The position numbers and the translations under genes were made by a program. Below are positions 1 to 64,000 of a stretch of DNA of 64,000 nt, one piece after another (within the stretch, counting starts at the first letter, position 1; the number at the start of each line of letters is the position of its first letter). The notes beneath the pieces are model-generated. The model was given only the letters and a program-made list of their open reading frames with translations. It was not told the origin of the DNA and did no database searches. This DNA comes from an uncultured Clostridia bacterium (GTDB lineage Bacteria > Bacillota > Clostridia > TANB77 > CAG-508), in contig CAUWBF010000004.1 of the NCBI GenBank assembly GCA_963557785.1, positions 36,776-100,775 of the forward strand. Reading direction: 5' to 3'.

Positions 1-473
1 AGGAAAAAATAGAAATAATAAATGAAGATATAAAAAATATTTCTAAAATATTTAATAGGAATTCCATAGATGTTATAGTAACAAATCCACCATATAAAGA
101 GATAAATAGGGGAATTATAAATAATAACGAAAATAAAATAATTTCAAGACATGAAGTGAAGGCTAATTTAGAAGATTTTATAAAAGTATCATCTGAATTA
201 TTAAAAGATTATGGAGAGCTTTATATGGTAAACAGACCAGAAAGAATCGTCGATATAATTGAATATATGAGAAAATATAAGATAGAGCCCAAAAATATTA
301 AATTTGTTTATCCAAAAATAAATAAAGAACCAAATTTAATATTAGTAAAAGCAGTTAAAAATGCAAAAAAATTTATTAAAATAGAAAAACCATTAATTAT
401 ATATGATAACAATAATAATTATACAGAAGAAATATATAAAATATATAATAAAAAAGTAGAAGGAGAAAATTAA
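1..473 (+). CDS. Class I SAM-dependent methyltransferase, YabB/TrmN6-like; 5' end truncated by the window edge
   Basis: The open frame runs from the window start to the stop at 471-473. It contains the VTNPPY (NPPY) motif typical of N6-adenine methyltransferases, and the gene sits upstream of rsmI as yabB does in Bacillus. Confidence 0.7.
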   Translation, partial: EKIEIINEDIKNISKIFNRNSIDVIVTNPPYKEINRGIINNNENKIISRHEVKANLEDFIKVSSELLKDYGELYMVNRPERIVDIIEYMRKYKIEPKNIKFVYPKINKEPNLILVKAVKNAKKFIKIEKPLIIYDNNNNYTEEIYKIYNKKVEGEN

Positions 474-1291
474 TGAAGGGAAAATTATATATTGTAGCAA
501 CTCCAATAGGAAATTTAGAAGATATTACATTAAGAGCAATAAATGTATTAAAAGATGTAGATATTATTGCTGCTGAAGATACAAGACATACTTTAAAATT
601 ATTAAATCATTTAGAAATATCAAAGCCATTAATAAGTTATCATAGACACAACGAGGATATAAAAACAGATATGCTAATAGGTAAATTATTAGATGGAAAT
701 AATATTGCATTAGTATCTGATGCAGGGACACCTGCAATATCTGATCCTGGGGAAGAAATTGTAAAAGAAGCTATAAAAAATCAAATAGAAGTTGTTCCAA
801 TACCGGGTGCATGCGCAGCAATTACAGCATTAGTAGGTTCAGGAATGTCTACAAAAGAATTTTCTTTTTTAGGTTTTTTGCCATTAAATAAAAAATTAAG
901 AAAAAATAAATTAGAAGAAATAAAAAATGCGACTAAAACATTAATAATATATGAAGCTCCTCATAAACTAATTAATACATTAGAAGATTTAAAAGAAATA
1001 ATAGGAGAAAGAAAAGTAGTTTTAGCTAGAGAATTAACTAAAATACATGAAGAATTTATTAGAGGCAATATTGATAATATTTTAGAAAAAACAGATAAAA
1101 TAAAGGGTGAATGTATTTTAATAGTAGAAGGAAATAAAGAAGAAAATCAAGAAAATAGTTTTTTGAATATGAGTTTAGAAGAACATTATAAATATTATGA
1201 AAAAAAAGGGTATAATAAAAAGGAAATAATAAAACAAATAGCAAAAGATAGAAATGTGAATAAAAATGAAATATATATGAAATTCATATAA
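473..1291 (+). CDS. rsmI: 16S rRNA (cytidine1402-2'-O)-methyltransferase RsmI
   Basis: Tetrapyrrole-methylase-fold N-terminus (KLYIVATPIGNLEDITLRAINVLKDVDIIAAEDTRHT). The start overlaps the upstream stop as TAATG. Confidence 0.9.
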   Translation: MKGKLYIVATPIGNLEDITLRAINVLKDVDIIAAEDTRHTLKLLNHLEISKPLISYHRHNEDIKTDMLIGKLLDGNNIALVSDAGTPAISDPGEEIVKEAIKNQIEVVPIPGACAAITALVGSGMSTKEFSFLGFLPLNKKLRKNKLEEIKNATKTLIIYEAPHKLINTLEDLKEIIGERKVVLARELTKIHEEFIRGNIDNILEKTDKIKGECILIVEGNKEENQENSFLNMSLEEHYKYYEKKGYNKKEIIKQIAKDRNVNKNEIYMKFI

Positions 1292-1310
1292 AAAAAGATT
1301 AACATTAATG

Positions 1311-1589
1311 TTAATCTTTTTTATTTTCATCTCCATTTATTTTACTAAATTCACAAGAAATTTTACTAGAACATTTCTCGCATATTAATTTATCATTAAA
1401 TTGTAATAAGTTTTTTGAACCACCACAGAAGATACAATTTTGTTCGAATTTTTTTAAGACGATAGATGTGCCATCAACAAATATTTCAATAGGATCTTTT
1501 TCTTTAATATCAAATTTATTTCTTAATTCTATTGGTATAACGACTCTACCTAATTCGTCTACTCTTCTTACAATACCTGTAGATTTCAT
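1311..1589 (-). CDS. abrB: AbrB-family transition-state regulator with a Cys-rich C-terminal region
   Basis: The N-terminus MKSTGIVRRVDELGRVVIPIELR is the SpoVT/AbrB swapped-hairpin domain. An AAGGAGG RBS precedes the start, and the gene lies next to rsmI as in Bacillus. Confidence 0.85.
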   Translation of the reverse strand: MKSTGIVRRVDELGRVVIPIELRNKFDIKEKDPIEIFVDGTSIVLKKFEQNCIFCGGSKNLLQFNDKLICEKCSSKISCEFSKINGDENKKD

Positions 1590-1765
1590 AAGTAAATTTT
1601 CCTCCTTGTAAGTTAATTATATTATTAAAAGTATAATATCATATAAAAAATAAGAGGTCAATAACAAAAAATGACATATAAATAAAATTAAATTAATAGA
1701 GCAAATAATTTTTTGCATTATTTTTTAATAATTTGAATAGAGATAAAGTATAGAAAGGAGAAAAA

Positions 1766-2353
1766 ATGTTAAATTATATTTGGCCAATTTTTATATTAAT
1801 TTCTATTATGTATGCAGTAGTTGTTGGAAATGTTGAATCAATAAATAATGGAATATTTGATTCATGCAAAAATGCTGTTGAATTAACAATAACTTTTTTG
1901 GGAACTGTTTGCTTATGGACAGGATTAATGGAAATTGTAAAAAATACTAGTATAATAGAAAAATTAAAAAAAATATTAAGTCCATTAATGAAAATACTTT
2001 TTAAAAATATTGATAAAAATGATGAAGTATATGATGAAATAAGTATGAATATAATTGCAAATGTTTTAGGGTTAGGAAATGCAGCAACACCAATAGGGCT
2101 AAAAGCTATGGAAAGTTTACAAAAAATAAACAAAAATAAGGAAACGCTATCCGATGAAATGTTAATGCTTATTATTTTAAATACAGCATCAATACAATTA
2201 ATTCCTACTACTGTAATTGCCATAAGAAATTCATTAGGTTCTATAAACTCAACAAAAATAATTATACCTGTTTGGATAGCAACTATTTGTGCAGCTGTAT
2301 CCGGAATTATTGCTACTAAAACAATTATACACAGAAAAAATAAAGGAATGTGA
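1766..2353 (+). CDS. spmA: Spore maturation protein A (nucleoside-recognition-domain membrane protein)
   Basis: Polytopic membrane protein with a SpmA-like N-terminus, immediately followed by spmB. Confidence 0.8.
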   Translation: MLNYIWPIFILISIMYAVVVGNVESINNGIFDSCKNAVELTITFLGTVCLWTGLMEIVKNTSIIEKLKKILSPLMKILFKNIDKNDEVYDEISMNIIANVLGLGNAATPIGLKAMESLQKINKNKETLSDEMLMLIILNTASIQLIPTTVIAIRNSLGSINSTKIIIPVWIATICAAVSGIIATKTIIHRKNKGM

Positions 2354-2358
2354 ATTAA

Positions 2359-2883
2359 ATGAAAATAATTAATTATTTATCAACAATTATATTACCAATA
2401 ATTATTTTAATAATTATTGGTTTTGGAATAAGTGAAAAAATAAATGTCTATGATTTATTTATTAAAGGTGCAAAAAATGGAATGAAAACAGTTGTAAAAT
2501 TATATCCAACATTATTAGGTATATTTATTGCGATAGGGTTATTAAGAGCTTCTGGAGTTATAGATTTCATTATAAAACTAATTTATCCTATAATTAGTTT
2601 TTTAAATATTCCAAAAGAGATAATGCCGTTAGCAATGTTAAGACCAATATCTGGTAGTGCATCTATGGCAGTAGCGAATGATATTATGAAAAATTATGGA
2701 GTAGATAGTAAAATTGGATTAATTGCTTCTGTAATTATGGGTTCTACAGAAACAACATTTTATACAATAGCTGTATATACAAGTAGTGTAAAAGTAAAAA
2801 AAACTAGAAATATATTGATAGCTTCATTAATTGCAGATGTAGTGGGAATATTAATCTCCGTATTAATTTGTACATATGTATAA
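2359..2883 (+). CDS. spmB: Spore maturation protein B
   Basis: Membrane protein paired with spmA. Confidence 0.8.
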   Translation: MKIINYLSTIILPIIILIIIGFGISEKINVYDLFIKGAKNGMKTVVKLYPTLLGIFIAIGLLRASGVIDFIIKLIYPIISFLNIPKEIMPLAMLRPISGSASMAVANDIMKNYGVDSKIGLIASVIMGSTETTFYTIAVYTSSVKVKKTRNILIASLIADVVGILISVLICTYV

Positions 2884-2912
2884 TTATGTAGTTTTTTGTC
2901 GATGAGTTTTTG

Positions 2913-2941
2913 TTGACATCTAAATAAATAGGTAGTATATT
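2913..2941 (+). promoter_or_regulatory. Sigma-A-like promoter (TTGACA, 17 nt spacer, TATATT)
   Basis: TTGACA at 2913-2918, a 17 nt spacer and TATATT at 2936-2941. The element sits in a 310 bp gap and points at a 42-codon ORF. Confidence 0.4.
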
Positions 2942-2977
2942 ATCAACATAATTTATTTCAAAAATTAAGGAATTAAA

Positions 2978-3106
2978 ATGAATTTTAAAATAATTTTATT
3001 TATTTCGATATTTTTTATTTCTAAAAAGTCAATAGAAAAAATCTTTTCGAAAAAAATCACAAAAAAATTAAATAAGTTTTTAATCTTACAGAAGGAACAA
3101 CAATAA
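2978..3106 (+). CDS. Candidate small protein (42 aa), MNFKIILFISIFFISKKSIEKIFSKKITKKLNKFLILQKEQQ; hydrophobic N-terminus and basic tail
   Basis: An ATG 7 nt after an AAGGA RBS, downstream of a consensus-like promoter. No homolog is recognised, so the call is speculative. Confidence 0.25.
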   Translation: MNFKIILFISIFFISKKSIEKIFSKKITKKLNKFLILQKEQQ

Positions 3107-3193
3107 TCTCTCTAGTATTTATTTTCTAGCTCCCCCCTTATTAAGCAAAAAATAAAAAACTAAGTTCCTTCTGTATGCCCCCTAAATATATGA

Positions 3194-3676
3194 TTACCAA
3201 TGATAAGTTTCATTATGAGAAATTTTAAAAGCTCTAAATAATTGTTCAAGTAAAAATATACGTATTAATTGATGTGGAAATGTCATTTTAGAAAAACATA
3301 TTTTTTCGTTACACATATTTAGAATATCTGAATGAATTCCTAAAGTACCACCAATTATAAAAGTTATCGAACTATTATAATTAACAGAAATATTATCAAT
3401 TTTTTTTGAAAAATCTTCTGAAGAAAATTGTTTGCCATTTAAATCAAGACATATTATATAAGAATCTTTTTTTATAGCTGACATTATTTTTTGTCCTTCT
3501 TTATATTTAATAGATTCTATTATAGAATTATTAATTTTATTAGGCAATTTTTCATCTTGTAATTCAGTAATATTGAAATTACAGTATTTTGATAATCGCT
3601 TAGAATATTCACAAACAGCATCTTTAAAAAAGGTTTCTTTTAATTTACCAACACAAATAATATTTATATTTAACAT
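3194..3676 (-). CDS. rlmH: 23S rRNA (pseudouridine1915-N3)-methyltransferase RlmH
   Basis: SPOUT-family sequence with an MLNINIICVGKLKE N-terminus and a length of about 160 aa. Confidence 0.9.
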   Translation of the reverse strand: MLNINIICVGKLKETFFKDAVCEYSKRLSKYCNFNITELQDEKLPNKINNSIIESIKYKEGQKIMSAIKKDSYIICLDLNGKQFSSEDFSKKIDNISVNYNSSITFIIGGTLGIHSDILNMCNEKICFSKMTFPHQLIRIFLLEQLFRAFKISHNETYHW

Positions 3677-3693
3677 TTATTACTCCTTATAAA

Positions 3694-4482
3694 TTATATC
3701 TCTATAGTACACCCAGGTTTTTCTCTACTAGCAACATTAAGTGAAAAATTATTTTCATTAAAATTATTTGAAATTAATTCATCTATTACAGTTTTATATG
3801 CTAATTCTGGAAAATTATTTTCTTTACTTAAATGACCAAGAATAACATTATTTAATCCCGATTTTGATAAATAAGAAATAGTTTTACCAGCCATTTCATT
3901 AGAAAGATGCCCATTAGGACCAGAAATTCTAGTTTTAAGTTTATATGGATATGAACAACATTTTAATATTTCTGGATCATAATTAGCTTCAAGCATTAAA
4001 AAATTACTACCTTCTAATTTTGATAATATCTCATTAGTCATATGACCAATATCTGTTGCTATACTAATTTTTTTATTATCTTTATATATATTAAAGCCAC
4101 AAGGATCAGCAGCATCGTGCGGAATAGAGAAGGAATCAATTTTTAAATCATTTATTTCAAATACTTCGCCAATATGAAATATTTTTTGATTTTTTTCTGA
4201 TATTTTATCCTTTTGTTTTGGCATATTATTCCAAGTTTTTGGATTAGCATAAACAGGAATATTATATTTAGAAGAAATAGTTCCTAAGCTATTAACATGA
4301 TCTATATGTTCATGTGTTACAATAACTGCATCTATTTTATCTATGCTGGTATTAAAAGAAGTAAGTGCATCAACTATCTTCTTTGCACTTACTCCTGTAT
4401 CTATTAAAATATTTGTATTTTGAGTTTGTACAAGCAAACTATTTCCTGTACTTCCACTATATAAACTAGTAAAATTTAACAT
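3694..4482 (-). CDS. MBL-fold metallo-hydrolase (YycJ/WalJ-like)
   Basis: HEHIDH (HxHxDH) metallo-beta-lactamase motif. The length and N-terminus resemble YycJ. Confidence 0.75.
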   Translation of the reverse strand: MLNFTSLYSGSTGNSLLVQTQNTNILIDTGVSAKKIVDALTSFNTSIDKIDAVIVTHEHIDHVNSLGTISSKYNIPVYANPKTWNNMPKQKDKISEKNQKIFHIGEVFEINDLKIDSFSIPHDAADPCGFNIYKDNKKISIATDIGHMTNEILSKLEGSNFLMLEANYDPEILKCCSYPYKLKTRISGPNGHLSNEMAGKTISYLSKSGLNNVILGHLSKENNFPELAYKTVIDELISNNFNENNFSLNVASREKPGCTIEI

Positions 4483-4495
4483 TTTAATACTTCCT

Positions 4496-5776
4496 TTATT
4501 CTTCCGTTACTCTTTTTATATTTGCACCTAATTTTCTAAATTTTTCTTCTATTTTTTCATAACCTCTATCTACATATTGTAAGTTATATACTTCAGTTGT
4601 ACCGTGTGCTACAATTCCTGCAATAATTAAGGCAGCTCCAGCTCTTAAGTCTGTTGAGTATACAGGTGCTCCAGAAATTGATTCAACTCCTTCAAATACA
4701 GCAGTTTTTCCTTGAGCTGTTATATTTGCTCCCATTTTATTTAATTCGGCTGTATATTGAAATCTAGATTCCCAAATACTTTCATTTATAATACTTGTTC
4801 CTTTTGCAATAGAAAGTAAAACTCCAAATTGTGATTGCAAGTCAGTAGGAAATCCTGGGTAAGGCAATGTTTTTATGGTTGCTCTTTTAGGTCTTTTTGT
4901 GCACCAAACTCTTAAAGAATCTCCATTAATATTTTTAACATGTCCACCAACTTCTAATATTTTGGCGGTAATACAATCTAAATGTTCAGGAATGCAATTT
5001 TTTATAATAATATCTCCTTTTGTAGCAACTGCAGCAATCATAAAAGTTCCAGCTTCTATTTGGTCAGGAACTATAGAATATGTAGAGTTTCCTTCTAACT
5101 TACTCACACCATTAATCTTTATTACATCAGTACCAGCACCACGAATATCAGCACCAACAGAATTTAAAAAATTTGCGACATCAACGACATGTGGTTCTTT
5201 TGCAGCATTTTCTATTATAGTTGTGCCATCAGCAAGAACAGCTGCTAGCATTATATTTATTGTTGCACCCACAGATGTAACATCTAAGTATACAGAATTT
5301 CCAACTAAGCTTTCAGCAGTTGCCGTTATTTTACCTTGTGAAACATCGACTGATGCACCTAAAGCTTCAAAACCTTTAATGTGTTGATCTATAGGTCTTG
5401 CACCTAAATTACAACCACCAGGTAGTCCAACTTCCACAGAATGGCATCTACCTAAAAGTGCACCTATTAAATAATAAGATGCTCTAAATTTGCTAGTCAT
5501 ATCTAAAGGTGTTTTAGTAGAATTTATATGTCTAGTATCTATACGTATAGAATTATTACTTAACCATGTTATTTTTACACCGATTTCTTCTAGTATTTTG
5601 CAAGATATTTGAATATCACTTATATTAGGTAAGTTTTCTATAGTGCAAATTCCATCAACTAAAAGTGTAGCTGGTAATATTGCAACAGCAGCATTTTTTG
5701 CGCCACTAATTATTACCTCGCCTTTTAAGGATGTTCCACCAGTAATAACTAATTTATCCAAAATAATTACCTCCAA
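4496..5776 (-). CDS. murA: UDP-N-acetylglucosamine 1-carboxyvinyltransferase MurA
   Basis: The N-terminus (KLVITGGTSLKGEVIISGAKNAAVAILPATLL) and the 426 aa length match the EPT family MurA. Confidence 0.95.
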   Translation of the reverse strand: MEVIILDKLVITGGTSLKGEVIISGAKNAAVAILPATLLVDGICTIENLPNISDIQISCKILEEIGVKITWLSNNSIRIDTRHINSTKTPLDMTSKFRASYYLIGALLGRCHSVEVGLPGGCNLGARPIDQHIKGFEALGASVDVSQGKITATAESLVGNSVYLDVTSVGATINIMLAAVLADGTTIIENAAKEPHVVDVANFLNSVGADIRGAGTDVIKINGVSKLEGNSTYSIVPDQIEAGTFMIAAVATKGDIIIKNCIPEHLDCITAKILEVGGHVKNINGDSLRVWCTKRPKRATIKTLPYPGFPTDLQSQFGVLLSIAKGTSIINESIWESRFQYTAELNKMGANITAQGKTAVFEGVESISGAPVYSTDLRAGAALIIAGIVAHGTTEVYNLQYVDRGYEKIEEKFRKLGANIKRVTEE

Positions 5777-5878
5777 TAGTAGTTCAAAATAAAAAAGAGT
5801 GTATATAACACTCTAATATTCTAAAATATACCATAAAAGATTATTATTTACAACTATATTTTTATAAATAATAAATTA

Positions 5879-6553
5879 CTAGATATCTTTATGGGCAGTT
5901 GAAATATTTGTATTATTTAATAGTTCAATTAATTTAAATTTAAATTTAATTACTGTATCGGTTGAGCTTTCTGAATTTCCATTTGCAATAAGACTATATT
6001 CTTCATTTGTTAAACTATCTTTGATAGTATCTTTAGATTCTTCAGGAACAATACCACTACTCACGTCTACGAAACATAATGGAGGAAACATTACACACCA
6101 CCAGTTTTGTCCTTGAGATTTTCCAATTTCAATTTTTATAGCATCATAATTTCCAGCTGGAAAGGAAATATCTCCATAACTTTTAGTAGGAAAATGAAAA
6201 TTACCAAAATCAATATTAACATCATAATTAAATCCATTTTCCATAATGGTTTGTTTAGCAATATTTAAAAAATTTTCTTTGTTATTTTTTGCTAATTCTA
6301 ATGCCTCTTCTTTAGAGGTAATATTTTCTGAAATAGAATTCATATAATTTATTATATTATCTCTTACTTTATATTTTAAATTTTGATCTTCTATAGCATC
6401 ACTATTTGCAATTACGTGTAAGCGAAGTACACTATCAGATAAATCTTCAGAAACAGCATAAGTATAATTTGTAGCTAATAAGTATATATATAATAAAAAC
6501 AAAATACTTATTATGACAGTAAATTTTATTTTTTCAAATTTTATAAATTTCAT
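5879..6553 (-). CDS. spoIIR: Stage II sporulation protein R
   Basis: Signal/TM N-terminus followed by the conserved RLHVIANSD motif of SpoIIR. Confidence 0.85.
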   Translation of the reverse strand: MKFIKFEKIKFTVIISILFLLYIYLLATNYTYAVSEDLSDSVLRLHVIANSDAIEDQNLKYKVRDNIINYMNSISENITSKEEALELAKNNKENFLNIAKQTIMENGFNYDVNIDFGNFHFPTKSYGDISFPAGNYDAIKIEIGKSQGQNWWCVMFPPLCFVDVSSGIVPEESKDTIKDSLTNEEYSLIANGNSESSTDTVIKFKFKLIELLNNTNISTAHKDI

Positions 6554-6678
6554 GTAGTCCTCCCTGTAAATAAAAAATATGTTAAATTATTTCTTTAAAA
6601 AAAGTATTAACCAAAATTAAAAAAATATTCAATATAAAAAAATGTCGAAAAAAACAGGTAAATTAAAGGAATTTTGCA

Positions 6679-6707
6679 TTGACACTAAAAAACAAAAATG
6701 GTAAAAT
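6679..6707 (+). promoter_or_regulatory. Sigma-A-like promoter (TTGACA, 17 nt spacer, TAAAAT)
   Basis: TTGACA at 6679-6684 and TAAAAT at 6702-6707, about 30 nt upstream of a GAGGAGG RBS and the ATG at 6739. Confidence 0.45.
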
Positions 6708-6738
6708 ATGGAAATACAAAACCGAGGAGGTTACTAAT

Positions 6739-7260
6739 ATGTTAAATGAAAATAATTTCAAAAGGATGTGTAGTTTTTATGTGAGTGATATTCATTTATC
6801 TACAATGATATTACCATACTTATCTGAAAAATTAGAGAAAGGAGAAATTCTAACTACTTTTTTAGAAAAAGATATACAAAGAGAAATGGAATTATTAGTA
6901 TCAAAAACAAATATTAGAGAAAGTTTAAAAAATATAATAAAAAATATAGATTGGAATAAAACAGATATTATTAAATATACGGAATTAGAAAAAAAACTTA
7001 AAAAATATGATGGTAGAGTAAATATTTTAGTTACGGGAACAGAAGATTATATAAATCATACAAGTAAAAATTTACAAAAATATTTACAAAAAAATAATAA
7101 TATTAAAATTAATGAAATAGATGCATATGAATTAGAAGAAAATAAAAATAAATTTAATGAAATATTAAAAAGATATACATATATGTTAAATACTTCAGGA
7201 GAATATTTAGTAACGGATATATTTAAAAGCGAGGATATAAATAAGAAAGAAATTATATAG
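6739..7260 (+). CDS. Hypothetical cytoplasmic protein (173 aa)
   Basis: The start is chosen at the ATG with a GAGGAGG SD. The upstream extension in the ORF track overlaps both the promoter and the SD. No family is recognised. Confidence 0.5.
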   Translation: MLNENNFKRMCSFYVSDIHLSTMILPYLSEKLEKGEILTTFLEKDIQREMELLVSKTNIRESLKNIIKNIDWNKTDIIKYTELEKKLKKYDGRVNILVTGTEDYINHTSKNLQKYLQKNNNIKINEIDAYELEENKNKFNEILKRYTYMLNTSGEYLVTDIFKSEDINKKEII

Positions 7261-7266
7261 TAAATG

Positions 7267-7295
7267 TTGACTAAAAACTTTTTATAGTATACTAT
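7267..7295 (+). promoter_or_regulatory. Putative promoter (TTGACT, 17 nt spacer, TACTAT)
   Basis: Hexamers spaced 17 nt apart, upstream of the UDPGP-family gene. Confidence 0.3.
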
Positions 7296-7337
7296 ATACT
7301 TGTTATTTATGATATAAAGAATAAAGGAAGGCACAGA

Positions 7338-8579
7338 ATGGAAAAATTAGAAGAAGTAAAAAAAATACTAAGTAAATATGGACAAGAACATTTACTAGTA
7401 TGCTATGAAAAACTTTCAAATGAGGACAAAGAAAAATTGTTAGATCAAATTCTATCAATAGATTTTGACTTAATGAATGAATTATATGAAGGAACAAAAA
7501 AATCTATTGATATGGGAAATGACGAAATAGCACCTATAGGATATGTTGACAAAAGCAAATTAACAGAAGAAGAATATAATGAACTAGATTCATTAGGTGC
7601 TAATGCTATTAAAGCTGGTAAATTAGCAGTATTAACTATGGCAGGAGGACAAGGTACACGTTTAGGATATAATGGACCAAAAGGAACATTTGACTTAGGT
7701 TTAGATTCTCATAAAACACTTTTTGAATTAATGTGCGATACTTTAAAAGAAGCTAAAGAAAAATATGGTGTATATGTTCCATGGTACATAATGACAAGTA
7801 ATGAAAACAATAAACAAACTACAGAATTTTTTGAATCACATAATTATTTTGGGTATCCAAAAGAAAACGTTAAATTCTTTATCCAAGGCGAATTACCAAT
7901 GATAGGTACAGATGGAAAAGTATTAGTTAACGAAAATGGATTAGTAAAACTAGCAGCTGATGGACATGGCGGAGTATTTGATGCTATGATAAAATCAAAA
8001 GTCCTAGAAGATATGAAAAATAGAAATATTGAATGGATTTTTGTTGGACCAGTTGATAATCCATTAGTAAATATGGTTGATTCTATATTAGTTGGTTTAG
8101 CAGAAAAAAATAAATGTACTGCTGCAGGAAAATCTGTTGTTAAAGCAAATCCAGAGGAAAGAGTAGGGGTATTCTGTACAAGAAATGGTAAACCAAGTGT
8201 TGTTGAATATACAGAAATAACTACAGAAATGGCAAATCAAACTGATGAAAATGGAGAATTAGTATATGGTGAATCTCATATTAATTGTAATTTATTTAAT
8301 ATAGAGAGAATTAATACTATTGCAAAAAATAAATTACCATATCATTCAGCATTTAAAAAAGCAAAATATATAGATGAAAATGGAAAATTAGTAGAATCTA
8401 CTACACCAAATGCATATAAATTTGAAGCTTTTATCTTTGATGCTTTCACAAGTTTAGACAGCATGGCAATTTTAAGAGTAAAAAGAGAAGATGAATTTGC
8501 TCCTGTTAAAAATGCAGAAGGTAATGATAGCCCAGCAACATCAAGAGAATTATATAAAAAATTTCATGGAATAAAATAA
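7338..8579 (+). CDS. UDPGP-family UDP-sugar pyrophosphorylase (UDP-GlcNAc/UDP-glucose pyrophosphorylase-like)
   Basis: LTMAGGQGTRLG nucleotide-binding motif of the eukaryotic-type UDPGP family (PF01704-like), 413 aa. Confidence 0.75.
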   Translation: MEKLEEVKKILSKYGQEHLLVCYEKLSNEDKEKLLDQILSIDFDLMNELYEGTKKSIDMGNDEIAPIGYVDKSKLTEEEYNELDSLGANAIKAGKLAVLTMAGGQGTRLGYNGPKGTFDLGLDSHKTLFELMCDTLKEAKEKYGVYVPWYIMTSNENNKQTTEFFESHNYFGYPKENVKFFIQGELPMIGTDGKVLVNENGLVKLAADGHGGVFDAMIKSKVLEDMKNRNIEWIFVGPVDNPLVNMVDSILVGLAEKNKCTAAGKSVVKANPEERVGVFCTRNGKPSVVEYTEITTEMANQTDENGELVYGESHINCNLFNIERINTIAKNKLPYHSAFKKAKYIDENGKLVESTTPNAYKFEAFIFDAFTSLDSMAILRVKREDEFAPVKNAEGNDSPATSRELYKKFHGIK

Positions 8580-8583
8580 TTTA

Positions 8584-8607
8584 AAAGGGCGCAGATAAGC
8601 GCCCTTA
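8584..8607 (+). terminator. GC-rich hairpin (AAGGGCGC-AGATAA-GCGCCCTT) between the UDPGP gene and the pgm gene
   Basis: Perfect 8 bp GC-rich stem in an AT-rich background. No T-run follows, so it may be an attenuator, a processing site or a stability hairpin rather than a terminator. Confidence 0.3.
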
Positions 8608-8628
8608 AAGTGTATTTGGAGGTAAAAA

Positions 8629-10350
8629 ATGGAATATTTAAAAGAATATGAGAAATGGTGTACAGAAAAAGTTTTTGATCAAGAAACAAAAGAAGAATTA
8701 AAAGCTATTGAAAATAATGAAGAAGAAATTAAAGATAGATTTTATAAAGAATTAGAGTTTGGAACAGCGGGATTAAGAGGAGTTATAGGAGCTGGAACAA
8801 ATAGAATGAATAAATATACAGTTGGAAAGGCAACTCAAGGATTAGCAAATTTTATTATAAAAGAAAATGGACAAAATAGGGGAGTTGCAATATCATATGA
8901 TTCTAGAAAAATGTCTCCTGAATTTAGTATGCAAACAGCTTTAATATTAAATGCAAATGGAATAAAAACATATATATTTGATTCTTTAAGACCTGTTCCA
9001 GAATTATCATTTGCTGTTAGAGAATTAGGATGTATAGCAGGGATTATGATTACAGCAAGTCACAACCCACCTAAATATAATGGATATAAGGTATACTGGG
9101 AAGATGGAGCACAAATTGTTGCACCAAAAGATAAATTAATTATAGAAGAAGTAAAAAAAGTAACTGATTATAATGAAATAAAAGAAATGGATAAACAATC
9201 AGCAATAGATGCAGGATTATATAATGTAATAGGAAAACAATTAGATGAAAAATATATGGAAACATTAAATAAATTAGTTTTAAATCCAGATATAATAAAA
9301 GAAGAAAAGGATTTAAAAATAGTTTATACTCCATTACATGGTACAGGCAATATTCCAGTAAGTACAATATTAAAAAAATTAGGATTTGAAAATGTATATA
9401 TTGTAGAAGAACAAAAATTACCAGATGGTAATTTTCCAACAGTTAGCTATCCAAATCCTGAGGATCCAAAAGCTTTTGAATTAGCACTAAAGCTAGCAAA
9501 AGAAAAGGATGCAGATATAGTTTTAGCAACAGACCCTGATGCAGATAGACTAGGGGTATATGCGAAAGATTCAAAAACAGGAGAATATATGCCATTTACA
9601 GGTAATATGTCAGGGTTACTAATTGCTGAATATGAATTATCACAAAAGCAAGAAAAAAATATATTACCAAAAAACGGAGCATTAATAAAGACAATTGTTT
9701 CATCTAACTTAGCTGATGCAATTTCAAAAGAGTATAATGTAAAGTTAATAGAAGTTTTAACAGGATTTAAATATATTGGAGAACAAATAAAATTATTCGA
9801 ACAAACACATGAAAATGAATATGTATTTGGATTTGAAGAAAGTTATGGATGTTTAATAGGAACTCATGCTAGAGATAAAGATGCTATAGCAGCTGTAATG
9901 GCTTTATGCGAAGCTGCAGCATATTATAGAAAGCAAGGATTAACTTTATGGGATCAAATGATAAAAATATATGAAAAATATGGATTCTATAAAGAAGGCT
10001 TATTATCAATAACATTAGAAGGTGCTGATGGAGCAGAAAAAATAAAAGAAATGTTAGAAAGTATGAGAAATAATCCCGTTAGTAAAATCGGAAGTTTTGA
10101 AGTATTAAAATTCAGAGATTATGATAAAGGAATAATAAAAGATTTAAAAAAAGGAACTCAAGAAAATACAAATCTACCAAAATCAAATGTGTTATATTAT
10201 GATTTATCAGAAGATGCTTGGTGTTGTGTTAGACCTTCAGGAACAGAGCCTAAAATTAAGTTTTATATGGGAGTTAAAGGAAATAGCATGATAGATGCAG
10301 AAGAAAAACTTGAAGAACTAACAAATGAAATGAAAAAATATAGTAAATAA
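8629..10350 (+). CDS. Phospho-sugar mutase (alpha-phosphoglucomutase/phosphomannomutase family)
   Basis: GTAGLRG and TASHNPPKYNGYKVY active-site loop motifs, 573 aa. Confidence 0.85.
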   Translation: MEYLKEYEKWCTEKVFDQETKEELKAIENNEEEIKDRFYKELEFGTAGLRGVIGAGTNRMNKYTVGKATQGLANFIIKENGQNRGVAISYDSRKMSPEFSMQTALILNANGIKTYIFDSLRPVPELSFAVRELGCIAGIMITASHNPPKYNGYKVYWEDGAQIVAPKDKLIIEEVKKVTDYNEIKEMDKQSAIDAGLYNVIGKQLDEKYMETLNKLVLNPDIIKEEKDLKIVYTPLHGTGNIPVSTILKKLGFENVYIVEEQKLPDGNFPTVSYPNPEDPKAFELALKLAKEKDADIVLATDPDADRLGVYAKDSKTGEYMPFTGNMSGLLIAEYELSQKQEKNILPKNGALIKTIVSSNLADAISKEYNVKLIEVLTGFKYIGEQIKLFEQTHENEYVFGFEESYGCLIGTHARDKDAIAAVMALCEAAAYYRKQGLTLWDQMIKIYEKYGFYKEGLLSITLEGADGAEKIKEMLESMRNNPVSKIGSFEVLKFRDYDKGIIKDLKKGTQENTNLPKSNVLYYDLSEDAWCCVRPSGTEPKIKFYMGVKGNSMIDAEEKLEELTNEMKKYSK

Positions 10351-10356
10351 TAATTA

Positions 10357-10392
10357 AGGACTAAATACAATTTGTATTTAGTCCTTTTTAAT
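10357..10392. terminator. Bidirectional rho-independent terminator (AAGGACTAAATACA ... TGTATTTAGTCCTT with T-run)
   Basis: Perfect long inverted repeat with flanking A/T runs between convergent genes. Confidence 0.55.
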
Positions 10393-11106
10393 TTCACCTT
10401 TAAACCAACCTTTGATATTACTTCTTTTAATTGCTCCGTATATATTTGCTCTTATATTTGGAATATCTTTTTGAAAACTTTTAATTAAATTTTTCATATC
10501 TTCTCTTTTGGAATATCCATCCATTGGACAAGCTTTTGGCATAATTTGAATATTATTTCTTTTTATATATCCACGAGTTTGGCGTTCTGTAACATATATA
10601 AAAGGTCTAATTAAAGTCATTTTAGATCTATCCATATAACTTACAGGAGCAAATGTATTTATTGTACCAGTATATAGTAAATTCAAGAAAAATGTTTCTA
10701 AAACATCATCTTCATTATGTCCTAATGCAATTTTATTACATCCATGTTCAATAGCAGTGGAATTTAATATTCCTCTTCTTAAGTTAGCGCAAAGTGAACA
10801 AGGATTTTTTTCTTGTCTAATATCAAAAACGATTTCTTTTATATGACTTTTTACTTCTATAAATTCTATATTTAATTCATCACATAACTTTTGTAAAATT
10901 GAAGTATCGAAAAATTCAAATCCAGGATTTACAGTAATTGCAATTAAATCAAATTTTTTAGGATAAAAACGTCTTAAATTATTTAGAGCAATAAGTAATG
11001 TAACTGAATCTTTACCACCTGAAAGTGCTACAGCTATTTTATCATTTTCTTCAATCATATTAAATTCTTCTATTGCCTTTCGCATAGGACTTAAAATACT
11101 CTGCAT
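10378..11106 (-). CDS. ttcA: PP-loop ATPase, tRNA 2-thiocytidine biosynthesis TtcA-like
   Basis: SGGKDS PP-loop and a CSLCANLRR cysteine motif, 242 aa. Confidence 0.7.
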   Translation of the reverse strand: MQSILSPMRKAIEEFNMIEENDKIAVALSGGKDSVTLLIALNNLRRFYPKKFDLIAITVNPGFEFFDTSILQKLCDELNIEFIEVKSHIKEIVFDIRQEKNPCSLCANLRRGILNSTAIEHGCNKIALGHNEDDVLETFFLNLLYTGTINTFAPVSYMDRSKMTLIRPFIYVTERQTRGYIKRNNIQIMPKACPMDGYSKREDMKNLIKSFQKDIPNIRANIYGAIKRSNIKGWFKGEIKKD

Positions 11107-11199
11107 AATAACCTCTCTTTATTAAATATTTTAACATAAATTATATTATATACACAATATTGCTAAAATTCAAGATATATTGTATACTAAATAGGAAAT

Positions 11200-11276
11200 G
11201 TTTCCGTAGCTCAGTAGGATAGAGCGACCGCCTCCTAAGCGGTAGGTCGGCAGTTCGATTCTGCCCGGGAACACCA
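11200..11276 (+). tRNA. tRNA-Arg (anticodon CCU)
   Basis: A hand-folded cloverleaf: a 7 bp acceptor stem, GCTC/GAGC D-stem, ACCGC/GCGGT anticodon stem with loop CTCCTAA (U33, anticodon C34-C35-U36, A37), GGCAG/CTGCC T-stem with a TTCGATT loop, and an encoded CCA. Confidence 0.9.
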
Positions 11277-11297
11277 TTTTAAATTTAAGGAGAAAAA

Positions 11298-11762
11298 ATG
11301 CAAGAAAAATATATGAAAGAAGCTCTAAAAGAGGCAAAAAAAGCATATGATAAAGAGGAAGTTCCAGTTGGTGCTATAATAGTAAAAGATAATAAAATAA
11401 TTGCGAGAGGATATAATTCAAAAGAAGAAAAAAATAATACGATAAAACATGCAGAAATTATAGCTATAGAAAAAGCTAGTAAAAAACTATCAAATTGGAG
11501 ATTAGAAAATTGTGAAATGTATGTAACTCTTGAACCATGTCCAATGTGTGCAGGAGCTATAATAAATTCTAGAATAAAAAAAGTATACATAGGAGCTTTA
11601 GACGAAAAAAGTGGAGCATGTGGATCAGTCTTAAATTTATTTGATTATCCATTTAATCATAAAGTGGAATTTAAAAGTGGAATTTTAGAAAAAGAATGTA
11701 AAGATTTACTTCAACGTTTCTTTAAAGAGTTACGAGAGAAAAAGAAGAAGGAGAATAGATAA
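11298..11762 (+). CDS. tadA: tRNA-specific adenosine deaminase TadA
   Basis: CDA-fold HAE and PCxMC zinc motifs (HAEIIAI ... TLEPCPMCAGAI), 154 aa. The gene lies upstream of scr and dnaX as in B. subtilis. Confidence 0.9.
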   Translation: MQEKYMKEALKEAKKAYDKEEVPVGAIIVKDNKIIARGYNSKEEKNNTIKHAEIIAIEKASKKLSNWRLENCEMYVTLEPCPMCAGAIINSRIKKVYIGALDEKSGACGSVLNLFDYPFNHKVEFKSGILEKECKDLLQRFFKELREKKKKENR

Positions 11763-12514
11763 TGAATTTTATAGATGAATTTTATAGACTAAAAAATAAT
11801 AAGTTTTTTAATAAAATTATTATAATATTATTTTTATTTATAATAATTTTAATTGCCGGTTTTTTTATGCTTAGATATCAAGTAGAAGGAGAAACAAATT
11901 TACCATTTATTTTATCAAAAATAATAGTAGTAAGTTCAGCAGAAGGAAATGACTTAGAGACAACTGATTCAAAATGGTCATTTAGTTTAGCACAAAACAA
12001 TGATTTTTATATAAGTATAAATAAAAATGAAGAATATACAAGAAGTGAAACAATTAAAAGTATAAAAATAGAAAATATACAAGTCGACAAAAAAAAATCG
12101 ATAGGTACTATAAAAAATTATAAACCATCATCAGAAGGATTATTTAAAAATGAGGACCAACATATTATTTCCAATACTTTAGAATATATAGGAAATACAG
12201 AATCAAATATTAATGAACTAAAAATAGGTAATCAAGGAGGTACAATATTATTTAGAAGTTCTAATACAGATATCTTAACATATAATTCTAATGATGACGA
12301 AATATTACACGATGGAACATTATTAGCAAAAGCTGGAATTACAAGTGAACAATTAGAATATTCTATAAAGTTTGACTTAATAATAGAAACTAATAGAGGA
12401 ATAAAATATAAAGGAACAATAAACATGAATTTACCAGAAGGTGATATATTATCAAATGGAAGAACTTCAATAGAAAAAAACAATTTCGATGATGTTGTAT
12501 TTAAAAGAATTTAA
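11762..12514 (+). CDS. Hypothetical membrane-anchored protein (one N-terminal TM helix; 250 aa)
   Basis: The start overlaps the tadA stop (TAATG). A single TM helix is followed by a Ser/Asn-rich extracytoplasmic domain. No family is recognised. Confidence 0.5.
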   Translation: MNFIDEFYRLKNNKFFNKIIIILFLFIIILIAGFFMLRYQVEGETNLPFILSKIIVVSSAEGNDLETTDSKWSFSLAQNNDFYISINKNEEYTRSETIKSIKIENIQVDKKKSIGTIKNYKPSSEGLFKNEDQHIISNTLEYIGNTESNINELKIGNQGGTILFRSSNTDILTYNSNDDEILHDGTLLAKAGITSEQLEYSIKFDLIIETNRGIKYKGTINMNLPEGDILSNGRTSIEKNNFDDVVFKRI

Positions 12515-12557
12515 ATAACTATTGATAAATTAATAAAAACATTATATAATCTATAGG

Positions 12558-12693
12558 AATTAAGCAGTTTAGCCTTTCTATGGAGAGTAGATTTCAATAA
12601 AAAGCTATGAACCTTGTCAGGTCCGGAAGGAAGCAGCAATAAGTAGTGTATTTATGTGAGAGCTGCTTTCCATAGAGAGGCTAAATTTGAATT
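12558..12693 (+). ncRNA. ffs: Signal recognition particle RNA (scRNA/4.5S-type, short form)
   Basis: Contains the universally conserved domain IV motif GTCAGGTCCGGAAGGAAGCAGC, enclosed by a roughly 21 bp terminal helix. The position upstream of dnaX is as in Bacillus. The ends are approximate. Confidence 0.75.
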
Positions 12694-12707
12694 AAGGAAG
12701 TGATATA

Positions 12708-14324
12708 TTGGCATACACAGCTTTATATAGAAAATTTAGACCTCTAACATTTAGTGAGATGGTAGGACAAGAGCATATAACTAAAACATTAAAAAATCAA
12801 ATAGTAGCCGGAAGAGTAGGACATGCTTATTTATTAAATGGTGTAAGAGGAACAGGAAAAACTTCAACAGCAAAAATATTAGCTAGAGCTATTAATTGCT
12901 TAAATCCGATAGATGGAGAACCTTGTAATGAGTGTGAAATTTGTAAGGCTGCACTTGCAGGTTCGTTAACAGATATTGTTGAAATGGATGCGGCATCTAA
13001 CAATAGTGTAGAAGATATAAGAACTATAAGGGAAGAAGTAAATTTTTTACCAACAGTAGCAAAATATAGAGTATATATTATAGATGAGGTTCATATGCTT
13101 TCAACAGGTGCCTTTAATGCATTACTAAAAACATTAGAAGAGCCACCAGAACATGTTAAATTTATACTAGCAACAACAGAGCCACAAAAATTACCAGCAA
13201 CAATATTATCTAGATGCCAAAGATTTGACTTTAAAAAGATACCAGATTCAGATATAATTAAAAGATTAAAAATAGTATGTGAAGAAAGTAATCTAAAAGC
13301 AACTGATGAGGCTTTAAAGGTAATTGCAGTCTTATCAGAAGGAGCTTTAAGAGATGCACTAAGCATATTAGAAAGATGTATACAAGATGGAACAAATGAA
13401 ATTACAGAAAATAAAATTAAGGATTTAGTAGGTATACCAAAGTTTGATTCTATAAATGAATTAACAACTGCTATTATAGAAAATGATGCAATAAAATGTC
13501 TAAACAAAATAGAAGAAATAATAAATACAGGTAAAGATGCATCTAATATTTTATGGGAAATAATAAAATATTTAAGAGATATTTTATTATATAAAACTTC
13601 AAAAAATGAAGGAATTTATAGTAAAAAAGAAATTGAAAAAATTAGTGAATTATCAAGTAAAGCATCTAAAGAAAGATTAATAAAATTAATTTATGAATTT
13701 TCAGAATTAGAAAATGATATTAAATGGTCATCACAAAAAAATATTATGTTTGAAGCAGGTTTAATAAAAGCATGCAACTCGGATGAAAATAATGGAATAG
13801 AAGAATTGGAAAAAAGAATAAACTTATTAGAAAATAAAATAAATTCAGGCGATATTGTAACAAGTAAAGTAAAAAATATAGAAAATAATGTAATACCTAA
13901 TAATAGTATTCCAGTAAAAGAAAATAATATAGTTAAAAAAGAAAATAATCAAAATAATAAAATAGTATATAAAGTAGGAAAAGAAGACCAAAAAATAAAT
14001 GAAGAATGGAATAAAGTAGTTAATCAATTTAAAACAGAAGGAAAAATAATGATATATACTAATTTATTAAATACTAGATTAACTCAAATAAATGATTTAT
14101 TTATAGGTATAGAATTTCCAAATGGTTTAACTGCTTTTGGAAAAACAGTATTAGAAAAAAATGAAAATATGAATGAATTAATAAAGAGAATATCTATAAT
14201 ATTTGGAAAAGAAATGAAAATTAAATTAGTTGATTTAACAAAAAAAGATGAAGTAAAAAAAATATCTGAATTAGAAAGTTTTGCTAAAGATATGGATTTA
14301 CCAATAAATATAATTGAAGAATAA
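12708..14324 (+). CDS. dnaX: DNA polymerase III subunit gamma/tau
   Basis: TTG start with an AAGGAAG RBS, a Walker A motif GVRGTGKTS, and an N-terminus homologous to DnaX (ALYRKFRP ... VGQEHI). Confidence 0.95.
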   Translation: MAYTALYRKFRPLTFSEMVGQEHITKTLKNQIVAGRVGHAYLLNGVRGTGKTSTAKILARAINCLNPIDGEPCNECEICKAALAGSLTDIVEMDAASNNSVEDIRTIREEVNFLPTVAKYRVYIIDEVHMLSTGAFNALLKTLEEPPEHVKFILATTEPQKLPATILSRCQRFDFKKIPDSDIIKRLKIVCEESNLKATDEALKVIAVLSEGALRDALSILERCIQDGTNEITENKIKDLVGIPKFDSINELTTAIIENDAIKCLNKIEEIINTGKDASNILWEIIKYLRDILLYKTSKNEGIYSKKEIEKISELSSKASKERLIKLIYEFSELENDIKWSSQKNIMFEAGLIKACNSDENNGIEELEKRINLLENKINSGDIVTSKVKNIENNVIPNNSIPVKENNIVKKENNQNNKIVYKVGKEDQKINEEWNKVVNQFKTEGKIMIYTNLLNTRLTQINDLFIGIEFPNGLTAFGKTVLEKNENMNELIKRISIIFGKEMKIKLVDLTKKDEVKKISELESFAKDMDLPINIIEE

Positions 14325-14341
14325 TGAAGGAGGAAATAAAA

Positions 14342-14686
14342 ATGGCAAAAAGAGGTGGATTCCCAGGTGGTATGGGAGGATTCGGAGGAATGAATATAAA
14401 TAGCTTAATGAAAGAAGCAAAAAAAATGCAAGCAGACTTAGAAAAAACACAAGCAGATATAGCTTCTAAAGAATTTGAAAGCACAGCAGGTGGAGGAGCA
14501 GTAACCGTAAAAGTATCAGGAACTAAAGCTATAAAAGAAATAAAAATAAAAAAAGAGGTAGTTGATCCAGAAGATGTAGAAATGTTAGAAGACTTAATTT
14601 TGACTTGCGTAAACGAAGCATTAAGAAAAGTAGACAGTATGACGGAGCAACAAATGGGAAAATTTAATATTCCAGGATTAATGTAG
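14342..14686 (+). CDS. ybaB: Nucleoid-associated protein YbaB/EbfC
   Basis: Glycine-rich N-terminus, an [10 protein letters not shown] core and about 114 aa. The start is chosen at the ATG after the GAAGGAGG RBS. Confidence 0.9.
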
Positions 14687-14696
14687 AGGTAGAGAA

Positions 14697-15296
14697 ATGT
14701 CATTATATTCACCATCAATCGAAAAATTAATAGAAAGTTTTGAAAAATTACCTAGTATCGGTCATAAAACTGCTACTAGGCTAGCTTTTTATATGCTAAA
14801 TTGTAATGAAGAAGAAACAAATGAATTTGTTTCTTCCATAATTAATGCAAAAAAAAATTTAAAATATTGTTCTAAATGTTTTAATATATCGGATACAGAT
14901 CCATGTATAATATGTGGCAATCCAAAAAGAGACGAAGAAATAATATGTGTTGTTGAAGATGTGAAAGATATAATTGCGATGGAAAGAACACATGAATATA
15001 AAGGTGTATATCATGTACTACATGGTTCAATTTCACCAATGAATGGAATAGGTCCAGAAGATATAAAAATAAAAGAATTATTAGCAAGACTTCAAGATGG
15101 CAAAGTAAAAGAAATAATATTAGCAACAAATCCTAGAGTGGAAGGAGAAGCTACAGCTATGTATTTATCAAAGTTAATTAAACCTTTAGGAATAAAAGTT
15201 ACTAGAATTGCTAGAGGAATACCTATTGGAGGAGATTTAGAATATACTGATGAAATAACATTAACTCAAGCATTAGAAGGAAGAAGAGAATTATAA
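14697..15296 (+). CDS. recR: Recombination protein RecR
   Basis: A C4 zinc finger ([16 protein letters not shown]), a Toprim domain and 199 aa. Confidence 0.95.
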
Positions 15297-15310
15297 TATT
15301 AGGAGAATAA

Positions 15311-16051
15311 ATGAGAAATATAAAATTAACTATAGAATATGATGGAAAAGATTTTAATGGTTGGCAAAAGCAACCTAATAAATTAAATATACAAGGTAAT
15401 ATAGAACAAGCGATATATGCAATTACAGGTGAAAAAGTAGAATTAAATGCTTCTGGAAGAACAGATGCAGGAGTACATAGCTTTGGACAGGTAGCTAATT
15501 TTAAAACTAATTCGAATTTACCAATAGAGAAATTTGCAGTTGCCATCAATTCAAAATTAAAGAAATCAATAGTAATAAAAAAAGCAGAAGAAGTAGATGA
15601 AAGATTTCACAGTAGATATAACTGTAAGAAAAAAACATATAGATATGTTATAAACAATTCATTTGAAGGAAGTGCAATATACAGATATTTAGAATACCAT
15701 ATGCCAACAAAATTAAATGTTGAAGATATGAAAAAAGCTATAAAATATTTTGAAGGAGTACATGATTTTTCAGCTTTTAAAGCAAGTGGAACTAGTAGTA
15801 AAAGTAGTGTAAGAGAAATATATTTAGCAGAAATTAAACAAGAAAATGAAAGAATATATATAGAACTTACTGGTAATGGATTTTTATATAATATGGTAAG
15901 AATAATAGCAGGAACATTAGTAGATGTTGGACTTGGAAAAATAAATCCTGATGACATACCAGAAATAATTAATTCGAAAAAAAGAATTAATGCAGGAAAA
16001 ACATTACCGGCACATGGATTGTATTTAGTAAATGTAGAGTATGAAAATTAA
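15311..16051 (+). CDS. truA: tRNA pseudouridine(38-40) synthase TruA
   Basis: Catalytic RTDAGVHS motif, 246 aa. Confidence 0.9.
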   Translation: MRNIKLTIEYDGKDFNGWQKQPNKLNIQGNIEQAIYAITGEKVELNASGRTDAGVHSFGQVANFKTNSNLPIEKFAVAINSKLKKSIVIKKAEEVDERFHSRYNCKKKTYRYVINNSFEGSAIYRYLEYHMPTKLNVEDMKKAIKYFEGVHDFSAFKASGTSSKSSVREIYLAEIKQENERIYIELTGNGFLYNMVRIIAGTLVDVGLGKINPDDIPEIINSKKRINAGKTLPAHGLYLVNVEYEN

Positions 16052-16116
16052 GTAACGAAAAAAAATAGATATTCATAATATAGTATTAAATAAGAATATA
16101 TAAGAGGAGGATTATT

Positions 16117-16494
16117 ATGGATATTTTATTAATATTCTTTGCAATACCATTTGTAGTAATAGTAATTTCAATAGCTTTACAAAAGATATTAAAATGTCCT
16201 ATTTTAGTAGCAGCAATAATATTTTCTATAGCATTATTAATAGCAATAATACTATCAAGCACTACATTAATAATAGCATCTATTTTTTATGGAATATTAT
16301 CTTTTATAGTAGCATTTATAGTTTGTATAATATGTAAGATTTTTAGTAATAATAAATATAGTAATACAATAAATATTACGGGCACTTTAAATCAAAATTC
16401 TGAAGAAACAGAATCTACGGATAATCAAATTATAAATACATTAAATACTGATAATTCAAATGGAACATTTTGTGGATGTTATAGAAGAAGATAA
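16117..16494 (+). CDS. Hypothetical small membrane protein (3 TM helices)
   Basis: Hydrophobic ORF with a GGAGG RBS and no recognised family. Confidence 0.4.
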
Positions 16495-16514
16495 AAAGAA
16501 AAAGGAGAAATAAT

Positions 16515-16751
16515 TTGAGATTAGATAAATTTTTAAAAGTATCAAAAGTAATAAAAAGAAGAACAATAGCAAATGAAATAGCAGATAAAGGTAGAGTTAT
16601 AATAAATGGAAAACAGGTAAAACCTAGTTATGATGTAAAAATTGGAGATATAGTTGAAATACAATTTGGAGATAAAACATCTAAGTTTGAAATTATATGT
16701 ATACCAAAAGTTCAAGGAAAAGATATGCCAGAAATGATTAAATTGTTATAA
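16515..16751 (+). CDS. S4-domain RNA-binding protein
   Basis: The [15 protein letters not shown] ... GRV.INGK pattern fits an S4 domain, 78 aa. Confidence 0.7.
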
Positions 16752-16792
16752 AAAAGACATAATAAAATTTGATTTATTATGTCTTTTAAAAT
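16752..16792. terminator. Bidirectional terminator (AAAAGACATAATAAA ... TTTATTATGTCTTTT)
   Basis: Perfect 15 bp inverted repeat flanked by A/T runs between convergent genes. Confidence 0.55.
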
Positions 16793-17122
16793 TTATTCAT
16801 CACTATTAGCAATTACTTTAGCGATGTCATATATAAGTTTTTGCTTGCTAGGTGTGCAATTATCTAAAATTTCTTTAAAATCTTCTACAAGATAAGTTTG
16901 GGAATTATCTGAAGTACCGGATAAAATATAGCCTTCAGATATATCTAATAATGAACATAATTGATTTAATCGTTTTAAATTTATTGGTGATTTTCCACGT
17001 TCAATTCTACTTAAAAAGGCAACGGAAACATCCATTTCCTCAGCTAAATCTTCTTGAGTTAATTTTTTTGATAAACGAGCTTTTTTCAATCTTTCACCCA
17101 TTATAGAATAATCAATTGCCAT
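16793..17122 (-). CDS. XRE-family helix-turn-helix transcriptional regulator
   Basis: HTH_3 pattern LTQEDLAEEMDVSVAFLSRIERG, 109 aa. Confidence 0.8.
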   Translation of the reverse strand: MAIDYSIMGERLKKARLSKKLTQEDLAEEMDVSVAFLSRIERGKSPINLKRLNQLCSLLDISEGYILSGTSDNSQTYLVEDFKEILDNCTPSKQKLIYDIAKVIANSDE

Positions 17123-17342
17123 AAATTATCATCCTTTCTTCTTAAAAATATAGCATTTTATTAAAAATCGTAAAAGAAATGTATAAGTAAAAATGAATAT
17201 ATAAATTAATATAACCAAACTAATTAATTCTATTAGAAATATGGTGAATATTTAATGAATTATGTTGATAAAAAGTGTGCTATATGTTATGATTAAAGTG
17301 TATGTGAATAATAATTTTTTATTATAAAAGGAGGATAAAAAA

Positions 17343-19580
17343 ATGGATTTTAAACAATGGCATGGTTTTAAGAAAAATGGTGAATGGACAAAAGAAATCT
17401 GTGTTAGAGATTTTATTCAAGCAAATTATACTCCATACTCAGGAGATGAAAGTTTCTTAGCTGATGCAACAGAAAGAACAAATAAATTATGGAATGAAGT
17501 TTTAGAACTTTATAAAAAAGAAAGAGAAAATGGAGGAGTACTAGATGCAGACTGCAAAACACCTTCATCAGTAAATGCTTATGAAGCAGGATATATAGAT
17601 AAAGATTTAGAACAAATAGTTGGTTTACAAACAGATAAACCTCTAAAAAGAGCAATAATGCCTAATGGAGGAATAAGAATCGTAGAAAAATCAGCAGAAA
17701 GCTATGGATTAAAAGTAGATCCAGAAACAGCATATATTTATCATAATTTAAGAAAAACTCATAATGATGGAGTTTTTGATGTATATACACCAGATATAAG
17801 AGCTGCTAGAAGTTCGCATTTAATTACTGGACTTCCAGATGGATATGGAAGAGGAAGAATTATAGGAGACTATAGAAGAGTTGCTTTATATGGTGTAGAT
17901 GCACTAATTATGGAAAAGAAAGATGAATTAAATATATTAGACGTAGATGAATTTACAGAAGAAGTAATAAGAAATCGTGAAGAAATAAGCGACCAAATTA
18001 AAGCTCTAGAAGCCTTAAAACAAATGGCATTAAAATATGGATTTGATATATCAGTACCAGCAGCTAATGCTAAAGAGGCAATTCAATGGCTATACTTTGC
18101 ATATTTAGCTGCAACAAAAGACCAAAATGGAGCAGCAATGAGTTTAGGAAGAACTTCTACATTCTTAGATATATATATTCAAAGAGATTTAGAAGATGGA
18201 ATAATAACAGAAGAAGAAGCTCAAGAATTAATGGATCATTTCATTATGAAATTAAGATTAATAAGATTTTTAAGAGCACCAGAATACAATGAATTATTCA
18301 GTGGAGATCCTGTATGGGTAACAGAAAGTATTGGAGGAATGGGTGTAGATGGTAGAACATTAGTAACAAAAAATTCATTTAGAGTTTTACACACTTTAAC
18401 AACATTAGGACCTGCTCCAGAACCAAATTTAACTGTATTATGGTCAAAAAATTTACCACAAGGATTTAAAAACTTTACAGCGAAATTATCAATCAAAACA
18501 TCTTCTATTCAATATGAAAACGATGATTTAATGAGAATAACTTTAGGAGATGATTATGGTATTGCTTGCTGTGTTTCTGCAATGAAAATAGGAAAACAAA
18601 TGCAATTCTTTGGTGCTAGAGCAAATTTGGCCAAAGCACTATTATATGCAATAAATGGTGGTAGAGATGAAAAATCTGGAAAACAAATAACACCAAAATT
18701 TGAACCAATAACATCAGAATATTTAGAGTATAATGAAGTAATGGAAAAATATGATCAAATGATGGATTATGTTGCAAAAATATATATTAAAGCATTAAAT
18801 GCAATTCACTATATGCATGATAAATATTCATATGAAGCTCTAGAAATGGCTTTACATGATAAAGATATAATAAGAACAATGGCTTGCGGAATAGCTGGAC
18901 TTTCAGTTGTAGCAGATTCCCTTTCTGCAATCAAATATGCAAAAGTAAAAGTCTTAAGAGATGAAACAGGACTAGCTGTTGATTATCAAGTAGAAGGTGA
19001 TTTTCCAAAATACGGAAATGATGATGATAGAGTAGATGAAATAGCAGTTGAATTAGTAAAAACATTTTTAAAGAAATTACAAAAACATGTAACATATAGA
19101 GGTTCAAAACACACATTATCAGTATTAACAATAACTTCAAATGTTGTATATGGAAAAGCAACAGGAAATACTCCTGATGGAAGAAGAGCTGGAGAACCTT
19201 TTGGACCAGGAGCAAATCCTTTACATGGAAGAGATATAAACGGAGCTTTAGCTGTAATGAATTCAATAGCTAAATTACCATATGAATATTCAGAAGATGG
19301 TATATCTTATACATTCTCTATCACTCCAGGAACATTAGGAAACGAAATAGAAACAAAGATAAATAATTTAGTAAGTATGTTAGATGGATATTTTATGCAA
19401 ACAGGTCATCATATAAATGTTAATGTGTTTGATAGAAGTCTACTTGAAGATGCTATGGAACACCCTGAAAAATATCCTCAATTAACAATTAGAGTATCAG
19501 GATATGCAGTTAATTTTATAAAATTAACAAGAGAACAACAATTAGATGTAATAAACAGAACAATACATGAAAAGATATAG
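17343..19580 (+). CDS. pflB: Formate C-acetyltransferase (pyruvate formate-lyase)
   Basis: 745 aa with the C-terminal glycyl-radical motif RVSGYAVNF and the active-site region CCVSAM. Confidence 0.95.
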
Positions 19581-19642
19581 GAGTATCAATATGCAGAATA
19601 TAGATAGAGAAACTCGGAGCTCGTATACATTCTTTTGAAAGT

Positions 19643-28419: not shown

Positions 28420-29151
28420 ATGTATAATTTATTAATTGTAGAAGGAGATTTAATTCAGTCTCATTTTTGGGTAAATACTGTATGCAAAGAAATTCAAAAT
28501 GTTAGATTATATAATGTAGTTTCTACTGGTAAAGAAGCAATAGATATGATAAAAAGAAATAAAGTGGATTTAATAATATTGAACTTAGAATTACCAGATA
28601 TGAATGGTTTGGAAATAATTAATTTTATTTCTAAAAATAATATAATTGAATATAAATCATCAATTATAGTTATTACAAATGAAGTTAAATTATTAAGAAA
28701 AACAATTGGAAATAATTATATTTTCGATTATTATTTAAGAACAAATAATATAAATTTTTTAATAACGATTATAAAAAATTTGATAAAACAAAAAGAAAAA
28801 GACTGTTGTATAGGAACAATTGAAAACCAAATAAAAATGGAATTAGAAAATTTGAGATTTAATTTTGCTTATAATGGAACAAAATATCTATATGAATGTA
28901 TATGTGAATGTTATTATAAATCAAGTATTAATCTAAATAAGGATATTTATCCGATTATTTCTAAAAAATATAATAAAACTGTAAATGCTATTAAATCGAG
29001 TATTTTCCAATCGATATCTTTAATGTATTATGAAACAGAAGAACAATTTTTATCGGAATATTTCGGATATACCATAATAAATAAACCTAAAACTAAAGAA
29101 ATTATATTTATAATACTTCAAAAGGTAAAAAATATAGATTTTATTGTGTAG
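28420..29151 (+). CDS. Spo0A-C-domain transcriptional regulator with a pseudo-receiver (Asn at the phospho-acceptor position)
   Basis: Receiver-like N-terminus (LIVEGD ... DLIILNLELPDMNGLE ... IIVITN). The C-terminus resembles the Spo0A effector domain (GTKYLYECI ... IYPIISKKYNKTVNAIKSSI versus Spo0A KGYQYLREAI ... [20 protein letters not shown]). Confidence 0.6.
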   Translation: MYNLLIVEGDLIQSHFWVNTVCKEIQNVRLYNVVSTGKEAIDMIKRNKVDLIILNLELPDMNGLEIINFISKNNIIEYKSSIIVITNEVKLLRKTIGNNYIFDYYLRTNNINFLITIIKNLIKQKEKDCCIGTIENQIKMELENLRFNFAYNGTKYLYECICECYYKSSINLNKDIYPIISKKYNKTVNAIKSSIFQSISLMYYETEEQFLSEYFGYTIINKPKTKEIIFIILQKVKNIDFIV

Positions 29152-29208
29152 AAAATGAAACTTTTTTAACTTTTTTATGCACATAAAAGTAAAGAAAGGA
29201 GAAAAAAT

Positions 29209-29751
29209 ATGAGTACTAAAAAAATATTAAATAAATTTGAACAGATGTATAAAGATACGTATAACAGTACACTTAAATATATTATTTGTAGATGTAGTAA
29301 TCTTGATGATGTAGATGATATTATACAAGAAACTTATTTGGAATTATATAATGCTTTAAAAGAAAAAAGAGATATTTCTAATTATTCAGCATATATTATT
29401 GGTATTGCAAAAAATAAGATAATAAAATATTTTAATAGTCATAAAACATCAAATACTATTTCTATTTTTCAAGAAAAAGATAACGAAGAATTTTCTATAG
29501 ATATTGATTCGGGTATAGATATAGAAACAGACTTTATAACAAAAGAAAATATAGATACTATATGGAATTATATAAAAGAAATAGATATGGATACCGCTAG
29601 AATTTTCTATTTGCATTTTATTAAAGATATGACATTAAAAGAAATCTCGGAAGAAGTAGAAATAAAGGAATCAACTATAAAAAGTTCATTATATAGGATG
29701 ATTAAAAACATAAAGAAAATGTATTTAGGAGGTGAAAGAATTGAAAAATAA
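29209..29751 (+). CDS. Sigma-70 family RNA polymerase sigma factor (ECF-like, regions 2 and 4)
   Basis: 180 aa. Region 2 (DIIQETYLELYN) and a region 4 HTH (MTLKEISEEVEIKESTIKSSLYRM) are present. Confidence 0.8.
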   Translation: MSTKKILNKFEQMYKDTYNSTLKYIICRCSNLDDVDDIIQETYLELYNALKEKRDISNYSAYIIGIAKNKIIKYFNSHKTSNTISIFQEKDNEEFSIDIDSGIDIETDFITKENIDTIWNYIKEIDMDTARIFYLHFIKDMTLKEISEEVEIKESTIKSSLYRMIKNIKKMYLGGERIEK

Positions 29752-30793
29752 TGTAAAGGAATATTTTAATAATAGATATTATAATAAAGAAAACAATTAT
29801 ATTACCATTATGTCTGAAATTAAAAGAAAAGAAAATATAAATAAAAACAAAATACTTAAAGTTGTTGCAACATTACTTATATCAGTAATAGGAACAACAG
29901 GAATAGTTTTGGCTACTGCTCAAATATATAATAATTATATAAAAGAAAAAGGAGAAATAGAATCAAAAGGTTTATTTATGGTAAAAGATGATTTATTTGA
30001 TGGTAATTGGCATATAGATAAATTTACAGAAGATATGCTTCAATCAAAAGAAACAGGATTAAACTATAAAATAATAAAAAATGAAGAAGAATATAGTGAA
30101 TATAAAAAGAGAGTAGACAAATTACCTGAAATTTCAGAGATAGATTTTAACAGTGAATTTTTGATATTTATGACAAATTTTGGACAAGCAAACAATCTTT
30201 ATAAAAGAGATTTAACTATATCAGAAATAAATGCAGATGAGAAAACAACTTATGTAACATTAGTGCCAAAAGAGAATTCGAATTATGATAAAACATCTTT
30301 AGCATTATATGCTATTGTAGATAGGACATTGTTAAGAGATAATGTAAAATTTGAAATAGATACGAGTGCTTTTAAAATAGAAAATATTATATCAATAGAT
30401 AAATTACCAGAAAATTATAGTAAAGAAGAAGCAATAAAAGATGGATGTATGGTAATAGAAAGAGTTAAAGAAGGAGAATTTTTATTAGATGAATACAAAG
30501 TATTATCAGAAAATAAATATGCTTTAGACGAAGTAATTGAAAATGCCGAAAAAGACATTGAATCTTATGTAAGAATATATTTTGATGATAGCCAAGAAAT
30601 CCATATAAGAGATGTGCAATATAAAAATGGAATATTTATAATAACTTCTGGACGTCCAGGAAACAGTAATATTGGCACAGGAACATATAAATATATTATA
30701 AAAGAATATTGGAGAAATAATACTTATTGTTATGGGTTAAGTAATATTAATAGTTCAACGTATACAAATAGTTTAATATATATAACATTTTAA
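29732..30793 (+). CDS. Putative membrane anti-sigma factor (short cytoplasmic N-terminus, one TM helix, large extracytoplasmic domain)
   Basis: Overlaps the sigma gene's stop. The start may be GTG at 29732 or TTG at 29741. One TM helix (ILKVVATLLISVIGTTGIVLA) follows about 40 N-terminal residues. Confidence 0.5.
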   Translation: MKELKNNVKEYFNNRYYNKENNYITIMSEIKRKENINKNKILKVVATLLISVIGTTGIVLATAQIYNNYIKEKGEIESKGLFMVKDDLFDGNWHIDKFTEDMLQSKETGLNYKIIKNEEEYSEYKKRVDKLPEISEIDFNSEFLIFMTNFGQANNLYKRDLTISEINADEKTTYVTLVPKENSNYDKTSLALYAIVDRTLLRDNVKFEIDTSAFKIENIISIDKLPENYSKEEAIKDGCMVIERVKEGEFLLDEYKVLSENKYALDEVIENAEKDIESYVRIYFDDSQEIHIRDVQYKNGIFIITSGRPGNSNIGTGTYKYIIKEYWRNNTYCYGLSNINSSTYTNSLIYITF

Positions 30794-30850
30794 ATACATT
30801 ATATAAATCAGAGAATATAAAAAAAGTGGTAAACAATATTGAAAAAAGAA

Positions 30851-30887
30851 AATAGCCTATATCTATTGATATAAGCTATTTTTTGAT
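30851..30887. terminator. Terminator hairpin (ATAGCCTATATC ... GATATAAGCTAT with T-run)
   Basis: Near-perfect inverted repeat followed by TTTTTT, between the anti-sigma gene and tRNA-fMet. Confidence 0.45.
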
Positions 30888-30895
30888 TCTTTATT

Positions 30896-30971
30896 TGGTT
30901 GCGGGGGGTAGACTCGAACTACCGACCTTTGGGTTATGAGCCCAACGAGCTGCCAACTGCTCCACCCCGCG
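30896..30971 (-). tRNA. Initiator tRNA-fMet (anticodon CAU)
   Basis: The reverse complement reads CGCGGGGTGGAGCAG ... GGGCTCATAACCC ... CCCCCGCAACCA. It has a C1:A72 mismatch, three consecutive G:C pairs in the anticodon stem and a CAU anticodon. The ends may be off by 1 nt. Confidence 0.85.
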
Positions 30972-31169
30972 ATATGTTAACAGATATTATTATACATCGT
31001 TTATATTGAAGTTGTCAATATATTTAGGTAAATTAATGATAATAAATTCGATTATATTAAATATTATATTCAACCGATGGATAAAATATGAATAAATAAT
31101 AAAAAAATTCACAAATAATATTGAATGAAATAAAAATAAATGTTAAACTAAAAATAAATATGAAAAGGA

Positions 31170-31871
31170 GTGAAGCAAATGAAAAAGATAGTAAGTTCAT
31201 TACTAGTAAGTATAATTATTATGATGAGTTGTATTATATCAAATGCAGCCAATGTAGCAAATTTAACATTTACATCTAATTCAACTTCCGTTGATGTGGG
31301 TTCTGAAATAACTGTGTACTTAGAAGTAAATAGTTTGTCAGGAATTAGTGAATTATATGGAGTAGCAGGAGTATTAGATTATGATAGAGATACTTTTGAA
31401 CTAGTAAGTGTTACAACAGAAAATGGTTGGCAAAAGACAACAGGAAATATAATGTCATTAATACATTCAGATGGTGTAACTTCTGGTAAAATAATAAAAG
31501 TTGTATTAAAAGCATTAAAGAAACCAGAAAATGGTGCTTCTGCACTAACATTAACACAAGTAAGTGTTGTAGACTTAGACGATGAATATGAACAAGGAGA
31601 TGTAACTTATACAATAAATGTAAAAGAAAATGTAGTTAATCCACCAGCTGAAGAACAACAACCAGAAACAAATACAAGTGAAGATAAAAATACAACAAAT
31701 CAAGGAACAACAAATCAAACACAAAATGGAATACAAAATAACGATACTACAACTTCAAAAGTTAAATTACCTGCAACAGGATTAGATTTAACATTAGCAA
31801 TCCTTATAGCTCTAGCAGTTATTATAGGAGTAGCGTCTTTAATAAGATACAAAAAAATTAAATTAAAATAG
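31170..31871 (+). CDS. LPXTG-anchored cell-surface protein with a cohesin-like domain
   Basis: A signal peptide is followed by a beta-rich cohesin-like region and a Thr/Asn/Gln-rich linker. The C-terminus has an LPATG sorting motif, a hydrophobic helix and an RYKK basic tail. Confidence 0.65.
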   Translation: MKQMKKIVSSLLVSIIIMMSCIISNAANVANLTFTSNSTSVDVGSEITVYLEVNSLSGISELYGVAGVLDYDRDTFELVSVTTENGWQKTTGNIMSLIHSDGVTSGKIIKVVLKALKKPENGASALTLTQVSVVDLDDEYEQGDVTYTINVKENVVNPPAEEQQPETNTSEDKNTTNQGTTNQTQNGIQNNDTTTSKVKLPATGLDLTLAILIALAVIIGVASLIRYKKIKLK

Positions 31872-31882
31872 GAAAAAAATTA

Positions 31883-31914
31883 AAAACCTCTTAGTTTATC
31901 TAAGAGGTTTTTTG
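31883..31914 (+). terminator. Rho-independent terminator (AAAACCTCTTAG ... CTAAGAGGTTTTTT)
   Basis: Perfect stem followed by a T-run after the LPXTG gene. Confidence 0.55.
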
Positions 31915-32013
31915 TCGTTTTATAGTGTATGAATATTGTTGAAAATGAGTAATAAATAATATAAAATTATTATATTATTTCTAAAATATTTTAAATCAAA
32001 AAGTTTTTTTCGG

Positions 32014-33562
32014 ATGGTGATTTATTTGTTATCTATAATAAAAAGTATGTCTATAAATGGTTTAAGTGGGTATTTAATTAATGTACAAGTAGATATATCT
32101 CAAGGAATTCCATGCTGGGAAATAGTAGGTCTTGCAGATACAAGTATTAAAGAGTCAAAAGAAAGAGTTAGAGTAGCTATAAAAAATTCTGGATATGAAA
32201 TATATAGTAAAAAAATAATTATAAATTTAGCACCGGCAAATACAAGAAAAGAAGGCTCATTTTTAGATTTACCAATAGCAATAGGAATACTTATAAATTT
32301 AAATAAAATTATCAATAGAAATTTAGATGATACAGTTTTTTTAGGTGAATTATCGTTTAATGGTAAAGTAAATAAAATAAATGGAATTCTGCCAATATGT
32401 TTAGAAGCTAAGAAAATAGGAATTAAAAATATTGTAATTCCAATAGAAAATGTTAAAGAAGCTTCTATAGTTGAAGGGATAAAAATAATAGGAGTATCTT
32501 CATTAGAAGATGCAATAAACTATATAAATAATAATAAAAACTTAAAAACTGAAAAAATAGATCATAATTGTATAAATCAAGTAACGTATAATATAGATTT
32601 TTCTGATGTTAAGGGGCAAGAAAGTGCAAAACGAGCATTAGAAATAGCAGCAGGAGGGGGACACAATTGCTTACTAATAGGACCACCTGGTTCACGGTAA
32701 AACTATGTTAGCAAAAAGATTTGTAACAATTCTTCCAGATATGACTTTTGAAGAATCAATGGAGACTATGAAAATACATAGTATAGCAGGAATATTATCA
32801 AATGAAAATCCAATTATTATTAATAGACCGTTTAGGGCACCTCATCATACTATTTCAAAGTCTGCATTAATAGGAGGAGGAAAAATTCCAAAACCAGGTG
32901 AAATTAGTCTTGCACATAATGGAGTATTATTCTTAGATGAATTAACAGAATTTGATAAAGCTACTATAGAAGTATTAAGAGAGCCACTAGAAGAAAAAAG
33001 TATAAATATTAATAGAATTTCAGGAAATTATAAGTTTCCATCTAATTTTATATTTATTGCATCTACTAATCCATGTCCATGTGGATATTTTGGGTCAAAT
33101 AAAAGAAAATGTAAATGTACAAAAAATGCAGTAAATAGGTATTTAAGCAAGATAAGTGGGCCACTACTAGATAGAATAGATTTACATATAGAAGTTAATG
33201 AATTAGATTATGAAAAAATAGAAGATAATAATATTATGGAAACTTCACGACAATTAAAAAATAGAGTAAATAGTGCAAGAAATATACAGAGAATAAGATA
33301 CCAAAATGAAACAATTTCTTCAAACTCTGAACTTACTCCTAAGCTAATTTCAAAGTATTGTGAATTAAATTTAGAAAGTAAAAAAATGATAAAAAATTCA
33401 TTTGAAAAATTGAATTTAAGTGCAAGAGCATATTATAAAATAATAAAAATAGCAAGAACTATAGCTGACTTAGAAGGAAAAGAAAATATTAATAAATTTC
33501 ATATAGCAGAAGCAATTCAATATAGAAGTTTAGATAAAAAATATTGGGAGAGGGAGGAATAA
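32014..33562 (+). pseudogene. comM: Competence/Mg-chelatase-like AAA ATPase ComM (YifB family), interrupted by a +1 frameshift inside the Walker A motif
   Basis: The 228 aa N-terminal ORF ends ...LLIGPPGSR*. The next frame continues MLAKRF..., so the expected sequence GPPGSGKTML is split by an extra C in ggttcaCggtaaaact at about 32690-32700. The two parts sum to a YifB-length protein (about 513 aa). Confidence 0.7.
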
Positions 33563-33563
33563 T

Positions 33564-34472
33564 ATTATTAAATTTAAAATAGATAATAAAGTATTTGATG
33601 TATTTGAAATTAAAAATACTAATATAAATTTTCCAAAAAGATTATTAAATATAAAAAAATGTCCAAGTAAATTATATGTTATTGGTAATCAAAAATTATT
33701 AAATAATTTTTCAATTTCAATAGTAGGTTCAAGAAAATGTACAAAATATGGTTTAGAAAAAACAAAAGAAATCGCAAAGGATTTATCAAAAAGTGGAGTT
33801 ACCATTGTAAGTGGATTAGCTATAGGAATAGATTCTTTTGCACATTTATATTCTATGAATGAGATAGGAAGAACAATTGCAGTATTAGGAAGTGGTTTTA
33901 ACAATATATATCCAAAAGAAAATAAAAAATTATTTTTTGAAATATTAGAGAATAATGGCTGTATAATTACCGAATATAATTTTAATGAACCAATATCAAC
34001 TAAAAATTTCCCAATAAGAAATAGGATAATAAGTGGAATTTCAGTAGGAACGTTAGTGGTAGAAGCAATGAAAAAAAGTGGGAGTAATATAACAGCGAAA
34101 TACTCTATAGAACAGGATAAAAAATTATTCTGTATACCGAATTCAGTTGATATAAAACAAGCAGAAGGTACAAATGAACTAATTAGAAAAGGGGCAATAT
34201 TAACTAGAGATTATCAAGACATATTAGATGAATATTTACCAATAAATAATTCTAATAATTTTAGAAAAAATAAAAAAGTTGCAAAAATTATAATACCAAA
34301 TGAATATATTGAAATTTATGAAAAAATTAATTATATTCCAATAAATATAAATGAATTATATAGAAAGTTGAATATAAAAAATATATCTTATTTAAATCAA
34401 ATTTTATATATGATGGAAATAGATGAATACATTGAAAAATTACCTGGTAATAATTATATTAGAAAAAATTAA
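33564..34472 (+). CDS. dprA: DNA-processing protein DprA (Smf), probably using a non-AUG start (ATT at 33564) coupled to the comM stop
   Basis: A conserved DprA Rossmann core (SISIVGSRKCTKYG ... VSGLAIGIDSFAH ... TIAVLGSG ... FPIRNRIISG) is encoded upstream of the first ATG at 33855. No ATG, GTG or TTG occurs in frame between the stop at 33531 and 33855. GGAGG at 33553-33557 precedes the ATT at 33564. Confidence 0.75.
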   Translation: MIKFKIDNKVFDVFEIKNTNINFPKRLLNIKKCPSKLYVIGNQKLLNNFSISIVGSRKCTKYGLEKTKEIAKDLSKSGVTIVSGLAIGIDSFAHLYSMNEIGRTIAVLGSGFNNIYPKENKKLFFEILENNGCIITEYNFNEPISTKNFPIRNRIISGISVGTLVVEAMKKSGSNITAKYSIEQDKKLFCIPNSVDIKQAEGTNELIRKGAILTRDYQDILDEYLPINNSNNFRKNKKVAKIIIPNEYIEIYEKINYIPININELYRKLNIKNISYLNQILYMMEIDEYIEKLPGNNYIRKN

Positions 34473-34483
34473 TAGGAGGTCAA

Positions 34484-34843
34484 ATGTATCATAATTATGA
34501 AATAGGATTATTAGGAGAAAAAATTTCAAAAGAATATTTAAATAAAAATAATTATATTGTTATAGATAAAAACTTTAGAGTTAAACATGGAGAAATTGAT
34601 TTAATTTCTATTGATAAAAATACCAATGAATTAGTATTTTTAGAAGTAAAAACTAGAACCAATTTTAAATATGGAAGAGGTATAGAAGCAATTAATTATA
34701 GAAAAGTGAATCGTATAAAAAATGCAGCAAGAATATATATTTATATAAATAAATATGAAAACAGAAATATAAGGTTTGATGCAATAGAATTATATATAAT
34801 TAATAATAAATTTAAAATTAATCATATAAAGAATGCATTTTAA
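34484..34843 (+). CDS. yraN: YraN-family (UPF0102) endonuclease-like protein
   Basis: GE ... YL ... GEIDLIS ... LVFLEVKTR ... RFDAIEL pattern, 119 aa. Confidence 0.8.
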   Translation: MYHNYEIGLLGEKISKEYLNKNNYIVIDKNFRVKHGEIDLISIDKNTNELVFLEVKTRTNFKYGRGIEAINYRKVNRIKNAARIYIYINKYENRNIRFDAIELYIINNKFKINHIKNAF

Positions 34844-34876
34844 AATAGAAGAAGTAATTACTTCTTCTATTTTATT
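34844..34876. terminator. Bidirectional terminator (AAAATAGAAGAAGTAATTACTTCTTCTATTTT)
   Basis: Perfect palindrome between convergent yraN and comEA. Confidence 0.5.
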
Positions 34877-35553
34877 GTTATGTAATTTTTAATATTTTCA
34901 AACTTTGAATCACCAATTCCACTTACATTTTTAATATCTTCAATAGTATAAAATTTCCCATTTTCATTTCTATATTCAATAATTTTTAATGCAGTGGAAG
35001 GACCAATTCCTGGTATTGTTTCTAATTCAGTTTGAGTTGCAGAATTAATGTTTATTAAATCAGATTTTTTTGAATTATTTTTTGAATAAGAATTATCTTC
35101 TAAAATAATATTTTTCCCAGCATCAGAAGAAATACAATTTTCTTCAAAATATATATTGCTAGTAGTATTGTCATTTATGAATGGAATATATATCTTTTGA
35201 CCATCATCAAGTTTATATGCAAGATTTATAGAATTAATATCGGCATCAGAGGTAAAACCTCCAGCACTATTAATTGCATCTGATATTCTAGATTCAAATG
35301 CAAGTTTTACAATTCCGGGATTATTTATTGCTCCCGTAATATGAACAATAATATAATCAGTATCATTAATACTATCAGATATGATATTATTTGTAATTAA
35401 ATTATTCTCAATACTATTTTCAAGAATATTTTCTGAATCTATGGACTCATAATTGGAGTTATAAACTCTAAAAAAATATATAATTATAACTAAAATCATA
35501 AATAAAATAATAGATATAAAAATTAAAATTTGTTTTTTATTTGAATTAATCAT
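34867..35553 (-). CDS. comEA: Competence protein ComEA (SLBB plus helix-hairpin-helix DNA-binding domains)
   Basis: N-terminal TM helix, an SLBB-like middle region and a C-terminal tandem HhH (ININSATQTELETIPGIGPSTALKIIEYR ... GIGDSKFENIK). Confidence 0.85.
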   Translation of the reverse strand: MINSNKKQILIFISIILFMILVIIIYFFRVYNSNYESIDSENILENSIENNLITNNIISDSINDTDYIIVHITGAINNPGIVKLAFESRISDAINSAGGFTSDADINSINLAYKLDDGQKIYIPFINDNTTSNIYFEENCISSDAGKNIILEDNSYSKNNSKKSDLININSATQTELETIPGIGPSTALKIIEYRNENGKFYTIEDIKNVSGIGDSKFENIKNYITIK

Positions 35554-35663
35554 ATAAATTACCTCCGTAAAAATTTACTTAATAAAACTTTGTAAAAAAT
35601 GATTGAAATTTGTTGAATTTTGGGATATTATATCGATAGAAATTTATTGCAAGGAGAAAAATT

Positions 35664-36962
35664 ATGCGAGTGAAAAAAATACTAATTTGTGTGATAATGA
35701 GTTTAATATTAATTTTGTTTGAGATACCTACATCCGTATATGCAGCAGAATCAAATGATATAAATATTGATATAGGGAGTAGTTCATGTATATTAATAGA
35801 AAGTAAAACAGGCAGAATATTATATGAAAAAGATGCATACTCAAAATATTATCCAGCAAGTACTACAAAAATAATGACGGCATTACTTACTCTAGAAAAT
35901 GTGTCAGACCTAAAGGAAGTTGCTACTGTAAGCTACAATTCTGTATTTACTGTACCATCAGGTTATTCTACAGATTTACTTAAAGTAGGAGAGGAATTAA
36001 CTATAGAAGATTTATTATATGCTTTACTAGTAAAATCATCAAATGAAGCAGCAAATGTTTTAGCAGAACATATATCAGGAAATGTAGAAAGTTTTGCAAC
36101 AATGATGAATACAAGAGCTGTAGAACTAGGATGTAAAAATACACATTTTGTAAATCCTAATGGAATACATAATGAAAATCATTATACAACATCTTATGAT
36201 TTATCTTTAATAACTAAAGAAGCAATGAAAAATGAAACATTTAGAAAGATAGTTTCAACAGCTTCTTATACATTACCAAGTACAAATAAATATGATAGAA
36301 TTGATAGAAATTTAATTACGACAAATGATATTATAAGAAAAAGCAGTAAATATTATTATGAATATGCAATAGGAATAAAAACAGGATATACAACTCCTGC
36401 AAAAAATTGTTTAGTAGCGGGAGCAAATAAAGATGGAGTAGAATTAATATTAGTCTTATTACATGCAGATAAACTAAATAGTAATAGAGAAAGTGTTAGA
36501 GATATAGATGCTAAAAATTTATTTGAGTATGTATATAACAATTTTTCTGAAAAAACGATAGTAGATGCAAATGGAGCAGTAGATACAATAAAAGTAAAAA
36601 ATGCAACAAGTAAAACTAAAAATCTTAGATTGTTAGCAGAAAATAAAATAGAAGCTTTAGTTACAAATGATAAATTAAAAACTGCTGAAACTCCAGAGAT
36701 AGTTTTAAATGAAAACATAAAAGCACCAATAAAACAAGGTGATATATTAGGAACAATAAAATATAACATAGATGGAATAGCATATGAAACAAATTTAATT
36801 GCAGCAAATGATGTTGAAAAATCTTATACAGCAGTAATAATAATTATTATTTTAATAATATTAGTTTTATTTTATTTATATTCTAAGAATAATAAGAAAA
36901 AAATAAATAGAAGAAGAAAAAGAAGAAAAAATTATTCTAACAATAAATATTATAGATATTAA
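35664..36962 (+). CDS. D-alanyl-D-alanine carboxypeptidase (S11 family, DacB/DacF-like)
   Basis: Signal peptide, SxxK (ASTTK), SxN (SSN) and KTG (KTGYT) motifs, and a C-terminal TM anchor. Confidence 0.85.
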   Translation: MRVKKILICVIMSLILILFEIPTSVYAAESNDINIDIGSSSCILIESKTGRILYEKDAYSKYYPASTTKIMTALLTLENVSDLKEVATVSYNSVFTVPSGYSTDLLKVGEELTIEDLLYALLVKSSNEAANVLAEHISGNVESFATMMNTRAVELGCKNTHFVNPNGIHNENHYTTSYDLSLITKEAMKNETFRKIVSTASYTLPSTNKYDRIDRNLITTNDIIRKSSKYYYEYAIGIKTGYTTPAKNCLVAGANKDGVELILVLLHADKLNSNRESVRDIDAKNLFEYVYNNFSEKTIVDANGAVDTIKVKNATSKTKNLRLLAENKIEALVTNDKLKTAETPEIVLNENIKAPIKQGDILGTIKYNIDGIAYETNLIAANDVEKSYTAVIIIIILIILVLFYLYSKNNKKKINRRRKRRKNYSNNKYYRY

Positions 36963-36967
36963 AATAG

Positions 36968-37003
36968 AAGAATAAAAAATATGACAGATTATAAATCTGT
37001 CAT
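36968..37003. terminator. Terminator hairpin (ATATGACAGATTTATAAATCTGTCATAT)
   Basis: Perfect palindrome with flanking A/T runs between convergent genes. Confidence 0.5.
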
Positions 37004-37053
37004 ATTTATTTTATTAAATAAAATCTATTTTGTAAACCATAAAATCAAAAATT

Positions 37054-38334
37054 TTATTTATAGTCTTTTCCAATTGTAATAGTAAAATCTATATTTCCAG
37101 ACTTTTTACCAGAGCTTACTGTTCCAGTACCAAGAATGTTTTTAATTTTATCAGCATCCTCATCAGATTGCTTAGTTCTATTAATAATTGTAGACTTCTT
37201 AGTTGCAGTTGTATTACCTACTTTTAGTATGTTATAACCTTGTTCTTTGTATTGTTTTACAACTTTTTCTAAATTTGAAGCATCTCCAGATCCATTTAAT
37301 ATTTGTATATTTGGCATTTCTGCATTAATTGTTTCTTCTGTTGCTCCTCCAAAAAATAATGTACTAATTATAGATTGTGTTTCATCTTGATCTAATTTAT
37401 AAATATAAGGACCTGTAGGATTTGGTCTTGCTGATTCACCAGGTAGTGTTTCAGTAGAAATATTATCTGTATTAAATTCTACTGCATAAGGAATATAATC
37501 TTTTACTAATGAAACTGATAAATTAGTTTTTACATTTTTTGCTGCAATATCTAATATTTCACCTAATTTTAAAATGTTTGTAGGTTTTAAAGTTTGCTTT
37601 AATGTAGCAGTTATAAATTCTCTTTGAGTTCTCATTCTACCAAGATCTTGTTCACCATAAGATGAAGGATAGGTAGAACCATCATCATTATGTCTAAATC
37701 TTAATAATTGTTCAGCTTTATTACCATCGATTTTTTGCATACCTTCTTTTAAATGAATTAATAAATAATTTTCTTCAGAAGTATCTTCATAATTCATGTC
37801 CATTGGTACATAAAAATCAACACCGCCTATAGCATCTACTAATTCAGTTAAAGCATCAGTATCTACAACAATATAATATTGTAAATTAAGTCCAGTAATT
37901 TTATTTACAGCAGCTAATGTTTTCTCAGGATATTTTCCAGCATATTGAGCATTTATTTTATCTGAAGCTGAAGGATTATTTATATTAGATCCAACAAATG
38001 TATCTCTTGGTACAGAAACCATATTGGCTTGCTGAGTATTTGGATTATAAGAGCAAATCATGATTGTATCAGTTAAATTTAAACTTTCTCCCATTAAAAG
38101 GAATTGTATTTCTGATAATTCTTTTTTGTTATCGCTTCCAACTACAGTAGTAAGAACTCCTTTAAGTCCACCACCATTTTTCATAACATTCCAAGTAAAT
38201 ATTCCAGCTAAAATTATTAATATAGCAAAAATAATAAGTAATACTCTTTTTAAAACTTTATGATTTTTTTTATTATTTTTCTTGTTATTAGATTTTTCCT
38301 CTATTTTTTCATTTTTCATATGTTTACTTGCCAA
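37054..38334 (-). CDS. LCP-family (LytR-CpsA-Psr) cell-wall polymer transferase
   Basis: N-terminal TM helix and an LCP core (TDTIMICSYN ... VSVPRDTFV ... KINAQYA). Confidence 0.85.
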   Translation of the reverse strand: MASKHMKNEKIEEKSNNKKNNKKNHKVLKRVLLIIFAILIILAGIFTWNVMKNGGGLKGVLTTVVGSDNKKELSEIQFLLMGESLNLTDTIMICSYNPNTQQANMVSVPRDTFVGSNINNPSASDKINAQYAGKYPEKTLAAVNKITGLNLQYYIVVDTDALTELVDAIGGVDFYVPMDMNYEDTSEENYLLIHLKEGMQKIDGNKAEQLLRFRHNDDGSTYPSSYGEQDLGRMRTQREFITATLKQTLKPTNILKLGEILDIAAKNVKTNLSVSLVKDYIPYAVEFNTDNISTETLPGESARPNPTGPYIYKLDQDETQSIISTLFFGGATEETINAEMPNIQILNGSGDASNLEKVVKQYKEQGYNILKVGNTTATKKSTIINRTKQSDEDADKIKNILGTGTVSSGKKSGNIDFTITIGKDYK

Positions 38335-38416
38335 AACTATATCACTCCTAAAAAATTTTTTACATATAAAAGTATATCAAAAAGTATATAAAAAAACAAT
38401 AAAATATAATTTATTT

Positions 38417-38445
38417 AATAAAAAAATCCTACAAATGTAGGATTT
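38417..38445 (-). terminator. Rho-independent terminator of cvpA (AATCCTACA-TTT-GTAGGATT plus T-run on the minus strand)
   Basis: Perfect 9 bp stem followed by T7 when read on the minus strand. Confidence 0.55.
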
Positions 38446-39101
38446 TATTTTAATAATAACATAAGTATTAAATTATTGTTGTAAAACATAGAACCAATAT
38501 ATGAATTATTGATAGCCTGTTCTAAAGGAAGATTTTTAATAAATAAAGCAATTACTGCAAATACTATATATATAATTAATAATGCTTCTAGTAATCCATA
38601 AATAATACCACCTGATTTGTTGAATTGTTTAATTATAGGTAGTTCTGTAATTGCATCAGATACTATTTTTATAAATATTAAAAGAATTCTTAATATAACA
38701 AATAATATTATAAGTACACCGATATTAATGATATTTTTTGAAAGTGTATCAGCAACAGATTCTATTACATCTTTTTTAGCTTCAGCAGTAGCTTTTTCTA
38801 TTGAAGAATTTATGTAATTTACTATAAATTCTGGACTTCCTGTGGAAGTACTTTCATTTGAAGTGTTTTCTACATTAGAATCTTGATTTGCAATTTCTAT
38901 AATATAGTTTTTAATATTGTCATCATAATTAGTGTGATCTATAACAAAATTTGAAACAGGTTTAAATAGTATTAATGAAATTACTAATGCAAGTATAAAT
39001 GAGCATAAACGTAAAACAAGTCCAACTAATCCCTTTTTATAACCTAAAAATATACAAACTACAAAAATTACTAATAATATTAAATCAATAAAAACACTCA
39101 T
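38445..39101 (-). CDS. CvpA-family membrane protein
   Basis: The N-terminal TM pair with GYKKGL resembles the colicin V production protein family, 218 aa. Confidence 0.65.
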   Translation of the reverse strand: MSVFIDLILLVIFVVCIFLGYKKGLVGLVLRLCSFILALVISLILFKPVSNFVIDHTNYDDNIKNYIIEIANQDSNVENTSNESTSTGSPEFIVNYINSSIEKATAEAKKDVIESVADTLSKNIINIGVLIILFVILRILLIFIKIVSDAITELPIIKQFNKSGGIIYGLLEALLIIYIVFAVIALFIKNLPLEQAINNSYIGSMFYNNNLILMLLLK

Positions 39102-39116
39102 AAAATCCTCCTTATT

Positions 39117-40301
39117 TTATAAACTTAAAATTTCTAATTTATCTTTATAAATAATTCCAGCTATATTTGTTCCAATTACGATATTTTTAATTTCTTGAAA
39201 AGAATGATATTTTTTAACAAGCCATCCATTAGTATTCACAAAATCAATTTCTGTACCATAGAATATAGCAATTGTATTATAATTTGCAATTATAGACTTA
39301 GGCACGGAATCAGCTATATAAGTACAAACCTTTTGAGAGTAAACATCAGTAATTTCTAATGTTACTTCTGCGAAAAGTCCAGAAGATTTTTCAGTCATAC
39401 GCATGAAACTATCTTTTAAATGAATATCTGCAAATAAATCTTTTTTACTAGATAAGTCAACTATTTTTGTATCACTTTTATCCTGAATAATATGTATAGA
39501 AGTATCATACATACATACTAATTTTCCTTTATCCTGATATTTTATATATGAAATAATTTCACCAGAATTTGCAGGATATATATATATTACAGAACTAGTA
39601 GGGTTTGAAGTAGCTGCTTCCATAGAAATTATTTTTACATAAGATTGCAAAGAGTTATCTGATGTATTAATTTCTGCTATTGCAAGATATTTATTATCAT
39701 TAGATATTGAAACATCTATTGCTGTACTATCTGAAAAATATGTATAAAATAATTCATTACCATTTGGATCTATTGTAGTTACTCTATTTTTATGCGTTGT
39801 ACCAGTTACAACAACTGAAACATAACCATTTTTATTTACAGCGACTCTTACAATTTGACCTTCAACGTCTTTTTGCCATAAAATATTTTGACCATTTACT
39901 AAATAAATTTTCTGACTATTTTTTTCTCCGATTACTAAATATTGACCATTAGTGGCAGCAATAGGCGTTCCAATAGCTAAATCAATAGTAAACTCTTTCT
40001 TTCCAGAAGAAGAATAGGCTGTTAATGAATTTTTATTTAGCAGTGCTATATATTTATCATACCCGTATATTGCGGTAATATCATCTGAATTAAATTCTAT
40101 TGTAGGTAAATTATCAGATGAAATATTTTTTCTAAAAATATAGTTATCTATAAAATCTCGAGTTGTATTATTTTTATTATACAAAACAAATAAAACACAA
40201 AAAATAATGAGTAGTAAAATAATTATTAATGAAATTACTACTTTCTTTTTATTAAGATTTTTTTTATTAGTATTATAAGAATTATATTCTAAAAGTTTCA
40301 T
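39117..40301 (-). CDS. Hypothetical membrane-anchored protein (N-terminal TM helix, beta-rich extracytoplasmic domain)
   Basis: 394 aa with a single TM helix and no recognised family. Confidence 0.4.
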   Translation of the reverse strand: MKLLEYNSYNTNKKNLNKKKVVISLIIILLLIIFCVLFVLYNKNNTTRDFIDNYIFRKNISSDNLPTIEFNSDDITAIYGYDKYIALLNKNSLTAYSSSGKKEFTIDLAIGTPIAATNGQYLVIGEKNSQKIYLVNGQNILWQKDVEGQIVRVAVNKNGYVSVVVTGTTHKNRVTTIDPNGNELFYTYFSDSTAIDVSISNDNKYLAIAEINTSDNSLQSYVKIISMEAATSNPTSSVIYIYPANSGEIISYIKYQDKGKLVCMYDTSIHIIQDKSDTKIVDLSSKKDLFADIHLKDSFMRMTEKSSGLFAEVTLEITDVYSQKVCTYIADSVPKSIIANYNTIAIFYGTEIDFVNTNGWLVKKYHSFQEIKNIVIGTNIAGIIYKDKLEILSL

Positions 40302-40324
40302 AATTTTCTCCCATATTTTATTAA

Positions 40325-41372
40325 TTAATTTATATCAGTTTTAGGCATTTTTTTCAATAGTAGATATAAAATTTGTACAATTCCTAATAAACCAAAAATA
40401 GGATAAAAATTAGAAATAAGTATAGAAAAATTTATATTAGAAAATAGTACAGCAGAAAAGCAAATTAATGCAGTAATATACGAAAAATAATTACTTTTTC
40501 TAAAAATATTAATAAAGCTATATCCGACTTGATATGGCAGAAGTAAAAATAGCAATAATAATTATAAAACCATAAATAAAATGATATATTGATCCCATAT
40601 TTTTTACTATAAATAACATAGGAATATCTAAAGAATTGATTATATTATTATCAATTAAAGATAATAAGTTTATAATAGACAAAGACAAAATGGTTAAAAT
40701 TAAAAATATTAAAAAGCAAATATTTTTTAAATTGTTAGAATTTAAATTTATAATTAATTTATTTAATGAAATTATAACAGGAATTAATAAAATACTATTA
40801 TAACTACTATACAAAATAGAACTTATTAACCAATTTAAATTGTAAAAAATATTATTAAAAGAATTAATATCTAAATTAATATTAATATTTTTAAGTGAAA
40901 ATATAATTATAATAATTATTAAAATTGGAATTAATAGAATATTAATTTTAACTATATTATTAATATTATTATTAAATAAATAAAAACATAATAAAGATAT
41001 AATTATAATAGTAATAAAATTATTAACATTATATGTTGCATTAAAAAAAGTAGCAAAACCAGAAATCATTATAATAAAAGAAATATATAAAAAAATATTA
41101 ATAATAATAGTAAATACTTTAGTAATAAAAATATTTCTATTATTAGTTATTAAAGATACTAAAGAATTGTAAGAGTCCAAATGAAAAAAATTAATTAATT
41201 TAATAGTTTTATAAATTATTAAACAAGTTAAAAAATTAGAAATAATTATTCCTATAATACCTAAATTACCATATTTACTGAAAAACAAAAAAATTTCCTT
41301 ACCAGATGCAAAACCAGCACCAATAATAGTTCCAATTAATACGAATATAATCTTTATAATATTTTTATTCAT
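40325..41372 (-). pseudogene. YkvI-like membrane transporter split by a frameshift (two overlapping ORFs at 40518-41372 and 40325-40555)
   Basis: The N-terminal ORF has the YkvI-like GTIIGAGFASGKEI motif. The two frames overlap by 38 nt around an A5/T5 run at 40545-40549, and the combined length (about 350 aa) matches YkvI. Confidence 0.6.
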
Positions 41373-41422
41373 AAAAAACCTCCCACTAAAGTATATTGTG
41401 AGAGGTTTTAATATATTATAAA

Positions 41423-42853
41423 TTATTTTTTATACTTTCTAATTATCCATACTATAATTCCAAGTAAAATAATTATTAAAGGAATAATAAATATAATAAT
41501 ACGTATTGTAAGATCTTCAGAATCTGTAGCAGTATAAGTTACTGTATCAGTAGATTTTTTTATTGTTATTGAATCTTCTCTTTCAGTTAAATATGCTACT
41601 GTATTTAATAATAAATTATTATTATAACGTGAAAGAATTGGCTGAACAGATTTATTCTGTATTGTTAATGAATCTGTTGCAAACTTAACATCTGAATATA
41701 ATATTAGTTTTGAATTATTATCATTAACTTTTTTATTAAATTCTATACCAATATTAAATGGACCAGCTTCTTCATTATCACTTGCAAGAAGAGAAGTATT
41801 AGATAAATCAGTTCTAAAATATGAAGTACTTGATGATTTTAGGAAAGGTTTAGCAGTTACATTTAAATTTTCAAGTTCTTCGTCAGATACAGTATCAATC
41901 TTACTACTATCAAATAAAACAACTAAAGGAGAGTTTGTATCTGAGGTAATAAAACTTTTTGTTATATCGTGATATGAAAGTGTTGGTGCAAAATAATTTG
42001 GAGTACTAGCAAATATATTATTAGAATTACTTTCTCTTATAATACCTTTTGGAATACTTGCTCCATATAATTCTAGAATTTTATTTATATTAGTAAAAGA
42101 TGAATCTATACTAGAAGATAACCAAAGGATATTTCCACCATTATTTATATAATTAATAATTTGTTCTGTTTCATAATCTGCAAAATCCTTTTGAGGATTA
42201 GCTATAAAAAGTAAATCACAATCTCCAGGAAATTCTGTAGAGAATAAGTCTAATGTAATAATATCATTTACTTCATTTGCAAGATAGGTTTGAAATATTT
42301 GCAAATCAGTAGATTCACTATGTCCTGATAAGAAATAGATTTTAGGTTTTTTAGCTATTGTGGTATCAATAATTGCATTTGTTAATTTTTGTTCAGAAAC
42401 ATCGATAGTTTCATAAGTTGTGTAATCGTATTCAGTTAAATCACTTAGTGATAATATTTTATATCTTTCAGGTGCTTGAACCACAATACCTTGTGAAGAA
42501 TCGGTAACTTCATATTTTTCATATAAATCTGGTCTTTCGCTAGAATCAACAACCAAAACTTCGATTTTATCATTTATTCTAGAATACTGTTTTGCTAAAT
42601 CAACAATTGTATAGCTATCATCTATTCCAAAAAAATAAATAGAAACATTTAATTTAACTTCACTTATTTTATTTTTAGTTTCATCTGATATTGAATATAA
42701 TTTATTTCTAGTAACATCAATTGTTTGTAAATCTAATTTATTTACCCCAATATTAATAAATAAAAAAGCTACTATAAGTAATGCTACTAAGATTATTGTT
42801 TTTGTATTATCTATTAACCACTTTTTCTTTATAATTTCTAAGAACTTTTTCAA
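41423..42853 (-). CDS. GldG-like ABC-transport auxiliary protein (N- and C-terminal TM anchors)
   Basis: Large extracytoplasmic protein flanked by TM helices, downstream of the ABC ATPase and ABC-2 permease genes. Confidence 0.55.
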   Translation of the reverse strand: MKKFLEIIKKKWLIDNTKTIILVALLIVAFLFINIGVNKLDLQTIDVTRNKLYSISDETKNKISEVKLNVSIYFFGIDDSYTIVDLAKQYSRINDKIEVLVVDSSERPDLYEKYEVTDSSQGIVVQAPERYKILSLSDLTEYDYTTYETIDVSEQKLTNAIIDTTIAKKPKIYFLSGHSESTDLQIFQTYLANEVNDIITLDLFSTEFPGDCDLLFIANPQKDFADYETEQIINYINNGGNILWLSSSIDSSFTNINKILELYGASIPKGIIRESNSNNIFASTPNYFAPTLSYHDITKSFITSDTNSPLVVLFDSSKIDTVSDEELENLNVTAKPFLKSSSTSYFRTDLSNTSLLASDNEEAGPFNIGIEFNKKVNDNNSKLILYSDVKFATDSLTIQNKSVQPILSRYNNNLLLNTVAYLTEREDSITIKKSTDTVTYTATDSEDLTIRIIIFIIPLIIILLGIIVWIIRKYKK

Positions 42854-42867
42854 AGTAATTCTCCTTT

Positions 42868-43548
42868 CTATTTTAAACTCTTTTTTCTTTGTAAAACAAT
42901 CATTGTTAAAAGAGTAAATAACAATGTAAATGTTACATAAGTAACTATTTCATTTAATGCTATTTGTCCAGAAGGGAATTTTTCAAACATATTAATTAAA
43001 GAAAAAGCTTCTAAGTTAGAATTAAATCCTGGCATGAACCAAGTTAATATGAAAAATGCTATAGTTACAATAGAAGCAACTATTTGATTTTCTGTAATAC
43101 TTGAAGCAAACATACCAAATGATATATACGCCATTCCTAATAATAAAAATCCCAATAATGTAGACAAAGCAGTAGGTAAATAAGGATTACCAAAATGTGT
43201 TAATATTATAAAATATATAAATGTTAATAATTCAGATATTAATAAAATAAAAACAGCTGATAAAAATTTACCCAAAACAATACTTCCCATACTAACAGGA
43301 GAGGTAAATAATATTTGGTCAGTTCCATTTCGTTTTTCTTCTGCAAACATTCTCATTGTAAGCAGAGGAGTTATAAATGTTAATATAGTAGATAATGAGA
43401 AAAACATATATTCAAAATTCATTGAACCATAGTAAATAACATCTACATAGAAAAATATGCTTGCCATAAATAAGAATAATCCAATAAAAATATAACCAAT
43501 TGGAGATAGAAAATAGCTTTTAATTTCCTTTTTTAAAACTGCTAACAT
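42868..43548 (-). CDS. ABC-2 family transporter permease
   Basis: Six-TM permease overlapping the upstream ATPase stop (ATGA). Confidence 0.6.
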   Translation of the reverse strand: MLAVLKKEIKSYFLSPIGYIFIGLFLFMASIFFYVDVIYYGSMNFEYMFFSLSTILTFITPLLTMRMFAEEKRNGTDQILFTSPVSMGSIVLGKFLSAVFILLISELLTFIYFIILTHFGNPYLPTALSTLLGFLLLGMAYISFGMFASSITENQIVASIVTIAFFILTWFMPGFNSNLEAFSLINMFEKFPSGQIALNEIVTYVTFTLLFTLLTMIVLQRKKSLK

Positions 43549-44546
43549 TATTTTTTACCTCCTTTTTTTGATTTGTTTTTTGAATATGTATCTTCTACAT
43601 TAGCTGAGTTATTTGAAGAATCTACTAATTTAATAAAAGCATCTTCTAAAGTAGATTCATCTTTTTTTAGCTCAAAGATGGTAATAGATTCCTTAGCAAA
43701 AGTTTCAAAAATTAATTTTCTTATATCATTATTATCTTTTGAAGTAATTAGGTATTGTTTTGTACCATCTTCATTATCTTTTACTAATTTTGAATCACTT
43801 ATAAAATTGCAAATTTCTAAAATATTTTCCATTTTATTGTTATTATCTTCTACAGTTACAAGAAGTGCAGAATTATCTTTTGACTTTTCTTCTAAATTTT
43901 TAGGGGTATCTTCAGCAATAATTTTACCATTATTTATAATAATAACTTTTTCACATAATTGACTTATTTCAGATAAAATATGTGAACTTATAATTAGCGT
44001 ATGTTCTTTTCCTAATGATTTTATTAAAGCCCTTATTTCTGTAATTTGTTTTGGATCTAATCCAACAGTAGGTTCATCTAAAATAAGAACAGATGGATTA
44101 CTAACTAAAGCACCAGCCATACTAACACGCTGTTTAAAACCTCTAGAAAGGTTTTTAATAAGTTTATTTTGTACTTCAAATAAACCAGTATCTTTTAGAG
44201 CTTTTATAATATTATCCTTTCTTTCTTTTTTAGGAACTCCTTTTAATTCAGCCATATAAGAAACAAATTCTTTAACAGTCATGTCCGTATAAAGAGGTAC
44301 ATTTTCAGGCATATAGCCAATACATTTTTTTGCTTTTTTAGCTTGTTTTATGGTATCAAAATTATTAACAGTTATATTTCCTTCAGTTTGTTCAATATAT
44401 CCAGTAATCATATTCATTGTTGTACTTTTACCAGCACCGTTTGGACCTAAAAGACCAACAATTTCACCATCATTAATTGTAAAACTGATATTATCTACTG
44501 CAACAAAATTACCATATTTTTTTGTAATATTTTTAACGCAAATCAC
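43548..44546 (-). CDS. ABC transporter ATP-binding protein
   Basis: Walker A GPNGAGKST, an LSRGFKQRV signature and Walker B LILDEPTVGLD. Confidence 0.85.
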   Translation of the reverse strand: MICVKNITKKYGNFVAVDNISFTINDGEIVGLLGPNGAGKSTTMNMITGYIEQTEGNITVNNFDTIKQAKKAKKCIGYMPENVPLYTDMTVKEFVSYMAELKGVPKKERKDNIIKALKDTGLFEVQNKLIKNLSRGFKQRVSMAGALVSNPSVLILDEPTVGLDPKQITEIRALIKSLGKEHTLIISSHILSEISQLCEKVIIINNGKIIAEDTPKNLEEKSKDNSALLVTVEDNNNKMENILEICNFISDSKLVKDNEDGTKQYLITSKDNNDIRKLIFETFAKESITIFELKKDESTLEDAFIKLVDSSNNSANVEDTYSKNKSKKGGKK

Positions 44547-44763
44547 AGATAATTCCTCCCTTGATTAAATTTAAAAAAATATTATCACTTAAATTATATA
44601 AATTCAATAAAACCAACATAAGTTTACTTACATTTCACAAAAAATTTACAATTAATAAAATATTAGTAAAAATAATTCTCCGTAGAGAATTTGCTATTGA
44701 TAAAAATATAAAAATATATTAAAATATATTAAAATGTGATAGAAATGAAAGAGGAGAAAAAAT

Positions 44764-45060
44764 ATGACTAGTAAACAAAGAGCATATTTAAGAAGTTTAT
44801 CAAATAGAATCGAACCAATATTTCAAATAGGAAAATCTGGAGTTACAGATGTATTAATAGAACAATTAAATAATGCATTAGAAGCTAGAGAATTAATAAA
44901 AATAAATATTTTAGAAACTGTACCAAGTTCTAAAAAAGATATTGCAGAAGAAGTATCTTTAAAAACGAACTCAGTTTTAGTTCAAATTCTAGGTAATAAA
45001 GTTACATTATATAAACCAAGAAAAAAAGATCCAAAAATAATTTTACCAAAAGATAAATAA
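44764..45060 (+). CDS. yhbY: YhbY/CRS1-family (CRM domain) RNA-binding protein
   Basis: LRSLSNRIEPIFQIGKSGVTD ... ELIKINI pattern, 98 aa. Confidence 0.8.
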   Translation: MTSKQRAYLRSLSNRIEPIFQIGKSGVTDVLIEQLNNALEARELIKINILETVPSSKKDIAEEVSLKTNSVLVQILGNKVTLYKPRKKDPKIILPKDK

Positions 45061-45067
45061 TATTAGA

Positions 45068-45101
45068 GAGGGGCTCAGAGAACAAGAAAGAGTCCCTTTT
45101 G
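45068..45101 (+). terminator. Rho-independent terminator (GGGGCTC ... GAGTCCC plus TTTTG)
   Basis: 7 bp stem with one G-U pair followed by a T-run after yhbY. Confidence 0.4.
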
Positions 45102-45166
45102 TATTAATTGATTTTAAAGAAAAATGTGATAAAATATAGTAAACTATAGAGAAAGGAAAAAAGGTC

Positions 45167-48100
45167 ATGTCAGATTTTGTACATCTACATATACATAGTG
45201 AATTTAGTCTTTTAGACGGAGCAATAAGAATAAAAGATTTACCAGTTAGAGCAAAAGAATTAGGTATGAAAGCAATAGCCATAACAGATCATGGTGTTAT
45301 GTATGGTGTAATTGACTTTTATAAAGCATGTAAAAAAGAAGGAATAAAGCCAATAATTGGTTGTGAGGTGTATGTAGCAACAAAAAGTAGATTTGACAAA
45401 GGACCAGAAGATAAAAAATACAATCACTTAATATTACTTGCAAAAAATAATCAAGGATATAAAAATTTAAGTAAATTAGTTTCTATAGGTTTTATAGATG
45501 GATATTACTATAAACCACGTATAGATTTAGAAGTACTCGAAAAATATAGTGAAGGACTAATATGCCTTAGTGCTTGCTTAGCAGGAGCAGTTAACCAAGA
45601 AATATTAAATGGAAATATGGAAAAAGCTGAAGAAACAGCTTTATGGTATAAAAGAGTATTTAAAGACGACTATTATTTGGAGCTACAAAATAATGGTATA
45701 AAAGAACAAGTGATGGTTAATCAAAAATTAGTTCAAATAGCAAGAAAGTTAGATATTCCAATAGTAGGAACAAATGATGCTCATTACTTAAGAAAAGAAG
45801 ATAGTTATAATCACGAAGTATTATTATGTATTCAAACAGGAAAAAGAATGAGCGATGTAGACAGAATGAGATTTGATACAGAAGAGTTATATGTAAAATC
45901 ACCAGAAGAGATGACGGAATATTTTAAAAACTTACCAGATGCTATTGAAAATACTGTGAAAATTGCAGATAAATGCAATGTTGATTTTGAATTTGGAAAC
46001 ACTATACTTCCAAATTATGAAGTACCAGCAGAATATCCAACTCATTATGATTATCTAAAAAAATTATGTGATGATGGGATAAAAGAAAGATATGGAGAAA
46101 ACCCATCAAAAGAAATATTAGATAGAGCAGAATATGAAATAGGCGTAATTAAAAAGATGGGTTATGTAGATTATTATTTAATAGTATGGGATTTCATACA
46201 TTATGCAAAATCTAATGGAATACCTGTAGGACCAGGACGTGGTTCAGGAGCGGGTTCTATTTTAGCATATGCAATAGGAATTACAGATATAGATCCTATG
46301 AAATATAATTTACTTTTTGAAAGATTTTTAAATCCAGAAAGAATAAGTATGCCTGATTTTGACGTTGACTTTTGTTATGAAAGAAGATCAAAAGTTATTG
46401 AATATGTTGAAAAAAAATATGGACATGATCACGTATCACAGATTATAACATTTGGAACAATGTCTGCAAGAATGGTAATTAGAGATGTAGGAAGAGCTTT
46501 AGACATGCCATATGCTGAATGCGATAAGCTTGCAAAAATGATTCCAAATGAAATTCATATAACAATAGGTAAAGCTCTAGAGCAAAATAAAGAATTAAAA
46601 CAATTATATGATGAAAATTTAGAAATAAGAAAAATGTTAGATATTGCCATGGCACTTGAAGGAATGCCAAGACAGGCATCTACTCATGCATGTGGAGTAG
46701 TAATAACAAAAGAACCAGTAGATACATATGTACCTTTATATGTAAGAGATAATCAAATATCAACTCAATATATAATGACAACACTAGAAGAATTAGGGCT
46801 TTTGAAAATGGACTTTTTAGGGCTAAGAACTCTTACAGTTATTGATGATGCGATAAAACTAGTAAAATACAATAGAAATATAGATGTTGAATTTGACAAA
46901 GATATGAACGATCCAAATGTATACAAATTATGGCAAGAGGGTAAATCATGTGGAATATTTCAGTTTGAAAGTCAAGGTATGACAAACTTTATGAAGGAAC
47001 TAAAGCCAGACTGCTTAGAAGATATAATAGCCGGAGTTTCTTTATACAGACCTGGACCGATGGATCAAATACCAAGATATATAAAAAATAAAAAAGATCC
47101 AGAACATGCAGAATACACACATCCAGCATTAGAGCCAATTTTAAATGTAACATATGGATGTATGGTATATCAAGAACAAGTAATGCAAATAGTAAGAGAT
47201 TTAGCAGGGTACTCATTAGGTAGAGCAGATTTAGTAAGACGTGCTATGGGAAAGAAAAAATTAGATGTAATGGCTAAAGAAAGAGAATACTTTATACATG
47301 GTCAAACAGATGATGAAGGTAATATTATCATACCAGGATGTATAAGAAATGGTATAGATGAAGTATCAGCAAACAAAATATTTGATGAAATGGCCGAATT
47401 TGCAAAATATGCATTTAATAAATCTCATGCTGCAGCATATGCAGTAGTATCCTATAGAACAGCATATTTAAAAGCATATTATCCAGAAGAATTTATGGCA
47501 GCAACATTAAATAGTTTTTTAGGAAATTTAGATAAAGTACCAGTTTATATAGATGAGTGTAAAAGATTAGGAATACAAATACTTAAACCAGATATTAATA
47601 AAAGTTATACAAAATTCACAGTAGATAATGGAAAAATAAGATTTGGATTAGGAAGTATAAAAAATGTAGGAATTGCAGCTGTTGATTCAATAGTTAAAGA
47701 GAGAAAAGAAAATGGCGATTTTAGTAGCTTTACAGATTTCTGTGAAAGAATGCAAGGAGAGGCTGTAAATAAAAAATGCATAGAAAGCTTAATAAGAGCA
47801 GGAACTTTTGATGAATTCAAAGAAAATAGAGCAACTTTACTTGCATCATTTGAAAATATATTAGATACAATTCAAGATACAAATAGAAAAAGTTTTTCTG
47901 GACAAGTTACAATGTTTGACTTAGGTCAAAGTAGTGAAGAAAATAATATAAATGAATTAAAATATAATTATACAGAACTTCCTGAATTATCTGAAAAAGA
48001 ATTATTATTTATGGAAAAGGAGATGCTTGGTTTATATATTTCTGGACATCCACTTGAGAAAATCAGGAGATTAATAGAAGAACAAACAAATATAAATACG

Positions 48101-48646
48101 ATGCAAATGCATAGCATAAACGATAATGAAGAAATAGAAAATAAAAGACAAGAATTTGAAGATGGACAAAATGTAAGATATGCCGGAATAATTACTAGTG
48201 TAAAGAAAAAATATACAAAAAATAATAAAATAATGGCATTTGTAACTATAGAAGATTTATATGGAACAGCAGAAATAATTATATTTGAAAATTGTTATCA
48301 AAATTGTTCAAATATATTAATTGAAGACAATATAGTTTTAGTTGAAGGAAGACTAAGTATTAGAGAAGATGAAGAAACTAAAATTGTAGCAAGAGAAATC
48401 AAAGAATTAAAAGCAAAAAAGAGAACAGTATTAAATATAAATATTGATAACTTAGAAGAAACAGAAAAAAAGAAATTAAGGGGAGCAATTAAATACTTTT
48501 CTGGAGAAAAAAATAATATGCAAGTTCAAGTAACTGAAAATAGTGAAGCAAAATCTTGTGGAGCAATTTATTTGAATGATGAAATATTAGAAGAATTTAA
48601 AAGCTTAATTGGAGAAAATAGAGTTAACTTAATTGAAGTAGATTAA
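45167..48646 (+). CDS. dnaE: DNA polymerase III alpha subunit DnaE
   Basis: 1159 aa with a PHP domain N-terminus (HLHIHSEFSLLDGA). Confidence 0.95.
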   Translation: MSDFVHLHIHSEFSLLDGAIRIKDLPVRAKELGMKAIAITDHGVMYGVIDFYKACKKEGIKPIIGCEVYVATKSRFDKGPEDKKYNHLILLAKNNQGYKNLSKLVSIGFIDGYYYKPRIDLEVLEKYSEGLICLSACLAGAVNQEILNGNMEKAEETALWYKRVFKDDYYLELQNNGIKEQVMVNQKLVQIARKLDIPIVGTNDAHYLRKEDSYNHEVLLCIQTGKRMSDVDRMRFDTEELYVKSPEEMTEYFKNLPDAIENTVKIADKCNVDFEFGNTILPNYEVPAEYPTHYDYLKKLCDDGIKERYGENPSKEILDRAEYEIGVIKKMGYVDYYLIVWDFIHYAKSNGIPVGPGRGSGAGSILAYAIGITDIDPMKYNLLFERFLNPERISMPDFDVDFCYERRSKVIEYVEKKYGHDHVSQIITFGTMSARMVIRDVGRALDMPYAECDKLAKMIPNEIHITIGKALEQNKELKQLYDENLEIRKMLDIAMALEGMPRQASTHACGVVITKEPVDTYVPLYVRDNQISTQYIMTTLEELGLLKMDFLGLRTLTVIDDAIKLVKYNRNIDVEFDKDMNDPNVYKLWQEGKSCGIFQFESQGMTNFMKELKPDCLEDIIAGVSLYRPGPMDQIPRYIKNKKDPEHAEYTHPALEPILNVTYGCMVYQEQVMQIVRDLAGYSLGRADLVRRAMGKKKLDVMAKEREYFIHGQTDDEGNIIIPGCIRNGIDEVSANKIFDEMAEFAKYAFNKSHAAAYAVVSYRTAYLKAYYPEEFMAATLNSFLGNLDKVPVYIDECKRLGIQILKPDINKSYTKFTVDNGKIRFGLGSIKNVGIAAVDSIVKERKENGDFSSFTDFCERMQGEAVNKKCIESLIRAGTFDEFKENRATLLASFENILDTIQDTNRKSFSGQVTMFDLGQSSEENNINELKYNYTELPELSEKELLFMEKEMLGLYISGHPLEKIRRLIEEQTNINTMQMHSINDNEEIENKRQEFEDGQNVRYAGIITSVKKKYTKNNKIMAFVTIEDLYGTAEIIIFENCYQNCSNILIEDNIVLVEGRLSIREDEETKIVAREIKELKAKKRTVLNINIDNLEETEKKKLRGAIKYFSGEKNNMQVQVTENSEAKSCGAIYLNDEILEEFKSLIGENRVNLIEVD

Positions 48647-48651
48647 TTTTA

Positions 48652-48690
48652 AAGAGAATATTACTAATTGTAATATTCTCTTTTTTAAAA
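48652..48690. terminator. Bidirectional terminator (AAGAGAATATTAC-TAATT-GTAATATTCTCTT plus T-run)
   Basis: Perfect 13 bp inverted repeat between convergent dnaE and mgtA. Confidence 0.55.
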
Positions 48691-48692
48691 TA

Positions 48693-51311
48693 TTAAATCC
48701 ATTCTCCATATTTTTTAATATAAATTCTTTTTGCAAATAAAGCAACTACACAATAAAGAATAGGAACTAAAATTATTACTGATAAATATTGTATTGGCAT
48801 TGCAACTAATCCTATAAAGCTTCCTAAAGGAGTAAATGGAACTAAAATAGCTATAATACTTAACAAAATAGATGTTACATATACCATTTTTGATGCATTA
48901 CTTTGAATAAATGGTATTTTACTAGTTCTTATAATGTGCAATCCAACTAAGTTAGAAACAACACCATAAGAGAACCAAATTGTTTGGAAAAGGCTACTGT
49001 CAGGAAGTCTTAATCTAAATACAAACCATAATGTTGCAAAAACTATAAGATCAAAACATGAGCTTAATGGTCCCATAAAAGTCATAAAATGTTTTAAACT
49101 ATTCATATCCCATTTTTTTGGACTACTTAAATAATCTGCATCAACATTATCAAAAGGAAGAGAAAGCTGACCAATATCATACAATAAACTTTGTACCAAT
49201 AATTGAATTGGTGTTATAGGGAAGAAAGGTAATAGTATGCTTGCAATAAGAACAGATAAAACTTCTCCAAAATTAAAGCTTATTGCCATTTTTATATATT
49301 TTAATAAATTTGCAAAAGTTCTTCTACCTTCTGTTACACCATCTAATAAAACATTTAAATCTTTTTCTAATAGGATAATATCAGCCGTCTCTTTAGCTAT
49401 GTCTACTGCAGTATCTACAGATATTCCAACATCTGAATTAGTAAGAGAAGGAGTATCGTTAATTCCGTCTCCCATATATCCAACAACATTTCCGCTTTCT
49501 TTAAGTAATCTTACAATTCTAGCTTTTTGGATAGGAGATAATTTAGTAAATACATTTACTTTTTTTAGTAATCTTGTTAAAGCAAGATCAGATAATTTAT
49601 CTATTTCACTCCCAGTAACAAATTTAGGGGTTTTAATATTTACTTTTTTACATATAGATTCTGTAACTTCTGAATTATCACCAGTTAAAACAATAACTCT
49701 TACTCCAGCTTTATTTAGTTTTTCTACAGCTAATTTTGCAGTTTCTTTTGGAGGATCAAGAAAACCAATAAATCCTAGTAAAACCATATTATTTTCATCA
49801 GATACTTGGAAAGAATCAATATTTTCTATATCATTTTTTTGACATACTGCAACAACTCTCATTCCATCCTTATTTAACTTTTTAGATATATTTCTAATAT
49901 TTTCTTTAATCGAATTAGTAATAGGAGAAACGGTTCCTTTGTAATCTACTAAAGAGCAAATACTTAATATTTCTTCAACAGCACCTTTAGTTATAAGTTG
50001 CTTTTTTATTCCATCTGTTACAACTACAGATAATCTTCTTCTAGTAAAATCAAATGGAATTTCATCAATTTTTGTATATTTATCTTTTAAATTTCCTAGG
50101 TTATTTTCTAATCCTCTGTTTATAACAGCTGTATCTATATTTCCTTTTAAACCAGTTTGAAAATATGAATTTAAAAAGGCATGCTTTAAAATTCTTATAT
50201 CCTCATCACCTTTTATATCTAAATATTTTTCAAGGACAATTTTATCTTCTGTTAAAGTTCCTGTTTTATCTGTACATAAAATGTTCATAGCTCCAAGACT
50301 TTGTATAGAATCTAATTTTTTAACAATCGTTTTCTTTTTGGACATTCTAACGGCACCTTTTGATAAACTAGAAGATAATATAACAGGAAGTAAAAGTGGT
50401 GTTATTCCGATTGCAATAGCAACTGAAAAAGTGAAAGCTATTAATATGTCATGTTTCCAAGCATTTGCAATTAAAGTAATTGGTATAATAATGAGCATAA
50501 ATCTGATTAATAGTTTACTTATATTAGAAATTCCCATTTCAAAGCTAGTTTTAGGTTTACCAAGAGTTAATGTATGAGCAACTTTACCAAAATAAGTATC
50601 GTCAGCAATTTTTATTACTGCACCTTTAGCAGAACCACTAATTACATTTGTACCCATAAAGCAAATTGTATCTAAATCTGTTATACTTTCGATTTCATCA
50701 ATACTAGTAAGTTCAGATTTACTTAATTTTTTTACTGCATCAGATTCCCCAGTTATAGAGGACTGACCAACATATAAATCTTTTGATTCGATTATTCTTA
50801 AATCTGCAGGGACCATATCACCGGCAGATAAAATTACAATATCGCCAAGAGTTATTTCTTTATTTGGTATTTGTATTTTTTCTCCATTTCTTAATACGAT
50901 TGTTGTAGTTGCAACCATTTCTTTTAATTTTTCAGCAGCTTTATTTGAACGATACTCCTCAAAGAATTCAAGTAAAGTACTAACTGCAACTAATATAACT
51001 ATTACTATAATATTTGCAGGACTTGGATTTTCCGGTAAAATTATATCTGTATATATTAATATAAAAGATATACCTAAAAGAATTAAATTAAATGGACTAA
51101 AAAGGCTTCCAAAGAAATAATTATACCATTTTTTAGGCTTAGCCTGTTTTATTTCGTTTTTACCAAAACGAGATTGATTAGATATTGAATCAGCATATGT
51201 TAGACCATTGGAATCTAAATTGTTATTGGATATAAATTCTGAAACTGAAGATATGCAGTCGTCTCCATAGACTTCTCTTACATTTATATCTTCCTTTTTA
51301 ATAGTTTTCAT
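48693..51311 (-). CDS. mgtA: Magnesium-translocating P-type ATPase
   Basis: DKTGTLT phosphorylation motif, a GDGINDTP hinge and about 10 TM segments. The start is chosen at the ATG (MKTIKK) preceded by AGAAGG. Confidence 0.9.
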   Translation of the reverse strand: MKTIKKEDINVREVYGDDCISSVSEFISNNNLDSNGLTYADSISNQSRFGKNEIKQAKPKKWYNYFFGSLFSPFNLILLGISFILIYTDIILPENPSPANIIVIVILVAVSTLLEFFEEYRSNKAAEKLKEMVATTTIVLRNGEKIQIPNKEITLGDIVILSAGDMVPADLRIIESKDLYVGQSSITGESDAVKKLSKSELTSIDEIESITDLDTICFMGTNVISGSAKGAVIKIADDTYFGKVAHTLTLGKPKTSFEMGISNISKLLIRFMLIIIPITLIANAWKHDILIAFTFSVAIAIGITPLLLPVILSSSLSKGAVRMSKKKTIVKKLDSIQSLGAMNILCTDKTGTLTEDKIVLEKYLDIKGDEDIRILKHAFLNSYFQTGLKGNIDTAVINRGLENNLGNLKDKYTKIDEIPFDFTRRRLSVVVTDGIKKQLITKGAVEEILSICSLVDYKGTVSPITNSIKENIRNISKKLNKDGMRVVAVCQKNDIENIDSFQVSDENNMVLLGFIGFLDPPKETAKLAVEKLNKAGVRVIVLTGDNSEVTESICKKVNIKTPKFVTGSEIDKLSDLALTRLLKKVNVFTKLSPIQKARIVRLLKESGNVVGYMGDGINDTPSLTNSDVGISVDTAVDIAKETADIILLEKDLNVLLDGVTEGRRTFANLLKYIKMAISFNFGEVLSVLIASILLPFFPITPIQLLVQSLLYDIGQLSLPFDNVDADYLSSPKKWDMNSLKHFMTFMGPLSSCFDLIVFATLWFVFRLRLPDSSLFQTIWFSYGVVSNLVGLHIIRTSKIPFIQSNASKMVYVTSILLSIIAILVPFTPLGSFIGLVAMPIQYLSVIILVPILYCVVALFAKRIYIKKYGEWI

Positions 51312-51380
51312 TATGTACAACCTTCTTTCTTTAGTATAAATATCAATAATAAGTATAACACTAATTATAAAAAATAAACA

Positions 51381-51410
51381 AAAAAATTAGGATAATTTAA
51401 ATTATCCTAA
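51381..51410 (-). terminator. Rho-independent terminator for the glycosyltransferase gene (GGATAATTTAAATTATCC plus T-run on the minus strand)
   Basis: Perfect palindrome that includes the stop codon, followed by T7 on the minus strand. Confidence 0.5.
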
Positions 51411-52526
51411 TAATATTTTACATATATCTTTAGTAGAGTATCTCTTCGAAAGAATACGAGCACGTATTTTCATTTCACGCATTTTATCTGGATTGCTAAA
51501 AATGCTTTGAAGAGTTTCTCTAATATCCATATCTTTTTTTAACCAAACTGCGACACCTTTTTTCTCAAGATAAGCAGCGTTTTCTTCTTCTTGACCAGGA
51601 ATAGGATTTATAACAATAATTGGTACGCCAGATGCAATACTTTCTGTTGTTGTAAGTCCTCCCGGTTTTGTAACGACTAAATCTGAGATACTCATAAGTT
51701 CTGGAATTTCATTTGTATATTCAAGAATAGTAACGTTATTTTCTGTATGACTATCTTTTACAATGTCTTCAAATTTCTTTTTCATTTTAATATTTTTTCC
51801 AGATATTGCAACTATTTGAATATCATTAAAATCTGTTACAAAAGATCTTAATATATCTAAAGTACGACTTTTTCCTAAACCAAATTCTCCTCCACCAAAA
51901 AATAAGACAGTTCTTTTATTAGGTTCTAGTCCAAAATGTTTTAGTAATTCTTCTTTATCATAATGAATTAGAAATTTATTAGATAAAGGAATACCTGTAG
52001 AATATATTTTATTATTTGGTATACCTTCATCATGAAGAGCTTTTTTCATACCTTCATGAGCAACAAAAAAATAATCAACATATTCATTTCCAACTAACCA
52101 TTGTTCATGTGGTGCATAATCTGTTAAAATAGTTGCTATTTTGCAATTTATTTTTTCTCTTTTCTTTAAAAAGCTACACATTTGATTTGAAAATGGATGT
52201 GTAGAAATAATTAGCTCTGGTTTTTTTTCTTCAATTAGTTTTTTTAATTTAACTGCCATAATCTTATTTGAAGAAGAACTTATTTGTGCAAGGGGACCTT
52301 TTTGAGATTTATAATAAACTCTACCCCAAGCCCAAGGTGCATTTTTTGCCATCTCTTTATAAGCAGTTGTTGTAACTTTTTCTATACCTTTATTAATATA
52401 CTTCATACAATCTATAAGTTCAGCATCAACATCCGGATAATCTGAAGCAATATACTCTTTAATGGATTTTGCAGCTGATAAATGCCCGCCACCATATGAA
52501 GCATAGAATATTAATACTTTTCTCAT
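51402..52526 (-). CDS. Diacylglycerol glycosyltransferase (MGDG synthase / UgtP-like, GT28 family)
   Basis: MGDG_synth-like N-terminus (KVLIFYASYGGGH) and a C-terminal GT-B domain. The start is chosen at MRKVLIF. Confidence 0.7.
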   Translation of the reverse strand: MRKVLIFYASYGGGHLSAAKSIKEYIASDYPDVDAELIDCMKYINKGIEKVTTTAYKEMAKNAPWAWGRVYYKSQKGPLAQISSSSNKIMAVKLKKLIEEKKPELIISTHPFSNQMCSFLKKREKINCKIATILTDYAPHEQWLVGNEYVDYFFVAHEGMKKALHDEGIPNNKIYSTGIPLSNKFLIHYDKEELLKHFGLEPNKRTVLFFGGGEFGLGKSRTLDILRSFVTDFNDIQIVAISGKNIKMKKKFEDIVKDSHTENNVTILEYTNEIPELMSISDLVVTKPGGLTTTESIASGVPIIVINPIPGQEEENAAYLEKKGVAVWLKKDMDIRETLQSIFSNPDKMREMKIRARILSKRYSTKDICKILLG

Positions 52527-52630
52527 TTTTATTCTCCTAAATAAAAGTTTTAAACATTGTATCATAAAAAAATGAATAAAAAAAGAAAAAATATACAAAA
52601 TATGTTTAAAAGAAAATTTTAGGAGGAATT

Positions 52631-53101
52631 ATGAAGAGAATAACACAAATATTTTTTCTTATTTTAATTTTTACCATATTATTAATATTACTAATTAATA
52701 TCACTGGAAGCAATAATAATTCTTATGCTGCACAAACATCAGGAACTTCAGACATTCAACTTATGGCAAGAGCAATAAATGGTGAAGCAAGAGGAGAACC
52801 ATATGAAGGACAAGTTGCAGTGGGTGCAGTTATTTTAAATAGAGTAAAAAGTTCAAAATTTCCAAATACTATTGCAGGAGTAATATATGAAAAAGGTGCT
52901 TTTACAGCAGTAAGCGATGGCCAAATAAATGTGCCAATAGCAGAAAATTCCACTGTATATAAAGCAGCAAGAGATGCGATGAACGGATGGGATCCAACAG
53001 GAGGAGCGATATATTATTTTAATCCAGATACTGCTACAAATAAATGGATCTGGTCAAGACCTTTAATAAAGACAATAGGTAAACATAGATTTTGTAGATA
53101 A
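52631..53101 (+). CDS. sleB: Spore cortex-lytic enzyme, SleB/CwlJ-type Hydrolase_2 domain
   Basis: A signal peptide plus the Hydrolase_2 catalytic core (LMARAINGEARGEPYEGQVAVGAVILNR), directly followed by ypeB. Confidence 0.7.
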   Translation: MKRITQIFFLILIFTILLILLINITGSNNNSYAAQTSGTSDIQLMARAINGEARGEPYEGQVAVGAVILNRVKSSKFPNTIAGVIYEKGAFTAVSDGQINVPIAENSTVYKAARDAMNGWDPTGGAIYYFNPDTATNKWIWSRPLIKTIGKHRFCR

Positions 53102-53118
53102 AAAAGGAGAATAGATTT

Positions 53119-54513
53119 ATGAATATTAAAGAAAAATTAATAGACTGGAAAAATAGATTAAAAGATACTCATATGCTTAGCGTAATAGTAGTACTATTTT
53201 CAATAATAGTTATATTAGGAGTATATGCATATAAAAAGCAAAGAGAATTTAGACAAGCCTCTGAAAACTCATATAATATGGCATTTTATGAATTGGTAGA
53301 TTATGTACAAAATGTGGAAAACTATTTAGGAAAATCATTAATTTCCACAACTCCTGAACATGGAGCTGAAACATTAACTAGAGTATGGAGAGAAGCAAAC
53401 TTAGCACAAGCATATTTAGCACAACTTCCAATAGAAAGTAATGAGCTAGAAAACACATCAAAATTTTTAAATCAAGTAAGTGATTATAGTTATTCATTAT
53501 CCAGAAAGAATATATATAATGAATCTTTAAGCCAAGAAGATTTAGATAATTTAAAACAATTACATGATTATAGCGTAAATTTAGAGAATACGTTAACTCA
53601 ATTATCAGAAGATATAAATAATGGAAGAATAAAATGGGGAGAATTAACTAAAAAAGGAACAACAGCTTTTGCAACTCAAGTAAGTAATATCTCAAAAGAT
53701 AGTTTTAGTAATTTAGAAGAAACTTTTCACGAATATGCAGGTTTAATATATGATGGAGCTTTTTCAGAACATATAACAAAAGCTGAAAAAGTTGGTCTTA
53801 CAGGAGATAATATTTCAGAAGAAGAAGCAAAAAATATAGCAAAAAATTTTATTGGAGAAAGTAATATAGAAGAAATAACAATGAATGGATTAAGTGAAAA
53901 TACAGAAATGCCAACATATGATTTTGATATAAAATTAAAAGATAAAAATAAAGATGAAAATACTATGTCTTTATCTATAAGTCAAAAAGGTGGGCATATA
54001 GTATTTAGTAACTATAATAGAAAAGTAGAAGCGGAAACTATAGATTATAATAAAGCAAATGAATATGGAATTAATTATTTACAATCAAAAGGGTTTAATA
54101 ATATGAAGGAAACATATTATTTAAAACAAGATGGAATTTTAACTATTAACTATGCATACAATCAAGATGGCGTAATTGCTTATCCAGATTTAATAAAAGT
54201 TAAAATTGCTTTAGATAATGGAGAAATATTAGGAATAGAAACAACAGGATATCTAAATTCACATATGACAAGAAAAAATACAACTCCAAAAATATCAAAA
54301 GAAGAAGCTAAAAAAACATTAAATAAAAACTTAAATATAGAATATGAAGGACTAGCAATAATTCCTACAGAATTTAAAACAGAAGTATTATGTTGGGAAT
54401 TTAAAGGAAAAATTGATGATACAGAATTTTTAGTATATATAAATGCAGAAAATGGTAGAGAAGAAGATATTCTTACTATTGTAAATACACCGGATGGAGT
54501 TTTAACAATGTAA
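53119..54513 (+). CDS. ypeB: Germination protein YpeB
   Basis: N-terminal TM helix, a YpeB-like N-domain and C-terminal PepSY-like repeats. The sleB-ypeB operon architecture is present. Confidence 0.7.
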   Translation: MNIKEKLIDWKNRLKDTHMLSVIVVLFSIIVILGVYAYKKQREFRQASENSYNMAFYELVDYVQNVENYLGKSLISTTPEHGAETLTRVWREANLAQAYLAQLPIESNELENTSKFLNQVSDYSYSLSRKNIYNESLSQEDLDNLKQLHDYSVNLENTLTQLSEDINNGRIKWGELTKKGTTAFATQVSNISKDSFSNLEETFHEYAGLIYDGAFSEHITKAEKVGLTGDNISEEEAKNIAKNFIGESNIEEITMNGLSENTEMPTYDFDIKLKDKNKDENTMSLSISQKGGHIVFSNYNRKVEAETIDYNKANEYGINYLQSKGFNNMKETYYLKQDGILTINYAYNQDGVIAYPDLIKVKIALDNGEILGIETTGYLNSHMTRKNTTPKISKEEAKKTLNKNLNIEYEGLAIIPTEFKTEVLCWEFKGKIDDTEFLVYINAENGREEDILTIVNTPDGVLTM

Positions 54514-54632
54514 GAAAAAAATAGAAAAAAATCAAAAAATTGAAATAATAAAAAAATGCTATTAAGAAATAATAATTATTAAGGAAAATGATTAATATTA
54601 TTTTTCTAATAATTTATTAGGAGGTGTATTAT

Positions 54633-54803
54633 ATGTCTAGAAATAGAAATATAATGTCACAAAATTTAAAAGAAGAAATAGCTAAAGAATTAGGAGTATA
54701 TGAAACAGTAAAAAGAGATGGTGGATGGCAAAACGTTTCATCAAAAGACTGTGGTAATATAGTAACAAAAGCAATAGAGATAGCAAATAGAAACGTAAAA
54801 TAG
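54633..54803 (+). CDS. Small acid-soluble spore protein, alpha/beta type (56 aa); absent from the ORF track because it is under 60 aa
   Basis: MSRNRNIMSQNLKEEIAKELGVYETVKRDGGWQNVSSKDCGNIVTKAIEIANRNVK carries both conserved alpha/beta-SASP blocks (EIAxELGV and GxxxSxxxGxxV). A GGAGG RBS lies 8 nt upstream. Confidence 0.8.
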   Translation: MSRNRNIMSQNLKEEIAKELGVYETVKRDGGWQNVSSKDCGNIVTKAIEIANRNVK

Positions 54804-54891
54804 ATTTCTACAATATGGCAAATTTGAAAAAATGCCTAATTTATGGTAAAATTAAAGTAATTTAATATTCTGGGGATATATTAAAAATAAA

Positions 54892-55695
54892 ATGAATAGG
54901 AGACCAAGCAATATGAAAATAACAATACCAGATAACATTAAAAAATGGACGGAGCGGATAGCAGAAGAATATAAGCAAGTATATGAAGACATATGCGAAG
55001 CAAGGGCTACTACTAAAAAAATAAACGAAGAAACGTATTGGAAGATGGAAGTAGGTGATTTGACCTATGTGAATGCAGAATGTTACTTATTTCTTTCACA
55101 AGCAGTACAGCAATTTAGAGAAGAGATGGACGAACAAAATACAGAACTTTTCCAGGATTGCGATGAAGATACACTAAAAAGAAGAATTATCTTTAGGATA
55201 AAAGAGTATGCGGAATATCTGCCAGCTGAAAATTATAGTAGAGCAGACAAAGATGTAATTTGCGATGAAAAGCTTACAAAAGTTCTCAACCAAAAAAGAT
55301 TTCCAAAGGGAGTAAAAAAAGAAGTAGAAGAATTGCTTTATTTTATCTCACAGAGGAAAACCGGCAGTTGGAGTGCTGAAGATCAGGATATTAAAAGAGC
55401 AATCTTTAAGTATGTTGAAAGCGAGGAAAAACTGTTAGAACTTTTGGAAGATCAAGAAAATATAGAACTTACACCTGGATACCGCAAAGCTTTTAAAGAA
55501 ATTCGAGTGGTGTACCACGAAAAGAGCAAAAAAGAGCTGTATGAAGAAAGAGGAGTATTAAAACAGTATCAAGAGTTCTTACAAAAGAACCTTTGGAATG
55601 GTCATCTCCCTAACGAATTAGAGGTCTTTGACAAGTGGAACGACATTAAATGGACAGGAGTTTATTATGTTTTTATTCCAAAAATGAAAAAGTAG
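54892..55695 (+). CDS. Hypothetical cytoplasmic protein (267 aa); gene with elevated GC
   Basis: GGAG RBS. GC content is visibly higher than in neighbouring genes. No family is recognised. Confidence 0.5.
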   Translation: MNRRPSNMKITIPDNIKKWTERIAEEYKQVYEDICEARATTKKINEETYWKMEVGDLTYVNAECYLFLSQAVQQFREEMDEQNTELFQDCDEDTLKRRIIFRIKEYAEYLPAENYSRADKDVICDEKLTKVLNQKRFPKGVKKEVEELLYFISQRKTGSWSAEDQDIKRAIFKYVESEEKLLELLEDQENIELTPGYRKAFKEIRVVYHEKSKKELYEERGVLKQYQEFLQKNLWNGHLPNELEVFDKWNDIKWTGVYYVFIPKMKK

Positions 55696-55720
55696 TATAA
55701 GAATAAAAAAAATCCCCAAA

Positions 55721-55748
55721 GAGCACATGAAACTCATGTGCTTTTTTA
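55721..55748 (+). terminator. Rho-independent terminator (AGCACATG-AAACT-CATGTGCT plus TTTTTT)
   Basis: Perfect 8 bp stem followed by a T-run. Confidence 0.6.
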
Positions 55749-55854
55749 ATTTTAAATTTAACTAAAATAAAGAAACTAGCTTTTTTATATATATTGAGTT
55801 ATAATGCCAATTGAATTTAAATATTATATAAAAAAACAAAGAGGAGATTTTAGA

Positions 55855-57240
55855 ATGAAAAAAGTTTTCATAAAAGATATTTTAAAGGTAACAAATGGAA
55901 AACTTCTAACTGGAAACTTAGAAGATGAATGTATAGATTTTTCAAAAGATACAAGAGAAATAAAAAAAGATGATACTTTTGTAGGAATTAAAGGAGAAAG
56001 ATTTAATAGTAATTTATTATATAAAGATGCATTAGATAGAGGTGCAAAAACTTGTATATTACAAGATGTAGAAATTTCAAAAGAGGATTTAGAAAAATAT
56101 AAAGATAAAAATATTATAATAGTAGATAATACAATAGAAGCTATAGGAAAAATTGCAGGATATAAAAGAAGTCTTTATAATATACCGGTTATAGCGGTTA
56201 CTGGTAGTGTGGGAAAAACCAGTACTAAAGATATAATTGCAAGTGTTGTAGCCCAAAAATATAATGTTTTAAAAACACAAGGAAATCTTAACAATGATAT
56301 AGGACTACCATTTACTATTTTGGGATTAAAAGAACATACAGCACTAGTTGTAGAAATGGGAATGAATCATTTTGGAGAAATAGATTATTTAACTAATATA
56401 GCAAAACCAACTGTTGCAGTTATTACAAATATTGGAACAACTCATATTGGAAATTTAGGATCAAGAGAAAATATTTTAAAAGCAAAACTAGAAATATTAA
56501 ATGGCTTACAAGAAAATGGAACAGTTATTATAAATAATGATACAGACTTATTAAATAAATGGGCTAAAGCAGACATAAACTATAAAAAAATTACATATGG
56601 TATAGAAGAAAAATCTAATATCATGGCATTTAACACATTAGTAAAAGAAAGTTATAGTACTTATAATACAGTGATAAATGAAAGTAAATATGATATTGAA
56701 GTACCAATAAGCGGAAAACATTTTATATATAATAGTTTAAGTAGTATAGCTGTTGGAGTTGCTTTAGGTATAGATATGAATTTAATACAAAAAGGAATAA
56801 AAGAATTTGAACTTACAAAAAAAAGAATGGATCTACAAAAAATAAAAAATAATATTACAGTTATAAATGATTCATATAATGCAAGTTATGATTCTATGAA
56901 AGCAGCATTAGAATATTTAGGAGAAATAAAAGGGAATAAAAAAATTGCAGTTTTAGGGGATATGCTAGAACTAGGAGAATATTCAGAAAAATTACATAGA
57001 CTTGTAGGAAAAGAAGTTGTTAAAAATAAAATAGATATTTTAATAACGATTGGAAAGCAAGCAAAATATATTGCAGAAGAAGCTAAAAAAGAAAATATGA
57101 ATAAGAATATATTTTTATGTGCTACAAATAAAGAAGCATATGATATATTAAAAAACAAAATGGAGGAAAATGATATTATTTTACTTAAAGCATCAAATGC
57201 ACTAAACTTGTCAGAGATATTAGAAATGCTAAAAAAATAA
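55855..57240 (+). CDS. murF: UDP-N-acetylmuramoyl-tripeptide--D-alanyl-D-alanine ligase MurF
   Basis: Mur ligase P-loop (GSVGKTSTKD). The start is chosen at MKKVFIKD after a GAGGAG RBS. Confidence 0.9.
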   Translation: MKKVFIKDILKVTNGKLLTGNLEDECIDFSKDTREIKKDDTFVGIKGERFNSNLLYKDALDRGAKTCILQDVEISKEDLEKYKDKNIIIVDNTIEAIGKIAGYKRSLYNIPVIAVTGSVGKTSTKDIIASVVAQKYNVLKTQGNLNNDIGLPFTILGLKEHTALVVEMGMNHFGEIDYLTNIAKPTVAVITNIGTTHIGNLGSRENILKAKLEILNGLQENGTVIINNDTDLLNKWAKADINYKKITYGIEEKSNIMAFNTLVKESYSTYNTVINESKYDIEVPISGKHFIYNSLSSIAVGVALGIDMNLIQKGIKEFELTKKRMDLQKIKNNITVINDSYNASYDSMKAALEYLGEIKGNKKIAVLGDMLELGEYSEKLHRLVGKEVVKNKIDILITIGKQAKYIAEEAKKENMNKNIFLCATNKEAYDILKNKMEENDIILLKASNALNLSEILEMLKK

Positions 57241-57252
57241 GGAGTGTTTTTA

Positions 57253-58305
57253 ATGTTAAAAGTGGCAATCATTTTTGGAGGAATGTCCACCGAACATGAT
57301 ATTTCTATAATATCAGGAACATCTATACTAAAGAATATAGACAAAGAAAAATACGAAATTTTTCCAATTTATATAAACAAAAGCGGAAAATGGTTTAAAT
57401 ATAAAGAAGATATAAAAAATATAAAAGTATATCAAATTGGAGAACAATTAAAAAAATTAGAACAAATAGATAATGTAATGGAATACTTAAGTAAAATGGA
57501 TTGCATTTTTCCTGTATTACATGGATTATATGGAGAAGATGGAACAATTCAAGGAATGTTTGAAATATTAAAAATACCATATGTAGGATGTAAAGTACTT
57601 AGTTCAAGTATCTCTATGGATAAAGCATATACAAAAATTATATTCGATAGAGCAAAACTGAAACAAGCAAGATATATTTATATAAAGAAAGTAGAAAATG
57701 ACTTTATTTACATAGATAATTGTTTTAATGAAATTAAAATAAAAATAGAAAATTTAGTAAATATAATAACTCAAAAAATAAAATTTCCCTTATTTATAAA
57801 ACCATCAAATTCTGGTTCATCTATAGGAGTTAATAAAGCAAATACAATAGATGAATTAATAAAAGCAATTAATTATGCCTCAAAATTCGATAATAAAATT
57901 CTAGTAGAGGAAGGAATTATTGGTAGAGAATTAGAATGTGCAGTAATAGGAAATGAAAACCTAGAAACTTCATGTGTTGGAGAAGTATTGTCAGCAGAAG
58001 AATTTTATTCATTTGATTCAAAATATAAGAATATAAAATCTATGACTGATATTCCAGCAAATATAAATAAAGAAGCGGAAGATAAAATTAGAAATATGGC
58101 TAAAAAAGCATTTAAGGCAGTAGATGGAAAAGGATTAGCAAGAGTAGATTTTTTTATAGAAAATAAGACTAGTGATATATATATAAATGAAATTAATACT
58201 ATGCCAGGATTTACGAATATAAGCATGTACCCAAAGCTATTCGAATTTGGAGGAGTTAAATATGGCAATTTATTAGATAAACTAATTGAATTATCTCTTT
58301 CTTAA
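57253..58305 (+). CDS. ddl: D-alanine--D-alanine ligase
   Basis: ATP-grasp protein with an N-terminus KVAIIFGGMSTEHDISI and a C-terminal E(I)NTMPGFT motif. Confidence 0.9.
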   Translation: MLKVAIIFGGMSTEHDISIISGTSILKNIDKEKYEIFPIYINKSGKWFKYKEDIKNIKVYQIGEQLKKLEQIDNVMEYLSKMDCIFPVLHGLYGEDGTIQGMFEILKIPYVGCKVLSSSISMDKAYTKIIFDRAKLKQARYIYIKKVENDFIYIDNCFNEIKIKIENLVNIITQKIKFPLFIKPSNSGSSIGVNKANTIDELIKAINYASKFDNKILVEEGIIGRELECAVIGNENLETSCVGEVLSAEEFYSFDSKYKNIKSMTDIPANINKEAEDKIRNMAKKAFKAVDGKGLARVDFFIENKTSDIYINEINTMPGFTNISMYPKLFEFGGVKYGNLLDKLIELSLS

Positions 58306-58375
58306 ATAATATAGAAAATTAATAAATAATATAATATAATAATGTAGAAGTTAGTAATAAATATGGAGGAAAAAG

Positions 58376-58954
58376 ATGGAATTAGAGGAAATAGTAAAAG
58401 ATGTAAAAACACATATGTCAGAGAGAAGATATGCTCACTCTTTAGGAGTAATGAAAAGAATAGAAGAATTAGCAAAGATATATGGAGTTGATGTTGAAAA
58501 AGCAAAAAAAGTTGGAATAGCACATGATATTGCAAAAGAAATGACAAAGCAAGAATCATTAAAATATGCAGATGAAAATGATATAGAATTAGATGAAATA
58601 GAAAAAGAAATTCCATATTTATTACACGGGAAAATTGGCGCAGACATGGCAAAAAAATTATATAATTTTGATGAACAAATGCAAAAAGCAATAATTTATC
58701 ACACAACAGGAAATCCAGAGATGGATATGTTAGCTAAGATATTATATGCGGCAGATAAAACAGAAGAAAACCGTAACTTCGCACAATATGATGTAGAATA
58801 TGAAAGAAACTTAGCAAACACTAATATTGATGAGGCACTAATTTTTATGTTAGGAGAAACAATAAAGTTTGGAGTAGATACAAAAAAACTTATACATCCT
58901 AATAGTCTTAATACAAGAAATACTTTATTAATAAAAATTCAAAAATCACTTTAA
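58376..58954 (+). CDS. yqeK: HD-domain bis(5'-nucleosyl)-tetraphosphatase YqeK
   Basis: HD motif (IAHDIAKE) and a YqeK-like N-terminus RRYAHSLGV, 192 aa. Confidence 0.8.
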   Translation: MELEEIVKDVKTHMSERRYAHSLGVMKRIEELAKIYGVDVEKAKKVGIAHDIAKEMTKQESLKYADENDIELDEIEKEIPYLLHGKIGADMAKKLYNFDEQMQKAIIYHTTGNPEMDMLAKILYAADKTEENRNFAQYDVEYERNLANTNIDEALIFMLGETIKFGVDTKKLIHPNSLNTRNTLLIKIQKSL

Positions 58955-59007
58955 AACCATAAATTTATGTGATATAATTTGTCTACCATGAAATTGGAGG
59001 ATGTCAA

Positions 59008-64000: not shown

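Follow-up and report, generated by a model that had tools for sequence, protein, structure and literature searches.

A pseudo-receiver Spo0A_C regulator genetically coupled to an ECF sigma factor cassette in uncultured Clostridia

Genome surveys take the combination of a response-regulator receiver with a Spo0A_C DNA-binding domain as the mark of Spo0A and of the ability to sporulate (PMC6136694). The 64-kb stretch of Clostridia DNA analysed here (the window) encodes such a protein, referred to below as the regulator, which carries Asn at the place of the phosphorylated Asp and lies directly upstream of genes for an ECF sigma factor and a putative anti-sigma factor. We asked whether this protein is Spo0A, a Spo0A paralogue or a member of another family, and how a regulator with such a receiver could be controlled. 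The features on which the answer rests are collected in Table 1.

Domains and active site of the regulator

We found that both domains of the regulator score above their Pfam cutoffs, with Response_reg (PF00072) matching aa 5–89 (41.9 bits vs a cutoff of 30.2; E=1.3e-10) and Spo0A_C (PF08769) aa 141–235 (42.2 bits vs 25; E=8.8e-11); thus, the receiver–Spo0A_C architecture is present. The initial annotation had assigned the C-terminal half to Spo0A_C, which is confirmed by the HMM score and by a phmmer match to PDB chain 1fc3, the Spo0A C-domain (E=1.3e-6). In the alignment, NGTKYLYECI of the regulator corresponds to KGYLYLREAI of Spo0A, and IYPIISKKYNKT to a 12-letter Spo0A stretch. The N-terminal half was modelled by AlphaFold (pLDDT 90.1 for the regulator) as a complete (beta-alpha)5 domain of five strands and five helices, and Foldseek superimposed it on whole receiver domains with TM scores of 0.84–0.88 at about 2 Å rmsd. 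It therefore passes as a canonical receiver fold and, as was initially proposed, keeps the fold-defining residues (Pro59, Gly63, Thr86, Tyr104).

The active site, in turn, is strongly altered. It is contained in the strings LLIVEGD (aa 4–10) and ILNLELPDMNG (aa 53–63) and in two further positions, and in the model Glu8 and Gly9 fall just past beta1, Asn55 ends beta3, Thr86 ends beta4 and Arg107 lies just past beta5. In phmmer alignments with PDB chains, Asn55 stands opposite the phospho-Asp of LuxO (3cfy) and ArlR (6is1). In place of the canonical pocket (DD, D, T/S, K), the regulator possesses E-G-N-T-R, with three of five positions changed (Gly9, Asn55, Arg107) and only Glu8, the first acidic position, and Thr86 retained. 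Both proposals of the initial annotation on this site, an Asn at the phospho-acceptor position and an altered acidic pocket, are thus borne out, and the change extends to the conserved Lys. Gly at position 9 is seen in the window protein only (D in 102 of 187 family members), while position 107 is K in 137 and R in 5 of the 187. The residue preceding Asn55 is Leu, not Ser/Thr, and Asp50 and Asp60 flank the site. Sequencing error is ruled out for Asn55, since 7 contigs, derived from at least 3 sequencing runs, encode exactly this protein.

The regulator hence corresponds to the definition of a pseudo-receiver, i.e., a receiver by HMM and fold that lacks the phospho-acceptor Asp and/or other catalytic residues (PMC4395418, PMC12632262). 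We infer that its canonical site can no longer accept a phosphate and that it is active, or at least competent for DNA binding, as made.

Table 1. Features of the regulator locus (nucleotide positions in the window, unless given as amino acids)
Feature	Position	Strand	Remarks
Secreted SH3b-like protein gene	27451..28302	-	divergent; three SH3b-like repeats; cassette partner
Phased A-tract words	28329..28369	+	AAAATGAAG, AAAATGTCG, AAAAGTTTA, AAAATACAA; upstream of regulator promoter
Perfect Spo0A box	28343..28349	+	TGTCGAA; 77 nt upstream of regulator ATG
ECF-type promoter motif, regulator gene	28372..28400	+	-35 TGAAAC 28372-28377, T-tract, -10-like AAACTA 28395-28400
Ribosome-binding site	28408..28413	+	AGGAGG, ahead of regulator ORF
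Regulator gene	28420..29151	+	243 aa; pseudo-receiver fused to Spo0A_C DNA-binding domain
Pseudo-receiver	aa 1 to about 131		regulator residues
Spo0A_C DNA-binding domain	aa 134-237		regulator residues
Glu8 and Gly9 codons	28441..28446	+	acidic-pair positions; second, metal-binding Asp replaced by Gly (GGA, 28444-28446)
Asn55 codon	28582..28584	+	AAC; phospho-acceptor position; single G-to-A change from an Asp codon
Thr86 codon	28675..28677	+	ACA
Arg107 codon	28738..28740	+	AGA; conserved Lys position
Predicted recognition helix	28981..29016	+	aa 188-199, VNAIKSSIFQSI; aligned to Spo0A helix, charged residues differ
ECF-type promoter motif, sigma gene	29156..29184	+	-35 TGAAAC 29156-29161, T-tract, -10-like GCACAT 29179-29184
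ECF sigma factor gene	29209..29751	+	180 aa; Pfam Sigma70_r2 and Sigma70_r4_2
Single-pass membrane protein gene (putative anti-sigma)	29732..30793	+	350-353 aa; overlaps sigma gene
Terminator-like hairpin	30849..30882	-	between membrane-protein gene and tRNA-Met

Relation to Spo0A and to a family of short regulators

The regulator is not Spo0A, but belongs to a separate, deeply diverged family. It reaches 48.6 bits on the Spo0A equivalog model TIGR02875 (cutoff 200 bits), shares 17% identity with B. subtilis Spo0A, and its family is placed on a long branch. In Spo0A, the acidic pocket and the Lys are intact and the Asp (D56 in B. subtilis) can be phosphorylated, whereas the regulator lacks this phospho-acceptor as well as the second acidic residue and the Lys. 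The recognition helix, with which Spo0A reads the 0A box TGTCGAA and which spans aa 188–205 in the AlphaFold model of the regulator, is likewise not conserved: R211/E213/R214/R217 of Spo0A are replaced by A/K/S/F, while the HTH scaffold IYPIISKKYNKT is retained. In the Spo0A-DNA structure, residues among these contact bases. As its charged residues are replaced, classical 0A-box specificity is not expected for the regulator. Finally, Spo0A would be expected as a single-copy core sporulation gene in all relatives, while the regulator family is found in 2–3 copies per MAG and at times on conjugative elements, and its gene is absent from the related locus L069.

What the two proteins have in common is the same pair of domains, a recognisable Spo0A_C fold and HTH scaffold (GTKYL vs KGYLYL and KPK vs KPT in the regulator and Spo0A, respectively) and a Firmicute/Clostridia host. 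The regulator is shorter (243 vs about 267 aa), with almost no hinge, and it is coupled to an ECF sigma/anti-sigma pair, Spo0A to the sporulation phosphorelay. That it could still be the organism's real, highly diverged sporulation master might be argued from its architecture, which the literature takes as diagnostic of Spo0A (PMC6136694), and from the sporulation genes in the window (spoIIR, spmA/B, sleB, ypeB). Yet, this identity is effectively refuted by the equivalog score, the low identity, the missing phospho-acceptor, the unconserved helix and the copy number, together with the lack of the gene in the close relative L069 and the carriage of family members by conjugative elements. Moreover, the matches obtained by tblastn against annotated plasmids and phages were confined to true Spo0A proteins and to unannotated records of gut phages, at just 20–26% identity (20–23% for the phage records). 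The sporulation genes of the window rather suggest that a canonical spo0A resides in the same genome. The initial annotation had suggested a phosphorylation-independent Spo0A paralogue; of this, the pseudo-receiver part stands (Asn55, Gly9, Arg107), but a close relationship to Spo0A does not.

Additional proteins of this architecture have been described. Some Clostridiales encode two or three spo0A paralogues (PMC4890492, bioRxiv 10.1101/2022.02.25.481979), e.g., Clo1313_0637 of C. thermocellum, which, like the regulator, combine REC and Spo0A_C besides the main Spo0A. Those second homologues are, however, 49–58% identical to B. subtilis Spo0A, while the regulator family lies much further from Spo0A and is marked by a conserved gene neighbourhood of its own. 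Truncated Spo0A homologues of phages (PMC10294663) resemble the regulator in a Spo0A_C-type DNA binding outside phosphorelay control, but possess no receiver, whereas the regulator, encoded on the chromosome, has a full-length inactive one. Viral contigs, scanned by pattern, yielded no relatives. A defence-system or prophage reading was dropped, as PADLOC returned nothing and PHROGs only families with unknown function.

We determined that the regulator belongs instead to a separate, hitherto undescribed family of short regulators with a Spo0A_C domain, whose only hosts in the collections searched are uncultured low-GC Clostridia. It scores 323 bits on the family profile (positions 1–240). The family pools at least 271 clusters (E<=1e-30) of proteins of about 240 aa, and among the 150 family matches listed most are about 225–250 aa long and align end to end. 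In 187 full-length members, position 55 is occupied by Asp in 149, Asn in 26 and other residues in 12; about 20% of the family are thus without Asp55, scattered across several clades, and most members keep the full pocket. The loss of Asp is therefore not family-wide, but recent in the window lineage together with the sister protein P0004 (pocket E-D-N-T-K; neighbour-joining tree). The substitutions are stepwise: D55N is common to the window protein and P0004, and D9G and K107R followed in the window lineage. Pocket degeneration is also recurrent, as seen in the three paralogues of the MAG BRZ_CS__bin100 (EDNTK, ENDIK and EDKTL). Several paralogous cassettes per genome occur as well in the genome of L062 (two) and in L010 (two tandem copies). 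Identity to homologues is 53–65% in the receiver and 62–73% in the DNA-binding domain. The near-identical copies of the regulator show zero differences inside the gene, and the next relatives are 62–65% identical, with synonymous sites saturated.

Gene neighbourhood and promoters

Like the regulator itself, its neighbours recur across the family. The order regulator, sigma factor, membrane protein is found in the window and in L005, L006, L007, L062, L067, L071 and L074. In L065, the sigma/membrane-protein pair adjoins the regulator gene in convergent orientation; in L008, L009 and L010, a sigma gene lies within about 4 kb on the opposite strand; in L072, no such pair was found near the regulator. 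The three genes stay together even at 34% identity, and the cassettes occur also on conjugative elements. No histidine kinase gene was detected in any of the more than 10 neighbourhoods examined. The position directly upstream of an ECF-like sigma/anti-sigma pair, pointed out in the initial annotation, thus proved to be a linkage conserved across the family.

The sigma factor scores 80.7 bits on TIGR02937 (cutoff 42.9) and consists of regions 2 and 4 only, as is characteristic for ECF sigmas. Its membrane partner has an ectodomain of about 250 aa modelled with pLDDT 80–95, preceded by 92 N-terminal residues with pLDDT below 50; it gave no Pfam match and no PDB fold match at E<0.001, and no anti-sigma domain is recognisable in its N-terminus. 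Gene context suggests that it may act as the anti-sigma factor. In L062, sigma, transmembrane and extracellular domains are joined in one 601-aa protein. No terminator-like site separates the regulator and sigma genes, and the hairpin downstream of the membrane-protein gene is likely the operon end.

On the other side, the regulator is neighboured by the SH3b-like gene (longest ORF 283 aa; the called gene begins at Met18 and encodes 266 aa, including a signal peptide). In L005, L006 and L007 (45–53% identity) and in L062 (35%), homologues take the same divergent position ahead of the regulator gene; in L067, a 251-aa divergent gene is found there. The SH3b-like protein of the window aligns with SH3_3 repeats in an L065 protein of 1406 aa (E=5e-17), its direct match to Pfam SH3_3 being weak (E=0.06). 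The conserved partners point to an envelope or surface response. The idea of a rewired developmental regulator found no support: the link to sporulation amounts to one perfect 0A box, in a window where such boxes are at chance level, and the partners are the sigma/anti-sigma pair and the SH3b-like protein.

The cassette is not inseparable. L069, about 90% identical in nucleotide sequence over the sigma and anti-sigma genes, is missing window positions 24124–29155, i.e., both the regulator and the SH3b-like gene, and retains the sigma promoter, sigma and anti-sigma; the sigma module is thus independent of the regulator. In the sister cassettes L006 and L067, the sigma genes are frameshifted.

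Upstream of both the regulator and the sigma gene, we found an ECF-type motif of the form TGAAAC, T-tract, N17, xxxCTA, beginning for the sigma gene 5 nt past the regulator stop codon. The two copies share a 16-nt exact repeat, AAATGAAACTTTTTTA, at 28369 and 29153. They score 34.6 bits (regulator) and 32.9 bits (sigma) with a position weight matrix, whose hits of this strength are confined to 28370 and 29154, compared with 14.6 bits for the next best site in the window and a maximum of 8–22 bits in shuffled sequence. As the matrix scan revealed no third copy exceeding background, the region ahead of the SH3b-like gene included, no further regulon member was identified in the window. The motif also precedes the regulator genes of L005, L006, L007, L009, L062, L065, L067 and L071 and the sigma genes of L005, L006, L007 (three copies), L067, L069 and L071. 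The regulator and sigma genes of the distant cassette L074 share a different motif, ATTGCACCCAA...TATCTATA; therefore, the promoter changes together with the sigma factor. The window motif fits the published ECF signature tGAAACnTTTt (-35 'AAC' plus T-tract), and most ECF sigmas are autoregulated (PMC5758882). In its -10 part, it has xxxCTA where B. subtilis ECF promoters have CGT. By position and by analogy with these systems, the motif is probably read by the adjacent sigma factor.

Further upstream lie phased A-tract words. Among 10 equivalent regions, AAAAGTT was present in 6 and AAAATGT in 5, where 0.37 and 0.34, respectively, would be expected. The words may be binding sites of the regulator or curved, UP-like DNA; the region is about 23% GC, and words so rich in A/T could be plain curved DNA. 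The same region contains the perfect Spo0A box (as defined in PMC3485338). This box overlaps a minus-strand sigma-70-like -35 (TCGACA) facing the SH3b-like gene, within a promoter-like match at 28348->28319. A scan for sigma-70 promoters stays at chance level (31 found in the window, 30.8 expected). The window holds 2 perfect Spo0A boxes vs 2.25 by chance, so the box is weakly significant; it was rejected as proof of Spo0A control and is kept as a lead.

Control of the regulator and its significance

The best explanation, which we hold with somewhat more belief than doubt, is that of an orphan, phosphorylation-independent regulator, composed of a catalytically dead receiver and a Spo0A_C domain, with the sigma/anti-sigma switch determining how much of it is made. 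The membrane anti-sigma would restrain the sigma factor until an extracellular or envelope cue frees it, and the freed sigma would transcribe the regulator gene from the ECF-type promoter. The level of the regulator, not its phosphorylation state, would then carry the signal, because its promoter would be read by the neighbouring sigma, itself gated by the anti-sigma. As its recognition helix is changed, the regulator would bind sites unlike the classical 0A box, with A-tract/GT repeats in its own divergent promoter region as candidates. From there, it may control the cassette and the secreted SH3b-like gene, possibly jointly with the cassette sigma. Control by availability has precedent among constitutively active pseudo-receivers (PMC12632262). 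The sequence cannot say whether the Asn form corresponds to 'on' or 'off'.

The pseudo-receiver might still serve as a signal input if a protein partner or small ligand, and not Asp phosphorylation, acted as the switch, which we find rather unlikely. The model keeps the receiver fold and its surface-forming helices, paralogous cassettes in related genomes (BRZ_CS__bin100, L062, L010) supply possible heterodimer partners, the three cassette genes travel together, and such control of pseudo-receivers is documented (PMC12632262); but no ligand-binding feature is evident, and co-inheritance is no proof of physical interaction. Such a partner could be the sigma factor, the membrane protein through its cytoplasmic tail, or an Asp-bearing paralogue.

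We regard it as clearly unlikely that the regulator is a decaying or functionless copy, in which selection was relaxed after the loss of Asp and the pocket drifted to Gly9 and Arg107. The stepwise loss of three of five pocket residues would agree with this, as would the survival of sigma and anti-sigma in L069 without the region containing the regulator, and the frameshifts of L006 and L067 indicate that such cassettes do decay. Yet, the 243-aa ORF is intact and is equipped with a strong ribosome-binding site and a high-scoring promoter motif, Pro59, Gly63, Thr86 and Tyr104 are kept in a model with pLDDT 90, and receiver identity is just moderately under that of the DNA-binding domain. The Asn, shared by P0004/L005, has hence persisted over about 38% sequence divergence, Asp is missing in about a fifth of the family across several clades, and at least 3 samples contain the protein in identical form. 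Some CheY Asp-to-Asn mutants are phosphorylated at a non-canonical residue. Phosphorylation of the regulator near its active site by a distant kinase, with a two-component pathway retained, seems nonetheless very improbable: Thr86, Glu8 and the flanking Asp50 and Asp60 are present, and Asp-bearing members are orphan too, which makes a kinase elsewhere plausible for the family, but with the position-9 Asp and position-107 Lys gone the phosphotransfer apparatus is missing and not just the acceptor, Leu precedes Asn55, and no neighbourhood among more than 10 contains a kinase.

As an orphan protein with a receiver recognised by HMM and full fold but devoid of the phosphotransfer residues, the regulator resembles ChxR, HP1043, GlnR, RitR and CmrT (PMC4395418, PMC12632262). 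It also follows the pattern reported for pseudo-receivers, in which loss of the second acidic residue is more frequent than loss of the first and Ala/Gly no longer occupies T+1: its second acidic residue is lost and T+1 is Asn87. In contrast to them, its output is Spo0A_C and not OmpR, NarL or similar, Asp is replaced by Asn where Glu is commoner elsewhere, and immediate relatives possess a complete pocket, so that the loss can be traced stepwise.

The coupling of a receiver protein to an ECF sigma and a membrane partner, with a probably autoregulated ECF-type promoter, recalls PhyR-NepR-EcfG and the two-component-linked ECF groups. PhyR-NepR-EcfG is an ECF module with an added regulator, PhyR, which has a sigma-like output and needs phosphorylation. 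The output of the regulator described here is, by contrast, the DNA-binding Spo0A_C, and its residues make canonical phosphorylation of the window member seemingly impossible. In a limited literature search, no ECF group described with a Spo0A_C partner came up, nor anything specific on a pseudo-receiver Spo0A or a Spo0A_C-ECF link.

A broader reading, possible but held tentatively, is that the cassettes represent a three-part signalling unit of a new kind, composed of a membrane sensor/anti-sigma, an ECF sigma and a Spo0A_C co-regulator that partners its own sigma, similar to the contacts of Spo0A with sigma-A and sigma-H. Such a unit would duplicate and move as a block, conjugative elements being one of its vehicles. 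Because the signal already enters via the anti-sigma, the receiver would repeatedly abandon phosphorylation, and the window protein would be a natural end point. If this reading is true, REC plus Spo0A_C would be an unreliable marker of Spo0A or sporulation.

Knowledge of sporulation itself is unchanged by these findings. In surveys that rely on the two-domain signature, a family of at least 271 clusters would count as false positives or as 'extra spo0A paralogues'. Pseudo-receivers are common, and how they are switched is largely unknown (PMC12632262). In the present family, close relatives have anything between a complete pocket and one with three residues lost, and a plausible replacement input, the sigma/anti-sigma-gated promoter, is legible in the DNA, which makes the switching question testable. 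The cassette represents a previously undescribed type of partner for ECF sigma regulation in gut Clostridia and their mobile elements.

Domain architecture and relation to Spo0A

The regulator combines a receiver domain (aa 5–89, 41.9 bits against a Pfam cutoff of 30.2) with a Spo0A_C domain (aa 141–235, 42.2 bits, cutoff 25), the latter as proposed in the initial annotation. The receiver match spans just the first 80 of the 111 profile positions; in the AlphaFold model, computed with 47 homologues as input (pLDDT 90.1), the (beta-alpha)5 receiver is nevertheless complete and its long helix 5 (aa 111–131) is followed by six Spo0A_C helices, and in Foldseek searches the N-terminal half matches whole receiver structures with TM-scores of 0.84–0.88 at about 2 Å. 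Glu8/Gly9 are positioned after strand 1, Asn55 at the end of strand 3, Thr86 at the end of strand 4 and Arg107 after strand 5, i.e., where receivers canonically carry their five active-site residues, and phmmer alignment with solved receivers sets Asn55 opposite the phospho-accepting Asp of LuxO (3cfy) and ArlR (6is1). The pocket reads E-G-N-T-R as compared to the canonical D-D-D-T-K, with Gly9 at the metal-binding Asp position. Every detail originally observed in the sequence, including the altered acidic pocket and the Asn at the phospho-acceptor position, is borne out by alignment and model. The substitutions are real, since the exact protein recurs on seven contigs from at least three runs (ERR318688, SRR26629429, SRR27108410). 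Under published definitions (PMC12632262; PMC4395418) this receiver is an aspartate-less pseudo-receiver, and pseudo-receivers as a class are well known.

The regulator is not Spo0A itself: it scores 48.6 bits with the curated Spo0A equivalog model (cutoff 200), is 17% identical to B. subtilis Spo0A and has an altered recognition helix. The helix-turn-helix scaffold is retained (IYPIISKKYNKT vs. a Spo0A counterpart of 12 residues), and a 12-residue Spo0A segment of the recognition helix aligns with VNAIKSSIFQSI, where R211, E213, R214 and R217 of Spo0A are replaced by A, K, S and F; these four include residues that contact bases in the Spo0A-DNA structure. The replacements in this helix lead us to expect a DNA specificity differing from that of Spo0A, whose 0A box, TGTCGAA, is contacted at G2, C4 and G5 (PMC3485338). 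True Spo0A proteins of an annotated plasmid collection and unannotated relatives from gut phage records share only 20–26% identity with the regulator. Given the spoIIR, spmA/spmB-like, sleB and ypeB genes in the window, the source organism is probably an endospore former, which should have a canonical spo0A elsewhere in its genome.

Extra spo0A paralogues in Clostridiales (bioRxiv 10.1101/2022.02.25.481979; PMC4890492) and truncated phage Spo0A homologues (PMC10294663) were reported previously. We found no description in the literature of an Asp-less Spo0A-type regulator, nor of a diverged receiver-Spo0A_C family coupled to an ECF sigma/anti-sigma pair. The suggestion of developmental rewiring found no support.

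The phospho-acceptor position across the family

A word-indexed search returned 62 homologues, the top one 65% identical and none (0/62) bearing a source name, while a profile search of 1.84 billion representatives gave 271 clusters at E ≤ 1e-30, the best 150 of which are mostly about 225–250 aa long and matched end to end. Within the GTDB species set, the family is seen in uncultured Clostridia MAGs only, often in multiple copies (three in BRZ_CS__bin100; two, in tandem, in BRZ_ES__bin101). Position 55 is Asp in 149 of 187 full-length members, Asn in 26 and another residue in 12; about half of them retain the complete [D/E]-D-D-[S/T]-K set. Judging from these sequences, the family overall looks phosphorylatable, and the Asp is one that has been lost many times.

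In the neighbor-joining tree, the window protein is sister to P0004, a homolog with an E-D-N-T-K pocket. Most simply, D55N would have arisen before the two lineages split, with D9G and K107R added later on the window branch; such an order fits the expectation that the remaining pocket residues cease to matter without an acceptor. In BRZ_CS__bin100, the pocket of the L005 protein is of the P0004 type, and the DNA upstream of its gene matches that of the P0004 locus (L071). None of the three paralogues in that genome is canonical (EDNTK, ENDIK, EDKTL), and the L062 genome pairs a canonical copy (EDDTK) with an adjoining degenerate Spo0A_C protein (248 aa, DNNNE).

The ECF sigma cassette and its promoters

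The order regulator, sigma, membrane protein recurs in seven compared loci (L005, L006, L007, L062, L067, L071, L074), the L074 cassette being located on a conjugative element with a regulator just 34% identical. In L065 the sigma/membrane-protein pair adjoins the regulator but is convergent, and no sigma gene was found near P0061, a deep Asn-bearing member. The divergent SH3b-like gene is present in the window, L005–L007 and L062; in L067 its place is taken by a divergent gene of similar size. No histidine kinase gene occurs in any neighborhood compared. Pfam recognises no domain in the membrane protein. Its model is confident for the ectodomain of about 250 aa and poor for the N-terminal part, and the ectodomain model has no PDB match. 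The sigma/anti-sigma context claimed initially is real and conserved across loci, the anti-sigma label itself being contextual: gene overlap, conserved synteny and the transmembrane and extracellular domains of the L062 sigma protein.

Coordinates of features in the window
Feature	Position	Strand	Remark
spmA/spmB-like genes	1766–2883		
spoIIR	5879–6553	-	
Sole other perfect 0A box (TGTCGAA)	6643–6649		between spoIIR and ORF 6679..7260
Secreted SH3b-like repeat protein gene	27451–28302	-	divergent from regulator
Perfect 0A box	28343–28349		77 nt upstream of regulator ATG
RBS, AGGAGG	28408–28413	+	ahead of regulator ORF
Regulator gene	28420–29151	+	243 aa
ECF sigma gene	29209–29751		after regulator; TIGR02937, 80.7 bits
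Single-pass membrane protein gene	to 30793		350–353 aa; overlaps sigma gene
Long terminator-like hairpin	30849–30882		between membrane-protein gene and tRNA-Met; terminator of the latter
tRNA-Met	30896–30971	-	directly beyond cassette
tRNA-Met promoter	31018–30989	-	perfect sigma-70 consensus: TTGACA, 18 nt, TATAAT
Small surface protein gene	31170–31871		cohesin domain (26 bits), Thr/Asn/Gln-rich linker, C-terminal LPXTG-type anchor signal
comM/yifB (Mg-chelatase-like competence) gene	32014–33562		two ORFs, 228 and 285 aa, 4 nt apart
dprA-like ORF	33855–34472		205 aa; matches positions 96–209 only of DNA_processg_A
sleB with ypeB	52631–54513		

The cassettes vary in composition. In the Hadza gut contig L062 (8858–10663), the gene following the regulator encodes a single 601-aa protein in which a transmembrane helix links an ECF-like sigma domain to about 390 extracellular aa, and the locus holds two more sigma/membrane-protein pairs. 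In L007 (6761–12708, BRZ_CS__bin100), one regulator gene precedes three tandem pairs, and every pair has a separate promoter motif of the TGAAAC/TGCAAC type. On L065 and L074, contigs of conjugative elements with TraG-, PrgI-, PcfJ- or ArdC-like genes, small AbrB/MazE-type (PF04014) genes are found close to the regulator (at 10787–11044 and 5584–5826, respectively), an arrangement resembling the Spo0A-AbrB pairing of Bacillus. In the window, the tRNA-Met gene could mark an integration site; as it lies between, the cohesin-domain gene is probably outside the operon.

Both the regulator gene and the sigma gene are preceded by an exact 16-nt repeat, AAATGAAACTTTTTTA, at 28369 and 29153, respectively. 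The second copy starts 2 nt past the regulator stop codon, and no terminator separates the two genes. Aligned cassettes yield a gap-free bipartite motif (TGAAAC, with variants TGCAAC and TGTGAC, a T-tract, 17 nt in all, and xxxCTA). A weight matrix from 15 such sites scores the two window sites at 34.6 and 32.9 bits, with 14.6 for the third-ranked site within the 64 kb and a maximum of 8–22 in shuffled sequence. By its sequence, the motif has the signature published for ECF-dependent promoters, i.e., 'AAC' in the -35, tGAAACnTTTt and a T-tract adjoining the -35; the majority of ECF sigmas drive transcription of the gene that encodes them (PMC5758882). In L074 the regulator and sigma genes share another motif, ATTGCACCCAA ... 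TATCTATA; thus, motif and sigma change together, which is what one would predict if, in each cassette, the two promoters were read by the local sigma. Upstream of the regulator -35 are phased A-tract words (AAAAGTT, AAAATGT), enriched at the same position in other cassettes, and the 0A box. Both are candidate binding sites only, the 0A box because the count of perfect boxes in the window equals the chance prediction.

Maintenance of the regulator and its possible mode of action

In L069, a close relative whose DNA is about 90% identical over the sigma/anti-sigma region, an amylase gene is directly followed by the sigma promoter, sigma and membrane-protein genes. The 5 kb corresponding to window 24124–29155, which carry the SH3b-like and regulator genes as well as two unknown ones, are missing there. 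More economically, the segment would have been deleted in L069, as more distant relatives have the full cassette. The two unknown genes (600 and 316 aa, minus strand) have no Pfam matches and are absent beside the cassettes of L005–L010. The near-identical contig L003 differs from the window by 16 SNPs, all 16 within 23522–25878.

L069 shows that the sigma module is able to persist without the regulator, and the window copy might likewise be under relaxed selection or decaying; yet its ORF is intact behind a strong promoter and RBS, the fold-defining residues are kept, the Asn has been maintained across the divergence from P0004, and Asp-less members make up about 20% of the family in several clades. 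Some cassettes of the family are decaying, as seen from the sigma genes of the sister cassettes L006 (6687–7350) and L067 (8812–9355), each frameshifted into two ORFs. As for the competence genes of the window, the comM/yifB split recurs in gene calls on the matching, 100% identical L001 stretch of the source contig, so the frameshift or stop belongs to the genome or assembly. The dprA-like ORF looks N-terminally truncated, and together the two suggest that competence genes are decaying.

Rather than a decaying copy, we favor a regulator that acts by abundance. Having lost the Lys and the metal-binding Asp as well as the acceptor, it is predicted to be refractory to phosphorylation at the canonical site; the well-formed receiver is probably kept for dimerisation or partner contacts, and the DNA-binding domain is intact. 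Its ECF-type promoter motif has a core identical to that of the neighboring sigma gene, and together these features make the abundance model the best supported. Signal input via the membrane protein would free the sigma factor, which, if both promoters depend on it as we infer, would boost the amounts of both itself and the regulator. The latter would then bind sites other than 0A boxes, located in the divergent promoter region and perhaps also in other places. There is precedent for constitutively active pseudo-receivers controlled through availability (PMC12632262), and the regulator may share this activity state. The regulator cassette joins two known kinds of system, an atypical response regulator and an ECF module.

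Follow-up and report, generated by a model that had tools for sequence, protein, structure and literature searches.

The genes comM, dprA and yraN follow one another on the forward strand of the 64,000-nucleotide stretch of DNA analyzed here (the window), which derives from a very AT-rich, uncultured gut Clostridia-like bacterium. The operon is preceded by a promoter-like site and flanked by two terminator-like hairpins, the only ones found around it:

31882–31912, forward strand: terminator-like hairpin upstream of the operon
31939–31967: promoter-like site (TTGAAA-17-TAAAAT), after the upstream hairpin
32014–33562, forward strand: comM, a YifB-family AAA+ ATPase and the upstream cistron, interrupted by an extra C at 32695
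34484–34843, forward strand: yraN (UPF0102), the third gene of the operon, with a canonical ATG and an AGGAGGT Shine-Dalgarno sequence (SD)
34841–34874, forward strand: terminator-like hairpin closing comM-dprA-yraN

The extra C places a fixed +1 frameshift inside the Walker A motif of comM (GGT TCA C GGT AAA ACT), at a rare CGG codon. Despite this frameshift comM is under purifying selection, and the gene itself appears to need recoding; a literature search for a comM frameshift returned nothing relevant.

The second gene, dprA, begins at the junction with comM and is defined by the following features:

33531–33533, forward strand: in-frame TAG, upstream boundary of the open dprA frame, before which no start can lie in this genome
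33546–33559, forward strand: extended SD GGGAGAGGGAGGAA, a purine run with the core GGAGG at 33553–33557, within the last comM codons (W-E-R-E-E)
33560–33562, forward strand: TAA stop of comM, with 1 nt between it and the first ATT
33564–33569, forward strand: tandem ATT ATT, the proposed near-cognate starts, 6 and 9 nt after GGAGG
33564–34472, forward strand: proposed dprA coding sequence (302 codons and the TAA stop)
33855–33857, forward strand: first in-frame ATG (Met98), the gene callers' start, giving a truncated product of 205 residues

From 33534 the dprA frame runs without a stop as far as the TAA at 34470–34472, and it holds no ATG, GTG or TTG upstream of 33855, where the first ATG occupies codon 98 if counting begins at 33564. 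The positions given in the initial annotation for the frame, GGAGG, the comM stop, the ATT pair and this ATG were each re-checked and are correct. Canonical-start triplets make up 2.9% of the sense codons in the window, and a run of 97 codons without one has a probability of about 0.06, so the missing canonical start alone is unremarkable; what is remarkable is a conserved domain without any canonical start upstream of it.

About 97 DprA-conserved codons do lie upstream of 33855, as had been proposed: they contain IVGSRKCTKYG and VSGLAIGIDSFAH, match positions 14–95 of the PF02481 profile and encode peptides that include VFDVFEIK, NTNINFPK and LLNNFSISIVGSR. Translated from ATT, the protein matches Pfam PF02481 over residues 20–213 and scores 234 bits against TIGR00732, the NCBIfam dprA equivalog (profile positions 15–219 of 220), thereby passing the cut-off of 191.15 bits. 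It is composed of a Rossmann-like domain and a probable C-terminal winged helix, the DprA_WH match being sub-threshold (E = 0.021). Its AlphaFold2 model has a pLDDT of 87.7, with values of 89–98 over residues 1–100, which are predicted to make up half of the fold, with five strands and four helices, and to enter a β-hairpin from residue 2, and Foldseek matches it to the DprA of Helicobacter pylori (HpDprA; TM 0.88, rmsd 1.8 Å), SpDprA (E = 5e-21) and RpDprA (E = 1e-26). The N-terminal SAM domain of the Streptococcus pneumoniae and Bacillus type is an optional rather than a family-defining part of DprA. Its absence here, noticed from the start, is borne out by the alignment, in which residue 23 of the query pairs with residue 81 of S. 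pneumoniae DprA and about 20 residues precede the core. H. pylori DprA (PDB 4LJK, 5MLL) likewise lacks the SAM domain and enters its Rossmann-like domain after some 10–20 residues, whereas the N-terminus of the window protein is about 10 residues longer (the β-hairpin) and identity between the two is 32%; the architecture of the window protein thus resembles that of H. pylori DprA plus a C-terminal winged helix. Against this background, it is extremely unlikely that translation begins at Met98 to give the protein that gene callers annotate, even though 33855 is the first canonical start in the frame and the database entries for this species are all 205 residues long. No SD precedes 33855, the residue aligned with Met98 in the orthologous locus L093 is Ile, and the shortened product would miss positions 1–95 of both the PF02481 and TIGR00732 profiles, score 136.9 bits on the latter, below the NCBIfam cut-off, and lose the five strands and four helices mentioned above, the GSR motif included.

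The upstream codons also evolve as coding sequence. Compared with strain L001 they have a dN/dS of 0.13 (four nonsynonymous and seven synonymous changes; binomial P = 0.002) and compared with more distant orthologues 0.27–0.52, the remainder of dprA giving 0.10–0.27. Between strains with the same start state, 22 of the changes in dprA are synonymous and 11 nonsynonymous (P = 0.002 and 5e-7), where about 80% nonsynonymous changes would be expected under neutrality, and an open frame of 300–308 codons is kept in all full-length lineages. To judge from this substitution pattern the 97 upstream codons are translated; a start at Met98 would leave the purifying selection on them without explanation. 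Nor did a sequencing or assembly error delete a canonical start. The window originates from a metagenome assembly, but the same 29-nt junction is found, letter for letter, in 13 independent assemblies made from different samples with different assemblers, and the state is common to related species, so that this explanation is already refuted by the data in hand and its probability is negligible. The initial annotation had reasoned that a canonical start at this position in orthologues would point to a local error: ATG does occur there in two relatives (L093 and L098), but the error does not follow from it, because the 13 assemblies agree and the whole clade around the window has ATT or ATA.

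A search of orthologous loci for the same arrangement, which had been suggested as a check, uncovered a related group that also has no canonical start and instead carries ATT or ATA behind a strong SD; its members share 60–77% amino-acid identity in the upstream part of dprA. The homologous codon is ATT in the window and L001, L087 and L095, and ATA in L088/89, L090 and L096/97, while L091/92 reads ATA ATT ATA at this position; ATT or ATA at the homologous codon of seven orthologous lineages upholds the proposal of a non-AUG start behind GGAGG. The purine-rich SD is kept in all orthologues, and the ATT or ATA of the orthologues follows it by 6–9 nt. In-frame stops 0–4 codons upstream of the ATT or ATA bound the N-terminus in L087, L088/89, L090, L091/92 and L096/97 and thereby fix it. 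The start codons lie 21–25 codons before a conserved 'FP' in all lineages: 22 codons for L088, L090, L095, L096, the first ATT of the window and the third L091 codon, 21 for L087 and the second ATG of L093 (whose ATG ATG aligns with the ATT ATT of the window) and 25 for the ATG of L098. L091 also has an in-frame ATG 4 codons before 'FP', without an SD, and the ATA of L088 and L090 is immediately preceded, in frame, by a mini-ORF of two codons (NTG ATA TAA), so another mechanism may operate there. In relatives, yraN and dacA are called full length wherever the loci are covered, as are comM and comEA in most.

In a neighbor-joining tree the window, L001, L087, L088, L090, L091 and L096 form one ATT/ATA clade that is sister to the ATG-start L093. 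This monophyletic group comprises seven loci from about five species-level lineages, all with ATT or ATA, and its synonymous sites are close to saturation (dS 0.4–0.9); L095, L107 and L111 are separate, further ATT/ATA cases outside it. The calculated SD duplex is worth −10.9 to −16.4 kcal/mol in ATT/ATA-start orthologues versus −10.4 and −6.4 kcal/mol in the ATG-start relatives L093 and L098. On this phylogenetic evidence the ATT/ATA state is old and stable in the clade and is accompanied by SDs stronger than those of ATG-start relatives. These observations bear on whether dprA is a pseudogene or on its way to becoming one, its start having been lost to AT-biased mutation as competence wanes and its frame being intact only because the loss is recent. 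One could point to the frameshift in comM of the same operon, which could signal decay of the operon, to the lack of a canonical start and to the truncated 205-residue protein that is all gene callers yield. The loss is, however, common to a clade with near-saturated synonymous sites; the frame has stayed open in every full-length lineage, under the constraint described above on its first 97 codons and with synonymous changes outnumbering nonsynonymous ones two to one against the neutral expectation; the SD is conserved and stronger than in ATG-start relatives; and purifying selection acts on comM too, so that the selection data speak against decay of the operon. We consider loss of function very unlikely, and an intact, expressed dprA would be the best explanation of these patterns.

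The dprA start also stands out among the gene starts of the window. Here dprA alone among 59 long ORFs needs a non-canonical start, 52 of the 59 having a canonical start with an SD, and its leader of 107 codons before the first canonical start compares with 0–34 in the other real genes; a genome-wide relaxation of start-codon use was rejected for this window on this basis. The strong extended SD (GGGAGAGGGAGG) that sits within the final comM codons forms a duplex of −12.7 kcal/mol with a Firmicute-type 16S 3′ tail, against a median of −10.3 kcal/mol for canonical starts, and only 5 of the window's 48 canonical starts have an equal or stronger duplex, placing dprA in the top ~12%; GGAGG itself is enriched in the window (52 copies versus 23.5 ± 4.5 expected). 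ATT and ATA together account for 107 per 1000 codons here, and the chance of finding one of them within the SD window is about 0.2 for any single lineage; the case therefore rests on recurrence across lineages, which are not fully independent of one another. Other in-frame candidates for the start were considered. ATA at 33534 and ATT at 33543 were rejected as both are upstream of the SD and their homologous positions are closed by stops in orthologues, and ATA at 33579 may be a further candidate, though it lies 21 nt from the SD. An unusual initiator tRNA was likewise dismissed as a cause of AUU decoding, the one in the window being canonical:

30896–30971, reverse strand: initiator tRNA-fMet with CAU anticodon, the canonical C1xA72 mismatch and three G-C pairs in the anticodon stem

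An Rfam scan of the window returned two tRNAs and the SRP RNA only, with no known RNA element at the junction.

The stop-start geometry, which had been read as typical of termination-reinitiation coupling, is real, and the close clade conserves it, with starts placed anywhere from 8 nt before the comM stop to 5 nt after it. The RNA across the junction (33515–33615) is unstructured (MFE −4.7 kcal/mol, z +1.3), which rules out a hairpin that masks the SD and start and makes coupling obligatory; de novo initiation is therefore not blocked. In the distant lineages L107 and L111 the ATA start comes 15 nt after the stop and its SD is intergenic; the non-AUG start thus does not require coupling. Termination-reinitiation from comM nonetheless probably contributes to dprA translation. 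The junction might instead be crossed by recoding rather than by initiation at AUU, either through a comM–dprA fusion made by frameshifting or readthrough or through a ribosome hop or reinitiation independent of any specific start codon. Such readings could appeal to the apparent need for recoding in comM itself, to L096, where dprA follows the TAA directly and in the frame of comM, and to L088, L089 and L090, where the comM TGA overlaps a start codon and the ATA TAA ATA that comes next could act as a take-off and landing pair. We nevertheless regard recoding as unlikely. The dprA frame relative to comM is +1 in the window, +2 in L087, L088, L090 and L091 and 0 in L096, so no single frameshift or readthrough mechanism fits all lineages, and a ComM–DprA fusion was discarded as a general mechanism; the window junction (GAA TAA T ATT) has neither a slippery or re-pairing site nor an upstream canonical start in frame; and all the lineages have only one feature in common, an SD with ATT or ATA behind it.

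Initiation at AUU or AUA driven by the SD, probably aided by coupling to comM termination and giving a low output, is in our estimation the best account of the locus, with a probability of roughly 0.8. The start proposed by the initial annotation agrees with the N-terminus bounded by in-frame stops, the selection on the upstream codons and the exclusion of sequencing error. From the gene structure, conservation, selection, SD strength and gene specificity observed here, we infer the actual initiation codon, the shares of reinitiation and de novo initiation, the level of expression and the evolutionary route as follows. Translation most likely starts at the AUU at 33564 or 33567, two codons that are indistinguishable by these data, where ordinary fMet-tRNA would decode the near-cognate codon on a ribosome placed by the strong extended SD within the 3′ codons of comM. 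Ribosomes would arrive by two routes, reinitiation after comM termination and de novo binding at the SD, and probably by both, because the comM stop is only 1 nt upstream and the region is unstructured. The weak start codon would set DprA output low, by analogy at roughly a tenth of the AUG level. The state may plausibly have arisen when AT bias removed an ancestral ATG overlapping the comM TGA (ATGA, an arrangement still present in L093), as a change of TGA to TAA would convert the overlapping ATG to ATA.

A literature search for a non-canonical start of dprA found nothing relevant, but dprA is an additional case of a known kind of weak start, exemplified by infC, pcnB and S. aureus ccpN and cvfC1. 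Escherichia coli infC, which encodes IF3, shares with dprA an AUU start, an upstream SD and phylogenetic conservation of the non-canonical codon, and its AUU follows the thrS stop by 3 nt (UAA GGU AUU) where dprA has UAA U AUU. IF3 regulates its own synthesis in a loop that has the infC AUU as its sensor, whereas no feedback logic is evident for dprA, in which ATT and ATA interchange between lineages. To our knowledge, DprA has no role in start-codon discrimination. In E. coli pcnB, an inefficient AUU start holds a potentially harmful nucleic-acid enzyme low; the likeness lies in an AUU start that limits expression of a nucleic-acid enzyme, and the differences in the protein family and in the lack of a coupling geometry. 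With an infC-like UAA-GGU-AUU junction in an E. coli reporter, reinitiation and de novo initiation were about equal (PMC3592434). Among Firmicute genes, ccpN of S. aureus and B. subtilis (AUA) and cvfC1 (AUU), citZ (AUA) and infC (AUA) of S. aureus resemble dprA in having a conserved AUU or AUA, a strong extended SD at proper spacing and a start missed by annotation (PMC13009471); such S. aureus starts yield ~10% of AUG output (PMC13009471). These starts were mapped by Ribo-RET and reporters whereas that of dprA is deduced from sequence, and they belong to first cistrons or stand-alone genes whereas dprA directly abuts the comM stop.

Beyond this account, one may speculate, with considerable doubt, that comM-dprA is deliberately throttled twice, by a programmed +1 frameshift at a hungry CGG (TCA CGG T/C) and by an AUU start fed largely by ribosomes terminating on comM. 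Were this true, the output of DprA and full-length ComM would report the translational state of the cell (tRNA-Arg, IF3 or ppGpp levels), and selection, rather than tolerated AT-biased drift, would maintain the ATT/ATA start across the clade.

SD-driven initiation at AUU or AUA has consequences for how these genomes are read. Because gene callers accept ATG, GTG and TTG only, the database DprA proteins of this and several related species are N-terminally truncated entries of 203–273 residues; pipelines would rate such a DprA as partial or as a pseudogene, and the competence potential of these gut Clostridia would be underestimated. The finding would place a recombination mediator among the few bacterial genes whose AUU or AUA start is phylogenetically conserved, and it suggests a mutational route to this state, in which the purging of TGA stops in an AT-rich genome destroys the ATG that overlaps the stop in ATGA junctions. 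The recurrence of a weak start together with a stronger SD may also offer natural material for the question whether weak starts are favored by selection or just tolerated where coupling and a strong SD make up for them.

Direct reading of the comM–dprA junction confirmed all the coordinates given for it in the initial annotation, which had placed the dprA start at an ATT just past the comM stop and behind a GGAGG Shine–Dalgarno (SD) sequence. The dprA frame is closed by a TAG at 33531-33533 and then open until the TAA at 34470-34472, and its earliest ATG, GTG or TTG is the ATG at 33855. The junction comprises:

33553-33557, SD core GGAGG, within the purine run GGGAGAGGGAGGAA
33560-33562, comM stop codon TAA
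33564-33569, tandem ATT ATT, the proposed dprA start

The accompanying claim that the 97 codons at 33564-33854, with IVGSRKCTKYG and VSGLAIGIDSFAH, are DprA-conserved is borne out by Pfam coverage: in the ATT-start protein PF02481 (DNA_processg_A) extends from residue 20 to residue 213, matching 14-209 of its 212 profile positions, whereas the product from Met-33855 matches profile 96-209 only. Since 97 codons free of canonical-start triplets have a chance of about P = 0.06 in this genome, the anomaly is not the missing internal Met codons; it is the lack of a canonical start 5′ of the conserved domain.

Substitution patterns, structural models and family scores indicate that these 97 codons are translated and needed. 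Against L001, a locus of the same species (proteins 97% identical), they carry 7 synonymous and 4 nonsynonymous changes (dN/dS 0.13; binomial P = 0.002 relative to a neutral expectation of 80% nonsynonymous), with 0.10 for the remaining dprA; against more distant orthologues, where dS is near saturation, dN/dS is 0.27-0.52 for the N-terminal part and 0.14-0.27 for the remainder. All full-length orthologous dprA ORFs are open for 300-308 codons, and this integrity across the clade, together with the selection data, contradicts the reading of dprA as a pseudogene. In PDB sequence searches, residues 19-211 align to H. pylori DprA 9-196 and residues 23-224 to S. pneumoniae DprA 81-280. The AlphaFold2 model of the ATT-start protein has a mean pLDDT of 87.7, with residues 1-100 (pLDDT 89-98) forming five strands and four helices, including a β-hairpin from residue 2 onward, and Foldseek superposes it on the H. 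pylori protein with a TM of 0.88 and an rmsd of 1.8 Å. The initial annotation was also correct that the N-terminal SAM domain is missing, as in the similar architecture of H. pylori DprA, to which the window protein adds a probable C-terminal winged helix (DprA_WH, sub-threshold here at E 0.021 and present in relatives). Gene callers yield only a 205-aa DprA for this species in the public protein collection (P0001-P0003), the product of translation from Met98 (the ATG at 33855). That start, however, has no SD, would lose half of the fold and would leave the upstream conservation unexplained; its product scores 136.9 bits against the NCBIfam dprA equivalog, below the cut-off of 191.15, vs 234 bits for the ATT-start protein.

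Sequencing error was ruled out: the 29-nt junction GGGAGAGGGAGGAATAATATTATTAAATT is identical in 13 of 13 assemblies of the species, made independently and from different samples. Within the window the situation is specific to dprA. In a survey of 59 long ORFs, 52 have a canonical start with a recognisable SD, and no gene except dprA requires an ATT or ATA start; the leader to the first canonical start is 107 codons in dprA and 0-34 in the other real genes. The initiator tRNA (30896-30971) is canonical, with a C1xA72 mismatch, three anticodon-stem G-C pairs and a CAU anticodon, so that the phenomenon is gene-specific.

We read the junctions in DNA of the closest relatives (60-77% amino-acid identity across this part of the gene), giving positions relative to 'FP', a conserved dipeptide near the DprA N-terminus; L-numbers denote these related comM–dprA loci:

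L087, AAGGAGG, 7 nt, ATT; in-frame TAA four codons 5′
L095, GAGGAGG, 7 nt, ATT; the sole upstream canonical triplet (TTG) is 5′ of the SD
L088/L089, AGAAGGGA...ATA; in-frame TAA immediately 5′ of the ATA
L090, AGAAGGGA...ATA; in-frame TAA immediately 5′ of the ATA
L091/L092, TGA, then ATA ATT ATA; ATG without SD 4 codons 5′ of 'FP'
L096/L097, AAGGAGG AATAACGT ATA; ATA one codon past the comM TAA
L093/L094, ATG ATG, overlapping the comM TGA
L098, ATG, 8 nt within comM

ATT or ATA thus recurs in L087, L088, L090, L091, L095 and L096, and L093 and L098 have ATG. When the proteins are aligned, the ATT/ATA starts and the L093 ATG ATG occupy the same column or pair of columns, at 21-22 codons from 'FP'; the L098 ATG lies 25 codons before it, three codons further upstream. 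A neighbour-joining tree unites the window, L001, L087, L088, L090, L091 and L096 in one clade, all ATT/ATA, sister to ATG-start L093, and places L095 as a separate ATT case adjoining ATG-start L098; a DNA-pattern scan of metagenomes added two more distant single-contig ATA cases among ATG relatives, L107 and L111. Where the relatives' loci cover them, yraN and dacA are called at full length, as are comM and comEA in most (split calls affect comM in the window species, in L097 and probably in L098, and comEA in L090). Given this clade-wide and separate occurrence beside mostly full-length neighbours, comparison of the loci indicates that the non-canonical start is old, gene-specific and recurrent. 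The comM of L097 (ERZ13410481, 3.4x coverage) is called as two short fragments of 115 and 170 aa, and L096, of the same species, has an intact 512-aa comM; the L097 split is probably assembly noise.

For the 20 nt 5′ of the ATT, the predicted SD duplex is -12.7 kcal/mol (assuming a Firmicute-type 16S 3′ tail, the host 16S lying outside the window), a strength reached or exceeded at 5 of 48 scored canonical window starts (median -10.3 kcal/mol). Predicted duplexes are -10.9 to -16.4 kcal/mol in the ATT/ATA orthologues L087, L088, L090, L091, L095, L096, L107 and L111 and weaker in ATG-start L093 and L098 (-10.4 and -6.4 kcal/mol), which looks like a compensatory pattern. The RNA at 33515-33615 has essentially no predicted structure (MFE -4.7 kcal/mol, z +1.3).

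Initiation at the ATT behind the GGAGG is the best-supported reading of the junction: as in the AUU/AUA-start class, there is no compatible canonical start, a near-cognate codon stands at SD spacing, and the arrangement is phylogenetically conserved. The SD would direct fMet-tRNA to the AUU at 33564 or 33567, at spacings of 6 and 9 nt, both within the range of other window genes. A ComM–DprA fusion made by frameshift or readthrough is unlikely as a general mechanism, because the dprA frame is +1, +2 or 0 relative to comM depending on lineage, so that no single mechanism would serve, and the window junction has no slippery site. In L088 (2606-2617), L089 and L090 (103-114), an in-frame two-codon mini-ORF (TTG/ATG, ATA, TAA), its start codon overlapping the comM TGA, abuts the ATA that opens dprA; the L107 counterpart reads GTG ATA TGA TAT GAT ATA. 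The L088/L090 sub-lineage therefore leaves room for reinitiation after the mini-ORF or a stop-hop via ATA-TAA-ATA, neither applicable to the window.

For SD-directed initiation at the window ATT, precedents suggest how the start would be used. In an E. coli reporter of the infC junction (UAA GGU AUU plus SD), translation of the second cistron was ascribed in roughly equal parts to reinitiation and de novo initiation (PMC3592434); with the comM stop 1 nt from the first ATT, both routes are likely in use for dprA. The phenomenon does not require coupling to comM: in L107 and L111 the ATA stands 15 nt past the stop, with its SD between the two genes. Conserved AUU/AUA starts in S. aureus (cvfC1, ccpN, citZ, infC), each preceded by an extended SD, give roughly 10% of AUG, up to 30% depending on medium (PMC13009471); by analogy, dprA should reach about a tenth of the AUG level. 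In vitro, non-AUG starts show particular sensitivity to nutrient limitation, ppGpp and IF3 (PMC5499595). As to origin, the dprA ATG of the sister lineage L093 overlaps the comM TGA (ATGA), and a change of comM TGA to TAA, which converts such an ATG to ATA, is plausible. The 54 scored window genes stop at TAA (44) or TAG (10), none at TGA, and none uses TGA as a sense codon; comM of relatives still ends in TGA. TGA may be avoided in the window genome, which would tie in with the loss of ATG at ATGA overlaps.

Sequence features suggest that comM–dprA–yraN is one operon, bracketed by:

31882-31912, strong, bidirectional terminator-like hairpin, 5′ of the operon
31939-31967, promoter-like site
34841-34874, terminator-like hairpin, closing the operon

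Upstream, 31170-31871 encodes a surface protein of sortase type (LPATG), for which Pfam gives a weak cohesin-like match. The comM start is ambiguous (32014-32050): ATG 32014 lacks an SD, in-frame TTG 32026 lies 5 nt past GGATGGTGA, and ATG 32047 would give 504 aa, the length in L088. Within comM, which encodes a YifB-family AAA+ ATPase, one extra C at 32695 interrupts the Walker A motif (32689-32707; GGT TCA C GGT AAA ACT, coding G-S/G-K-T) in all assemblies of the species that reach this position, including L001-L005, and no intact, full-length ComM more than 74% identical was found among 5.8 billion proteins. Purifying selection acts strongly on both halves (dN/dS 0.07 and 0.16; P = 1e-7 and 7e-4), the +1-joined protein gives an unbroken TIGR00368 match (profile 3-499, 608 bits), the frame-0 codon, CGG, is used least among the Arg codons here (5/17,868 codons), and the only polymorphism at the site, TAA/CAA in frame 0, is a synonymous GGT/GGC in the +1 frame. 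These features suggest a candidate for programmed +1 ribosomal frameshifting, not a dead gene; the site merits its own follow-up.

Our literature search turned up no published non-canonical start for dprA. The gene would work like infC, pcnB, ccpN and cvfC1; the principle is already established, and the comparisons made here point to dprA as a clean, conserved and recurrent case of it, with consequences for annotation.
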